From the IMG/VR virus record IMGVR_UViG_2541047706_000009: 38,923 bases of DNA; one strand, 5' to 3'. This DNA is from a virus. Lineage: Duplodnaviria; Heunggongvirae; Uroviricota; Caudoviricetes. The notes below the pieces were generated by a model. It was given only the letters and a program-made list of their open reading frames with translations, made no database searches and was not told the DNA's origin. A program made the position numbers and the translations under genes. Positions 1 to 38,923 of the stretch are shown one piece after another (positions within the stretch are counted from its first letter, which is position 1; each line of letters begins with the position of its first letter).

Positions 1-516
1 ATGAAATTTAAAAAATGTCTTCTGCCTGTGGCAATGTTAGCGTCATTCACTCTGGCAGGATGCCAGTCAAATGCTGACGATCATGCCGCCGATGTTTATC
101 AAACCGATCAACTGAATACCAAACAAGAAACTAAAACCGTTAATATTATTTCCATTCTTCCCGCAAAAGTTGCCGTAGACAACTCCCAAAATAAACGGAA
201 CGCACAAGCCTTCGGCGCGCTTATTGGCGCAGTCGCTGGCGGTGTTATCGGCCACAACGTCGGTTCTGGCAGCAATTCCGGAACGACGGCAGGGGCAGTT
301 GGCGGCGGAGCTGTAGGCGCGGCAGCGGGTTCTATGGTGAATGATAAAACCTTAGTGGAAGGTGTTTCTTTAACATATAAGGAAGGCACCAAAGTGTATA
401 CCTCTACCCAGGTGGGTAAAGAGTGCCAGTTTACGACAGGTTTAGCCGTTGTTATTACCACAACGTATAACGAAACGCGTATTCAGCCAAATACTAAATG
501 TCCTGAAAAGAGCTAA
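1..516 (+). CDS. Exported lipoprotein with Gly-rich (glycine-zipper-like) segment
   Basis: Lipobox LAGC after a signal peptide; Gly/Ala-rich stretch GALIGAVAGGVIGHNVGSG typical of SlyB/17-kDa-antigen-like lipoproteins. ORF begins at window base 1. Confidence 0.55.
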   Translation: MKFKKCLLPVAMLASFTLAGCQSNADDHAADVYQTDQLNTKQETKTVNIISILPAKVAVDNSQNKRNAQAFGALIGAVAGGVIGHNVGSGSNSGTTAGAVGGGAVGAAAGSMVNDKTLVEGVSLTYKEGTKVYTSTQVGKECQFTTGLAVVITTTYNETRIQPNTKCPEKS

Positions 517-531
517 TAATCAGGAGGAGTC

Positions 532-1071
532 ATGAAGAAAGTTTTTCTTTGCGCCATCTTGGCCTCCTTAAGCTATCCGGCTATCGCCTCATCATTGCAG
601 GATCAACTCTCTGCTGTAGCAGAAGCTGAACAGCAAGGTAAAAATGAAGAGCAAAGGCAGCATGACGAATGGGTCGCGGAGCGCAACAGGGAAATCCAGC
701 AAGAGAAGCAACGTCGCGCAAATGCCCAGGCCGCCGCTAACAAAAGAGCGGCAACGGCAGCAGCAAATAAGAAAGCTCGTCAGGATAAACTGGACGCCGA
801 AGCCTCTGCGGACAAAAAACGCGATCAAAGTTATGAAGATGAGCTACGCAGCTTAGAGATTCAGAAACAAAAACTGGCGCTGGCGAAAGAAGAAGCCCGC
901 GTTAAGCGAGAAAACGAATTTATCGATCAGGAACTGAAGCACAAAGCTGCGCAAACCGATGTGGTGCAATCTGAAGCTGACGCCAACAGAAATATGACTG
1001 AAGGCGGTCGCGATCTGATGAAAAGCGTGGGCAAAGCAGAAGAGAACAAATCGGACAGCTGGTTTAATTAA
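532..1071 (+). CDS. Secreted charged coiled-coil protein (unknown function)
   Basis: N-terminal signal peptide (MKKVFLCAILASLSYPAIA), then K/E/Q/A-rich low-complexity sequence. AGGAGG RBS 7 nt upstream; follows the previous gene after 15 nt. Confidence 0.5.
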   Translation: MKKVFLCAILASLSYPAIASSLQDQLSAVAEAEQQGKNEEQRQHDEWVAERNREIQQEKQRRANAQAAANKRAATAAANKKARQDKLDAEASADKKRDQSYEDELRSLEIQKQKLALAKEEARVKRENEFIDQELKHKAAQTDVVQSEADANRNMTEGGRDLMKSVGKAEENKSDSWFN

Positions 1072-1112
1072 TCGATGTTAGTAACTTCAAGCCTATGATT
1101 CTTGAAGATAAA

Positions 1113-1145
1113 AAACCCTCTGTAGTAACAGAGGGTTTTGTTCAT
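1113..1145. terminator. Bidirectional rho-independent terminator
   Basis: Hairpin aaaccctctg-tagtaa-cagagggttt with an A-run before and a T-run after; lies between the convergent left-end operon and the lysis cassette. Confidence 0.5.
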
Positions 1146-1290
1146 TCATAGTGCAGGGATTAAAATCATTCCCACTCAATTATTTACGATAACCATAACT
1201 AATTGAGTGATAACATTTTTCCAAATCTCAATTTTTCCCGTACCGTTTTATATACCGTCACCGGAAATCAGTACCATGAAAAATGCCATG

Positions 1291-1773
1291 CTATCTGGTC
1301 AAAGTGTCGTACTGTTTTTCGCAGACTCTTCCGGCTTCGGCTGCCCGGTCAGCATACTCTGCCAGTTGTCTGTTTCTCTCGAGAGATTTGCTGAGCACGT
1401 CGGCAAGCAAAACTCCGGTGTCTGCGGCTGACGACCCAGCGCCGACAATGGCGTTATACTGCCTGAGCTGCTCACGGATGGCAAAGAGTTGTTGCTGCAA
1501 CCGGCCAGCGCGAGCGGCAGCATCAAGAGCATCATTGCGCGCCTGGTCGATCCTCTGCTGCGCTTCACGTTCATTTGTCGCTTTCTCCTGTTCGTAGTGC
1601 TGACGAACTCTCTCATCTTCAGCTTTGCGGTCTTCCTTCGCCTGCGCATACCCGGCGTCGTACTGACGACTGCCGTGTGCATTCCAGGCTACAACTCCTT
1701 ATATGACCAGAACAGCAAGCATCGCCATGATAACCAACTGTTTCCAGTATGCTTTTGCGAATGCCAAGATCAT
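1291..1773 (-). pseudogene. i-spanin (Rz-like) interrupted by an in-frame TAA
   Basis: ATG overlaps the endolysin stop (ATGA at 1770-1773). It encodes a hydrophobic N-terminus [24 protein letters not shown], then an in-frame TAA at 1699-1701, then a continuous Rz-like periplasmic coiled coil (..SRQYDAGYAQAKEDRK..RLQQQLFAIREQL..) to the stop at 1291. Confidence 0.5.
1299..1574 (-). CDS. o-spanin (Rz1-like) outer-membrane lipoprotein embedded in Rz
   Basis: Alternate frame inside the Rz region. AGGAG RBS 10 nt before ATG; signal MNVKRSRGSTRRAMMLLMLPLALAGCS with lipobox, followed by a short Pro-containing mature part. Confidence 0.5.
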   Translation of the reverse strand: MNVKRSRGSTRRAMMLLMLPLALAGCSNNSLPSVSSSGSITPLSALGRQPQTPEFCLPTCSANLSRETDNWQSMLTGQPKPEESAKNSTTL

Positions 1774-2399
1774 ACCGCCAGCACCTTACTGGCAGTGATG
1801 TACCGCGCGCGCCGGTCGTCGATGCCGTTCCGGCCACCATTGATAATCAGAGTTACACGTGCAATATCGCCGGTATACTTCATGCATCCTTTGCTGGCGA
1901 AAAACCACGCCGCGCTACGAGCCGCATATTCGTCCTGCGCCAGCAGTTCAGGATTCTCCAGCAGGTCAACCTTCAGACCGTTTCCGCAATCACGATAGTT
2001 ATTCAAACCGGTAATCTGGATAAGTCCGCGACCTCGGTAATTCCATCCATCGCCGGGGGCATTGTTCCCCATGCGTTTGCTGTACACCAGATTGGCAATC
2101 GCTCTCTGGCGCTCAAGTGGCAATGGTGGTTCGCCTGCGCGTCGCCCCAATGCGTTGGCCTGTCCCTGGGTGAGACGCCCAGCCCGAACGAAGTTAGCCA
2201 GTCCGGTGACGCTGTAGTTGAAATTTTCCTGCAACTGGTTGAAGCCCCCAGACTCATGCCCGACTTGAGCAATAAACATTGCCTGCTCTTCTGGTTTGCT
2301 GATACCAAACTCTCTCATCGCAGAAGTTATATGCGAGAACCAGCGTGCAGCCAGCGCCTCGCTGATACCAGCAGCTCGCTGGAATTGTTTAATCTCCAT
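1770..2399 (-). CDS. Endolysin, family-19 glycoside hydrolase (chitinase-like lysozyme)
   Basis: Translation from [23 protein letters not shown].. carries GH19-like blocks ([29 protein letters not shown]). GAGG RBS. The ORF-track N-terminal extension to 2564 was trimmed. Confidence 0.75.
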
Positions 2400-2697
2400 G
2401 TTTAGACCTCGATACTTTGAAAATTTGAACGACGTTACCGCGCGTTTTAATAACCGCAGCGAGCATGACAGCGTTGATAATGACCTCAGATAAATCCACA
2501 GCCATTGGCGTGCGGAACCAGATTGCATAGGCAACACGAACCGGAATACTGGCCGCAGCAACAATCAGGAAATAAGCAAGCCACCCCCCCCATCTTCGAT
2601 GTTGAGATCCGTTACGCCGGAATGTGACAACGCGAATTGCTATGCCAGTACAAATAACTGCATTGGTGATAAGCAAAAAAAACTCATGCGTTACCAT
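2389..2697 (-). CDS. Small membrane protein, holin/antiholin candidate
   Basis: 102 aa with 2-3 predicted TM segments, directly upstream of and overlapping the endolysin start; GGGAGA RBS. Confidence 0.45.
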
Positions 2698-3097
2698 CGT
2701 CTTTTCTCCCCGGAATTAACTCGCGTGGATTATCGGAACGGTGATAGAGCCAGATGCCAATTCGTACTGCGACGATTGCTGACACAAATGCGCCAGCAGA
2801 GAAAACAATCCCTTTCTCGAAAGAGTCCTGCGTGATGGTAGGTATCAGGCTGGCTATGCCGATAAGAATTGATGCTGTGGGTTTGTAGAAGAGAAGACCG
2901 CAGAGAAAGCTGAGTAACGCCAGGAGAACGCGGCGCTTGACAGGATACTCTACTGCAGAGGTAACAAAAATTACCGCCCCGGCCAGCGATCCAAGCGCCA
3001 CTTCAGGAGGTACGCCGGCGATGACTGCCGCCAGCGCACCGTAGCTAAGCCCCTGATTTATCGTATCAGCTGTTAGCGATGCGGACATGATGACCAC
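2684..3097 (-). CDS. Multi-TM membrane protein, holin candidate
   Basis: About 135 aa, very hydrophobic with 3-4 TM segments, first gene of the lysis cassette. Start ambiguous between GTG at 3097 and ATG at about 3088. Confidence 0.45.
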   Translation of the reverse strand: MVIMSASLTADTINQGLSYGALAAVIAGVPPEVALGSLAGAVIFVTSAVEYPVKRRVLLALLSFLCGLLFYKPTASILIGIASLIPTITQDSFEKGIVFSAGAFVSAIVAVRIGIWLYHRSDNPRELIPGRKDDGNA

Positions 3098-3177
3098 CGT
3101 TTACTATGCATGATGAACCTCCTTAGTTGGGTAAGTTCATCATACACAATAAACCGTTTATGGATAAATGGTAATAG

Positions 3178-5340
3178 TTAAGCGCTGAAACCGCCGACTC
3201 TAACTTTTAGCGTAGAGAGATCAACATTAACAGTTATGTTTAATACACCACTCCCCGCTGAAATAGAGAATAAGCGCCGTCCGCCTGACGTTCCGCCCCC
3301 CGCCGGTGGAGTGGTATCGAGTTCACCTGTGATCGATATTGAAATGGTACCCTCACGGTTAGCAACGAGTAGCTCTAAACATTCAGCCCAGGTGTTTTGT
3401 GCAGAAGACCAAGCATCGATAAGGATTCTCTGCGTCGTTCTGTTTGGTATTGCGATGGATTTGACTTCACCTGTATTTACCAGACCTTGAAAACGAGTTC
3501 CGTAATCTATCCAGCTAATGCTATAACCTGCATTTGCTGCAGGGTCTTGAGAGGTATACCAGGTCTTGGTTCTCACGCCAGTATGACCGATTGTCAGTAG
3601 AGGACGAGCAAATTGATCTCGATGAATGTATGCATTATCTCTGATCCCGTTGCTCTGCAGATCAATATCTGCAGCACGTGGATTAGGGAAAGTCGCTTTT
3701 CCACCAACATCAAAAACATCATAATGATTTGCAACTGCAGGAATCCATCCGTTCCTGTCCAGATTTCTAAAGAAATCCTCGAAAGCCAGCCAGTATGATT
3801 GCTGATGACCTAAAAGGTTAGGGTGAACAGTCTGTATTTCAGGGGTCCGGTCAAATAATGCCGTTTCACCATATTTAGCAACAGCATCAAACCAGTATTT
3901 TTCCACATCGATAAGCACGCAACCCATTTCTACAGCGATTTTCCTGATCGCATCGTTTCCTCGAAGGAAGCGGACACCTGCTTGAATATTTACCCCATTC
4001 CACTCAAACGTGACATTTGAGTTTGCGGCAGATGGTATAATGTTATTATCAGAGACTGGGGCCGGAGAAGATGAAGGCCATATTTGAGAAATTCCAGCCG
4101 GCATGCTCCAGCTATATTCAGAAATATTCGGATGAGGTGTGGTTGTTAGCACAACATCCCCGCCGGCCTCCCTGACTAAATTAATAGCATTTCGAAGGCG
4201 CTGTTTAAATCCGTTTTCATTGAATGTTTGCCCGGCATTATATTGTGCGGTAGGAAAATCATTCATTCCATATATAAACAAAGCAATATCAGGATATATT
4301 CCTTCAGCAACAACTTCAGGCCATTGGTTAACAATAAAATTATTTATCGTTGAACCATTAACAGATTTGTTTGTGAAGTTAATGGGATAAATACGCTGCT
4401 TATTTAGCGTATCGTTCATATACTCAAAAAATTTAGCAACTGGTGCCTGTGTTGCTGGATCAGGAAGCGTAGCACCAACCCCAACAGAAGAACCAAACCC
4501 ATAGAGTCGAAATAAGTTCTGATAGCCAGAAACCCCATGCCGATAAGCTGTTAATTTATTGACGAAATTTGGGAAAAGGGCCTGTGATGATCCAGACGCA
4601 GCACGAATAGAAGCCTCTACCGTTCTTCCTGTTTCCGTAGCAACTAAGCCAGCACCGTCTTTTGATGCTAGCTTGATTGCCAAATCTGCCGTTTCAGTTT
4701 GCCCTGCAATCGGAACAGGATCCCCCTGGTCATTGAATCCAATCAGCATATTTGCTCTGGCTCGTACAGATGCCATGATTCCTACCTGACTTTCCGGAAC
4801 TCGCAAAGTTCGCTGGAAAAGACCATCTGCATGATGAGTGCTGTCATTGTCTCCCGAGTCCACATAAGATTTTGTTGCTGCATCCTGTGCCTGTGACGGG
4901 TCACGCAGATTACGAATGCGGTTGTTGAGTGCGTCGTAATAGTTCGCGATGAACGACGGCTTACGCAGCGCCAGGCGGAGAAAGCTGAAGCACTGCTGGA
5001 TAAGCATGGTCAGCTTGTCGAACGCATCCTCATGTACCTCTGCGAAAAATTTCCCCTGGTTACGCAGATCAGTCTCCTGGGTAACAGGCAAGTCACGTGA
5101 GATAGAGATTTGCCATCCGTTGGCCAGAGGTGACATCAACACAATGCTCCCACCTGAATAGCTTCCCGCCCCGGTAACGGAGTAATCGGTATCCAGAGTA
5201 AGTACCGTAATATTTTCGTTAAGGTCAGCAACCTGTACTGTCAGATCTGACTTCTTGAAAATACGAAACTTGTACGGGAAAGATGTGGTAACGCCGTTAC
5301 CAGTGTATTCGTTGTGGTCAACTTCGGTTGAGACCGTCAT
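3178..5340 (-). CDS. Tailspike/tail fibre with conserved N-terminal particle-binding domain and SGNH-hydrolase-like block
   Basis: 720 aa. N-terminus TVSTEVDHNEYTGNGVTTSFPYKFRIFKKSDLTVQV resembles the virion-attachment domain of podovirus tail fibres/spikes. Central region has GxND (IYGMNDF) and HPN motifs of SGNH/GDSL esterases. GGAG RBS. Confidence 0.7.
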   Translation of the reverse strand: MTVSTEVDHNEYTGNGVTTSFPYKFRIFKKSDLTVQVADLNENITVLTLDTDYSVTGAGSYSGGSIVLMSPLANGWQISISRDLPVTQETDLRNQGKFFAEVHEDAFDKLTMLIQQCFSFLRLALRKPSFIANYYDALNNRIRNLRDPSQAQDAATKSYVDSGDNDSTHHADGLFQRTLRVPESQVGIMASVRARANMLIGFNDQGDPVPIAGQTETADLAIKLASKDGAGLVATETGRTVEASIRAASGSSQALFPNFVNKLTAYRHGVSGYQNLFRLYGFGSSVGVGATLPDPATQAPVAKFFEYMNDTLNKQRIYPINFTNKSVNGSTINNFIVNQWPEVVAEGIYPDIALFIYGMNDFPTAQYNAGQTFNENGFKQRLRNAINLVREAGGDVVLTTTPHPNISEYSWSMPAGISQIWPSSSPAPVSDNNIIPSAANSNVTFEWNGVNIQAGVRFLRGNDAIRKIAVEMGCVLIDVEKYWFDAVAKYGETALFDRTPEIQTVHPNLLGHQQSYWLAFEDFFRNLDRNGWIPAVANHYDVFDVGGKATFPNPRAADIDLQSNGIRDNAYIHRDQFARPLLTIGHTGVRTKTWYTSQDPAANAGYSISWIDYGTRFQGLVNTGEVKSIAIPNRTTQRILIDAWSSAQNTWAECLELLVANREGTISISITGELDTTPPAGGGTSGGRRLFSISAGSGVLNITVNVDLSTLKVRVGGFSA

Positions 5341-5443
5341 GTTAAATCTCCAGATAGTCGCAGCACCCGTTGCGCCGCATATCTGGTTATTCTATTACCT
5401 GAAAAACCATATATGTATAGAAAGACTATAAATACCAATAGAT

Positions 5444-5460
5444 ATTACCTTTATGGTAAT
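5444..5460. promoter_or_regulatory. 17-bp palindromic operator-like site ATTACC-tttat-GGTAAT
   Basis: Perfect inverted repeat with 5-bp spacer in the divergent tailspike / candidate-antirepressor intergenic region; same motif as the sites flanking the repressor gene. Confidence 0.55.
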
Positions 5461-5496
5461 TTGCAAAACGTGCTGGATAGCAAACAAATTATTTGA

Positions 5497-5516
5497 TACT
5501 GTATAAATATACAGTT
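5497..5516. promoter_or_regulatory. LexA (SOS) box
   Basis: TACTGTATAAATATACAGTT matches the consensus TACTGTATATATATACAGTA at 18/20 with perfect CTGT-N8-ACAG; sits 20 nt upstream of the ATG at 5536. Confidence 0.7.
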
Positions 5517-5535
5517 ATTGCATGGAGAAGATAAG

Positions 5536-5793
5536 ATGCAGCGGTATCACTATCCACTGGAAGACGGATTTACCGAAAGGATTCACACGCCGGGAGGCGT
5601 CAGGTCACTGGTGGAGGGATCGCACTTGATGAAATTACTCCGGGATCTCGATAAGGATGGATTTAATGTCGATGGCCCACTTGCCGAACTGACTGCACTG
5701 ATTAACTACGTCACCAGCTCACAGATGTCTATGCAGGATCTGCAAACACATCTCGACTATTGTGCCGAACAATTACGAAAACAAACCACATAA
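5536..5793 (+). CDS. Small SOS-regulated protein, candidate antirepressor
   Basis: 85 aa (MQRYHYPLEDGF..). GGAGA RBS 7 nt upstream; promoter region carries a LexA box and an operator-like palindrome. Function inferred from regulatory context only. Confidence 0.45.
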   Translation: MQRYHYPLEDGFTERIHTPGGVRSLVEGSHLMKLLRDLDKDGFNVDGPLAELTALINYVTSSQMSMQDLQTHLDYCAEQLRKQTT

Positions 5794-5798
5794 AGAAA

Positions 5799-5816
5799 AG
5801 GCCGCGAAAGCGGCCT
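5799..5816 (-). terminator. Hairpin terminator at the end of the late operon
   Basis: aggccgc-GAAA-gcggcct stem-loop, followed on the minus strand by a T-rich tract (cttttcttta). Confidence 0.5.
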
Positions 5817-5828
5817 GTGACATGTCAC
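5817..5828. repeat. Perfect 12-bp palindrome GTGACATGTCAC (copy 1)
   Basis: Identical 12-mer recurs at 26015-26026; this copy overlaps the stop of the 5825-6121 gene and abuts the terminator hairpin. Confidence 0.6.
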
Positions 5829-6121
5829 GTTCCTTTTCTGAATGATAGCCATTCGAAAAATGATGACATTCCACCGCAGACAATAGCAAAGATTATCCCA
5901 CCAAAGAAGAGAAGGCCAGCCTGCCACCACTCCCACCGCCATACATCCACAGCGCCAACCATACCAACAATCGCTCCAACAAATGGAATATAGCTCACGA
6001 TGAAAGCAATGGGGGCTGCAATTATCCAGTGCAATCCCCACCATGATTCAAGCCCAGCCATAATTGCTGCCAACTGAAAAAGACCAACGACGATATAAAC
6101 AATGAATCCTATAGCTTGCAT
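5825..6121 (-). CDS. Small integral membrane protein (3 TM)
   Basis: 98 aa, hydrophobic throughout with Trp-rich loops; AGGTGA RBS; last gene of the late transcription unit. Confidence 0.55.
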   Translation of the reverse strand: MQAIGFIVYIVVGLFQLAAIMAGLESWWGLHWIIAAPIAFIVSYIPFVGAIVGMVGAVDVWRWEWWQAGLLFFGGIIFAIVCGGMSSFFEWLSFRKGT

Positions 6122-6133
6122 GTAGTCACCTAT

Positions 6134-6307
6134 TTACCCAGTAAAAATCAGAGGCCTCCCCTCAATAAGGCTTGCAACAAGAACTAATCCCTGCACAACA
6201 AAGATGAACCAGCAAATAGCTTGAGTCTGAGGGTTAAGAAAATATTTGTAGCGGTCAATAAATAACAGCCCACCAGAAATTATCACACTCAAAATAATTA
6301 AAAACAC
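6134..6307 (-). CDS. Possible small membrane protein (57 aa, GTG start)
   Basis: Hydrophobic ORF below the ORF-track size cutoff, found by manual translation; AGGA RBS 6 nt before GTG, between the 824-aa gene and the 98-aa membrane protein gene. Confidence 0.3.
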   Translation of the reverse strand: MFLIILSVIISGGLLFIDRYKYFLNPQTQAICWFIFVVQGLVLVASLIEGRPLIFTG

Positions 6308-6316
6308 AACACATCC

Positions 6317-8791
6317 TTATTGCGGAGTGACATCCTGAGGTCGCCACCAGTATGTCTGGTTAAACTCTTTCTTCGAACGTTGCTCCATTTTACGCAAATA
6401 GCCTGGTGAAAAATACTCCTGCATCTGGTTAAAGATCATGTGATCAAGAGCTGCCTTCAAGTACCAGAGATTCGCACCTGGCATCAGCCCTTTCCCAAGT
6501 TTCACCAGATCACCACCAGTCTGCTCGTTCTTCCCTTCCACAGCATTTAATGGTATGCCCTGAGCTATCTTCACTACGTCATCAACCAGGCCAGCTACCG
6601 GGCCAAGCATCGACGCCAGCGCGCCGCTTCCGTACCTAGTGTGATCTGACAATAAAAAGTCACCGTAAAGGCCAAGACCACCACCTTTCAGTAGAGCACC
6701 AAGCCAAAATTTAGCAGCATCTTCTCCTGTCATCTCGCGAGGATTACGACCAGACGCAAGGTCGTTAAGTTGCTGCGACAAAGCGCCAAGAATGGTCGTA
6801 CTGGCAATAAACGTCGCAATATATGCCGCACGCCCACCAGCAGACGGCATACCCATAGCGCGTGACCAGTGACGCATAACCACCGAGATAGGGAACGATT
6901 TAAACAGGAAAACACTTCTCGTTAATTCACCTTTCCATGTTCCACGCTGAATACCAGAACCGGTTATCAGTTGCTCACGTGCTCCCGGTGTAATAACAGC
7001 CATATCAACTTCTTCAGTTACGGCACCGAGCAGTTTACGCATTGCCTCAAATTTCACGCGTTCAGGCTCACCAAGATGTTTAACTGCTGAATCAGGGATA
7101 CGCATAATGCTTTCCGGTGTCAGCATCGTATTATTACCGTTCCCCCAGTCCTCCTGTTGCGCCAGCTTCCATACGCTCCAGTCTGTGTCAGTAATCCCTT
7201 TGCTTTTCAGGATACGAAAATCAGAGTCATCGAGGCTACGAAGGTCTGGTGTCCGTGACACTACTTCTCCCAGGCTTCCCATCATGGTTACGCCATAGGC
7301 GCGCTTGTGCGCATCTGACCATGCTGTAAGCCCACTGGCACGCATTACCGCCGTTGCTGCCCAACGAGACACTGACGGCCCCATATTATCCATCGCCCAG
7401 CGGTTAACGCTGCCAAGTAGAGATTCCATTGCCAGACCAGCGCGGCGCGCCCGCGCAAGTTCTGTACGGTTCGTTGGGTCCATAGCTTCAAGCTGGTTGC
7501 GGAATAACTGGTTCATTGGAAGGTTGGTCACCTTCGCAGACAGATACATGGTTCCAAGATCAGAGAACGATGATAGCAACGCGGATCCGAGTCTGCTGGC
7601 AACCAGCCAGTTGCGGATATTGTCAGACCATCGCGCGATGTGCGGATTCGCTACAGGCTGTGTCTTTCCGGAAATAAAGTTGTACAGATTCTCTGTGTTG
7701 TTCGCCAGCCGCTCGACTTTACCGGTTTTACTCGGGTTAGCTGTTGCCGTTTCTGCCTTCACCTGATCAAGAAGAGAGCGGAAAACATGATCGGGGTTTG
7801 GGCCATATGTTTCCACCAGTGCAATATCTTTACTGATACCTTCCAGGTGACCGACCATGATTTCCCATAGAGAGCGATCGCCATAAAGTTGCTGATATTG
7901 CAGATATGAATCTGCATCTTTGAAATGTATCTGTCGTGATGCATTACCACGGTTAGCACGTGCGCCGGAAATTCGCATGCCGGTATCAGTAAGCTTATTC
8001 AGCCCACCAGTGGCGATTGTGTTATAAGCTTCTCCAAGAAATGCAGACAACTCGGCATCGTTCATCAGTTGTCCATCGGCTCGGATATAATATTTGCGAT
8101 CCAGCTTACCTATAACATCGCTAACCCACTTATCCTTTGATACCGCCCCAACCTTTTCCATAGAATGATGTTGAGGGATCCCCCAGTTTTCGAGATAGCC
8201 AATGTCCCCACCAGCATCATTAAACCGGCGGCGCAGTAGCTCTGTCACTTCTCTCCACGCCTTAGCACCTTTTCTTGCTTTAGCATTGCCAGTATTTTGC
8301 CCCCGCATTTCATATACCAGATCACGTACGCCCGCTTCATCTTCAAACAGACCAAAAAAGCGAGGATCAACTGCTTCGAATGCCTCCTGCAATTGACTCA
8401 ATGCATAATCACGGGTGGCTTTTGTTCTGGATTCAACAGAGAGGAAATTCGATTTACCGTCTGCATTAAAAGCAATAGTACGGTTAAGAGCGCCAAGTTT
8501 CCCATCAGCCCCTTGATAGCTATTGATAAATTTATCCAATCTCTGACGTGCGGCTATAGTGAGGGTCACACGACGTTTCTTTAATGCCGCTTCTCGCTGT
8601 AATTCTTCAGATGCCAATTGTGCTGCACGATATAGCCGCTCTGATTCGGAAAGTTGTCTCCACGACATCGGGTCATCACGAGCAATGGAGCGCATATTTC
8701 GATAAATGCGGTCTTCAATGTTCTGTATTTCTCGCGCCGTTAACGTGCGCTGCGCCGCCTGCTGGACCGCTTGTATACATTCCTGTCTCAT
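6317..8791 (-). CDS. Large internal virion / DNA-ejection protein
   Basis: 824-aa ORF in the block of large ORFs between the tubular proteins and the tailspike, the position of podovirus ejection proteins; no specific motif recognised. Confidence 0.55.
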   Translation of the reverse strand: MRQECIQAVQQAAQRTLTAREIQNIEDRIYRNMRSIARDDPMSWRQLSESERLYRAAQLASEELQREAALKKRRVTLTIAARQRLDKFINSYQGADGKLGALNRTIAFNADGKSNFLSVESRTKATRDYALSQLQEAFEAVDPRFFGLFEDEAGVRDLVYEMRGQNTGNAKARKGAKAWREVTELLRRRFNDAGGDIGYLENWGIPQHHSMEKVGAVSKDKWVSDVIGKLDRKYYIRADGQLMNDAELSAFLGEAYNTIATGGLNKLTDTGMRISGARANRGNASRQIHFKDADSYLQYQQLYGDRSLWEIMVGHLEGISKDIALVETYGPNPDHVFRSLLDQVKAETATANPSKTGKVERLANNTENLYNFISGKTQPVANPHIARWSDNIRNWLVASRLGSALLSSFSDLGTMYLSAKVTNLPMNQLFRNQLEAMDPTNRTELARARRAGLAMESLLGSVNRWAMDNMGPSVSRWAATAVMRASGLTAWSDAHKRAYGVTMMGSLGEVVSRTPDLRSLDDSDFRILKSKGITDTDWSVWKLAQQEDWGNGNNTMLTPESIMRIPDSAVKHLGEPERVKFEAMRKLLGAVTEEVDMAVITPGAREQLITGSGIQRGTWKGELTRSVFLFKSFPISVVMRHWSRAMGMPSAGGRAAYIATFIASTTILGALSQQLNDLASGRNPREMTGEDAAKFWLGALLKGGGLGLYGDFLLSDHTRYGSGALASMLGPVAGLVDDVVKIAQGIPLNAVEGKNEQTGGDLVKLGKGLMPGANLWYLKAALDHMIFNQMQEYFSPGYLRKMEQRSKKEFNQTYWWRPQDVTPQ

Positions 8792-8796
8792 TTAAT

Positions 8797-10599
8797 TTAA
8801 CCTCTCAAGAAACACGCCACAGCGACATCAAACAGGCTGGAATCCTGTATTGCCTGCTCACTTTCCCTGTTCGCTTCATCCAGTACTTCACGCGCGCTGC
8901 GCGATTGTGGATTACCATCATCATCCAGCACGGTGATTATCATGTCAGGTGATTCAAGCAGCGAGTCTTCAGCTATGCGCAGATCAATATCTCCTGCCTG
9001 ATCCGCCATCATTTTTTGTTCTGCCTGTTGCAATATTTTATCAGGCTCAAAAGGAGCTACTTCGTCTGGCGTCCTGACCTCTGCTGTTTTATAGAATGAA
9101 ACAGCCTGAGCATTAAGTTCACTTTCTGCCTGCTGTCTCCGAGCCAGTTCTGCTCGAGCTTCAAAAAACTGACCGCCAGGCTCATGCGGTGCCAACGCGT
9201 TACGAGAAAATTCCAGGCGTTCTTGTGCCTGCCGGATTCGTTGGTCAATATCGCGAAGTCTGGCCTGTTTATCTGATCGAGCACGAGACAAAGCTTTACC
9301 GCTACCGGTTGGCTCTTCTGCAAGAATTTGTGCACGCTGTTCAGTGAGATTTTCAATAATTCGTTGGCTATTAGCGATTTCAGACTGGTAAACCTGTCTA
9401 TCTCCACGCGGCAAAAGCTGCGCGGCCTGTTCTTCAAGCAACCGATTTTCTATAGCGCGCGCCGTTACTCCATCATCTACAGATGACAGAGCCTCATTAA
9501 CTGCCTGAGACAGCAGACTCTTGCGCCTAGGAATTTCACTGAAAGATGCAGACTCAACAATGCTGGCAACGTCTACAGGTCTCCCCTGGCTAACATCAGA
9601 CATAGCTTTTCGCAGAGCCTGAATGTGAGAATTGCGCGAAAGCACGTTGATCGGCACGCCGGGAGAAATATCAATTTCAGCATGATGAGCGGCATTCGCC
9701 GCCAGTGCAGCATCGACATCAACTGGTGAAAAATTGGGGGTGCTTGTAGCCTCACCGCGAGAGTTAATAAATCTGCCGACACCACCAAACGCCACCCCAA
9801 GAACAGCATCAATAGCAATTGCCTGTCGATCCAACACATCATACTGGTTAGCCATTTCGCTATAGCCACCATCACGAAGCGTTTTTGCAGTAAGCCCACG
9901 CTGTGCCATACCGAACGCAATATTTGTACCTGCGGCATAGGCAATATCTGGCGTTGCACGTACTGCTGTTGCTGCGGCGCGTCGCACTGAACTTTCACCC
10001 GTCCGCGCAAGCTGAGCCGCCACACCTTCCGCCAGCGCACCACCAGCACGTAACCCGAGGCTCATAGGGATCAGTGTTCCGGCACCAGCAGTAATACCCT
10101 GCACTAATCCCGCTTCCTGCGCCGTCCTGAAATCAACACCCTGTGCTGTCAGCCGTTCAAACTCAGAAAAACCCTGTAGCGAAGTTACCGCCGCAGCACC
10201 TCCGACCGGACCACCGAGCGTTGTACCGATAACAGCCTGCCCGCCCATATCGAACAACCCATAAAGAACCTGCCCGGCGGTTCCGGTTGTCGCGGCATCA
10301 GGCGTCAGCCGCTTAACCTGCTGCTCTGCTAGTTTTCTCTGCTCGGCAATGTATGAAACTGAAGTGTCATTGAGCGAGGTGTTTTCGTTAACAAACTGAG
10401 CAATCGGGGATACGATTTTATCCATCCCTGCCCAGAGCAACTGATCTGGCTTTGCCACCAGCCCGGAGTACAAACCAGACAATGCCGCTCCTACAGCATT
10501 GTCGAAAAAACCAACATCGCTGTTAAAGCCAACTGGATTTGATGCTGCTTCGTCAAGCTGCTGATTCTGGTTTACTTGATTAAGGCCAAAGTAACTCAT
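8797..10599 (-). CDS. Internal virion / ejection protein
   Basis: 600 aa, Gly/Ala-rich N-terminal half and charged coiled-coil C-terminal half; start overlaps the upstream gene stop. Confidence 0.5.
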   Translation of the reverse strand: MSYFGLNQVNQNQQLDEAASNPVGFNSDVGFFDNAVGAALSGLYSGLVAKPDQLLWAGMDKIVSPIAQFVNENTSLNDTSVSYIAEQRKLAEQQVKRLTPDAATTGTAGQVLYGLFDMGGQAVIGTTLGGPVGGAAAVTSLQGFSEFERLTAQGVDFRTAQEAGLVQGITAGAGTLIPMSLGLRAGGALAEGVAAQLARTGESSVRRAAATAVRATPDIAYAAGTNIAFGMAQRGLTAKTLRDGGYSEMANQYDVLDRQAIAIDAVLGVAFGGVGRFINSRGEATSTPNFSPVDVDAALAANAAHHAEIDISPGVPINVLSRNSHIQALRKAMSDVSQGRPVDVASIVESASFSEIPRRKSLLSQAVNEALSSVDDGVTARAIENRLLEEQAAQLLPRGDRQVYQSEIANSQRIIENLTEQRAQILAEEPTGSGKALSRARSDKQARLRDIDQRIRQAQERLEFSRNALAPHEPGGQFFEARAELARRQQAESELNAQAVSFYKTAEVRTPDEVAPFEPDKILQQAEQKMMADQAGDIDLRIAEDSLLESPDMIITVLDDDGNPQSRSAREVLDEANRESEQAIQDSSLFDVAVACFLRG

Positions 10600-13109
10600 T
10601 GCGGAATATCTCCGGAGAATCTCTGACGCTTCTGTGTCAGATCAAGAACAACGGGAGAACCATCATCTTTTAGCAGATAACCAGTACCAAGTTTCACCAG
10701 GTACTGACTATCGCCGTAACTTTGCAAACCATACTGACCAGGCGGTGTTTTTATCCCTGTGCCAACAACTTGTTCATTCCAAGCCTGATTAACCTGCTTA
10801 TCGAATTGCTCTGCAGACATTCCCCACGGCAAAAGAACATTCCCCATTCCGTTATAGTCATGCACGCCACCTGTAGCTACGTTAACAGCCTGTTTCCAGA
10901 TATCATTGTCAATTTCGCCTGATACCACGCCTTTTTTCGCCATCACACCAGCGTAATAGTCCTTTGCGATCTCGTATGCCATTGATGCCCCCTGAGCATC
11001 ACCAGCAAATGCATCCTTCACCATGTCAGAAAACTCAAGGCGAAGATCAGCATCTTTAGGCATCGGAATACCTTTCGCGTCATCAGTACCTTTACGAGCC
11101 GCCGCGCCAGCAAGAATTGTCTGCGCAGCGGTTTCTGGAGACACGGAAACATCCGGATTAAACCAGTTTTTTTCTGCCAAAATACCACCTGGCTTATCCA
11201 TCAGTATCCCGGCAACGGCAGCAGATGGAGCGTTGGCACTGATCTGCTGTAGTGCTGACATATACACCTGCCCACCACCAGTGCTCTGCCTGATGGTATC
11301 GAGATATGCTGCCTGTTGGGAAACGGGCGCATCACGAAAGAAAACACCGATCTGATTGGCCTCGTCTTTGGAAAAGAACGTCAGTGGAGTGCCATATGAC
11401 TTAGCAAGGTCACTGACCTGAGCAGCACGCAAGGCAACGCTCTGTCCAAAGTTATCCTTATTGCTCATGTCGATAGGCTTTGCCTGTCCGGCGGCAAGAG
11501 AGAACTGCACAGGATCCGATTGCCGCTGCTTTATCACCTGATTTGCAGCCGAAACAACGTTGTCATAAAGAGCTGCGCGTGCCTCATACCCCTCCCCTGT
11601 CTCACCAGTATCCGGGCGTAATTGCTCAACATATGCTGTAATGCTGCTTGTCGGCATATTGCGGAAAGAGCCTATATACTGTCCGGCGATCTGCGTATTT
11701 CTGAACTCGGTATATCGCAGGTTTCCTTCTCTGACGCCATAAGCTGCAATAAAATCAGCCTCACCAGGTGGGTTAGGAAATTCAACGCCACGCATATACG
11801 CAGCCGTCGCATCGCGAACCTGGCTGTCAATCATCGTTTTATATTCATCCTGCTGCTGCCGACGAAGTTGATCCGCCTGTCGCATAAAACTTGCCTGCGC
11901 CTCAGGAGATGCCGCATCGAATGCTGCATTACCGGTATAGCGTTTAGTGTTGGTTGGAATTGTTAATAAACCAAGTGCTGCACTGACACCAGCAGTTAAC
12001 TGCTGATCACTGTATGGCTGGCTACCGTTCTCATGATGGATAATGGCTGCACAAAGCGCCTTCAGGGTATCAGGATTAGATGCATCGAGAGGCTCATCAG
12101 CAGAAACGCCAAGTTGTTCGCACACTGCTTTGATATACGACATAGTGTCATTTTTATCAGTAGGCGGTGCCCAGCGATTAATTATCTCGCTGACGGTATC
12201 AATACCCTGCCTCTGATACGACATCAGGTTCCGCCCTAATGCACGAATCCCGTGTTCAGGTGTTTCGAATTTAGCAAATCGACCATCATCACCGGTCTGG
12301 CCTACCCACGGATTAGTTTTGCTGTATTCGAGATTTCCTGGGTTATTGTTGCGTATGCCACGGGCACGCTCGGAAGAGTCACTATCTGCTACAGCACGGC
12401 GAGCTCCAGCAGCAGTATCACTTAACTCGCCATTACTTTGGATGAATGCGGTCGCATTGTTTGCCGACCACTGGGACAATGCAGCATCAGCAACCTTCTC
12501 TTTAAACTCGATTTTCTTGGCCTGGATTTGCTCGTCACTCCAGCCATGTGCAATGCCGTAATCCTCAATTTGCTGGAAAGTTTGCTTATTAGCCAATACG
12601 TATGCGGCGTTGTCGCCATACAATGCTGCGGCATTTTTACCATTGTTCAGCAGCGTAGCCTGAAACTGGCCTTCTTCGTAGGCATTTATTTGCCCTATCT
12701 CGTGCCGCCCTGCCTGCGTAGTGAACTGAATGCGCTGCTGCTGCGCCTGCTGCATGAAAGCATTACGAGCCTGTTCATCCGGCAGCGACATAGCCAGTTG
12801 TTCGACCTGAGCATCAAACTGCTGCGTATACTCATGGCCTTTTCCAATAGCATTTTTCCCTTTCAGGTTAAGCAATCCTGTTTCAGGATTATTCAGCAGA
12901 TCACTGCTTATCTGACTGAGGTTAAGAGATGCCTCCTGAGCCAAAGCGATATTGGCACGCTGTTTTGCCTGACCAAAAACATCAATTGCCTCTGTCCCTG
13001 CCCGAACAAAAGCATCACCAATACCTGGCTGAGAAAACGTCTGCAAGCCTGCTGACTGAACTCCACGGCTCTGAACCTGACGGCCGGATACTGTTGGTAC
13101 GACTGGCAT
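10596..13109 (-). CDS. Large internal virion protein
   Basis: About 837 aa from ATG at 13109 with GGAGGA RBS (ORF-track GTG extension to 13184 trimmed). Contains a conserved-looking block ..GIRNNNPGNLEY..W.GQ..D.RFA.F.TPEHGIRA.. of unassigned function. Confidence 0.5.
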   Translation of the reverse strand: MPVVPTVSGRQVQSRGVQSAGLQTFSQPGIGDAFVRAGTEAIDVFGQAKQRANIALAQEASLNLSQISSDLLNNPETGLLNLKGKNAIGKGHEYTQQFDAQVEQLAMSLPDEQARNAFMQQAQQQRIQFTTQAGRHEIGQINAYEEGQFQATLLNNGKNAAALYGDNAAYVLANKQTFQQIEDYGIAHGWSDEQIQAKKIEFKEKVADAALSQWSANNATAFIQSNGELSDTAAGARRAVADSDSSERARGIRNNNPGNLEYSKTNPWVGQTGDDGRFAKFETPEHGIRALGRNLMSYQRQGIDTVSEIINRWAPPTDKNDTMSYIKAVCEQLGVSADEPLDASNPDTLKALCAAIIHHENGSQPYSDQQLTAGVSAALGLLTIPTNTKRYTGNAAFDAASPEAQASFMRQADQLRRQQQDEYKTMIDSQVRDATAAYMRGVEFPNPPGEADFIAAYGVREGNLRYTEFRNTQIAGQYIGSFRNMPTSSITAYVEQLRPDTGETGEGYEARAALYDNVVSAANQVIKQRQSDPVQFSLAAGQAKPIDMSNKDNFGQSVALRAAQVSDLAKSYGTPLTFFSKDEANQIGVFFRDAPVSQQAAYLDTIRQSTGGGQVYMSALQQISANAPSAAVAGILMDKPGGILAEKNWFNPDVSVSPETAAQTILAGAAARKGTDDAKGIPMPKDADLRLEFSDMVKDAFAGDAQGASMAYEIAKDYYAGVMAKKGVVSGEIDNDIWKQAVNVATGGVHDYNGMGNVLLPWGMSAEQFDKQVNQAWNEQVVGTGIKTPPGQYGLQSYGDSQYLVKLGTGYLLKDDGSPVVLDLTQKRQRFSGDIPQ

Positions 13110-13654
13110 TATAATCCTCCGGGTAATCTGGTTCCTGCTGCTGCCCCGATTGGCGCAGGAGTGCTTTGAGTAAACGGACTCCACGTCCCACCAAACATCT
13201 GGTACGCACCGTATGCCTTCAGAGGCGCAGTGAGCAATGTTGTTGCTGCTCCCACATTCCCCTGTTTACGGGCTGAACTGGCTTCTGCTTTATAGTTGGC
13301 AGCCTGAACCTGATAACCGTAAGCCTCGCGTTGCGCGTTATTCACCGTCGTCAGCGAATCAAGAGCGCCAAACTGGGCAGTGTCGCCAAATATATCCAGC
13401 GCGTTACCTGTAGATAAATCAGCGCCGGTAGCCCCCATTGTCGCCGCCTGTGTACCAAGCCGCTGTCGGGTCTCTCTGCGTCGTTGCTCAGCTTCAGCGT
13501 TACCTCTGTTTATTGCATCATTTGCCTGAGATGTGGCTATATCTGCGTTCGCTTCTGCAACCTTCGAGGCATACTTTCCCTGTTGGTACTGGGTGTATGC
13601 CTGAATGCCACTCATGGCGAGCATTGCGCCACCAGCAATAACCGGATCGCACAT
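13109..13654 (-). CDS. Internal virion protein (small, Ala/Gln-rich)
   Basis: 181 aa; its TAA stop overlaps the next ATG by one base (TAATG); position matches a gp14-like internal core protein. Confidence 0.45.
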   Translation of the reverse strand: MCDPVIAGGAMLAMSGIQAYTQYQQGKYASKVAEANADIATSQANDAINRGNAEAEQRRRETRQRLGTQAATMGATGADLSTGNALDIFGDTAQFGALDSLTTVNNAQREAYGYQVQAANYKAEASSARKQGNVGAATTLLTAPLKAYGAYQMFGGTWSPFTQSTPAPIGAAAGTRLPGGL

Positions 13655-14118
13655 TATTTTCTCTCCATGTGAAATCTGTGGAAATTAAGACCAAGAGCAC
13701 CATAAGGCGCGGCTTCTTCAAGCCTGAATCCAAGCCAGTGCAGCCATGCTTTGGCAACATGGTTTCGCTCGTCGACGTAGTTTTCCAGGCGCGGATAAAC
13801 TGCCAGCATCTGCTGCAATACAGGGCGGCAGTGGCGCAGAAATGTCTTCTGATATTTTTCAATACGGCTGGTTCCTACCAGCCAGGGCGTACCATTGCCA
13901 CCGATCATTGACGCCGGAGATACACCAAACATGGTTACCAGTTCTCCGTTCGCGAACCCTGACCAGGCCATAGTCGCAGTGCGAAGACCAACGCGCAGCG
14001 CATCTTCGGTAGTCATCAGCGATACCGCATACAGTTCGTCAATATCAGCCTGACGAACATCCGGCAAAATCATCTGAAGATGCTCTTCGGTAGCGGGAAT
14101 AATTTGAACATCGATCAT
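13654..14118 (-). CDS. Virion-associated protein, unknown function
   Basis: 154-aa ORF coupled to flanking structural genes (overlapping stop/start). Confidence 0.4.
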   Translation of the reverse strand: MIDVQIIPATEEHLQMILPDVRQADIDELYAVSLMTTEDALRVGLRTATMAWSGFANGELVTMFGVSPASMIGGNGTPWLVGTSRIEKYQKTFLRHCRPVLQQMLAVYPRLENYVDERNHVAKAWLHWLGFRLEEAAPYGALGLNFHRFHMERK

Positions 14119-16589
14119 CAGAATCCCCCAACAGTAAGGCGAGGAATAACGGCAAGAACAGACAGCGGCAACGGGTCAAGCTGACGGATTTTTACACGCC
14201 CGTTTTTGCCCCAGTTACTGTCCAGTTTCACTTCTACTTTTCCGGTAGCATCATCAACAGGATCATCGTAGAACTCGAATTCACGCTGTGGATATTCGTA
14301 CCATTTACCGCCGGGCGTAGTCGCCCAGATGCCGCGACTGGCATTCACAACCAGAGTAACGGACGGGATCACCTGTTTTTTGTCCAGCAGCGTTTCCTGT
14401 CCGTTAATGTTGATATCCAGTGTTTCGAATTCAGCAGTTATTGGCAGGCCGATGTGCACAACAGCCCCCGGTGATTCCAGCGTGACGGCACCTCCGGAAA
14501 CCACTTTTTGTGGTTCCACGTTCGCATCAGAGAGGATGTTTACGGTCTGGCCTTCAAGATGAGACAAGCCGCCAAATGTCCGGCGCGCCATCTGCCAGTT
14601 CGTGGTGGCCACATTCCTGAGGGATGGCGGGACGTTCCTGTTAGCACGAACCACTACTGCGGTATTGCTGGTTACAGAAATAATGTCGCAACGTAATTCT
14701 TTTGACACTTCATCGCCAGTATCAGGATCAGCTCCGGTATAAGGGAACTGTAGTTGCGCACCAACATCACTACTGGTGAAGTACGCACCACCAGAAACAC
14801 TGATTGTATATTCCGCGTGGTAATCCCATTCACCAGAACCACCAGTGATGGTCATCGTTCTGTCAGACGTATTTCTTCCATCATAGCTAAGGCCAGAATC
14901 AACAAAGAAAGCATCTTCATCGCTGGTAAATAAACGGCTGGACAGTCTCTCGATGTATCTCACTGTTTGCCCGTTAACGGTTCTGTTAACGACGAAATAC
15001 ACTGCATCTTCATTGCCTTCGCTGATACTGCATGTGCTTTCATATTTTCCGGTACTGGATTGTGGTGCCCATGCAAAAACCTGCTGATCACGCAAATAGG
15101 TCATCACCAGTAATTTACCGTCATCACGAATGCAGAAGGCACTGGAGTAAGGGACAATCGAGAAGCACCAGTCAACAATGCTGTGCTTCTGAAAAAGATG
15201 ATTGGCAAGGATAGTAAGGTCGTTCCCCTGATAGCCGTCAACATCGAATGAATAGGCCAGATCACGGACAACACTGCCTTTCTCCTGGACGAACAGAGCA
15301 ATATTCGCCACAGCAATTGGTGGGACGTTGCTTGAGCCATTTGATCCCTGAGAGCTGAATGCAAATGATGATGGGGTTAACACTTTGTTCTGGTCACCGG
15401 TGATGACGTACTCACCTCCGGAAGTCAGCGCCACCAGAGAACCAACATCAATCAGGTGACGGATCTCATTAACCTGACGCCCGGCATAGGTGTAGATAAT
15501 TCTGTCGTCATCCTGCGTAGGATTGCTTTTGCCAAAATCCTTATAATCCCCGGTACGGCTGGCCCAGATAGTCTGAGGGAACGCAGTCGATGCGGCGAAG
15601 TAAAGACGTTGTTGATAATAAACAACAGTGCCAGGATAACCATTAACACTGTTCCAGGCATATTTAGCCCATTTATAGCTGGCATTATCCTCGCCCACGA
15701 CCTGCGAAGGGATATAGGAAATCACCTCGGCAGTTGCAGTAGTTCCATTTGCAGCAGTGATACGGGCAATGCCAAAACCACTGTGCAGATATTCCCACTC
15801 AATGCCAGTATCATCATCACCGGATCCGCCCCAGCCATCCCATGATGTGCCTTCTGTATGCGAAGGGCGCAAAGTACCTGTTTTGCCTGCTGTAACGGCG
15901 CGATAGTAGTTACTGTCTGCACGGCGAATATCGCCAATCGACGTACTCTTACTGGTTTCCCATACCGGCACTGAATCCACTGCAGGCTGTTCCAGATAGA
16001 ACAATTTGCCTACCTGCTCCGCGCCAAAAATAGAGGCGCTTGCCGTTAACGTAATTGTCCCGGTGCTGGCGCTGGCATAAACCGTCACTGACTCGTCAAT
16101 ATTGATATCTTCAAATGGCCCGTTCTTCGTTACCACATCAACCAGTTGCCAGTTGTCATGAGCATATCGGCGCAACTCTTTCGGCGGGTATGCCGGGTGA
16201 ACCAGCGTAAGCACGTCGGCGCTTTGCGTGAATTTAATTCGGAACAGATCGGCTTCAGTATATGGCGTGGCAATTTCATAAATAACATTGCTGCTGTTCA
16301 GCACCAACGCACCATCTTTGATAACGCGCATGTACTGGTGTCCGAACTCCAGAGCATAGGTCTGAACCGTCGAGAACTGGAACGGGATCAGGCGGCATTT
16401 CCGATTTGGGTATTTGGCGGCACCGACAAAACGCGTACCAGGTCGATTCTCAACGCCGCCATACTGCCGCACGATAAAGTTATCGCACTTGCGCAATGCT
16501 ACCTGGTACTTCGCCATGTCAATACGCCCGTACAACGACGGTCCAATCTCACCACCGGCAAAGCTGGGCTGGATCCAACTGATAGCCAT
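14118..16589 (-). CDS. Tail tubular protein B-like (nozzle)
   Basis: 823 aa immediately after the gp11-like gene; size and position match T7 gp12-type nozzle proteins, with weak resemblance by eye. Confidence 0.5.
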   Translation of the reverse strand: MAISWIQPSFAGGEIGPSLYGRIDMAKYQVALRKCDNFIVRQYGGVENRPGTRFVGAAKYPNRKCRLIPFQFSTVQTYALEFGHQYMRVIKDGALVLNSSNVIYEIATPYTEADLFRIKFTQSADVLTLVHPAYPPKELRRYAHDNWQLVDVVTKNGPFEDINIDESVTVYASASTGTITLTASASIFGAEQVGKLFYLEQPAVDSVPVWETSKSTSIGDIRRADSNYYRAVTAGKTGTLRPSHTEGTSWDGWGGSGDDDTGIEWEYLHSGFGIARITAANGTTATAEVISYIPSQVVGEDNASYKWAKYAWNSVNGYPGTVVYYQQRLYFAASTAFPQTIWASRTGDYKDFGKSNPTQDDDRIIYTYAGRQVNEIRHLIDVGSLVALTSGGEYVITGDQNKVLTPSSFAFSSQGSNGSSNVPPIAVANIALFVQEKGSVVRDLAYSFDVDGYQGNDLTILANHLFQKHSIVDWCFSIVPYSSAFCIRDDGKLLVMTYLRDQQVFAWAPQSSTGKYESTCSISEGNEDAVYFVVNRTVNGQTVRYIERLSSRLFTSDEDAFFVDSGLSYDGRNTSDRTMTITGGSGEWDYHAEYTISVSGGAYFTSSDVGAQLQFPYTGADPDTGDEVSKELRCDIISVTSNTAVVVRANRNVPPSLRNVATTNWQMARRTFGGLSHLEGQTVNILSDANVEPQKVVSGGAVTLESPGAVVHIGLPITAEFETLDININGQETLLDKKQVIPSVTLVVNASRGIWATTPGGKWYEYPQREFEFYDDPVDDATGKVEVKLDSNWGKNGRVKIRQLDPLPLSVLAVIPRLTVGGF

Positions 16590-17197
16590 CAGGACAACCT
16601 CGCAATGGTAAACTCATCAACCGGTGGCTGTGGTTCCTGTGATTCATTCTGGCTATGCGAGCCAGCACTAAGAATCACGCGATTGTACATATTGAGGGCA
16701 AACGTACCGAGGTCTGCATTCCCAGTCAGCGCCATGTTAATAGCTGCCGCAAGACGCCAGGCCAACGCCTCCATAAAAATGGCATCAAACATGTTCACAT
16801 CTGTAACGCGAGAGACATACTTGAGCCATGCCTGAGGCTGGTCTGTGTAGATCAACTTTCCTGTTCCGTTGGTGTCTGCACCAACTTCGTACTGAACGCG
16901 CATTGCTGCTGTTGGATTGCGTACACCAGGAAGCATAATTTCAGTAATGCGCAGACAATCTGACGGGTACTGGTACGCATATTCCCAGTCAGGCGGTGGA
17001 TTGCTCGTATCTGCAAGCGCCACGCGTTTGGTAGCAAAGTTCCAGTCAAAATCAGAAAGCACAGCATCACGACAGGCCTCAAAGTGCAGCGAACATTCCC
17101 CCGCTTCCTTGCTGGCTTCCGTCAGGCTGTTAATGCTGCGGCTGTTGCCAATATTGGACAGCGCACGATTACAGATCTCTACTACAGAGGCCATCAC
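16589..17197 (-). CDS. Tail tubular protein A-like (adaptor)
   Basis: 202 aa; N-terminus VEICNRALSNIGNSRSINSLTEASKEAG..DFDWNF follows the pattern of T7 gp11 ([22 protein letters not shown]..GWTFN). Confidence 0.55.
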   Translation of the reverse strand: MMASVVEICNRALSNIGNSRSINSLTEASKEAGECSLHFEACRDAVLSDFDWNFATKRVALADTSNPPPDWEYAYQYPSDCLRITEIMLPGVRNPTAAMRVQYEVGADTNGTGKLIYTDQPQAWLKYVSRVTDVNMFDAIFMEALAWRLAAAINMALTGNADLGTFALNMYNRVILSAGSHSQNESQEPQPPVDEFTIARLS

Positions 17198-17523
17198 TCA
17201 CCTCCGTTACCGTACAGAGTTTCAGCCGCTGATTTTTCTACATCCCCGGAAACAGGAGCGATCGCCATATCAGTGATCTGCAGATCGGCGCTGCGATTAA
17301 CGCCATCGTTAGTTTCTCTGGCAGACAGGCCTCGAATAACAGCCTTTGCAGTTATCATCACTTCCGTTCCGACGCCCTTAGGTTGCGCCTTCAGCTTATT
17401 CAATGTGTCGTTATTAAGAGTGATGCACAGCCCCCACGGGTATTCATCGCGAGTTCTGGTTTCTCCGCTCTCATCCTGGTAGCTGTCAGTGCCGGTTTTG
17501 AGGTTTACGAGTTCCATATACAC
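17194..17523 (-). CDS. Hypothetical head/tail-associated protein
   Basis: 109-aa ORF in the structural block; exact start uncertain. Confidence 0.4.
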   Translation of the reverse strand: MYMELVNLKTGTDSYQDESGETRTRDEYPWGLCITLNNDTLNKLKAQPKGVGTEVMITAKAVIRGLSARETNDGVNRSADLQITDMAIAPVSGDVEKSAAETLYGNGGE

Positions 17524-17567
17524 TCCTGCAATAAAGGGGCCGAAGCCCCTTGTCTGATCCGCGAGGC

Positions 17568-17912
17568 TTACACGCCCAGTTCTTTACGCTTATCTGCGAT
17601 CTTCTCGCGGAGCGTTTCGGCTTTGGCGTTATGGTGTGGCTTCTCGTTAAAGAGCAATTCGTACTCTTCACGGAGCTTATCCAGCTCACCATCATCTGAC
17701 ACATCGTTGATGATTTTGGTACTGGTTGCTGCCATTGACACCTTTCCTGCTACCTTTGCTTTTGCCTGTCTGGCTGCATCGTTAACAGGTTCCAGTGCGC
17801 TACCAGGCTCACCTTCGTATTCGATTTCTGCCCCCTCCGGCCACAGAGTGTTATGGATATGAGAGAGGCGCAGAACGCGGTATCTTGGTTTCTCACCTGA
17901 CATCGATATCAC
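17568..17912 (-). CDS. Hypothetical structural-module protein
   Basis: 114-aa ORF following the 145-aa gene; charged C-terminus. Confidence 0.4.
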   Translation of the reverse strand: MISMSGEKPRYRVLRLSHIHNTLWPEGAEIEYEGEPGSALEPVNDAARQAKAKVAGKVSMAATSTKIINDVSDDGELDKLREEYELLFNEKPHHNAKAETLREKIADKRKELGV

Positions 17913-17913
17913 C

Positions 17914-18351
17914 TTAACCAGTTACTTTTGAGCGGATCGGATACGGCGTATTGGCATCAACATCAAGACTGATACCAGCAGTGAATTCGCCAGCCGTTAG
18001 TGGGCCAGTTGCGACGGAGTAGTTAACACGCAGATATCGCTGAACACCGGCAGGCACCTTTGCAGAAACAACTCGTTTACCTGCTGTCAGGGCGGTCTTT
18101 GCCAGTGCACCACTATCATAAATAGTGGTCCATGAGCTGTTATTCTCACTCGTCTGCAACTGGATGTTTACAGTTGCCTCACCACTTGCCGTGGCGGCTT
18201 CGTTAACCAGCGCCCAAAACTCAAGCGGGTAACCCACGCCGATATCACGACGTTTTCCGTCAATTGGACCGAGATCGATTACGTCAGTAGAAGCCGCGGT
18301 ATTCGTAACCGCCTGAGCTTCGGAGAACATCAACAGTTTGTCGGTGATCAT
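17914..18351 (-). CDS. Possible capsid decoration/stabilising protein
   Basis: 145 aa, beta-rich composition, immediately downstream of the major capsid gene. Confidence 0.4.
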   Translation of the reverse strand: MITDKLLMFSEAQAVTNTAASTDVIDLGPIDGKRRDIGVGYPLEFWALVNEAATASGEATVNIQLQTSENNSSWTTIYDSGALAKTALTAGKRVVSAKVPAGVQRYLRVNYSVATGPLTAGEFTAGISLDVDANTPYPIRSKVTG

Positions 18352-18402
18352 CTTCTTTCTCCATTAGTGGGTCTGTTACGACCCACAGGTTAATAACAGG
18401 CG

Positions 18403-19395
18403 TTACACCACGCGGGCTTCTGTTTCCAGAAGCGCATCAGTTTCACGGATTGGTACACCACGGAATGAAGTCCACCACTCGCCTTCAGTCTCTTTTACGC
18501 TGATAGCCAGAGATGTTTTCTCCAGAGATTGCAGATCAAGAGCCTGGCCTACAGTGCGGTTCATGTAGAACACCGGGCGGCCCATTCCACGGTTTGGAAT
18601 GCGATGCAGTGCTTTAACCATCAACTTCGCAATATTTGCGGCAGAGGAAGGTTCTGAAAGATTGCTGACATCGATGTTTGCAATGCGAACAACATAACGC
18701 CAGTCACGCAGAGCAAGTCCGTTGTCCCATTTGTAATGGGTGCGATAGCCTTCGTACTTGCCGCCATTAGCATCTTCCAGTGTCACCTGGCCTTTATCTT
18801 CCATCTGGATGCCAGCCTTCTGCCCTTTCGGGAAGATGCCATGCACGGTGTTTTCGCCCCACACCACTAACCAGATTGAGGTGTTATCTGTACCCGTGCC
18901 ACCAGCATCAATGATGTTCTGAGCATTACCCGCAGACAGGCTGGAATAGCGGGAGGACAGTCCCATAAACTGCTGAGGGTTAACGCTGGAATCACCATAA
19001 AACAGCGTCTGCGCCATCTGCTGATTCATCGCTTCAATAAATGCGCGGTCTTCAGACAGGCGGAATTCAGCGGTATTGCCGTTCAGATCAGCCAGTGACT
19101 TATCGACTTCAGCATAGGTTTCCAGCATGCCAACGGAATCGGTTACCTGCACTGTGGTTGATTTGCTTGGCTGTACGCCATAGTTCAGCAAACGCCAGGT
19201 AGCTGAAGGTAAACCAGAACGAATGGTGGTTCGGTGTCCGGTAGGAAGGTTCCCTTCGACAAAAGGCATATCCTGAAGGATCGGGTTAGTTTGACCGAGA
19301 AGCTCGATAATCTTATCGACTTTCCCGTTTGGATCGACGCGCTTACCCCAGTCAGCCATCGTTAGCGCAGTTAAGCCTTTAACAGCCATTGTCAT
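18403..19395 (-). CDS. Major capsid protein
   Basis: About 330 aa, following the scaffold-like gene and preceding the decoration-like gene. RBS AGAGAGG fits the second ATG better (19389). Confidence 0.7.
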   Translation of the reverse strand: MTMAVKGLTALTMADWGKRVDPNGKVDKIIELLGQTNPILQDMPFVEGNLPTGHRTTIRSGLPSATWRLLNYGVQPSKSTTVQVTDSVGMLETYAEVDKSLADLNGNTAEFRLSEDRAFIEAMNQQMAQTLFYGDSSVNPQQFMGLSSRYSSLSAGNAQNIIDAGGTGTDNTSIWLVVWGENTVHGIFPKGQKAGIQMEDKGQVTLEDANGGKYEGYRTHYKWDNGLALRDWRYVVRIANIDVSNLSEPSSAANIAKLMVKALHRIPNRGMGRPVFYMNRTVGQALDLQSLEKTSLAISVKETEGEWWTSFRGVPIRETDALLETEARVV

Positions 19396-19403
19396 TTCCT
19401 CTC

Positions 19404-20105
19404 TTATTTGCCATAGAGCACTTCGGCCGCACTACGCTGGCCTTCATTACCACCGGTGACCATGCCATCTTCAGACATCGCCTTTCCGATTTTCACGAAC
19501 GTTTTGACCAGATCAGGGTGATTACCCAGCCCGGTGGTGTTCAGATATTCTTTGAGTTCAGGTGTCCCGAACTGGTCAAGCGCACGCTGTGCGGCGCTAA
19601 GGTTAGAAATCAACTTGTCGCCACCGATTTCTTTGTCAGCTTTTACATCCGCAGCCCACTGCTCGGTTGTTTTCTGCCAGGCTTCTGCCTGGCGCTGCTG
19701 AACACCTGCCAGAATCTTCGGATAAGCATCAACCAGCTTTTGCGCTTGCTCGTTGGTCAGGTTAAGTTCTCGCGCCACCGGCTCGAATTCATTCAACGCT
19801 TCTGTATCCAGCTCTACGCCTTCGGCAGCCTGAAACTCGTACTTCTCAGGCGCACCCTCTGGTTTATCGCCGTCCTTTTTTTCATCCTGCTTATCGTTTT
19901 CAGGCTTTTTGTCATCAGCAGGTTTATCGCCATCAGCAACAGGTTGTGGCTTATCACCTTCCTGTTGTGATGGATCACCAACTGGAGCAGGGTTATCACC
20001 TGCAGGCGCTGACGGTTCTGACGCAGCCGGAGCTGCTCCACCATCGACTGGTTGCTCATTGCAAAGACGGCGATACAGCAAACGCTCAAATAAATTCATG
20101 ATCAC
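19404..20105 (-). CDS. Scaffolding protein
   Basis: 233 aa, highly acidic, Pro/Asp/Lys-rich linker then helical C-terminus; lies between portal and capsid genes. Confidence 0.55.
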   Translation of the reverse strand: MIMNLFERLLYRRLCNEQPVDGGAAPAASEPSAPAGDNPAPVGDPSQQEGDKPQPVADGDKPADDKKPENDKQDEKKDGDKPEGAPEKYEFQAAEGVELDTEALNEFEPVARELNLTNEQAQKLVDAYPKILAGVQQRQAEAWQKTTEQWAADVKADKEIGGDKLISNLSAAQRALDQFGTPELKEYLNTTGLGNHPDLVKTFVKIGKAMSEDGMVTGGNEGQRSAAEVLYGK

Positions 20106-20398
20106 TCCTGTTCACTGGCCTCTTTGGCCATCTTCAAATACTGTTCAGGGCAATGCGCCATAACGCGCTGAAACAGTTCCAGCGCCAGATTGCGTTGCCC
20201 CTCATTAAATGCCATTGCCATAGCGTCCATCGGTGAGATGGCGGAAAACACACGGCCTTTCTCCAGCACCGACCAGACAACGCGACGCCCCTGTTCACTG
20301 CTCATGACAAAGCGAATGTCATCAATTTCACGCTGCGCCATGTCACGTTGCTTACGGGCGTTTTCTTCTTTCAGTTGATCGTCTTCGTAATCTGTCAT
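20102..20398 (-). CDS. Hypothetical protein
   Basis: 98-aa acidic ORF overlapping the portal stop and scaffold start. Confidence 0.4.
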   Translation of the reverse strand: MTDYEDDQLKEENARKQRDMAQREIDDIRFVMSSEQGRRVVWSVLEKGRVFSAISPMDAMAMAFNEGQRNLALELFQRVMAHCPEQYLKMAKEASEQE

Positions 20399-22074
20399 TG
20401 TGATTGCCCACCCTGACCACTAACTGCATTCGCCATAGCTGACAACACACTCGGATCCGAAGTTTTAGCTTCGCTTAGCGTCTTGGCCCCCTGTGCCGCC
20501 GCCATCCCCATCGCCATCATTTGTTGCTGCTGTTGTTGCTGTGCCCGTTGCTGGCGAGCCTGCTCAACCTGTTCCTGCGGAACAATGACGGTTGGAGACA
20601 CTCCGGACATATCAGCGAATGCATCGATCGCCTGATCAACGTTGAGTTTGTCGAGAGCTTCTGGTTTCGCTTGCGCAAGTTGACCAATGAAGTTGACCGT
20701 AGACGCCAGACTGGACAGGCCGATAGACTTCTGCGCCTGAGCCATGACGGAAATGTATTCGACCTTCAGGGGCATACCTTCCATCGCGTCAGGCGGTGGC
20801 GGCAGCATGTTTTTACGCACCATCATCGAGAAAGCGCGGTCAATGAGAGGATTAAGACATTCGTCGTTCAGACGCTCCAGAACCGGCCCCAACATCAGAA
20901 GTTTTTCTTCTTTCATTTCGATCACCGCTTCAACAGGCATCGAGCGGGTATTGATGTTCTGCAACATCATGAACAGATCGACAAAGTAGGCGCTGTTAAT
21001 AATTTGGCGAGTGTCCTGAATGTCTGCTACCAGATCTGCTGTACTGGGGTTAACCAGATAAGCAGGCCTGAAACCATCCTGACCAGTAATCTGATCGATA
21101 TACGTGATGTCGCCAGGAAGAAGGGAGGCGCGCTGATTCTTGAGGGAAGTCGGAGCAACCATCGGCGGATTGGTGGCTTTATCAATCAACTGCGACTTGC
21201 GCTTCTGGAGAAGCTGCAATGCCTTAACAGGTCCAAGCGCCAGCATACCCGGGCATGATGATCCATAAACATCTTCGCCGTTAACTTCCCAGCGCGGAGC
21301 CATAATTGGAAACTCATCGAATCCGGACTCACGCAACAACTTGTCGTTATCGCCACCAACCTCGTAATAAACCGATTTGAATGGCTTGTTCTTGCTATCC
21401 AGCTTCGATGTATCGCGGTCAATGTTCGGGTAAACCGAATGCATCACTTCAATCCACTTCTCGTAGGTGCCGCTTTCCCACATGCTTTTTACGGATTCGC
21501 TGACGTTATTTAGCCCGAACTCCTGAACAAGCTGACGAACAGTCATAGAGAACTTGCGAAAACAGGTGTCCACACTGCCACGAGGTGAGTTAGCCAGGTA
21601 GTAACTGCCTATCGGGAATGGCATTGTGCGAATGATGTCCTCGTCATCCTCCAGCACTGCCATTGCACCAGTGCTGTATGTGCCGAGGCTTCCGTATAAC
21701 TGCGGCAGAGACTGATAGAGATTCGACTTATTGAACATATCGTTCATGCGGTTCTGCACCGCCTCAAGCCACAACTTAACAGGGCCATAATCCATCATTT
21801 CAGGATCTGGCGTAGCCAGGCGAAACCACGGACGCGCGGGGCTTGTGATGCCTGACATCATGCCGCTGGCGAGAGTGCGCGCCGCCATAGTCCCGGTCGA
21901 ATCAATAATGCGTGTATTGCGTCGATCGTTACGGTTGACCTCAGAAGTCAGAAAGCGGGAACCACGCGGGTTGATGTAATCACTCAACTCGCGCCAGTGC
22001 GGCTCGAACGACTGACGCTCGCTTTCAAGTTGTGCGAACTGTTTGTTCAATCGCTCTTTAGTTGTTTCCGCCAT
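20395..22074 (-). CDS. Portal protein
   Basis: 559 aa, first large ORF after the terminase region, followed by scaffold and capsid genes; GGAG RBS. Confidence 0.7.
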   Translation of the reverse strand: MAETTKERLNKQFAQLESERQSFEPHWRELSDYINPRGSRFLTSEVNRNDRRNTRIIDSTGTMAARTLASGMMSGITSPARPWFRLATPDPEMMDYGPVKLWLEAVQNRMNDMFNKSNLYQSLPQLYGSLGTYSTGAMAVLEDDEDIIRTMPFPIGSYYLANSPRGSVDTCFRKFSMTVRQLVQEFGLNNVSESVKSMWESGTYEKWIEVMHSVYPNIDRDTSKLDSKNKPFKSVYYEVGGDNDKLLRESGFDEFPIMAPRWEVNGEDVYGSSCPGMLALGPVKALQLLQKRKSQLIDKATNPPMVAPTSLKNQRASLLPGDITYIDQITGQDGFRPAYLVNPSTADLVADIQDTRQIINSAYFVDLFMMLQNINTRSMPVEAVIEMKEEKLLMLGPVLERLNDECLNPLIDRAFSMMVRKNMLPPPPDAMEGMPLKVEYISVMAQAQKSIGLSSLASTVNFIGQLAQAKPEALDKLNVDQAIDAFADMSGVSPTVIVPQEQVEQARQQRAQQQQQQQMMAMGMAAAQGAKTLSEAKTSDPSVLSAMANAVSGQGGQSQ

Positions 22075-22088
22075 TTCAATGACTCCGG

Positions 22089-22295
22089 TTACTGACCAAG
22101 TAGCGTTTTACCGCTGGTATTAGCGGTTGATGTGTCGCCCTGAGAACCGGTAAGCAGCGTAGAACTACGACCAGCAGCAGCGCGACGGCGACGAGTTTCT
22201 TCGTCGCGGGCATCAACAACGGCGGCATCCTGCTCCTGTGGTGCTGCCTGAACTTCTGGTGTTGCAGGCACTGATGGTGAGCTACCCATGCACAT
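22089..22295 (-). CDS. Small acidic/Arg-rich protein
   Basis: 68-aa ORF with GGAG RBS directly upstream of portal; the overlapping 22076-22315 frame is judged less likely. Confidence 0.3.
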   Translation of the reverse strand: MCMGSSPSVPATPEVQAAPQEQDAAVVDARDEETRRRRAAAGRSSTLLTGSQGDTSTANTSGKTLLGQ

Positions 22296-22363
22296 ATCAA
22301 TGACTCCGTACGCAATTAAATTATTACCAATTTAACCACATATGATTTATTTATCGTAGGAGG

Positions 22364-22401
22364 TTGACATTTAACGCACGAATTATTACCTTTCAGGTAA
22401 C
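22364..22401 (+). promoter_or_regulatory. Promoter-like TTGACA with operator-like palindrome ATTACC-tttca-GGTAAC
   Basis: TTGACA at 22364-22369; palindrome at 22385-22401 overlaps the -10 position. Faces the noncoding region and tRNA. Confidence 0.4.
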
Positions 22402-22419
22402 CAAAAAGTTCATTCCGGT

Positions 22420-22720
22420 TACTAACCTGACTGGCTTGTCGTTAAATTGAACAGGTGGAGTGAGCTTTTATTTTGAGCAGTACGGCGTATGGCACATGCG
22501 CCGATAGCGGTCTGGGTACGTTTAAGGGGCACCCTCCCTTGCTCGGGCAAACGAACCAGGTAGCCGGAATGTGCAAGTCGAGCGGTTTTATTCCGCGCAC
22601 GGGGATTCACCATCCCGGCGATTCGGTGTGACGCCTCGGAAGAGACGAGGTACAACGATGAGAGCATTTATGGATCCGCGACAAAGTGTGGCGCCTTAAC
22701 AGGCTAAGTGCTCTCAGCGT
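22420..22720 (+). ncRNA. Possible structured noncoding RNA
   Basis: About 300 bp with no credible ORF on either strand but several local hairpins, between a promoter-like element and the tRNA. Confidence 0.2.
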
Positions 22721-22721
22721 T

Positions 22722-22798
22722 GTGGCATTAGCTCAGTTGGACAGAGCAACCGCCTTCTAAGCGGTTGGTCGCAGGTTCGAATCCTGCATGCCACGCCA
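22722..22798 (+). tRNA. tRNA-Arg (anticodon UCU), phage-encoded
   Basis: Cloverleaf readable by eye: acceptor GTGGCAT/ATGCCAC, D-arm GCTCAGTTGGACAGAGC, anticodon stem ACCGC/GCGGT with loop CTTCTAA, T-arm GCAGGTTCGAATCCTGC, discriminator G and encoded CCA. Confidence 0.85.
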
Positions 22799-22852
22799 GA
22801 ATCACGCCTAAGGACCGTGATGCCAGAAGTTCCAAGTGCTTGGCGGTGATGG

Positions 22853-22884
22853 TTTCCCTTGAAGGACTATCACCGCCCTTTTTA
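22853..22884 (+). terminator. Hairpin with T-tract downstream of the tRNA
   Basis: ggcggtgat...atcaccgcc stem followed by ctttttac. Confidence 0.4.
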
Positions 22885-22960
22885 CAGCAGGACGCCATTG
22901 CGATGACTTCATGCTGTAAACCCGTACAGCCACGGAAGGCAGAACTCATTGCTTCCAGTT

Positions 22961-22987
22961 CGCCCGGTTCGCCGGGCATTTTTTTGC
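22961..22987 (+). terminator. Rho-independent terminator
   Basis: cgcccgg-ttcg-ccgggc GC-rich hairpin followed by TTTTTTT. Confidence 0.65.
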
Positions 22988-23000
22988 TTGATGACCGCAA

Positions 23001-23017
23001 ATTACCTTAAAGGTATA
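23001..23017. promoter_or_regulatory. Operator-like palindrome ATTACC-ttaaa-GGTATA overlapping a TATAAT element
   Basis: Half-site ATTACC plus imperfect right half; ggTATAATc lies 4 nt before the moron ATG at 23021. Confidence 0.4.
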
Positions 23018-23020
23018 ATC

Positions 23021-23839
23021 ATGAAAAACTTCAAGGTAATTAGCATGTTTGAATCGTTCAAAGAGCTGTTTTTATCTACTGCCAATACTGCCGTGAATCG
23101 AGCCAAAAACCCTGTGCTTGGTGCTTTTGTTATGTCCTGGTGCGCCTTCAACTGGAAATCAATTCTTTATCTATTTTTTAGCAAATCAAACATAATAGAT
23201 AAAATTTCATATATCTCAGATAACAGCACATGGAAAACTGTTATGTTTTATCCATGCTTATCTGTAATTGCTATCTGCTGCCTATTACCATGGGTAAACA
23301 ATATCATTAACGTATGGCAAGCAAAGCCTCTTGATAATAATGACTCAATCGAAAATCACCTGAAGGCAAGAAAAATCCAGCGTGAAACAAGGCTGCAGAG
23401 GTTATTGGCTAAAAAAGATGTTACATACGACAAAGTTAAGACTGGCGCGGAAAAAGACATCCAAGAGATGAAAGAAGAGATTATTCGTTCAAAGAATAGT
23501 ATGGGGGAATTGACTGCCGAGTTGAAAGCTAAAGATGACGAATTGAGATCCGCCAGTGCTCAGTTAGCAGCTCTAAATCATTCATTAAAAGAGATATCGG
23601 AAACTCTTGGAAGAATGAATGAGGCATATAAGACCCTCCAAAATGATTTCGACGAATACAAACTCAAATACCCTGAAAAATCTCAAATAAAAAGCCTTGC
23701 ACTTGGCAACGGCCAAACAATTAGCAACTTTTTGGAGCAACACAACTTATCCGGATTAAAATCTGGTAAGCCAAACGTTTTTAATAACTTTGGTGTTCTA
23801 TCTGGATTATCAGGTTTCGAGGATAAAAATAAAGACTAA
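23021..23839 (+). CDS. AT-rich moron: membrane-anchored coiled-coil protein
   Basis: 273 aa from ATG 23021 (ORF-track start 22949 trimmed; 22991 also possible). Two N-terminal TM segments then a K/E-rich coiled coil. Visibly lower GC than flanking genes and opposite in strand to the late operon. Confidence 0.6.
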   Translation: MKNFKVISMFESFKELFLSTANTAVNRAKNPVLGAFVMSWCAFNWKSILYLFFSKSNIIDKISYISDNSTWKTVMFYPCLSVIAICCLLPWVNNIINVWQAKPLDNNDSIENHLKARKIQRETRLQRLLAKKDVTYDKVKTGAEKDIQEMKEEIIRSKNSMGELTAELKAKDDELRSASAQLAALNHSLKEISETLGRMNEAYKTLQNDFDEYKLKYPEKSQIKSLALGNGQTISNFLEQHNLSGLKSGKPNVFNNFGVLSGLSGFEDKNKD

Positions 23840-25311
23840 GCATATGGATCGTACTCGGTAAGCGCCTTGCCTTGCTGGTTCTGCTGCCCGGGAAGTCGCA
23901 GGCGCTTTGACACCGGGAAAGCAAACGTCAGCAGTAGCGCATCGCCTTTACCAGGCGAACGCCCAAGTCGTTCTTTGATATCTTCCTTCGGTTCGATAAC
24001 GATTTTACCGTCCACGCGAACTTTGTACTCTGCCGCCGACAGATCGTCCGCTGTTTCCTGGTCATCCAGCATCCCGCCCAACCTCAGCCATGTCTTGCAT
24101 GAGTTGAACATCTCCCCACGCTTGTTAAGCATCTGCGGGTCAGTGGACGCACCGCCGAACGGAACAAGTTGCCATGTACGTCCCCAGCCATCACCGATTG
24201 ACTTCAGACCAGTTCCGTAACCGAAGTCGATGAACACTGCGTCAGCCTGGTACTGGTCTTCAAAGTCAGCGATACGCTTCGCCATAATCAGATCGTCGGT
24301 GGTCTTGTTACCAGTCCATAGCACCTTACTGTGCAGCCCCTGCCGCAGGTATATCACAGCGTCATCAACGCCGGAGTATGCCGGGTCAACGCCGATTATC
24401 ACCGGAGCATGTGCAACCTGCGCAGCGGTTACCACCCGTTTCATTGCCTCGTCAGTAAGGCCGGTAGGGATAAACTGCAATTCAGATGCATCCGGGAATA
24501 TGCCGCGCACACGGATTTTAACGAAGTCGCTGTCTTCCCCGTAGTCATCAACCCATTTCTGCAACTGCTGTTTGTTAGTGCCTTCCACCGTCCGGCTGTC
24601 AATCTGCGCAGTTTTCCAGCGGTGTTTATATTTGCGGAAACATTCGCGGAAACGCCCGGTGTTACGTGTAGGGTTTCCGAATGCCACCCAGATAATCTCA
24701 GTGTCTTCGTCCGTCAGCGCACCCTCTGCTACCTCCCACACCAGATCGGCAATGTTGGATGCTTCGTCGAATACCACGATGATGCGTTTGCGCTCGTTGT
24801 GTAGTCCGGCGAATGCCTCAGTGTTGTGCTCAGACCAGGGGATTGCGTCAGCTCGCCACCGCTTGTCGTGCCCAGGGTCATTGCTGTACATCGCGGTAGC
24901 GGTACAGGTAAACCAGTCTTTCGTGATAGCAAGGTTCGACCACTTGATAATTTCCGGCCAGGTCTTCGTTCGTAGCTGGTTGTCGGTGTTGGCGGTCACC
25001 ACGACCTTACAATCCTCGCAAGTGGACATGCCCCAGTTGATCAGCATTGAGATGAATGCGGATTTACCAATACCGTGACCAGAAGCACGTGCCAGCATAA
25101 GCGGCTGATATCGCGTCTCTGGATTCTGCAGGTGATCACGTATCTCTCGGAACGCATCGGCCTGCCACTGACGTGGACCGGTGGCATGTGCCAGTTCAGT
25201 ACCCTCTTCCCCCCACGGGAACGCATAGAGGGCATAGCCAAGCGGATCGTGAGTGAACCCTGCAATATCCTCGATTAACTGCTCTTCAGGAGATAACGCT
25301 GTATCTGTCAC
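23836..25311 (-). CDS. Terminase large subunit
   Basis: 491 aa; Walker-A-like ASGHGIGKS near the N-terminus and acidic nuclease-like C-terminal half; start overlaps the small-subunit stop. Confidence 0.8.
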   Translation of the reverse strand: MTDTALSPEEQLIEDIAGFTHDPLGYALYAFPWGEEGTELAHATGPRQWQADAFREIRDHLQNPETRYQPLMLARASGHGIGKSAFISMLINWGMSTCEDCKVVVTANTDNQLRTKTWPEIIKWSNLAITKDWFTCTATAMYSNDPGHDKRWRADAIPWSEHNTEAFAGLHNERKRIIVVFDEASNIADLVWEVAEGALTDEDTEIIWVAFGNPTRNTGRFRECFRKYKHRWKTAQIDSRTVEGTNKQQLQKWVDDYGEDSDFVKIRVRGIFPDASELQFIPTGLTDEAMKRVVTAAQVAHAPVIIGVDPAYSGVDDAVIYLRQGLHSKVLWTGNKTTDDLIMAKRIADFEDQYQADAVFIDFGYGTGLKSIGDGWGRTWQLVPFGGASTDPQMLNKRGEMFNSCKTWLRLGGMLDDQETADDLSAAEYKVRVDGKIVIEPKEDIKERLGRSPGKGDALLLTFAFPVSKRLRLPGQQNQQGKALTEYDPYA

Positions 25312-25904
25312 TGATTGCCATCCTGACGTTCTTTCAGTCTCTTCCTGGCTGCCGCTATGCGATCAGCAATTGTCACATTCACATTAACATCCAGGCGTTC
25401 TTTGAATGCGTTGACGTCGACGTGCTTACCAATCAGTTCGAGGTTCTTCACCTTGTCAGGCCATTTAATTTTTTTGAGGATTGTCTCTATCGAATCCTCG
25501 TTCATGTTCATGATGGTCGATGACAGATCAAAGCCACTAAGCGTAGTGCGCCAGATTTTCGGCCACTCACGGATTGGTTTAAGGCTCCCATCGTCGTTGA
25601 GGATATCGATCACGTCCATCTGGTCGATCTCCACCAGGCGCATGAGAACGTAATCAGCACTGACGCGCATTCGTTTGTTGCGCTCCTCCATCAACTCGGC
25701 AATCCGTTTTTGAATGCGTTCATCGCGCATCATGACACTGGCTTTAACTGCCGCTGTATTTGGGGAGAATCCTGCGTTAATCGCTGCCTGAGTCTGGTTT
25801 TCAGGCGTTTTGATGTATGACTGGCAATAAGCCTCCTGCATTGCTGTTAGTGGCTTAAATTGCGTTGATTTGCGTTTATAGGTTTTAGGTTCAGCAGGCA
25901 TCAT
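25308..25904 (-). CDS. Terminase small subunit
   Basis: About 198 aa from ATGATG at 25904 with GGTGG RBS (ORF-track start 25982 trimmed because a terminator lies inside the extension). Confidence 0.6.
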   Translation of the reverse strand: MMPAEPKTYKRKSTQFKPLTAMQEAYCQSYIKTPENQTQAAINAGFSPNTAAVKASVMMRDERIQKRIAELMEERNKRMRVSADYVLMRLVEIDQMDVIDILNDDGSLKPIREWPKIWRTTLSGFDLSSTIMNMNEDSIETILKKIKWPDKVKNLELIGKHVDVNAFKERLDVNVNVTIADRIAAARKRLKERQDGNQ

Positions 25905-25911
25905 AACCACC

Positions 25912-25943
25912 GTGGTAATAGTTACCGTTGTGGTAATAGTACC
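25912..25943. repeat. Tandem repeat GTGGTAATAGT(T)ACC x2 in the terminase leader
   Basis: Two adjacent copies separated by gtt; each holds GGTAAT and TACC half-site-like elements. Confidence 0.4.
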
Positions 25944-25946
25944 ATG

Positions 25947-25974
25947 CAAAATAAAGCCGCCATAGTTGGCGGCA
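25947..25974 (-). terminator. Rho-independent terminator upstream of the late operon
   Basis: gccgcc-aactat-ggcggc hairpin followed on the minus strand by tttatttt; about 45 nt upstream of the terminase small-subunit start. Confidence 0.6.
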
Positions 25975-26014
25975 GTATTCAAAACACATCAAATTCATCA
26001 TGCATAATCTACTC

Positions 26015-26026
26015 GTGACATGTCAC
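26015..26026. repeat. Perfect 12-bp palindrome GTGACATGTCAC (copy 2)
   Basis: Identical to the copy at 5817-5828; lies at the stop of the zinc-finger gene, about 40 nt upstream of the late-operon terminator. Confidence 0.6.
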
Positions 26027-26364
26027 ACTATTAATTTCGTTTCATGCCAGCCTTTAGTCACCCAGCATTGCGAGTCACCATTGCACGGGCATGAATTAAC
26101 TGGAACTCTCTCGCCGCACTTACCGCAACGTTTTCTGCTGATCGATTTTATACGCCCGCGCACCCGGGCATCATCCTGGCGGATCAGCAGCGCGATGTAC
26201 TCGGCCATTTCATAGGGATCTCGACCAGGGCGCCGGGCGGCGCAGTTACGCTCCAGCATTTCAATTTCCTGAGCATCAAGCACAATCTCCAGCTTACGCA
26301 CACCAGATGCAGCTTGTCTGGCTCTCTGAGCGGCTTTGCGCTCTGCTGCTGATTTAGCCATCAA
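26023..26364 (-). CDS. Small zinc-finger protein, candidate late-gene regulator
   Basis: 113 aa, basic N-terminus, C-terminal CxxC..CxC cluster (RKRCGKCGERVPVNSCPCNGDSQC); last gene before the late operon. Confidence 0.4.
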   Translation of the reverse strand: MMAKSAAERKAAQRARQAASGVRKLEIVLDAQEIEMLERNCAARRPGRDPYEMAEYIALLIRQDDARVRGRIKSISRKRCGKCGERVPVNSCPCNGDSQCWVTKGWHETKLIV

Positions 26365-26635
26365 TATTTACCTTTATCGCGTATACCTTTACCGGTTTAT
26401 CGCCGAAGTGGGGATGTGTGATTGTCTTGATTTCATATCCGTCATACGGGACGTCAATTCTACGACTGGAGTCGTCGCGCTTCGGATATCCCTTTGTGAT
26501 AATCAGTCGGTCATAATCCCTGAACATAATTCGCTTATTCCAGTAGTCATTACACAGGCGATACTCTTCCGTTTTCTCTCCGCGAATGATGGCATCGAAG
26601 TATTCACCTTTAACGGCTAGTTGCAGGTTAGCCAC
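26354..26635 (-). CDS. ASCH-domain protein
   Basis: About 93 aa from GTG with AGGAGG RBS; has the GxKxxExR signature (GEKTEEYR) of ASCH domains. Confidence 0.5.
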   Translation of the reverse strand: MANLQLAVKGEYFDAIIRGEKTEEYRLCNDYWNKRIMFRDYDRLIITKGYPKRDDSSRRIDVPYDGYEIKTITHPHFGDKPVKVYAIKVNIDG

Positions 26636-27203
26636 GATTAACCTCCTGCTTCGGTGCTGCTGGCATTTCACGCCAGTGCGTAACTGAGTGCGGATCCGGA
26701 TATTCGGTGCCATCATCCCAGCGATTACCATTCCACATTGCAGACCACATCTCACCGTCTTCATACATGACCATTACCGGAATTAACTTATCCGGCATTC
26801 GCTCACTACAGCTTATCCAACCATCCGGAGTTCCCGGAGTTGGTCCATCGAATTCGGGCATGTCAGGACCTTTTCTGATAGCTTTAGCCAGCTCCAGCGG
26901 GTCATCGTAAAGCCAGTCGCCAGTTTGTGGGTGATTTGCTTCTGCCAGTTGCGCCGCCCATTCAAGGCCGTCTTTGTGACCTTGCAGATAGCCCAGCGGC
27001 AACTCATCACGATTACTTACATGTTCGGCACCCCGAAGCATGGCGGCGCGGAGTTTCTGTATCTCCCGTGCCATTATTGCGTCCTGACGAGGAGTGAACA
27101 TATCACCTGCAATAATTCTGTTTAGTTCCTCGTCAGTGAACTCATAATCATCAGGAACATTGTGAACCTCAGCATAAAGAGGCTTTTTGGTAGAAATGGT
27201 CAT
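26628..27203 (-). CDS. DUF551-like phage protein
   Basis: 191 aa; C-terminal region DGWISCSERMPD..VTHWREMPAAP matches the DUF551 pattern (GWISV..RLP...THWMPLP). Confidence 0.5.
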   Translation of the reverse strand: MTISTKKPLYAEVHNVPDDYEFTDEELNRIIAGDMFTPRQDAIMAREIQKLRAAMLRGAEHVSNRDELPLGYLQGHKDGLEWAAQLAEANHPQTGDWLYDDPLELAKAIRKGPDMPEFDGPTPGTPDGWISCSERMPDKLIPVMVMYEDGEMWSAMWNGNRWDDGTEYPDPHSVTHWREMPAAPKQEVNRG

Positions 27204-27904
27204 CGTAAAACACCCTCCGCACTTACCAGTCCGTTTCGCAAAAGATAATCCATCGCCCTATCTGGTAATTTGCAATCAGGTTTTGCTTTTTTCAGTTGGC
27301 TGACCAATTGTTTAACCAGCACTGTTAATTCGATAACCTGGTAGCGCGGCAATGGTGAATTATCGGATTTGCCCTGACTTTCTGCGCTGCATGAATGCCC
27401 TTCCAGCCATGCCAATGCTTGTCGCATGAAATACGCAATATGTTTGCCGTGGTAATCGTCTTCATCGATGTGAAAAGCGATACTGCGGATGTATTCTATT
27501 GCGTTTTCAATAGCCTCCGGCCTTATCGGCGCTGACATATTTTGATTTTGGAGTGCCAAGACGCGGCTGGCATCCTCAACATCTTTAACTGCATCTGCGC
27601 AGTAGTTATAGCGATTGCACTCCACTAACTTCTGCTTGAGATTTTCAATTGCTTGCGCGACATCAGCCTGCAATTCCCGAACTGGCGGAGTGGCATATAA
27701 CGGCACCCACTTTGGTGCTTTATCCCCGACCGAACGCTGATACCAGTCACCCGGTTTGTATTCATAAAACTCACCAACAGGCTCTGCTTCCAGCAAGGCT
27801 AACGCTATTTCATAAGCTCGGCGCTCAATATTGTCTCGCACGTCCAGGCTGCCGATGCGCTCTTTGATTTCTTTAATCAGTTCTTTGTCGGTGAAAGTGG
27901 TCAT
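27200..27904 (-). CDS. Hypothetical nin-region protein
   Basis: About 234 aa from ATG 27904 with AAGGAG RBS (ORF-track extension to 27985 trimmed). Confidence 0.45.
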   Translation of the reverse strand: MTTFTDKELIKEIKERIGSLDVRDNIERRAYEIALALLEAEPVGEFYEYKPGDWYQRSVGDKAPKWVPLYATPPVRELQADVAQAIENLKQKLVECNRYNYCADAVKDVEDASRVLALQNQNMSAPIRPEAIENAIEYIRSIAFHIDEDDYHGKHIAYFMRQALAWLEGHSCSAESQGKSDNSPLPRYQVIELTVLVKQLVSQLKKAKPDCKLPDRAMDYLLRNGLVSAEGVLR

Positions 27905-27905
27905 A

Positions 27906-28466
27906 TCACTCTCCTTTGATGCGAATGCCAGCGGCGCGTGGCACATTAACTTCCACGATGCGCACTGTTGGTTTGTACATCTCAATCGCTGTCAGCCAGT
28001 CAGCTCCTGTCATGCGCTTTTCCGCATCGCCATTAGTCCACTGAACCGGTACACCAATAGCCTTCATCGCGATTTCTATTTCCCCGGCAATGGCGCTTTT
28101 TCCGCAACCAGTAAAACCAGAAACAACGACAAGAACTTCACCTTTGGCTGGTTTTATTTCCCGTGCTTCCAGTTCTGCAATGCGCTTTTTGTCTGCTTCC
28201 CGTTCATCCAGTAGTGCCAGCACGGTAGCTGGACTGGCTGCGGCGATGAATTCAGCATTGGCCTGCTGTTCCATTTGGAAATCTTCATCGAAACCGCTTT
28301 CAGGATGCGCTCCTTCAATTCTGCAAATGGGAATATATCCAGCAGCCTCGCGATGAATTAGTGCATCATCACCATCAAATCGGCCCTCTCCATATTCGAG
28401 CGACCACACACCACACGTTGCTTTCTCTGCCTTTTCACGCAGTGCCTGATAGTCAATTTCGCTCAC
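27906..28466 (-). CDS. Ead/Ea22-like protein
   Basis: 186 aa; N-terminal MSEIDYQALREKAEKAT and internal ..ATVLALLDEREADKKRIAELEARE.. resemble the Ead/Ea22 family of lambdoid prophages (from memory). Confidence 0.45.
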   Translation of the reverse strand: MSEIDYQALREKAEKATCGVWSLEYGEGRFDGDDALIHREAAGYIPICRIEGAHPESGFDEDFQMEQQANAEFIAAASPATVLALLDEREADKKRIAELEAREIKPAKGEVLVVVSGFTGCGKSAIAGEIEIAMKAIGVPVQWTNGDAEKRMTGADWLTAIEMYKPTVRIVEVNVPRAAGIRIKGE

Positions 28467-28948
28467 TGTTTGCCCTCCTTCATAAAAATAATCCAGTGGG
28501 TCTTGTCACCTTTTCCTGTTCGTTGACCGATAACAGGCTTTCTGTCGGTCAGTGCCAATATCTGGCGAACAGGTATTTGCGTTTCATTCCATTTAAAAAT
28601 CAGAACGCCGGATGGACGCAACACACGAAAGGCTTCTTTAAATCCCTGCCGCAAATCATCACGCCAGGTATCTTTATTCAGTCGTCCATATTTCTTTCCC
28701 ATCCAGGCGTTATCACCAACACGCTCAAGATGCGGAGGGTCGAATACAACCATCGAAAAGGATGCGTCTGCAAATGGTAGTGCACGAAAATCAGCTATCA
28801 GGTCAGGACTGATAATCAGGCGTCGTCCATCACATAATGTGTGCTCTTCCTTTCTGATATCGCTAAATATCGCCCGGTCGTCATTCTTATCGAACCAGAA
28901 CATGCGACTGCCACAGCACATGTCGAGGATTGCTGCATTTCCAGTCAC
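28463..28948 (-). CDS. DNA methyltransferase (amino-methyltransferase type)
   Basis: About 161 aa from GTG with AAGGAGG RBS; SAM-binding-like block ILDMCCGSRMFWF and catalytic DPPH tetrapeptide (VVFDPPHL). Start overlaps the upstream stop (GTGA). Confidence 0.55.
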   Translation of the reverse strand: MTGNAAILDMCCGSRMFWFDKNDDRAIFSDIRKEEHTLCDGRRLIISPDLIADFRALPFADASFSMVVFDPPHLERVGDNAWMGKKYGRLNKDTWRDDLRQGFKEAFRVLRPSGVLIFKWNETQIPVRQILALTDRKPVIGQRTGKGDKTHWIIFMKEGKQ

Positions 28949-29610
28949 TGGCTGCCTCCTTTGCGAATCTGTTCCGCCCATTCTTCAAGGGATTTTTCCG
29001 CATATTCACCGGACAGGCCATCAATCGGATGCGGTTCATTAGCCAACTCTTCTTTCGCTGACAAAATCATGCGTGTAACGTCGAAAACTTCACGCAAAGA
29101 CTTATTGATAAATCCGTGATTGAACGCAGCAGCAAGACGGCTGGCGGTATAGTTAATCCCCTCGTTGCGTGCTTCCGCACGAATTTCAGACAGGAAAGCA
29201 TCGGTGGCCGGGGTTTCAACACGGATGCTGTCGCGCAAGATGAAAAATGCATTGAGCATTCCAGTCTCTGGCGCTTCATCCTGATGCTTCTCATACGCAT
29301 CAAGAGCCTTCATCATCTCAGGTCCGAATGGTTGAGGTTGCACATACTTCAGCCCCGCATTCTCCACTGCCAGCGCCGAAAACTTATCGTGTGCCAACTT
29401 AACAGCTGCATCAGCCTGCTTAATTGACTCAATCGCTTTCTGTTGGTCTTCGGCCAGCGCATTAGCACGCACCAGTTGCACTTCCAGTTGCGTTGCCAAA
29501 TCGCTGATCAGCTTTGCCACACTACGCATATCAACGGCACCACATTCTGCTTTCAGTTCCGAAGCCATCTCATGCCCGGCGGCAACTAACCCTTTGATAT
29601 TACTTTCCAT
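28945..29610 (-). CDS. Hypothetical protein coupled to the methyltransferase
   Basis: 221-aa helical/acidic ORF whose stop overlaps the methyltransferase start. Confidence 0.4.
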   Translation of the reverse strand: MESNIKGLVAAGHEMASELKAECGAVDMRSVAKLISDLATQLEVQLVRANALAEDQQKAIESIKQADAAVKLAHDKFSALAVENAGLKYVQPQPFGPEMMKALDAYEKHQDEAPETGMLNAFFILRDSIRVETPATDAFLSEIRAEARNEGINYTASRLAAAFNHGFINKSLREVFDVTRMILSAKEELANEPHPIDGLSGEYAEKSLEEWAEQIRKGGSQ

Positions 29611-29671
29611 CTTTACCCTCGCTTATCCACATAACTTATTGATTACATTGATAACTAAAAAGATCGTCGAT

Positions 29672-30016
29672 TCAGAACTTTTCGATGTTCCAGCCACCAC
29701 CTGCTTTCTTTGGTTTAACCGTTACCCCGATGATTCGGAACGGATACTGATCTGCGGCGACTTTGGTTTTCACCCTGGCGTCGTCGGTCCAGAAACCTTT
29801 CACTTCGTGCAGTTCCATCTCGCCGGTGGCGAGCATCACAGCAAAATCGGGCGTATAGAACGTGTTGTCAGCTAACCGCAGCTTGATACCCTCAAATCGA
29901 TACCAGACGATTTCTCCTGCACGTTTACGCAGCTCAAGGTGCTGGCAATACGCAGATTCTGTTTTGTTCATCTGACCTGTTTTGAGTCGACCAAGAGCCT
30001 GTATCTGTTTTCTCAT
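29672..30016 (-). CDS. DUF1064-family protein
   Basis: 114 aa; pattern KTE..Y...LEL.K.AGEI..........L.L......Y.PDF.V......E.HEVKG..T matches DUF1064 phage proteins. Confidence 0.5.
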   Translation of the reverse strand: MRKQIQALGRLKTGQMNKTESAYCQHLELRKRAGEIVWYRFEGIKLRLADNTFYTPDFAVMLATGEMELHEVKGFWTDDARVKTKVAADQYPFRIIGVTVKPKKAGGGWNIEKF

Positions 30017-30018
30017 GA

Positions 30019-30035
30019 TTTACCTCTGAGGTAAT
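30019..30035. promoter_or_regulatory. Operator-like palindrome TTTACC-tctga-GGTAAT
   Basis: Lies 3 nt upstream of the DUF1064 start codon and includes its RBS. Confidence 0.5.
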
Positions 30036-30080
30036 TAAAAACCACATAAGACACGAAATCAATAGATTTTAGAATATTTT

Positions 30081-30097
30081 ATTACCTAACAGGTAAT
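30081..30097. promoter_or_regulatory. Operator-like palindrome ATTACC-taaca-GGTAAT
   Basis: Perfect site between the P-like gene stop and the DUF1064 gene. Confidence 0.5.
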
Positions 30098-30133
30098 TGT
30101 CGAGGCGTAAAAAAATGCGCTATCGCGCTGGTA

Positions 30134-30934
30134 TTACTTGATAAATCCTGCCGCCTTTCCCCGCCTGTATTCCTCCATCAGCCACTGCGCCGGTGTTATT
30201 CCCCCAAGGGTGGCGGCGTTAGGCATGCACCCGAAACTTCGCCCTGGTGGATGGTAAACGTCTCTCCCTGTGTCCGGAGGTGTACTCATGGGTTCTGGCT
30301 TTGCCTGTATGCTGATCACCGGATCGGGTATCTGCTGTCCGGAAGCCACCTTTTTCGCCCAATCATCGAGCAGCCTGCGCGCGTGTTTCTCAACCTCAAT
30401 CTCGCTAAGCTGGCGCTGATACATTGCACGGCGGGTATCACATACGACCCAGTACATAACCGGATGTCGCCACGGGAATCTTTCGGGACCACCAGGATAT
30501 AAACTTTTTTCCTTGCTGTACCGGTGAAACTCCGCCATCACATCGTCAATGGTGACGCCAAGAACCATCTTGCTGTCTTTGCACCACTTGATAAATTGCC
30601 CTGGAGACGGCCAGAACGGAGATTCACTGGCGCGGGCGTGGCGCATACCAGCAGAAACCTGTTCACGGGTTCGGATCCCCCCTTCGGCAAACGCAGCAAT
30701 CCACTGCTGTTTTGCAGCAACTTCCTGCTCTGGCGTCTTCAGGTTGGTTACCACTGCCGCCGGAAACAGTTGTTTCAGCTGTTTAAAAAGGGCATCAACA
30801 AGCCTCTCTGCTGACATGTTCACCACATTGTCATTGTTGACGTACTGATGCTCATAACCTGACATGCGAGAAAGGGCTTCTCCGTCACGGTTTTGTATCG
30901 CGGTAAAAACGTTGTTCACAAGAAATCCTCCCAT
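30134..30934 (-). CDS. Replication protein P-like (helicase loader)
   Basis: 266 aa; block ..MRHARASESPFWPSPGQFIKWC.. matches lambda P ..MRVARRQNRPFLPSPGQFVAWC.., and the N-terminal region also aligns. Confidence 0.75.
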   Translation of the reverse strand: MGGFLVNNVFTAIQNRDGEALSRMSGYEHQYVNNDNVVNMSAERLVDALFKQLKQLFPAAVVTNLKTPEQEVAAKQQWIAAFAEGGIRTREQVSAGMRHARASESPFWPSPGQFIKWCKDSKMVLGVTIDDVMAEFHRYSKEKSLYPGGPERFPWRHPVMYWVVCDTRRAMYQRQLSEIEVEKHARRLLDDWAKKVASGQQIPDPVISIQAKPEPMSTPPDTGRDVYHPPGRSFGCMPNAATLGGITPAQWLMEEYRRGKAAGFIK

Positions 30935-31755
30935 GCTTCAGGGCTGTTCCAGTGCGGAACGTTGTTATCAGGTAATGTTGATTGCTTCTGTCTGCTAATC
31001 TGCAGCCGCCTTGCCAGCTTCTGCTCCCACTGTGCCTGATGGTATGCCTTACCCTCAGCCATCCAGTAAATTCTGAACTCTGCAAGTTCCTGTGCCGTTG
31101 GCAGACTGTCCAGGTAGATCCCCTGCAATGAGCTTTTCCGAAGAAAGTCATCTGATGGCTGCCATTGTTCATGCATGACAAATTTGCCTAATTGCCCTGG
31201 CCCACCAGGAGGAACAAAGTTATTCATCACGGCGTTGTTTGCGCCGGGGTCATGAGGCACAGAATCCCCGCTTTTTGTCCTGCTCTCCCTCTCTTGGTTA
31301 AATGACTGGTTATATGACTGGTTCTGGATCCCGTTTTTGGGATCATTCAACATCCCGTTTTTGGGATCATTCAACATCCCGTTTTTGGGATCATTCAACA
31401 TCCCGTTTTTGGGTATATTCCCGTTTTCGGTAACATTACCGTTTTCGGGTTCATTACCCCCCTCCCGGTTGCCTTTAATGTTCCCGTTTTTGGTTATATT
31501 AAGAGAGAAAACCCGTACTCTTTTCGTCGCCCCCTTTCTCTCTCCGGTATCTGAAATAAGCCCCATTTTCATGAGCGATATAAGCCCGGCCTGCACGGTT
31601 TTTTTATTCAGGCAAGTGTCTTTAACGAGGCGTTCTATGCTGGGGTAGCAGAGGTTATATTCATCGGCTCTGTCAGCCATCGAGAGCAGTATGAGCTTTA
31701 ATGATGAGCTACCTGGATCTGTCTCCCAGGCCCAATCTGTTGCATGTCTGCTCAT
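30916..31755 (-). CDS. Replication initiator O-like protein containing the origin iterons
   Basis: 279 aa; helical N-terminal domain; the central region encodes the repeated PKNGMLND peptide from the iterons; directly upstream of the P-like gene; GGAG RBS. Confidence 0.65.
   Translation of the reverse strand: MSRHATDWAWETDPGSSSLKLILLSMADRADEYNLCYPSIERLVKDTCLNKKTVQAGLISLMKMGLISDTGERKGATKRVRVFSLNITKNGNIKGNREGGNEPENGNVTENGNIPKNGMLNDPKNGMLNDPKNGMLNDPKNGIQNQSYNQSFNQERESRTKSGDSVPHDPGANNAVMNNFVPPGGPGQLGKFVMHEQWQPSDDFLRKSSLQGIYLDSLPTAQELAEFRIYWMAEGKAYHQAQWEQKLARRLQISRQKQSTLPDNNVPHWNSPEAWEDFL
31328..31458. repeat. Origin iterons: 3 perfect 24-bp repeats plus degenerate copies
   Basis: ATCCCGTTTTTGGGATCATTCAAC at 31328-31351, 31352-31375 and 31376-31399, then degenerate CCCGTTTTTGG / CCGTTTTCGG copies and an AT-rich stretch; each perfect unit contains GATC. 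Confidence 0.7.
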
Positions 31756-31770
31756 GATTAATCTCCGCTA

Positions 31771-31971
31771 TCAGCTTGAGTGTTGTGGGGAGGAATTAAT
31801 CATGATCTGCTTAATCTCTGCCCTGATGCGACGGTTTGATTCCATGGTGCACTCAACACAGTGTCCGTTGTAAACCCAGCGTTCACTGTCATGTCCGTGC
31901 TTACATGGTTTTCCGGTGTAGTAGCGTTTAAGTCCGCGCTTTGCGGCATCAATACGTGTAATGATTTCCAT
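31771..31971 (-). CDS. Small zinc-ribbon protein (CII-position gene)
   Basis: 66 aa from ATG 31971 (MEIITRIDAAKRG..) with C-x-H..C-x-x-C motif; sits between the cro-like and O-like genes. Confidence 0.4.
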   Translation of the reverse strand: MEIITRIDAAKRGLKRYYTGKPCKHGHDSERWVYNGHCVECTMESNRRIRAEIKQIMINSSPQHSS

Positions 31972-32050
31972 GGTAAGCCCTGTTATTAGTATTGGGATTA
32001 CGGTTATTTTGTGCTGACACAAAAAAAAGATCAACCATATTTGGTTTTTT

Positions 32051-32067
32051 ATTACCTTTGAGGTACG
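32051..32067. promoter_or_regulatory. Operator-like palindrome ATTACC-tttga-GGTACG
   Basis: Between the zinc-ribbon gene and the terminator that follows the cro-like gene. Confidence 0.4.
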
Positions 32068-32080
32068 AATAGATATGAAA

Positions 32081-32100
32081 AGACCGCCGGATGGCGGTCT
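32081..32100 (-). terminator. tR1-like terminator after the cro-like gene
   Basis: agaccgcc-ggat-ggcggtct hairpin followed on the minus strand by ttttcat. Confidence 0.55.
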
Positions 32101-32121
32101 ACAGAGGGTTGTGGCTGGATA

Positions 32122-32352
32122 TCATGAGTAGAAGAAGTATGCCAGTTCTGCTTTTGAGCGCAGCCATTGTCTTGTTTTACAGGCTTTAAAAAGCCCATTC
32201 ATCAATACCTTACCTGGCATTTTGCGCTTACCTGTTAAGTGAGTCTGGATATAGTGACTCGTCGTTCCGGCTTCCTGTGCGAAGGCTTCACGCTCATCCG
32301 GAGTAAGTGCAAGCCAGTGCTTTTTGAAATCGAAATGTCCGTTATCGCTCAT
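32122..32352 (-). CDS. Cro-like early regulator (first gene of rightward-type operon)
   Basis: 76-aa basic protein divergent from the repressor gene across an intergenic region with three operator-like palindromes. Confidence 0.45.
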   Translation of the reverse strand: MSDNGHFDFKKHWLALTPDEREAFAQEAGTTSHYIQTHLTGKRKMPGKVLMNGLFKACKTRQWLRSKAELAYFFYS

Positions 32353-32387
32353 AGCTATTGCCTGATATTTATTTCAGATAATAAATA

Positions 32388-32452
32388 TTCACCCATAAGG
32401 TAACAAAAATCAAGGATAGTTACCTGTGGGGTGCATTTACCTGTTGGGTAAT
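32388..32452. promoter_or_regulatory. OR-like region with three operator-like sites and divergent promoters
   Basis: TTCACC-cataa-GGTAAC (32388-32404), GTTACC-tgtgg-GGTGCA (32419-32435, weaker) and TTTACC-tgttg-GGTAAT (32436-32452). On the minus strand, a TTGATT -35 and GAATAT -10 flank the first site. Confidence 0.6.
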
Positions 32453-32506
32453 ATTGCTTTAAATTGAATCATCTACTGATTCATATATGAGGCGATTTTC
32501 CAGAAA

Positions 32507-33091
32507 ATGAAAAGTATCCAGGACGTCCGCAGGCAAAATCTCAACGACTTGATCGACCGTGAATGCAATGGTGTTCAGACGCGGATGGCAGAAAAACTTG
32601 GAACTCAGGCAAATCTGGTAAACCGCTGGGCTCTTGGCAAGAAGGTTATCGGCGACCAGGTTGCACGAAAAATTGAAGCTGCCGCCAATAAACCCCGTAA
32701 CTGGCTTGATATTGATCGTTCGCTTTCTCAGGAGGGTTTTCAGCCTGTCGGCCCGAGCGATATAGGTCAGCTGGCGGCTCACAACCTGGAACGCTGGATG
32801 AGCGAAAGCCGCGACCTTTCAACACAGGGAAAACTTCACCGCGCATCCGGCGTCGCCCAGGTGACAATCAGCCGCCTGTTAAACAATGAGGTCAGCGTTT
32901 CCATTTCCACCCTGGAGAATGTTGCATCCGCATTCGGGCGTCACGGCTATGAATTACTGATTCACCCGCACGACCCTGCGACCATCAACTATGATCGCTC
33001 GCGCTACGCATTGTTACCCGAAACCGAGAAAGCAAAGATCGAAAGTTACATTGAATTTGTCATCAACCAGAACGAAAAAAACAAACAATAA
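32507..33091 (+). CDS. Putative prophage repressor, tandem HTH, no S24 peptidase domain
   Basis: 194 aa with two helix-turn-helix-like segments (..VQTRMAEKLGTQANLVNRWALGKK.. and ..ASGVAQVTISRLLNNEVSVSISTLENVASAFG..); no Ala-Gly/Ser-Lys autocleavage signature. Flanked by operator clusters and followed by a terminator. Confidence 0.55.
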   Translation: MKSIQDVRRQNLNDLIDRECNGVQTRMAEKLGTQANLVNRWALGKKVIGDQVARKIEAAANKPRNWLDIDRSLSQEGFQPVGPSDIGQLAAHNLERWMSESRDLSTQGKLHRASGVAQVTISRLLNNEVSVSISTLENVASAFGRHGYELLIHPHDPATINYDRSRYALLPETEKAKIESYIEFVINQNEKNKQ

Positions 33092-33112
33092 AACCATATT
33101 TTTCAGTAAGTA

Positions 33113-33136
33113 AGCCGCCTTATGGCGGCTTTTTTA
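33113..33136 (+). terminator. Rho-independent terminator after the repressor gene
   Basis: agccgcc-ttat-ggcggct hairpin followed by TTTTTT. Confidence 0.65.
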
Positions 33137-33147
33137 TTGTCTATTCG

Positions 33148-33226
33148 ATTACCTAACGGGTAATTTTTTTAACTCATATCTATTGACATCAAACCATATA
33201 CGCATAATTATTACCTCAACGGTAAC
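33148..33226 (+). promoter_or_regulatory. OL/pL-like region with two operator-like sites and TTGACA
   Basis: ATTACC-taacg-GGTAAT (33148-33164), TTGACA at 33183-33188, ATTACC-tcaac-GGTAAC (33210-33226). Confidence 0.55.
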
Positions 33227-33244
33227 AGACCGAGGTAACAAGTT

Positions 33245-33397
33245 ATGCAGTGGAAAATCATCAACGGTTGGTACTGCGTTACTGCATGCGGATTCATGAG
33301 CTGGAAGTTCCGCACCTTACAGGAAGGCATTAAGTGGGCTTTCGTCAGCAAAGAAGCTAGCGATGTGGCCAACGATAACGAGATATGGGAGGGCTGA
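33245..33397 (+). CDS. Small protein (50 aa), first gene of leftward-type early operon
   Basis: ATG with GAGGT RBS 9 nt upstream; below the ORF-track size cutoff, found by manual translation. Confidence 0.35.
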   Translation: MQWKIINGWYCVTACGFMSWKFRTLQEGIKWAFVSKEASDVANDNEIWEG

Positions 33398-33399
33398 TA

Positions 33400-33699
33400 A
33401 TGAACGTTAATCAGCAGAAAAATCTTCAAAAAATCATGCTGGCATTCGACAAGGACTACCGTCTGTCAGAACAGCTATATGACCGACAAGTTGAACTGAT
33501 TGAGAGTATCCGGCTTCATCAACTGGCATCAACTTTCGACGTTGTAACAGTTAAAGGCGTTCGCCAGGAAGTACTGGAGGCCGCTAAAGACAGCCCTGAG
33601 TTCGAAGAACTAATGGATGCCTACCGGCGCGAGGCAATGGCAATTATCGCCCGCTGGGATCTGGCTGATCAGCTTGATGGGCAGAGGGACGCGGCATGA
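33400..33699 (+). CDS. Hypothetical early protein
   Basis: 99 aa from ATG 33400 with GGGAGGG RBS; its stop overlaps the next start (ATGA). Confidence 0.45.
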   Translation: MNVNQQKNLQKIMLAFDKDYRLSEQLYDRQVELIESIRLHQLASTFDVVTVKGVRQEVLEAAKDSPEFEELMDAYRREAMAIIARWDLADQLDGQRDAA

Positions 33700-33902
33700 A
33701 ACCAACACTCCTCTCATTGCTGCGAGGTGGAAAACACAGCATCCGAGATATGGCAAAGATTCTTGGTATCTCAAGATCGAAGGTTTCTTGGTTCATCGCT
33801 GAGCTTGAACGTCGCAAATGGGTAGAGGTAACCATGAGCGCAATATATTTCCACGATGGAACCCGTTCCAACAAGCAGAACGAATACAAGGTTAAGTTAT
33901 GA
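33696..33902 (+). CDS. Small HTH DNA-binding protein
   Basis: 68 aa with helix-turn-helix-like segment (SIRDMAKILGISRSKVSWFIAEL); coupled to both neighbours by ATGA overlaps. Confidence 0.45.
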   Translation: MKPTLLSLLRGGKHSIRDMAKILGISRSKVSWFIAELERRKWVEVTMSAIYFHDGTRSNKQNEYKVKL

Positions 33903-34720
33903 ATACTGGCATCTATTTCGACATCAGCAATGAGGACTACCACGCCGGTGACGGCGTGAGTAAGTCGCAACTGGACATGGTTGCCAAGAATCCGGCGCTT
34001 CTTAAATGGGTTCAGGCAGCACCAGAAGACGAAGAGAAAAAGTCTGCACTGGATATGGGAACCGCATTGCACTGTCTGCTTCTGGAGCCTAGAGAGTTCG
34101 ACAAACGCTTCATTGTTTCACCGAAATTCGATCGTCGGACGAAACAAGGTAAAGCTGACGAAGAGGCATTTCTTCGTGATGTGGCGGATATGGGGATTAC
34201 GGTACTTGATGCCGAGCAGTGGCGGAAACTGGAGCTGATGCGTGATAGCGCAATGGCTCACCCGGCGGCACGCTGGATGTTGGAAGCACCTGGTTACTGC
34301 GAAGCATCAATGTACTGGAACGATGAAGAGACGGGTGAGTTGTGCCGAATTCGTCCAGACAAATGGCTGAACGAGCACAACGTGATCGTCGACGTGAAAA
34401 AGGTTGCAGATATGGACCGTTTTGCACGCCACATCGAGGAATTCCGCTACCACGTGCAGGACGCAATGTACCGCGAAGGCGCAATGAGGGTTACTGGTCA
34501 GCCGCATGGTTTTTTCTTTCTTGCCGTGAGCGAAAGCATTGATTGTGGTCGGTATCCGGTACGCGTGTTCGAGCTGGATGCGCAGGATGTCGATGCCGGG
34601 CACGCTCTGTTCCGCCGGGATCTGAATACCTATCACGAATGCCGCATCAATGATGAATGGGGCGGTGTGGAAATCATTAAACGCCCTGAGTGGGCACGCA
34701 AACAGGATATGTACATATGA
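33899..34720 (+). CDS. PD-(D/E)XK-type exonuclease (RecE/YqaJ-like recombination nuclease)
   Basis: 273 aa; acidic residues and a D-x-K block (IVDVKKV) consistent with a PD-(D/E)XK fold; immediately upstream of and coupled to the annealing-protein gene. Confidence 0.55.
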   Translation: MNTGIYFDISNEDYHAGDGVSKSQLDMVAKNPALLKWVQAAPEDEEKKSALDMGTALHCLLLEPREFDKRFIVSPKFDRRTKQGKADEEAFLRDVADMGITVLDAEQWRKLELMRDSAMAHPAARWMLEAPGYCEASMYWNDEETGELCRIRPDKWLNEHNVIVDVKKVADMDRFARHIEEFRYHVQDAMYREGAMRVTGQPHGFFFLAVSESIDCGRYPVRVFELDAQDVDAGHALFRRDLNTYHECRINDEWGGVEIIKRPEWARKQDMYI

Positions 34721-35658
34721 GCAACGACATCGCAAACATCAACGCACCAGTAGACACAGCAATCGCTGGAACTGCTGCAACTATTTTCAGCCCAGACGGC
34801 TTGAACCAACTGATGAAATTCGCCGAGGTAATGGCGCAAAGCCGCGTAACGGTACCGGCGCACCTCGCCGGGAAACCAGCTGATTGCATGGCCGTGGCAA
34901 TGCAGGCTGCGCAGTGGGGAATGAACCCGTTTGCCGTGGCTCAGAAAACCCATGTTGTGAACGGCACGCTAGGTTATGAAGCCCAATTAGTAAACGCAGT
35001 TATCTCAACGATGTCGCCAACAAAAGATCGCATCAACTACGAGTGGTTTGGGCCGTGGGAACGCGTGATCGGTAAGTTTGTTGAGAAAACATCCAAAAAC
35101 GGCAATCCATATATCGCACCAGGCTGGACTCTAAAAGACGAAGAAGGCTGCGGTGTTCGCGTATGGGCAACCATGAAGGGCGAGGATCAACCTCGAGTGC
35201 TTGAGTTAATGCTGTCTCAAGCACAGGTAAGAAACTCCACACTTTGGGCCAGTGATCCGAAACAACAACTCGCATACCTTGCGACAAAACGCTGGTCTCG
35301 CCTGCACTGTCCTGACGTAATCATGGGCGTCTACACCCCAGACGAATTACAGGAAACGGCACCGCGCGTTGAGCGAGACATTACTCCGCAAACGACAACT
35401 GCTGCGGGAATGAACAGTCTGATCAACGCTAAAACAGTGAAAAAGCCTGATGAGCAAACGCGTAAAGCGGATAGCCGTGATCCAGAAGAAATGCTGATGG
35501 CCTTTACCAGCGCAGCGATGAATTACAGCACTGTCTCCGAACTGGATAAGGCTTACAAATACATTGCACAAAAACTTTCAGATGATGACGAACTGCTGGC
35601 AAAAGCCACCGACGTTTACAGCGTTCGTCGGGAAGAATTAAACGAAATATCTATGTAA
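34717..35658 (+). CDS. RecT/Bet-family single-strand annealing protein
   Basis: 313 aa from ATG 34717; block ..CMAVAMQAAQWGMNPFAVAQKTHVVNG.. parallels the Bet/RecT core (..LLIVANQYGLNPWTKEIYAF..). Confidence 0.6.
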   Translation: MSNDIANINAPVDTAIAGTAATIFSPDGLNQLMKFAEVMAQSRVTVPAHLAGKPADCMAVAMQAAQWGMNPFAVAQKTHVVNGTLGYEAQLVNAVISTMSPTKDRINYEWFGPWERVIGKFVEKTSKNGNPYIAPGWTLKDEEGCGVRVWATMKGEDQPRVLELMLSQAQVRNSTLWASDPKQQLAYLATKRWSRLHCPDVIMGVYTPDELQETAPRVERDITPQTTTAAGMNSLINAKTVKKPDEQTRKADSRDPEEMLMAFTSAAMNYSTVSELDKAYKYIAQKLSDDDELLAKATDVYSVRREELNEISM

Positions 35659-35707
35659 CCACCACCGCGGCGCCACGCGCGCCGCACTGCAACCAAGAGA
35701 GGTATTT

Positions 35708-35956
35708 ATGAAAGGTGCATTAGGTAAGAAGGAACTCCTGGCGGTGGTGCCACTGTCATGGAGCACTATCGACCGTATGGAGCGCGCAGGTGAATTTCCT
35801 AAACGCTGGTATATCACTGACAAACGCTGCGCATGGAACCGTGACGAAGTTGAGCGTTGGCTTGATGAACGTCAGGCAGCAAGCCCGGCAGAGTTCCAGG
35901 GTAAAAAGCCTCCTGTTCAGCAACGTGTATATCGTCCTGTGAGCAACGCTGCATGA
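35708..35956 (+). CDS. AlpA/Xis-family DNA-binding protein (candidate excisionase)
   Basis: 82 aa; ..LSWSTIDRMERAGEFPKRWYITDKRCAWNRDEVERWL.. fits the AlpA/Vis-type HTH pattern; lies about 1.7 kb from the P4-type integrase. Confidence 0.55.
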   Translation: MKGALGKKELLAVVPLSWSTIDRMERAGEFPKRWYITDKRCAWNRDEVERWLDERQAASPAEFQGKKPPVQQRVYRPVSNAA

Positions 35957-36113
35957 GTGCGCTGCTAAGGCACTGGAGCAAATGGTCAGGATGGTACTTA
36001 TTCCTGGCCTCTGTTTCAGCATGGCTTTATCTGCTGGCATTAATTTTCAGAGAGGGTTGGATTAAGTGAGAAAGTTAAGCCGACTTGAAAAATATCACAT
36101 GAACAAGGTTTCA

Positions 36114-36365
36114 ATGCGCAGCCCTTCAAAGATTGTCGCCGTTACTCCTGCGGCGATAGAGATCGAAAAACGCGCGATTGAAAGAGAGAAAAAAGGGCAA
36201 TTCCGCATTGCCGCTCACCTTTGGCTTCAGTGTATGGATGTTGCTTCTGGTGATGTTGAACGTGCAAGGATCGCGGTTCGCAGGGACCAATGTATCACAA
36301 AAGGTAACGGCCTTCGCCGTGGCGACTATAGCGGCATAGGATGTTGTGGGGTGGTTTATGACTAA
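36114..36365 (+). CDS. PerC-family-like small regulator
   Basis: About 83 aa from ATG 36114 with AAGG RBS (upstream starts at 36066/36099 possible); ..FRIAAHLWLQCMDVASGDVERARIAVRRDQC.. resembles the PerC pattern. Confidence 0.4.
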   Translation: MRSPSKIVAVTPAAIEIEKRAIEREKKGQFRIAAHLWLQCMDVASGDVERARIAVRRDQCITKGNGLRRGDYSGIGCCGVVYD

Positions 36366-37008
36366 GAAATACACACTAATCTATGCAGATCCACCCTGGG
36401 TATACCGGGACAAAGCCGCAGATGGTAATCGCGGTGCCAGTTTTAAATATCCGGTTATGAGTGTGATGGATATCTGCCGCCTTCCTGTGTGGGATTTGGC
36501 CGATGAAAACTGTCTGTTGGCCATGTGGTGGGTGCCAACACAACCACTCGAAGCGCTAAAAGTTGTTGAAGCCTGGGGATTCCGTCTGATGACCATGAAG
36601 GGCTTCACGTGGATAAAATGTGGTAGTCGACAACCAGATAAACTGGTTATGGGTATGGGGCACATGACTCGCGCCAATAGTGAAGATTGCCTGTTTGCGG
36701 TAAAGGGAAAACTACCTACGCGCATTAATGCAGGGATCGTTCAGTCATTTACCGCACCGCGGCTTGAGCATTCAAGAAAACCAGATATCGTTCGTGAAAA
36801 ACTTGTGCAATTGTTAGGCGATGTTTCTCGCATTGAACTGTTCGCCCGCCAGACGTCTCATGGCTTCGATGTTTGGGGTAATCAGTGCGAAGACCCGGCA
36901 GTGCAACTACACCCTGGATACGCGTTGGATATTGGCGGATTAACAAATGCATTCAGCAATGCTCCGGTGTCACCAATAGACAACCAGGGGCGGGAGCGTG
37001 CAGCATGA
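36358..37008 (+). CDS. MT-A70-like DNA N6-adenine methyltransferase
   Basis: 216 aa from ATG 36358; catalytic DPPW in YADPPWVY near the N-terminus, typical of MT-A70 enzymes. Confidence 0.65.
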
Positions 37009-37664
37009 ACCTATATCAACGCATCAATGGCGCTGACTGGTGCAATATCTTCGTCGTCGGCGATCTGCATGGGTGCTACACGCTGCTGATGAACGAACTC
37101 GACAAAGTTTCATTCGACCCGGCGCGCGATTTACTTATTTCCGTTGGTGACCTTGTTGACCGCGGCGCTGAAAACGTCGAATGCCTGGATTTGATTACTA
37201 TGCCGTGGTTCCGAGCTGTTCGTGGCAACCATGAGCAGATGATGCTGGATGCACTGGTCAACGGCGGAAGTTTCGGACATTGGATGTCAAACGGCGGTGG
37301 ATGGTGGCACCAACTTGATTCTGAGCAGGATGTGCAACTCAAATACCTTCTGCCAAAGATTACCAACCTCCCGATGATTATCGAACTGGTTACCGGCAAT
37401 AAGAAGGTCGTCATCTGTCACGCAGACTACCCGCACAACGAATACGCATTCGATAAGCCAGTACCAGAAGAAATGGTGATATGGAATCGTGAACGGGTTA
37501 GCGACGCGCAGGACGGTATTGTCTCGGAGATAACCGGTGCCGATTTGTTCATCTTCGGTCATACGCCAGCACATCACCCACTGGTGTATGCAAACCAGAT
37601 GTACATCGACACCGGCGCAGTGTTCTGCGGAAATCTGACGCTTACCAAAGTCCAGGAAGGATAG
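37005..37664 (+). CDS. Ser/Thr protein phosphatase (lambda-phosphatase-like)
   Basis: 219 aa from ATG 37005; GDLHG, GDLVDRG and GNHE motifs of the PPP metallophosphatase family; start overlaps the methyltransferase stop (ATGA). Confidence 0.75.
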
Positions 37665-37666
37665 AA

Positions 37667-38923
37667 TTATTTATTACTGTCTTCCATCCACTTCTCAAAC
37701 TTCGACGGGGAGAACGGAATCAGATCCGTATGCTCCCCGTTAATCCAGGAATCAATCATATCGGCCCACTGCTGCAACATGTAGGCGCGCTGTCTGGCGT
37801 ATTCCGCTTTGTTATATACGGCGCGCACACCTTTCTGCTCATGTGCCAGAGCCTTTTCAATCCAGTCTGAAGGATAACCAGCCTCATGCAACAACGTACT
37901 GGCTGTACGGCGCATATCGTGTACGGTGAAGTCCTGAATATTCTCACCATCTTCATTTATTATTTTCACCGTTCTGTCGATCAGAGAGTTCAGCGCGGCA
38001 TTAGATAATGGCTTCCTGAAATTGTAACGACCAGGAACCAGATATTCACTTCCACCAGCGCACATCTGCAACCCGACCAATATATCCTGAGCCTGTTTAG
38101 GCAGGTAAATAACATGCGCCCGGCTTCCCTTCATGCGGTCTGAAGGAATTGTCCATGTCCATTTTTTAAAATCTATTTCATCCCACGTTGCATTGGTGAA
38201 TTCGCCCTTACGAACCATAGTGATAAGCACCAGTTTTAAAGCCATTTTCATAGTGCCCATAGCACCAATGGCATCCAACGTGCGGAAGAACAGGCCAATT
38301 TCTTCTGGTGTCAGTGTTCGCTCTCGTGGTTTAAATATGGCGATAGACGAAGGTTTAATGTCAGCCGCAGGATTAAACAAACCATGACCACGGTCATTGG
38401 CGTGACGGTATACGCTGCTGATGATCTCCCTGGCCTGTACTGCTGTTGCCCGACCACCACGTTCGACAATCCGGTCACACAAATCACGAACCATCGATGT
38501 GGTAATTTCAGCCATCATTTTGTTGCCAAGAACCGGAAGTATGTCACGGTCGATCACCGCCTGCTTCATTGCTCGGGTACTGTCAGCCAGGATGACGTGT
38601 TTCATATAACTGTCGGTATGTACCGCAAACGTCTCGGCACCACGAATCTTTTTGATACCGTCACGTTTAGCCGCAGCCGGCGACTGGCCTGCTTTAAGCA
38701 GCTTCTTTGCAGCAATCAGTTCTTCTCGCGCTTCTGCTAGACTGATACCGTCACGCCCATACTGCCCGATTACCAGTGTTTCGCGGCGACCGTTGATACG
38801 GTAGTCATAGCGAAACGAGACCGTGCCTGACGTAAGCACAGCTACATACAGCCCGTCACGATCGGAGACCTTGTACAGTTTGTCCTGCGGCTTGAGGTTT
38901 TTTAATTTTGTATCGGTAAGCAC
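37667..38923 (-). CDS. P4-type tyrosine integrase (5' end at window edge)
   Basis: 418 aa readable; N-terminal LTDTKLKNLKP..DGLYVAVLTSG..SFRYDYRINGRRETLVIGQYG arm-binding domain and C-terminal catalytic domain (..HDMRRTASTLL..). Reading frame begins with GTG at the last window bases, so the true start may lie just outside. Confidence 0.8.
   Translation of the reverse strand: MLTDTKLKNLKPQDKLYKVSDRDGLYVAVLTSGTVSFRYDYRINGRRETLVIGQYGRDGISLAEAREELIAAKKLLKAGQSPAAAKRDGIKKIRGAETFAVHTDSYMKHVILADSTRAMKQAVIDRDILPVLGNKMMAEITTSMVRDLCDRIVERGGRATAVQAREIISSVYRHANDRGHGLFNPAADIKPSSIAIFKPRERTLTPEEIGLFFRTLDAIGAMGTMKMALKLVLITMVRKGEFTNATWDEIDFKKWTWTIPSDRMKGSRAHVIYLPKQAQDILVGLQMCAGGSEYLVPGRYNFRKPLSNAALNSLIDRTVKIINEDGENIQDFTVHDMRRTASTLLHEAGYPSDWIEKALAHEQKGVRAVYNKAEYARQRAYMLQQWADMIDSWINGEHTDLIPFSPSKFEKWMEDSNK

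What the first reader, a model, noticed from the sequence alone, without database searches (positions are those of the whole stretch)
31328..31510. Replication origin inside the O-like gene: three perfect 24-bp iterons, each with GATC
Three exact tandem copies of ATCCCGTTTTTGGGATCATTCAAC are followed by degenerate copies and an AT-rich stretch, all inside the initiator gene where they encode the repeated PKNGMLND linker, as in lambda ori. Each perfect unit contains an internal palindrome ATCCC-N6-GGGAT and GATC sites, so the origin could be sensitive to Dam-type methylation; the prophage encodes two methyltransferases of unknown specificity.
Basis: partly seen in the sequence, partly recalled or inferred. 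Interest (0 to 1): 0.5.

Follow-up and report, generated by a model that had tools for sequence, protein, structure and literature searches.

The report
Phage replication origin inside initiator gene
The repeats are very probably the replication origin of a phiV10-type E. coli prophage, built like the lambda origin (initiator-binding repeats inside the initiator's own gene); this is an expected kind of element, though this origin family, found in many phages, seems not to have been described.

Summary
TRF finds 3.6 exact copies of ATCCCGTTTTTGGGATCATTCAAC at 31328-31413, and degenerate copies run to about 31496. The gene is on the minus strand (30916-31755). On the sense strand there are seven CC(A/G)AAAACGG cores, against 0.18 expected by chance.

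The initiator is not a lambda O homologue. It has an HTH_36 winged-helix N-domain, a disordered linker encoded by the repeats, and a DnaT-like C-terminal domain. A lambda-P-type loader gene follows.

In 23 diverse relatives sharing the N-domain, the strict core occurs 74 times just after the N-domain coding part and once elsewhere. It appears in all three reading frames and its synonymous positions are fixed. Genes that share only the C-terminal domain lack it. This points to selection on the DNA for initiator binding.

'Three perfect copies' is one allele: close relatives carry 1-5.

GATC occurs in the iterons of only 7 of 22 relatives, and neither phage methyltransferase is Dam-type.

Verdict: a new member of a known kind; moderate interest.

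The parts
31328..31496 (-). Iteron array. Seven copies of a roughly 16-bp imperfect dyad with a central A-tract. On the sense strand the perfect copies read ATCCC-AAAAAC-GGGAT. Cores (CCRAAAACGG) lie at 31331-40, 31355-64, 31379-88, 31403-12, 31421-30, 31439-48 and 31484-93. Centre-to-centre spacing is 24, 24, 24, 18, 18 and 45 bp. These are the presumed binding sites for the initiator's N-terminal winged helix.
   Evidence: Family-wide conservation that is position-specific, strand-specific and independent of reading frame. Synonymous-site constraint.
31328..31413 (-). This is the recently amplified, copy-number-variable part of the array, and it carries the GATC sites (31327, 31341, 31365, 31389).
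   Evidence: Close relatives carry 1-5 such units, with a mode of 2.
31452..31480 (-). The 45-bp gap between iterons 1 and 2. It is probably a decayed iteron: AACCGGGAGGGGGGTAATG compared with AACCCGAAAACGGTAATG.
   Evidence: Read directly from the sequence. The Superficieibacter relative has an intact iteron with 18-bp spacing at this position. Weak evidence.
31295..31327 (-). Tandem 12-bp repeat (sense AACCAGTCAT[A/T]T, 2.4 copies) directly after the last iteron. It is the second, family-conserved origin element and my preferred candidate for the DNA-unwinding and helicase-entry site.
   Evidence: TRF score 51. The exact unit occurs nowhere else in the window. It is among the less stable DNA of the window (94th-96th percentile, GC 0.39). 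Homologous 9-14-bp tandem units sit at the same position in nearly all relatives, often with a period that is not a multiple of 3.
31262..31297 (-). Purine-rich tract on the sense strand (CCAAGAGAGGGAGAGCAGGACAAAAAGCGGGGA, about 85% purine) following the 12-mers. Many relatives have an A-rich tract at this position. It may be part of the unwinding region.
   Evidence: Sequence and relatives. GC is 0.56, so it is not AT-rich here. Weak evidence.
31494..31513 (-). Short, mildly AT-rich stretch on the promoter-proximal side of iteron 1.
   Evidence: The 40-bp window starting at 31473 is the least stable in the gene (98.5th percentile of the window). This side is not consistently AT-rich in relatives.
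30916..31755 (-). Initiator gene (279 aa). It has an N-terminal winged helix (aa 1-88, Pfam HTH_36), a disordered linker (aa 90-191, partly encoded by the repeats) and a DnaT-like C-terminal ssDNA-binding domain (aa 189-273).
30134..30919 (-). Lambda-P-family helicase loader gene. It probably starts at GTG 30919 behind a GGAGGA Shine-Dalgarno sequence, overlapping the initiator stop codon as GTGA.
   Evidence: Pfam PF06992 E=1.5e-56 and phrog_109. The phiV10 annotation gives the 786-nt form. Sequence.
32378..32406 (-). PR-like promoter candidate (TTGTTA-17-TATTAT) that would drive leftward transcription through the cro-like gene, the initiator gene with the origin, and the P-like gene.
   Evidence: Consensus scan only. 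Gene order.
32081..32100 (-). Intrinsic terminator between the cro-like gene and the replication genes, in the position of lambda tR1.
   Evidence: A terminator is annotated at the equivalent place in phiV10.

Best explanation
This is the vegetative replication origin of a phiV10/epsilon15-type temperate phage (genus Uetakevirus), here a prophage. It lies inside the initiator gene, as ori-lambda lies inside gene O.

Proposed mechanism (inferred unless marked otherwise):
1. After induction, leftward transcription from the PR-like promoter expresses the initiator and the P-like loader and passes through the origin.
2. The initiator's N-terminal winged helix, probably acting as a dimer, binds the seven dyad iterons (ATCCC-AAAAAC-GGGAT and variants). 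These are spaced 18-24 bp apart and each carries an A5 tract, so the result would be a wrapped, bent complex like the lambda O-some.
3. The adjacent DNA opens. My preferred site is the family-conserved tandem 12-mers at 31295-31327.
4. The DnaT-like C-terminal domains, brought together by the iteron array, capture the single strand. The C-terminal domain of E. coli DnaT forms helical filaments on ssDNA.
5. The lambda-P-like protein delivers host DnaB helicase.

The repeats also have to encode protein. They fall in a linker predicted to be disordered, which tolerates changes in repeat number.

Shown here: the sequence anatomy, the domain families, the predicted fold, and conservation at the DNA level across the family. 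Inferred: binding, bending, the site of opening, and helicase loading.
For: Anatomy. There are seven cores on one strand against 0.18 expected. The gene layout is lambda-like: repressor, divergent promoters, cro-like gene, terminator, small gene, initiator, P-like loader. The iterons occupy gene positions 263-431, compared with 349-433 in lambda O. The sequences also resemble each other: lambda has TCCCTC-AAAACG-AGGGA.

Proteins. The N-domain hits HTH_36 at E=1.9e-10. The 77-sequence AF2 model gives pLDDT 95-98 for aa 1-88 with an H-H-H-H-beta-hairpin winged-helix layout, and aa 90-191 are predicted disordered. Foldseek returns dimeric winged-helix DNA binders such as MarR, Fur/PerR, BlaI and TubR. 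The C-domain matches solved DnaT C-terminal domain structures at E about 1e-20. The DnaT C-terminal domain forms filaments on ssDNA (PMC13377028). The loader hits PF06992 at E=1.5e-56.

Selection at the DNA level. I compared 23 diverse loci sharing the N-domain (Gamma- and Betaproteobacteria and Desulfovibrio). The strict core occurs 74 times on the forward strand at gene positions 241-601, 0 times elsewhere on that strand and once on the reverse strand, about 860-fold enrichment. Cores fall in all three reading frames (58, 10 and 6). Where the core is read in its commonest frame, Lys is AAA in 22/22, Glu is GAA in 18/18, Asn is AAC in 38/40, and the third base of the variable preceding codon is C in 39/40, against 19% elsewhere in the same genes (p=2e-26).

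Module co-inheritance. The iterons travel with the N-domain whatever the C-domain or loader is: GF-2 has a lambda-O-type C-terminus plus P, AP22 has a DnaB-like helicase, and others differ again. Tyrion and TL-2011b share only the DnaT-like C-domain and lack the iterons. In more distant N-domains the iteron arms change but remain dyads around an A/T-rich centre: AGTGCC/GGCACT, TCGG/CCGA, GTACCA/TGGTAC, CCCCC/GGGGG.

Second element. Tandem units of 9-14 bp follow the last iteron in nearly all members. In Vibrio the 13-bp period means the same DNA encodes NQSL in one copy and EPVI in the next.

Copy-number variation, from 4 to 9 cores in close relatives, parallels lambda with 4 iterons and Stx phages with 6 (PMC7466680).
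Against: There is no experimental evidence for binding, unwinding or origin activity. I found no paper describing this origin.

The window has no strongly AT-rich tract next to the iterons. The flanking 40-bp windows have GC 0.30-0.42, against 0.20 in lambda. The least stable DNA in the window lies in intergenic regions: 30055, 32362 and 29622. The last of these is next to a perfect DnaA box at 29623.

Homology of the N-domain to lambda O was not detected (hhalign probability 5%), so the lambda analogy rests on architecture.

The perfect identity of the 24-bp units reflects recent duplication, not conservation.
Confidence: 0.8

Rival explanations
1. The repeats are only a protein feature: a slippage-prone, low-complexity linker (PKNGMLND)n with no role as DNA.
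For: The repeat-encoded region is predicted disordered. Copy number varies in frame among close relatives, by 24, 18 or 12 bp, all multiples of 3, as expected for a tolerant linker.
Against: The same 10-nt core recurs in all three reading frames, encoding PKNG, QKR or PKTE. Synonymous positions are fixed while the amino acid at the first position varies. The motif occurs on one strand only and in one place only. The dyad arms co-vary across distant relatives. The short repeats have periods of 9, 10, 13 and 14 bp.
Confidence: 0.04
2. The array is a Dam/SeqA-controlled origin. GATC sites in the iteron arms would make initiator binding, or post-replicative sequestration, depend on adenine methylation by host Dam or by a phage methyltransferase.
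For: There are 4 GATC in 66 bp: 22 per kb in the array against 3.4 per kb in the flanks. They lie in the dyad arms of the three iterons nearest the 12-mers. The same bias toward those iterons is seen in 6 other relatives. SeqA matters for plasmids derived from Stx phages, which gave fewer than 10 transformants in a seqA deletion strain (PMC7466680). From my own knowledge, not tested here: SeqA binds pairs of hemimethylated GATC up to about 30 bp apart.
Against: GATC is absent from the iterons in 15 of 22 relatives, including those in Vibrio, Providencia and Proteus. The degenerate iterons in this window have none. The GATC count simply follows the number of copies of one amplified unit. The window as a whole has the number of GATC expected from base composition (153 against 151). 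The two phage methyltransferases are MT-A70 family and a generic class-I SAM enzyme, not Dam-family.
Confidence: 0.15
3. The iterons act mainly as a negative control or exclusion element rather than as the start site. They would titrate or 'handcuff' the initiator, or inhibit the replication of related superinfecting phages, and initiation would take place elsewhere, for example in the AT-rich intergenic DNA at 29611-29671 that carries a DnaA box.
For: Iterons in plasmids serve both initiation and copy control (established knowledge; review PMC4980987 listed, not read). A perfect DnaA box at 29623 sits in some of the least stable DNA of the window. Cloned lambda replication regions give a replicative-inhibition phenotype (PMC3349717, abstract only).
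Against: The architecture of iterons followed by a conserved short-repeat element is found wherever this N-domain occurs, whatever the neighbouring genes are. That fits a self-contained origin. There is only one DnaA box, and the number of DnaA-box matches in the window is at or below chance (2 against 3.75 expected). A control role would add to an origin role rather than replace it.
Confidence: 0.07
4. The array is a set of RNA or DNA hairpins. In the antisense direction these would be tandem intrinsic terminators (GGGAT-N8-ATCCC followed by T5); in the mRNA they would be structured elements.
For: The terminator scan lists three such sites on the + strand, at 31338, 31362 and 31386.
Against: The stems have only 5-6 pairs, 3 of them G-C. 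The scan as a whole found 5 sites against 3.5 expected. Folding the region gives z=-0.93, with 38 of 200 shuffles folding at least as well. In relatives the conserved dyad lies within each iteron, and the sequence between iterons varies.
Confidence: 0.02

Closest known systems
ori-lambda in gene O of phage lambda, and the six-iteron origins of Stx phages 933W and P27
   Same: The origin sits in the middle of the initiator gene, in the part that encodes the linker. It consists of several imperfect dyad iterons, 16-19 bp long, with a central AAAAC and C-rich/G-rich arms (lambda TCCCTC-AAAACG-AGGGA; here ATCCC-AAAAAC-GGGAT). Spacing is about 18-24 bp, and in both cases the iterons fall in different reading frames. 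The putative unwinding element lies on the side toward the 3' end of the gene. A lambda-P-family loader gene follows and overlaps the initiator stop codon. Iteron number varies between relatives.
   Different: The initiator N-domain is Pfam HTH_36, not Phage_rep_O, and homology between them was not detectable. The C-domain is DnaT-like rather than lambda-O-like. There are seven iterons rather than four or six. There is no strongly AT-rich tract; instead there is a conserved tandem 12/13-mer.
Iteron origins of plasmids (RK2 oriV, pPS10, F, R6K, P1 oriR) and E. coli oriC
   Same: Directly repeated initiator sites lie next to an unwinding element that is itself made of short tandem repeats. From my own knowledge: oriC has three 13-mers and RK2 has four 13-mers. 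The initiator binds through winged-helix domains.
   Different: This origin lies inside a coding sequence. There are no DnaA boxes at the origin. The short repeats are only mildly AT-rich. The initiator has one winged helix plus a DnaT-like domain, not the two winged-helix domains of the Rep family.
E. coli DnaT (primosomal protein I)
   Same: The C-terminal residues 189-273 match the DnaT C-terminal domain, a three-helix ssDNA-binding domain, with E about 1e-20 to 4OU6, 4OU7, 6AEP and 9ZBT. RefSeq names the protein 'DnaT-like ssDNA-binding domain-containing protein'.
   Different: Only the C-terminal domain is shared. The NCBIfam DnaT equivalog scores 85 bits against a cut-off of 201. The N-terminal part is a sequence-specific winged helix, not the DnaT N-terminal oligomerisation domain. 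The 'primosomal protein' labels in phage records are therefore misleading.
Other members of the same origin family found here, none annotated with an origin: phiV10, PPompW prophages, Edwardsiella GF-2, Vibrio H20-like phages, Acinetobacter AP22, Burkholderia Bcep176
   Same: They share the N-domain, the same or related iterons, and short tandem units after the last iteron.
   Different: They carry different C-terminal domains and helicase loaders, different iteron numbers, and GATC in only some lineages.

Membership tests
Lambda-type (lambdoid) origin / O-P replication module | Initiator-binding iterons located inside the initiator gene, in the region that encodes the inter-domain linker | tested here: met
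   Seven cores lie at gene positions 263-425 of 840, which encode aa 88-146. The AF2 model predicts aa 90-191 to be disordered, between two folded domains. Lambda's iterons lie at gene positions 349-433.
Lambda-type (lambdoid) origin / O-P replication module | Each iteron is an imperfect inverted repeat with a central A-tract | tested here: met
   The perfect copies read ATCCC-AAAAAC-GGGAT. The dyad arms co-vary across the family.
Lambda-type (lambdoid) origin / O-P replication module | A strongly AT-rich tract of about 40 bp directly after the last iteron | tested here: not met
   The 40 bp after the last iteron have GC 0.40-0.42, and the 12-mers have -1.26 kcal/mol per bp. Lambda has GC 0.20 and -1.12 kcal/mol per bp. 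A tandem 12-mer takes this position instead.
Lambda-type (lambdoid) origin / O-P replication module | Initiator N-domain belongs to the lambda O family (Pfam PF04492, Phage_rep_O) | tested here: not met
   The window protein hits HTH_36 (PF13730) and not PF04492. Lambda O hits PF04492 at E=5.7e-36. hhalign gave a probability of 5%.
Lambda-type (lambdoid) origin / O-P replication module | A lambda-P-family helicase loader is encoded immediately downstream | tested here: met
   PF06992 E=1.5e-56 and phrog_109 E=4.7e-92.
Lambda-type (lambdoid) origin / O-P replication module | The initiator binds the iterons, and replication depends on the initiator and loader | not testable with these tools
   This needs EMSA or footprinting and a replication assay.
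Iteron-type origins in general | Several directly repeated sites, each about two helical turns long, specific to the cognate initiator and co-evolving with its DNA-binding domain | tested here: met
   Spacing is 17-25 bp. The core is present wherever the close N-domain is present, altered in distant N-domains, and absent where only the C-domain is shared.
Iteron-type origins in general | An adjacent DNA-unwinding element | tested here: inconclusive
   The conserved short tandem repeats are in the right place but are only mildly unstable in this window (94th-96th percentile). Unwinding itself was not testable.
DnaT (primosomal protein I) | Full-length similarity, including the N-terminal domain | tested here: not met
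   Only aa 189-272 match positions 86-169 of the 179-position NCBIfam DnaT model. The score is 85 bits against a cut-off of 201. Hits to solved structures cover only the C-terminal domain.
Dam/SeqA-regulated origins (oriC, P1 oriR) | A cluster of GATC sites in the origin | tested here: met
   There are 4 GATC within 31327-31392: 22 per kb against 3.4 per kb in the flanks.
Dam/SeqA-regulated origins (oriC, P1 oriR) | The GATC cluster is conserved among related origins | tested here: not met
   GATC is present in the iterons of 7 of 22 relatives and absent from those in Vibrio, Providencia and Proteus.
Dam/SeqA-regulated origins (oriC, P1 oriR) | Methylation state affects initiation | not testable with these tools
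   This needs dam and seqA mutant hosts or methylation-sensitive binding assays. The phage methyltransferases are not Dam-family.

The most novel reading that the evidence does not exclude
The tandem 9-14-bp units that follow the last iteron (GAAYCnnTCAnt; 31295-31323 in this window) could be a sequence-specific origin element in their own right, not just easily melted DNA. One possibility is a site where the initiator, or a universally conserved host replication protein, binds one strand after opening, comparable to the DnaA-trios or 13-mers of oriC and the RK2 13-mers. Together with the DnaT-like filament-forming C-domain, this would define a large, undescribed class of phage origins (3653 cluster representatives at 50% identity) that open DNA by a route different from lambda's AT-rich tract.
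Probability: 0.3. Interest if true: 0.55.

Novelty: new member of a known kind. Interest (0 to 1): 0.35.

Why it matters
The finding places the replication origin of phiV10/epsilon15-type phages. phiV10 is used as a reporter and biocontrol phage for E. coli O157:H7, and 424 of 5426 complete E. coli genomes carry this initiator gene.

It also corrects a common annotation. The gene is a sequence-specific origin-binding initiator, not a 'primosomal protein' or 'DnaT'.

The comparative analysis gives a simple recognisable signature: an HTH_36 N-domain, then CCNAAAACGG-type dyad iterons, then short tandem GAAY units. This signature should locate origins in a large family of phages and prophages of Proteobacteria and Desulfovibrio. 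Such origins could be tested as minimal replicons.

It also means the array should not be read as a meaningful protein repeat, and that its length is a polymorphic marker. None of this overturns current understanding. It extends the lambda paradigm to another initiator family.

Tried and rejected
- Literature searches for phiV10 or epsilon15 origins, for the iteron sequence itself, and for DnaT-like initiators with iterons found nothing relevant. The only hits to the iteron sequence were papillomavirus E2 sites (ACCGAAAACGGT), which is a coincidence.
- Profile comparison of the N-domain with the lambda O N-domain gave a probability of 5%, so homology is neither shown nor excluded.
- A sequence-profile search of the N-domain against the PDB gave only marginal winged-helix hits, all with E>0.2.
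- Single-sequence AF2 of the N-domain was unusable (pLDDT 52). It was replaced by the 77-sequence model.
A 3-sequence alignment worked.
- ssDNA/RNA folding of the array showed nothing (z=-0.93). The antisense terminator-like hairpins are weak. I rejected a structural-RNA reading.
- A DnaA-box search found none at the origin.
- I rejected frameshift-type phase variation, because every observed length change is a multiple of 3.
- I rejected an assembly artefact, because the copy-number alleles recur in many independent assemblies, including complete genomes.
- One script failed because of a wrong start-codon pattern and another because of file naming. Both were rerun.
Full report
**1. What is in the sequence**

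Tandem Repeats Finder reports a 24-bp unit, ATCCCGTTTTTGGGATCATTCAAC, in 3.6 exact copies at 31328-31413 (score 172). It also reports an overlapping, more degenerate 18-bp-period array at 31403-31458 and a separate 12-bp repeat, TGGTTAAATGAC, in 2.4 copies at 31295-31323. The repeat finder adds one more copy at 31478-31501.

All of this lies inside a 279-codon ORF on the minus strand, 30916-31755. On the sense strand the common core is CC(A/G)AAAACGG, at gene positions 263, 308, 326, 344, 368, 392 and 416. The window holds 8 matches to this core against 0.18 expected from shuffles. Seven are in the array, all on the minus strand.

The perfect units read ATCCC-AAAAAC-GGGAT on the sense strand and encode PKNGMLND three times. 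GATC occurs at 31327, 31341, 31365 and 31389.

**2. Context**

The window is 98% identical to E. coli O157 phage phiV10 (genus Uetakevirus, epsilon15-like) over the replication region. It is a prophage of that type, with an integrase-side arrangement like a relative integrated next to guaA.

The local gene order resembles lambda:
- a repressor with two HTH motifs (32507-33091, +);
- divergent promoters;
- a cro-like gene (32122-32352, -);
- an intrinsic terminator (32081-32100);
- a 67-aa protein;
- the initiator;
- a lambda-P-family protein (Pfam PF06992, E=1.5e-56).

**3. The initiator is not a lambda O homologue**

The initiator's N-terminus hits Pfam HTH_36 (E=1.9e-10) and its C-terminus hits the DnaT DNA-binding domain (E=1.2e-15). 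PHROG 1032 calls it a replication initiation protein. Lambda O instead hits Phage_rep_O. A profile comparison of the two N-domains was not significant.

The C-terminal 85 residues match solved DnaT C-terminal domains at E about 1e-20. The full DnaT model is not met: 85 bits against a cut-off of 201.

An AlphaFold2 model built from 77 family sequences gives pLDDT 95-98 for residues 1-88. The layout is a winged helix, with four helices and then a beta-hairpin. Residues 90-191, which include everything encoded by the repeats, are predicted disordered. Foldseek returns generic dimeric winged-helix DNA binders (MarR, Fur/PerR, BlaI, TubR) at E about 0.01.

**4. Comparison with lambda**

I fetched the lambda origin region. 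Its four annotated iterons (for example TCCCTCAAAACGAGGGA) lie at O gene positions 349-433, in reading frames 0, 2, 2 and 1. They are followed at once by a 40-bp stretch with GC 0.20.

The iterons in this window sit at the equivalent place and share the C-rich arm / AAAAC / G-rich arm design. The flanking DNA differs. The 40 bp downstream of the last iteron have GC 0.40-0.42.

On nearest-neighbour stability, the two least stable parts of the gene flank the array. These are 31474-31513 (98.5th percentile of the window) and 31290-31330 (94th-96th percentile). Both are clearly more stable than lambda's AT-rich tract.

**5. Is the repeat selected as DNA or as protein?**

This is the key question, and related sequences answer it.

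A tblastn search of phage records and one scan of GTDB genomes gave 23 diverse loci that share the N-domain at 44-87% identity. They include E. coli PPompW prophages, Edwardsiella GF-2, Vibrio H20, Acinetobacter AP22, Burkholderia Bcep176 and an EBPR podovirus. They also include prophages in Superficieibacter, Marinobacterium, Vibrio, Phaseolibacter, Providencia, Proteus, Ignatzschineria, Wohlfahrtiimonas, Pseudoalteromonas, a Granulosicoccaceae genome and Desulfovibrio.

Four results point to selection on the DNA:
- **Position and strand.** The strict core CCNAAAACGG occurs 74 times on the forward strand at gene positions 241-601. It occurs zero times elsewhere on that strand and once on the reverse strand, about 860-fold enrichment.
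- **Reading frame.** Sixteen of the 74 cores are in the two minority frames, often within a single gene: V. salinus has frames 1, 0, 2 and Desulfovibrio has 2, 1, 1, 2, 0, 2.
- **Synonymous sites.** Where the core is read as [P/T/S/A/V][K/E]NG, Lys is AAA in 22/22, Glu is GAA in 18/18 and Asn is AAC in 38/40. The third base of the variable first codon is C in 39/40, against 19% elsewhere in the same genes (Fisher p=2e-26).
- **Co-inheritance with the N-domain.** Tyrion and TL-2011b share only the DnaT-like C-domain and have no such motif. GF-2 combines this N-domain and these iterons with a lambda-O-like C-terminus and a lambda P gene. AP22 has a DnaB-like helicase gene next to the initiator.

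In more distant N-domains (Zoogloeaceae, Sphingobium, Methylotenera, Acinetobacter calcoaceticus, Desulfovibrionaceae) the iteron sequence differs. Each is still a dyad around an A/T-rich centre: AGTGCC-AAAAGT-GGCACT, TCGG-AAAAAT-CCGA, GTACCA-ATAT-TGGTAC, CCCCC-GAAATT-GGGGG. Arms that change together in this way are what a dimeric DNA-binding protein would require.

The N-domain family is large. There are 3653 cluster representatives (50% identity) at E<=1e-3 and 527 at E<=1e-10, and the domain is always at the N-terminus. Of 120 full-length representatives, 98 show two or more iteron-encoded peptide motifs after the domain.

**6.

In nearly every member, the last iteron is followed at once by 2-4 tandem copies of a 9-14-bp unit with the consensus GAAYCnnTCAnt. 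Examples are:
- AGAACCAGTCATT in Vibrio;
- GAACCTATCAGT in Zoogloeaceae, Granulosicoccaceae and Desulfovibrionaceae;
- GAATCTATCAGAA in Acinetobacter;
- GGAATCTCCCAA in Desulfovibrio;
- GAACAGTAG, four copies, in Bcep176;
- AACCAGTCAT[A/T]T in this window, at 31295-31323.

This unit is more conserved than the iterons. It is present whatever the C-terminal domain or loader is. Its period is often not a multiple of three: in Vibrio H20 the same DNA encodes NQSL in one copy and EPVI in the next. The exact unit occurs nowhere else in the window. In many relatives an A-rich tract follows. In this window the tract that follows is purine-rich (31262-31297).

By position this is the counterpart of lambda's AT-rich region, and it is my preferred candidate for the unwinding and helicase-entry site. 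Its actual function is unresolved.

**7. 'Three perfect copies' is an allele**

Seventy-eight close relatives from IMG/VR, with N-domains about 100% identical, carry 1-5 copies of the 24-bp unit (mode 2) and 1-4 copies of the 18-bp unit. That gives 4-9 cores in total. phiV10 itself has two 24-bp units and three 12-mers. The gene occurs in 424 of 5426 complete E. coli genomes, with lengths of 792-852 bp. All length changes are in frame.

The perfect identity therefore reflects recent slippage or unequal exchange. This parallels lambda with four iterons and Stx phages with six (PMC7466680).

**8. Dam methylation**

The array holds 4 GATC in 66 bp, but the count simply follows the amplified unit. 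Across the family, GATC lies in iteron arms in 7 of 22 loci: this window, Superficieibacter, Phaseolibacter, GF-2, two Pseudoalteromonas and PPompW. In each case it is in the iterons nearest the short repeats. It is absent in 15 loci, including Vibrio, Providencia and Proteus.

The two phage methyltransferases exist. One (36346-37008) is MT-A70 family. The other (28463-28981) is a generic class-I SAM enzyme that PHROGs labels a DNA methyltransferase. Neither is a Dam-family enzyme.

A methylation effect specific to this lineage, acting through host Dam and SeqA, remains possible. It is not a property of this origin type.

**9. Mechanism proposed**

Shown: the sequence anatomy, the domain families and fold, and the DNA-level conservation.

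Inferred: the winged-helix N-domain binds the seven dyads as dimers and, through the phased A5 tracts, bends the DNA into an O-some-like complex. The neighbouring short-repeat region opens. The clustered DnaT-like C-domains capture single-stranded DNA; the C-terminal domain of E. coli DnaT forms a helical filament on ssDNA (PMC13377028). The P-like protein brings in host DnaB. Transcription from the PR-like promoter passes through the origin, as in lambda.

**10. Rivals**

- A purely protein-level repeat is excluded in practice by the frame, synonymous-site and strand evidence.
- Hairpin or terminator readings fail: fold z=-0.93 and weak stems.
- A control-only role, with initiation elsewhere, cannot be excluded without origin mapping. 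A perfect DnaA box sits in unstable intergenic DNA at 29623. The self-contained module seen across unrelated genomic contexts argues for an origin.

**11. Novelty and score**

The kind of element is textbook: an iteron origin inside the initiator gene. This particular origin family, with an HTH_36 initiator, CCNAAAACGG dyads and GAAY short repeats, appears in no paper my searches found and in no annotation in the records I inspected.

I rate it a new member of a known kind, with interest 0.35. The part most worth following up is the conserved short-repeat element.

Noticed in passing
window 31295-31323, and the equivalent positions in L005-L010 and L091-L114: Tandem 9-14-bp units (consensus GAAYCnnTCAnt) follow the last iteron in almost every member of this initiator family. 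They are more conserved than the iterons, and their period is often not a multiple of 3. Their function is unknown. They share GAAY-N3-YC with the left half of the iteron.
   Followed up: partly
window 29611-29671: A perfect DnaA box (TTATCCACA, 29623-29631) lies in an AT-rich intergenic stretch that is among the least stable DNA of the window, about 1.7 kb from the iterons.
   Followed up: no
window 22722-22798 (+): A tRNA-Arg (anticodon tct) is encoded within the prophage, between the structural and packaging genes. A close relative has the same tRNA annotated.
   Followed up: no
window 36346-37008 (+) and 28463-28981 (-): There are two methyltransferases. One is MT-A70 family (N6-adenine type; its best PDB relatives are MT-A70 and METTL3 catalytic domains). 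The other is a small class-I SAM enzyme in PHROG 954. Their specificities are unknown, and neither is Dam-family.
   Followed up: partly
window 30916-30934: The P-like gene most likely starts at GTG 30919 behind a GGAGGA Shine-Dalgarno sequence (30927-30932), which gives a GTGA stop/start overlap with the initiator gene. The ATG at 30934 listed by the ORF finder is probably not the start. phiV10 is annotated with the shorter form.
   Followed up: partly
window 31771-31974 (-): A 67-aa cysteine/histidine-rich protein (PHROG 1081, function unknown, with a faint resemblance to the N-terminus of endonuclease VII) sits between the cro-like gene and the initiator, where lambda has cII.
   Followed up: no
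window 32507-33091 (+): The repressor-like protein has two HTH motifs, and Pfam reports no peptidase S24 (LexA-like) domain for it. A close relative encodes an antirepressor (Ant). Induction may therefore work through an antirepressor.
   Followed up: no
window 35093-35102 (+): There is a single stray copy of the iteron core CCAAAAACGG inside the RecT-like gene. It is probably a chance match.
   Followed up: no
L105 (Granulosicoccaceae MAG), gene positions 418-455: The initiator ORF ends at a TAG created inside the 14-bp short repeats, leaving a 450-nt ORF. The gene may be split or decaying while the origin repeats remain intact.
   Followed up: no
L006 (Edwardsiella phage GF-2), 1501-3026: This is a natural hybrid. 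It combines the HTH_36 N-domain and the iterons of this family with a C-terminus like that of lambda O, followed by a lambda P gene. It illustrates exchange of origin-recognition and loader-recruitment modules.
   Followed up: partly
literature search: The iteron core with its flanks (ACCGAAAACGGT) is identical to the papillomavirus E2 binding site ACCG-N4-CGGT. This is a coincidence of two dimeric DNA binders rather than homology.
   Followed up: no

Follow-up and report, generated by a model that had tools for sequence, protein, structure and literature searches.

The rep locus and its phage

The stretch of DNA analyzed here, 38,923 nt in all and called the window below, carries a 194-aa ORF, rep, at positions 32507-33091 of the plus strand. 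An earlier note had described it as a putative immunity repressor gene lying between operator clusters and followed by a strong terminator, with only a distant SD-like GAGG ahead of its start codon, and each of these features was found where it had been described. The ATG is the first possible start past an in-frame TGA at 32477, there being no earlier start codon, and the N-terminal MKSI is invariant in 23 homologues; the start of rep is thereby fixed, and the ORF is real. The elements of the locus, from left to right, are the following.

32122-32352, minus strand: gene for a cro-like small regulator, divergent from rep (phrog_35, E 5.6e-13; syntenic with epsilon15 gp39 and phiV10 p41)
32378-32413, minus strand: putative pR-like promoter region, driving the cro-like gene (consensus scan: TTGTTA-17-TATTAT, 32406-32378)
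32389-32403, no strand: operator OR1, TCACCCATAAGGTAA, one mismatch, within the core of the leftward pR-like promoter (position and half-sites kept in 12 loci)
32420-32434, no strand: operator OR2, TTACCTGTGGGGTGC, two mismatches, weak right half-site (12-locus comparison)
32436-32464, plus strand: candidate rep maintenance promoter, TTTACC-17-TTAAAT (predicted start ~32471, leader ~35 nt)
32437-32451, no strand: operator OR3, TTACCTGTTGGGTAA, perfect, overlapping the -35 (plus-strand TTTACC) of the candidate rep promoter
32489-32492, plus strand: distant SD-like GAGG, 14 nt before the rep ATG, with nothing closer
32507-33091, plus strand: rep, predicted lysogeny repressor, 194 aa (ORF; homology to 5D50_A, phiV10 p40, and ZX5 ORF21)
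33112-33139, plus strand: intrinsic terminator of rep, also annotated in phiV10
33149-33163, no strand: operator OL2, TTACCTAACGGGTAA, perfect
33183-33211, plus strand: predicted pL-like promoter of the recombination/early-left operon, TTGACA-17-AATTAT (10/12, consensus scan)
33211-33225, no strand: operator OL1, TTACCTCAACGGTAA, perfect, over the predicted pL start site

Over the 1.5 kb around rep, sixteen Escherichia phage records, with phiV10, vB_EcoP_PAS61, EC.W1-9, TL-2011b, and vB_EcoP_ZX5 among them, match the window at 96.7-98.6% identity, and the Enterobacter phages Tyrion and BUCT554 at ~77%. The identity between phiV10 and the window is ~98%, and the ZX5 genome alignment spans most of the window's length; the window is therefore essentially the whole genome of a phiV10-type phage or prophage. 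Those records that were inspected (phiV10, ZX5, Tyrion, and BUCT554 included) are placed in Uetakevirus, the genus of the epsilon15-like temperate podophages. A search of positions 31500-33600 against Rfam (E ≤ 0.1) returned no RNA families.

Rep is 99.5% identical to both phiV10 p40 and ZX5 ORF21, from which it differs only at residue 20 (F20C, the C being the allele in the window). This substitution was considered as a sign of a defective repressor and the idea was rejected, as 36 public contigs, some of them E. coli chromosomes, carry exactly this sequence. In a GenBank record of 2005, phiV10 p40 is annotated as a [quoted passage not shown], and epsilon15 gp38 is annotated as "repressor; HHpred 5d50_A".

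Domains of Rep and the absence of a peptidase

The protein was divided into four parts, the roles of the last two being assigned by homology to SPC32H Rep.

32507-32689, plus strand (aa 1-61): DNA-binding HTH domain
aa 62-82, plus strand: flexible linker
32753-32959, plus strand (aa 83-151): HTH-fold middle domain, putatively for dimerization
aa ~152-193, plus strand: C-terminal domain, putatively for tetramerization and Ant binding

SPC32H Rep in PDB entry 5D50 (chain A) matched Rep with an E-value of 4.9e-41, residues 1-190 being aligned with 2-197, and 5D4Z matched the C-terminal 100 residues (E 4e-20). By BLASTP, the two repressors are 41% identical over their full length (E 3e-52); taken by domain, the identity is 52% in the DNA-binding domain, 30% in the middle domain, and 49% in the C-terminal domain. 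Pfam found HTH_3 in two stretches of Rep, the best match covering residues 106-147 (E 1.1e-9), and gave a sub-threshold YdaS/HTH-type match to residues 21-61. The only NCBIfam matches, to RstR, HigA, and TreR, were all sub-threshold. An AlphaFold2 (AF2) model built from 24 homologues was of moderate confidence (mean pLDDT 72, pTM 0.41), the C-terminal domain being its least well modeled part. It consists of a helical N-terminal domain (residues 4-60), a disordered segment (residues 62-80), a five-helix domain (residues 83-151), and an extended segment followed by a long helix (residues 152-193). When this model was compared with the PDB by Foldseek, 5D50 and 5D4Z came first, followed by HTH proteins of the XRE family (NHTF, SinR, DdrO, and the N-terminal domain of P22 C2). 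The earlier description of Rep as a tandem-HTH protein was thus half right: Pfam and AF2 agree on two HTH-fold domains, but the second is the dimerization domain in SPC32H Rep, and a third domain had been missed.

The same note had stated that Rep lacks a peptidase domain and an Ala-Gly cleavage site, and both statements were borne out. No S24 peptidase domain, with its Ser/Lys dyad, was found in Rep by Pfam at E ≤ 1, nor did the PDB sequence search give an S24 match, and there was no LexA/CI C-terminal catalytic domain among the 50 Foldseek matches listed. The C-terminal half of the AF2 model is helical, unlike the beta-rich S24 fold, and neither AG nor CG, the dipeptides at which cleavage would occur, is present anywhere in the 194 residues. 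With domain and cleavage site both absent, Rep falls outside the S24 autocleaving repressors. A peptidase is also needless here because, as described below, the genome carries an antirepressor gene under LexA control.

Operators, promoters, and the rep leader

The operators share the 15-bp palindrome TTACC-N5-GGTAA, of which the 38.9 kb window holds eight perfect copies against an expectation of 0.01; with up to two mismatches allowed, there are 37 copies against 10.4 expected. A six-nucleotide spacing (TTACC-N6-GGTAA) was also tried and was rejected, since it gave mismatched matches only, whereas N5 fits. Three copies lie upstream of rep (beginning at 32389, 32420, and 32437) and two downstream (33149 and 33211), and the terminator between rep and the downstream pair is a hairpin at 33112-33131 with an 8-bp stem, six pairs of which are GC, followed by a T-run. 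The centers of OL2 and OL1 are 62 bp apart, a spacing equal to that in SPC32H.

The cro-rep intergenic region was compared across 12 loci, too few for statistics, from six phages and six prophages (the latter from Superficieibacter, Erwinia, Pseudocitrobacter, Pseudescherichia, Kluyvera, and a Pseudomonas-labeled assembly). The three OR operators keep fixed positions throughout, and the half-sites TTACC and GGTAA are common to the phiV10 and epsilon15/SPC32H clades, which fits the conservation of the N-terminal recognition helix, NLVNRW. In the same way, the better-conserved DNA-binding and C-terminal domains of Rep fit the shared half-sites and an Ant that is 88% identical to that of SPC32H. 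The pR-like promoter has an alternative -35, TTGATT (32413-32408), within the block AAAAATCAA, which most of the 12 loci retain; the product of the cro-like gene that it would drive had no NCBIfam match. The precise placement of the promoters and the part played by each operator are inferred.

How the rep message begins is a separate matter. In view of the distant GAGG, the earlier note had raised the possibility of a leaderless mRNA like that of lambda cI from pRM, whose first nucleotide would be the A of the start codon. It is true that none of the 12 related loci has a functionally spaced SD sequence. A good -10 hexamer (TACAAT) ending 4 nt before the ATG is found only in epsilon15 and SPC32H; in the window and four other loci, a TTGAAT-like-16-TATGAG/TATAAG pair would give a leader of ~8-9 nt, with the GAGG inside the -10. 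The window, however, has only GATTTT/ATTTTC at the leaderless distance, with no -35, and these hexamers are not conserved; no -10 hexamer ending ~5-8 nt before the AUG and accompanied by a matching -35 was found in it. The only promoter-like pair on the plus strand that is kept in all 12 loci, TTTACC-(16-18)-T(T/C/A)(T/A)AAT, ends 38-44 nt before the ATG and predicts a leader of ~35 nt. Moreover, GAG(G/A/C) at -18 to -15 is retained in the phiV10 clade, although it is absent from the epsilon15 clade. On these patterns, a leaderless rep transcript in the window is unlikely.

The antirepressor gene and the probable lysis-lysogeny switch

The second component of the predicted switch lies ~27 kb from rep in window coordinates, and further operator copies are dispersed over the genome.

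5445-5459, no strand: perfect Rep operator between the tailspike gene and ant (half-sites invariant in five phages; repressor site annotated in epsilon15)
5497-5516, no strand: LexA box, TACTGTATAAATATACAGTT, ending ~20 nt before the ant ATG
5536-5793, plus strand: ant, predicted small antirepressor, 85 aa (PDB 5D50_E, "Anti-repressor protein", E 3.1e-47; 88% identical to SPC32H ant)
22386-22400, no strand: perfect operator upstream of the gp3/portal operon
25904-25936, no strand: operator pair at the start of the small-terminase gene, at 25904 (one mismatch) and 25922 (perfect) (epsilon15 equivalent: 12-27)
30020-30096, no strand: two perfect operators (30020 and 30082) in the interval between the lambda-P-like gene and the DUF1064 gene (epsilon15 equivalent: 35906-35922)

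The core of the LexA box, CTGT-N8-ACAG, is present with zero mismatches as CTGTATAAATATACAG at 5499-5514. The box is at the same place in four of the five aligned Uetakevirus phages, a Klebsiella phage having a variant with one mismatch; together with the GGAG ribosome-binding site and the Rep operator of ant, it aligns with its counterparts in SPC32H, Tyrion, BUCT554, and that Klebsiella phage. No promoter scoring at least 9/12 was found upstream of ant by the consensus scan; read by eye, TAGCAA-18-TATAAA, which overlaps the LexA box, is a promoter candidate. No second copy of ant was found in the window, and Ant had no Pfam, NCBIfam, or Tum-like match. Rep homologues were found in 36 phage records and Ant homologues in 35; the two occur together and share their host genera (Escherichia, Salmonella, Klebsiella, and Enterobacter), and the records inspected were all Uetakevirus.

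Much of what may be said about function comes from the literature on homologues. According to PMC9986798, SPC32H Rep has an N-terminal DNA-binding domain, a middle dimerization domain (MDD), and a C-terminal domain (CAD, "TetDloop") that both tetramerizes the protein and binds the antirepressor Ant. PMC9638917 describes SPC32H Rep on DNA as a tetramer, which an Ant tetramer breaks by binding two Rep dimers, and according to a review Ant is made following LexA cleavage (PMC7380047). A recent preprint adds that Ant imposes a non-functional conformation on Rep and that the DNA-binding surface is not occluded (bioRxiv 2025.11.27.690993). For an E. coli member, overexpression of ZX5 ORF21 reduced free phage to zero and lowered holin mRNA by 99.97% and endolysin mRNA by 99.99% (PMC9782041). 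The earlier note had proposed testing immunity by expressing the gene in trans, and this is essentially that test, performed on a protein 99.5% identical to Rep; together with the homology to SPC32H Rep, it supports the view that rep encodes the immunity, or lysogeny, repressor.

We conclude that rep very probably encodes the repressor half of a Rep/Ant lysis-lysogeny switch of the SPC32H type, carried by a temperate podophage that resembles phiV10 (Uetakevirus). Every sequence-level defining feature of the SPC32H type that could be tested was found. By analogy, the N-terminal HTH of Rep would read TTACC-N5-GGTAA, the middle HTH-fold domain would dimerize the protein, and the C-terminal domain would tetramerize it. 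Bound at OR1-3 and OL1-2, Rep would keep both the leftward cro-like/replication operon and the rightward recombination operon off while rep itself stayed expressed, and it would probably also occupy the further operator copies before other transcription units. Following DNA damage, the host LexA would cleave itself and leave the box before ant; Ant would then be made, would bind the C-terminal domains of Rep, and would break the tetramer, so that Rep came off the DNA. The most likely induction route is thus SOS, LexA cleavage, Ant synthesis, and Rep inactivation. Rep, which is without a protease module, would not itself be cleaved at induction; SPC32H Rep, too, is reportedly not cleaved on SOS induction, a result ascribed to Kim & Ryu in 2013. 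That Rep represses in trans, binds DNA as a tetramer, and is taken apart by Ant is carried over from homologues, and the identity to the repressor of solved mechanism is only 41%, so that binding, oligomeric state, and the Ant interaction are to be read as analogies. The details of the SPC32H mechanism rest in turn on secondary descriptions, and the AF2 model, of moderate quality, is worst in the C-terminal domain to which the Ant interaction is assigned.

Three other readings of Rep were weighed. Were the middle domain to read DNA as well, Rep would be a true tandem-HTH binder, recognizing, for example, the palindrome and a second element, and would differ in function from SPC32H Rep. The strongest HTH_3 match does fall on this domain, at residues 106-147, and Q118, T120, and R123, at the canonical recognition-helix positions, are conserved in at least 90% of the 23 homologues. 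We nevertheless judge this improbable: in SPC32H Rep, as described in PMC9986798, it is the N-terminal domain that binds DNA and the middle domain that dimerizes. The middle domain is also the part least conserved with respect to SPC32H Rep (30%), yet the operator half-sites are identical, and the helix that is conserved is the N-terminal NLVNRW; beside the operators, no second conserved motif was seen except for promoter-like blocks. Membership of some other group of XRE-type regulators or antitoxins (HigA, VapI, or YdaS-like), rather than an immunity function, is suggested by matches to YdaS_toxin (20.2 bits, cut-off 30) and HigA (18.3, cut-off 47.7), and the record of phage BP9 bears the label "VapI antidote". 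Every such match is below its curated cut-off, however, and no toxin gene adjoins rep, whose neighbors are the divergent cro-like gene and the terminator. As Rep is, in addition, homologous over its full length to a phage repressor defined by experiment, and the nearly identical ZX5 protein represses lytic genes, an antitoxin is very improbable.

It might also be imagined that Rep is a LexA/CI-like repressor with a cryptic, much-diverged autocleavage module, subject to RecA-stimulated self-cleavage. All that speaks for this is what one would generally expect of lambdoid prophages inducible by SOS; what speaks against it is the lack of S24 in the Pfam search (E ≤ 1), the PDB search, and the 50 Foldseek matches listed, the lack of Ala-Gly and Cys-Gly, a C-terminal half that is helical and not beta-rich, and the presence of an Ant controlled by LexA. 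Reviews (PMC7380047) likewise give Ant-mediated induction for SPC32H-type phages and not repressor cleavage. The probability that we attach to self-cleavage is accordingly close to nil.

The reach of the Rep/Ant switch may extend beyond the two early promoters. Perfect operators precede terS, the gp3/portal operon, the tailspike gene, and the unit past the replication genes, that is, nearly every transcription unit, and the epsilon15 record also annotates dispersed repressor-binding sites, on bioinformatic grounds. Silencing by Rep across the genome is therefore a possibility, albeit a somewhat doubtful one, the functional roles of these sites being predictions; the papers cited here describe repression of the OR/OL type only. 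The predicted operator at 5445 sits ~40 bp upstream of the ant LexA box. Should this operator work, Rep and LexA together would form a double lock on ant (or on the divergent tailspike promoter), and at induction Ant would promote its own synthesis in a positive feedback loop.

Neither the architecture of Rep nor its regulation is new. The protein is annotated, crystal structures and a mechanism have been published, and there is an E. coli member that represses; the value of the finding for genome scanning is one of correct filing. In most records, Rep is labeled an "HTH regulator" and Ant a "hypothetical protein" because neither has a Pfam or NCBIfam model of its own. In the single experimental study of an E. 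coli member, that on ZX5, a Bro-N-fused protein distinct from the small Ant was tested as "the" antirepressor. A repressor with two HTH-fold domains and no peptidase in an epsilon15/phiV10-type prophage should direct attention to an antirepressor elsewhere in the genome, and the LexA box before ant lets the SOS-inducibility of widespread E. coli prophages be predicted.

Of the known systems, that of SPC32H (PDB 5D4Z and 5D50) is the closest; PMC7380047, PMC9638917, and PMC9986798 cite Kim & Ryu (2013) and Kim et al. (2016) for it. The likeness includes full-length homology of Rep, its length class and three-part layout, and operator half-sites TTACC and GGTAA with a 5-bp spacer. It extends to the order of replication genes, cro-like gene, OR, rep, OL, and recombination genes, and to the placement of ant between the tailspike and virion genes with a LexA box and a Rep operator before it. 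The differences are that the host of the window phage is E. coli, that the middle domain has diverged (30% identity), that the operator spacers in the window contain G/C (TGTTG, TAACG, and TCAAC) whereas those of SPC32H are A/T-only, and that SPC32H has TACAAT by the rep ATG where the window has the distant GAGG. Like lambda CI, P22 C2, and LexA, Rep has an XRE-type HTH at its N-terminus. Also shared are the divergent pRM/pR-like layout with its three operators, another group of operators at pL, the position and orientation on the genome map, and induction that responds to SOS. Unlike those repressors, Rep has neither S24 nor a cleavage site, and its SOS signal would arrive indirectly, via LexA and Ant; its unit would be a tetramer held by a dedicated C-terminal domain, and operators in the window are also scattered before late and structural operons. 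The earlier verdict of an atypical architecture therefore holds with respect to lambda, but among epsilon15-like phages this architecture is the documented norm and already stands in public records. Coliphage 186 Tum, the Gifsy and Fels-2 antirepressors, and N15 AntC follow the same logic as Rep/Ant with unrelated proteins, namely, as set out in PMC7380047, a non-cleavable repressor neutralized by a small LexA-repressed protein. Ant of the SPC32H type reportedly acts on the C-terminal domain of the repressor and does not compete for its DNA-binding surface.

Operators dispersed over the phage genome

Outside the cluster beside rep, extra predicted operators of the lysogeny repressor Rep lie between positions 5445 and 32066 of the window; all are intergenic, and the majority are perfect copies of the palindrome TTACC-N5-GGTAA.

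Extra predicted Rep operators in the window
5445-5459, TTACC-N5-GGTAA, in front of the tailspike/ant pair
22386-22400, operator in front of the gp3-portal operon
25904-25936, operators in front of the small-terminase gene
30020-30096, operators in front of the DUF1064 gene
32052-32066, operator-like site just past the cro terminator

These sites match one-to-one the features entered as "protein_bind: repressor" in the epsilon15 record. This suggests that most transcription units are silenced directly by Rep.

Upstream of the tailspike start, the window also carries the block TATTACC-N7-AACC-N-TATATG (5392-5415), the specified bases of which are invariant in all five aligned phages and which includes a lone operator half-site.

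Rep and antirepressor variants

Residue 20 of Rep (32564-32566) is Cys in the window and Phe in ORF21 of phage ZX5, and Phe is nearly invariant at this position in the family alignment; the comparison covered ORF21 and that alignment. C20 is a natural allele, as the exact sequence is present on 36 public contigs, E. coli chromosomes among them. All Rep members found were within Enterobacterales except one, a Rep of 51% identity that shares the three-operator layout, on a contig labelled Pseudomonas lundensis (L014, 4900-5484); this could reflect either contamination or a wider host range.

The protein tested as the "anti-repressor" of ZX5, ORF4 (PMC9782041), is a Bro-N protein; over its C-terminal 80 residues it shares 40% identity with the small SPC32H-type Ant. 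In ZX5 the genuine homologue of the small ant gene carries the annotation "hypothetical protein", and the Bro-fused gene is absent from the window.

Antirepressor-related genes of vB_EcoP_ZX5 (L015)
1078-1773, Bro-N gene ORF4
2089-2346, small ant homologue

Between phiV10-type and SPC32H-type phages, Ant (window 5536-5793) is 88% identical, whereas Rep (32507-33091) is only 41% identical, with 52% identity in its DNA-binding domain, 30% in the middle domain and 49% in the C-terminal domain. This raises the possibility that prophages of different hosts might cross-induce.

Early-right, replication and recombination genes

Features of the early-right and other regions of the window
22722-22798, + strand, tRNA-Arg (anticodon TCT), ARAGORN prediction
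30916-31755, minus strand, DnaT/HTH_36 replication-initiator gene
31295-31323 and 31403-31458, 12- and 18-bp repeats adjoining the 24-bp repeat
31328-31413, perfect 24-bp repeat, 3.6 copies, inside the initiator gene
32081-32100, minus strand, intrinsic terminator directly 3' of the 76-aa cro-like gene
33899-34720, PD-(D/E)XK exonuclease (DUF3799)
34690-35658, RecT

The predicted tRNA is flanked by the terminase and portal regions and is encoded on the other strand from the structural genes. With a predicted terminator between the cro-like and replication genes, and the operator-like site 32052-32066 next after it, early-right transcription would need read-through, antitermination or a second promoter.

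Within the initiator gene, the 24-bp repeat codes for PKNGMLND repeats, and the repeats are probably origin iterons, like those of lambda O. The recombination genes differ from those of phiV10, in that its record annotates one fused "recET" gene, whereas the exonuclease and RecT of the window are separate, overlapping ORFs.
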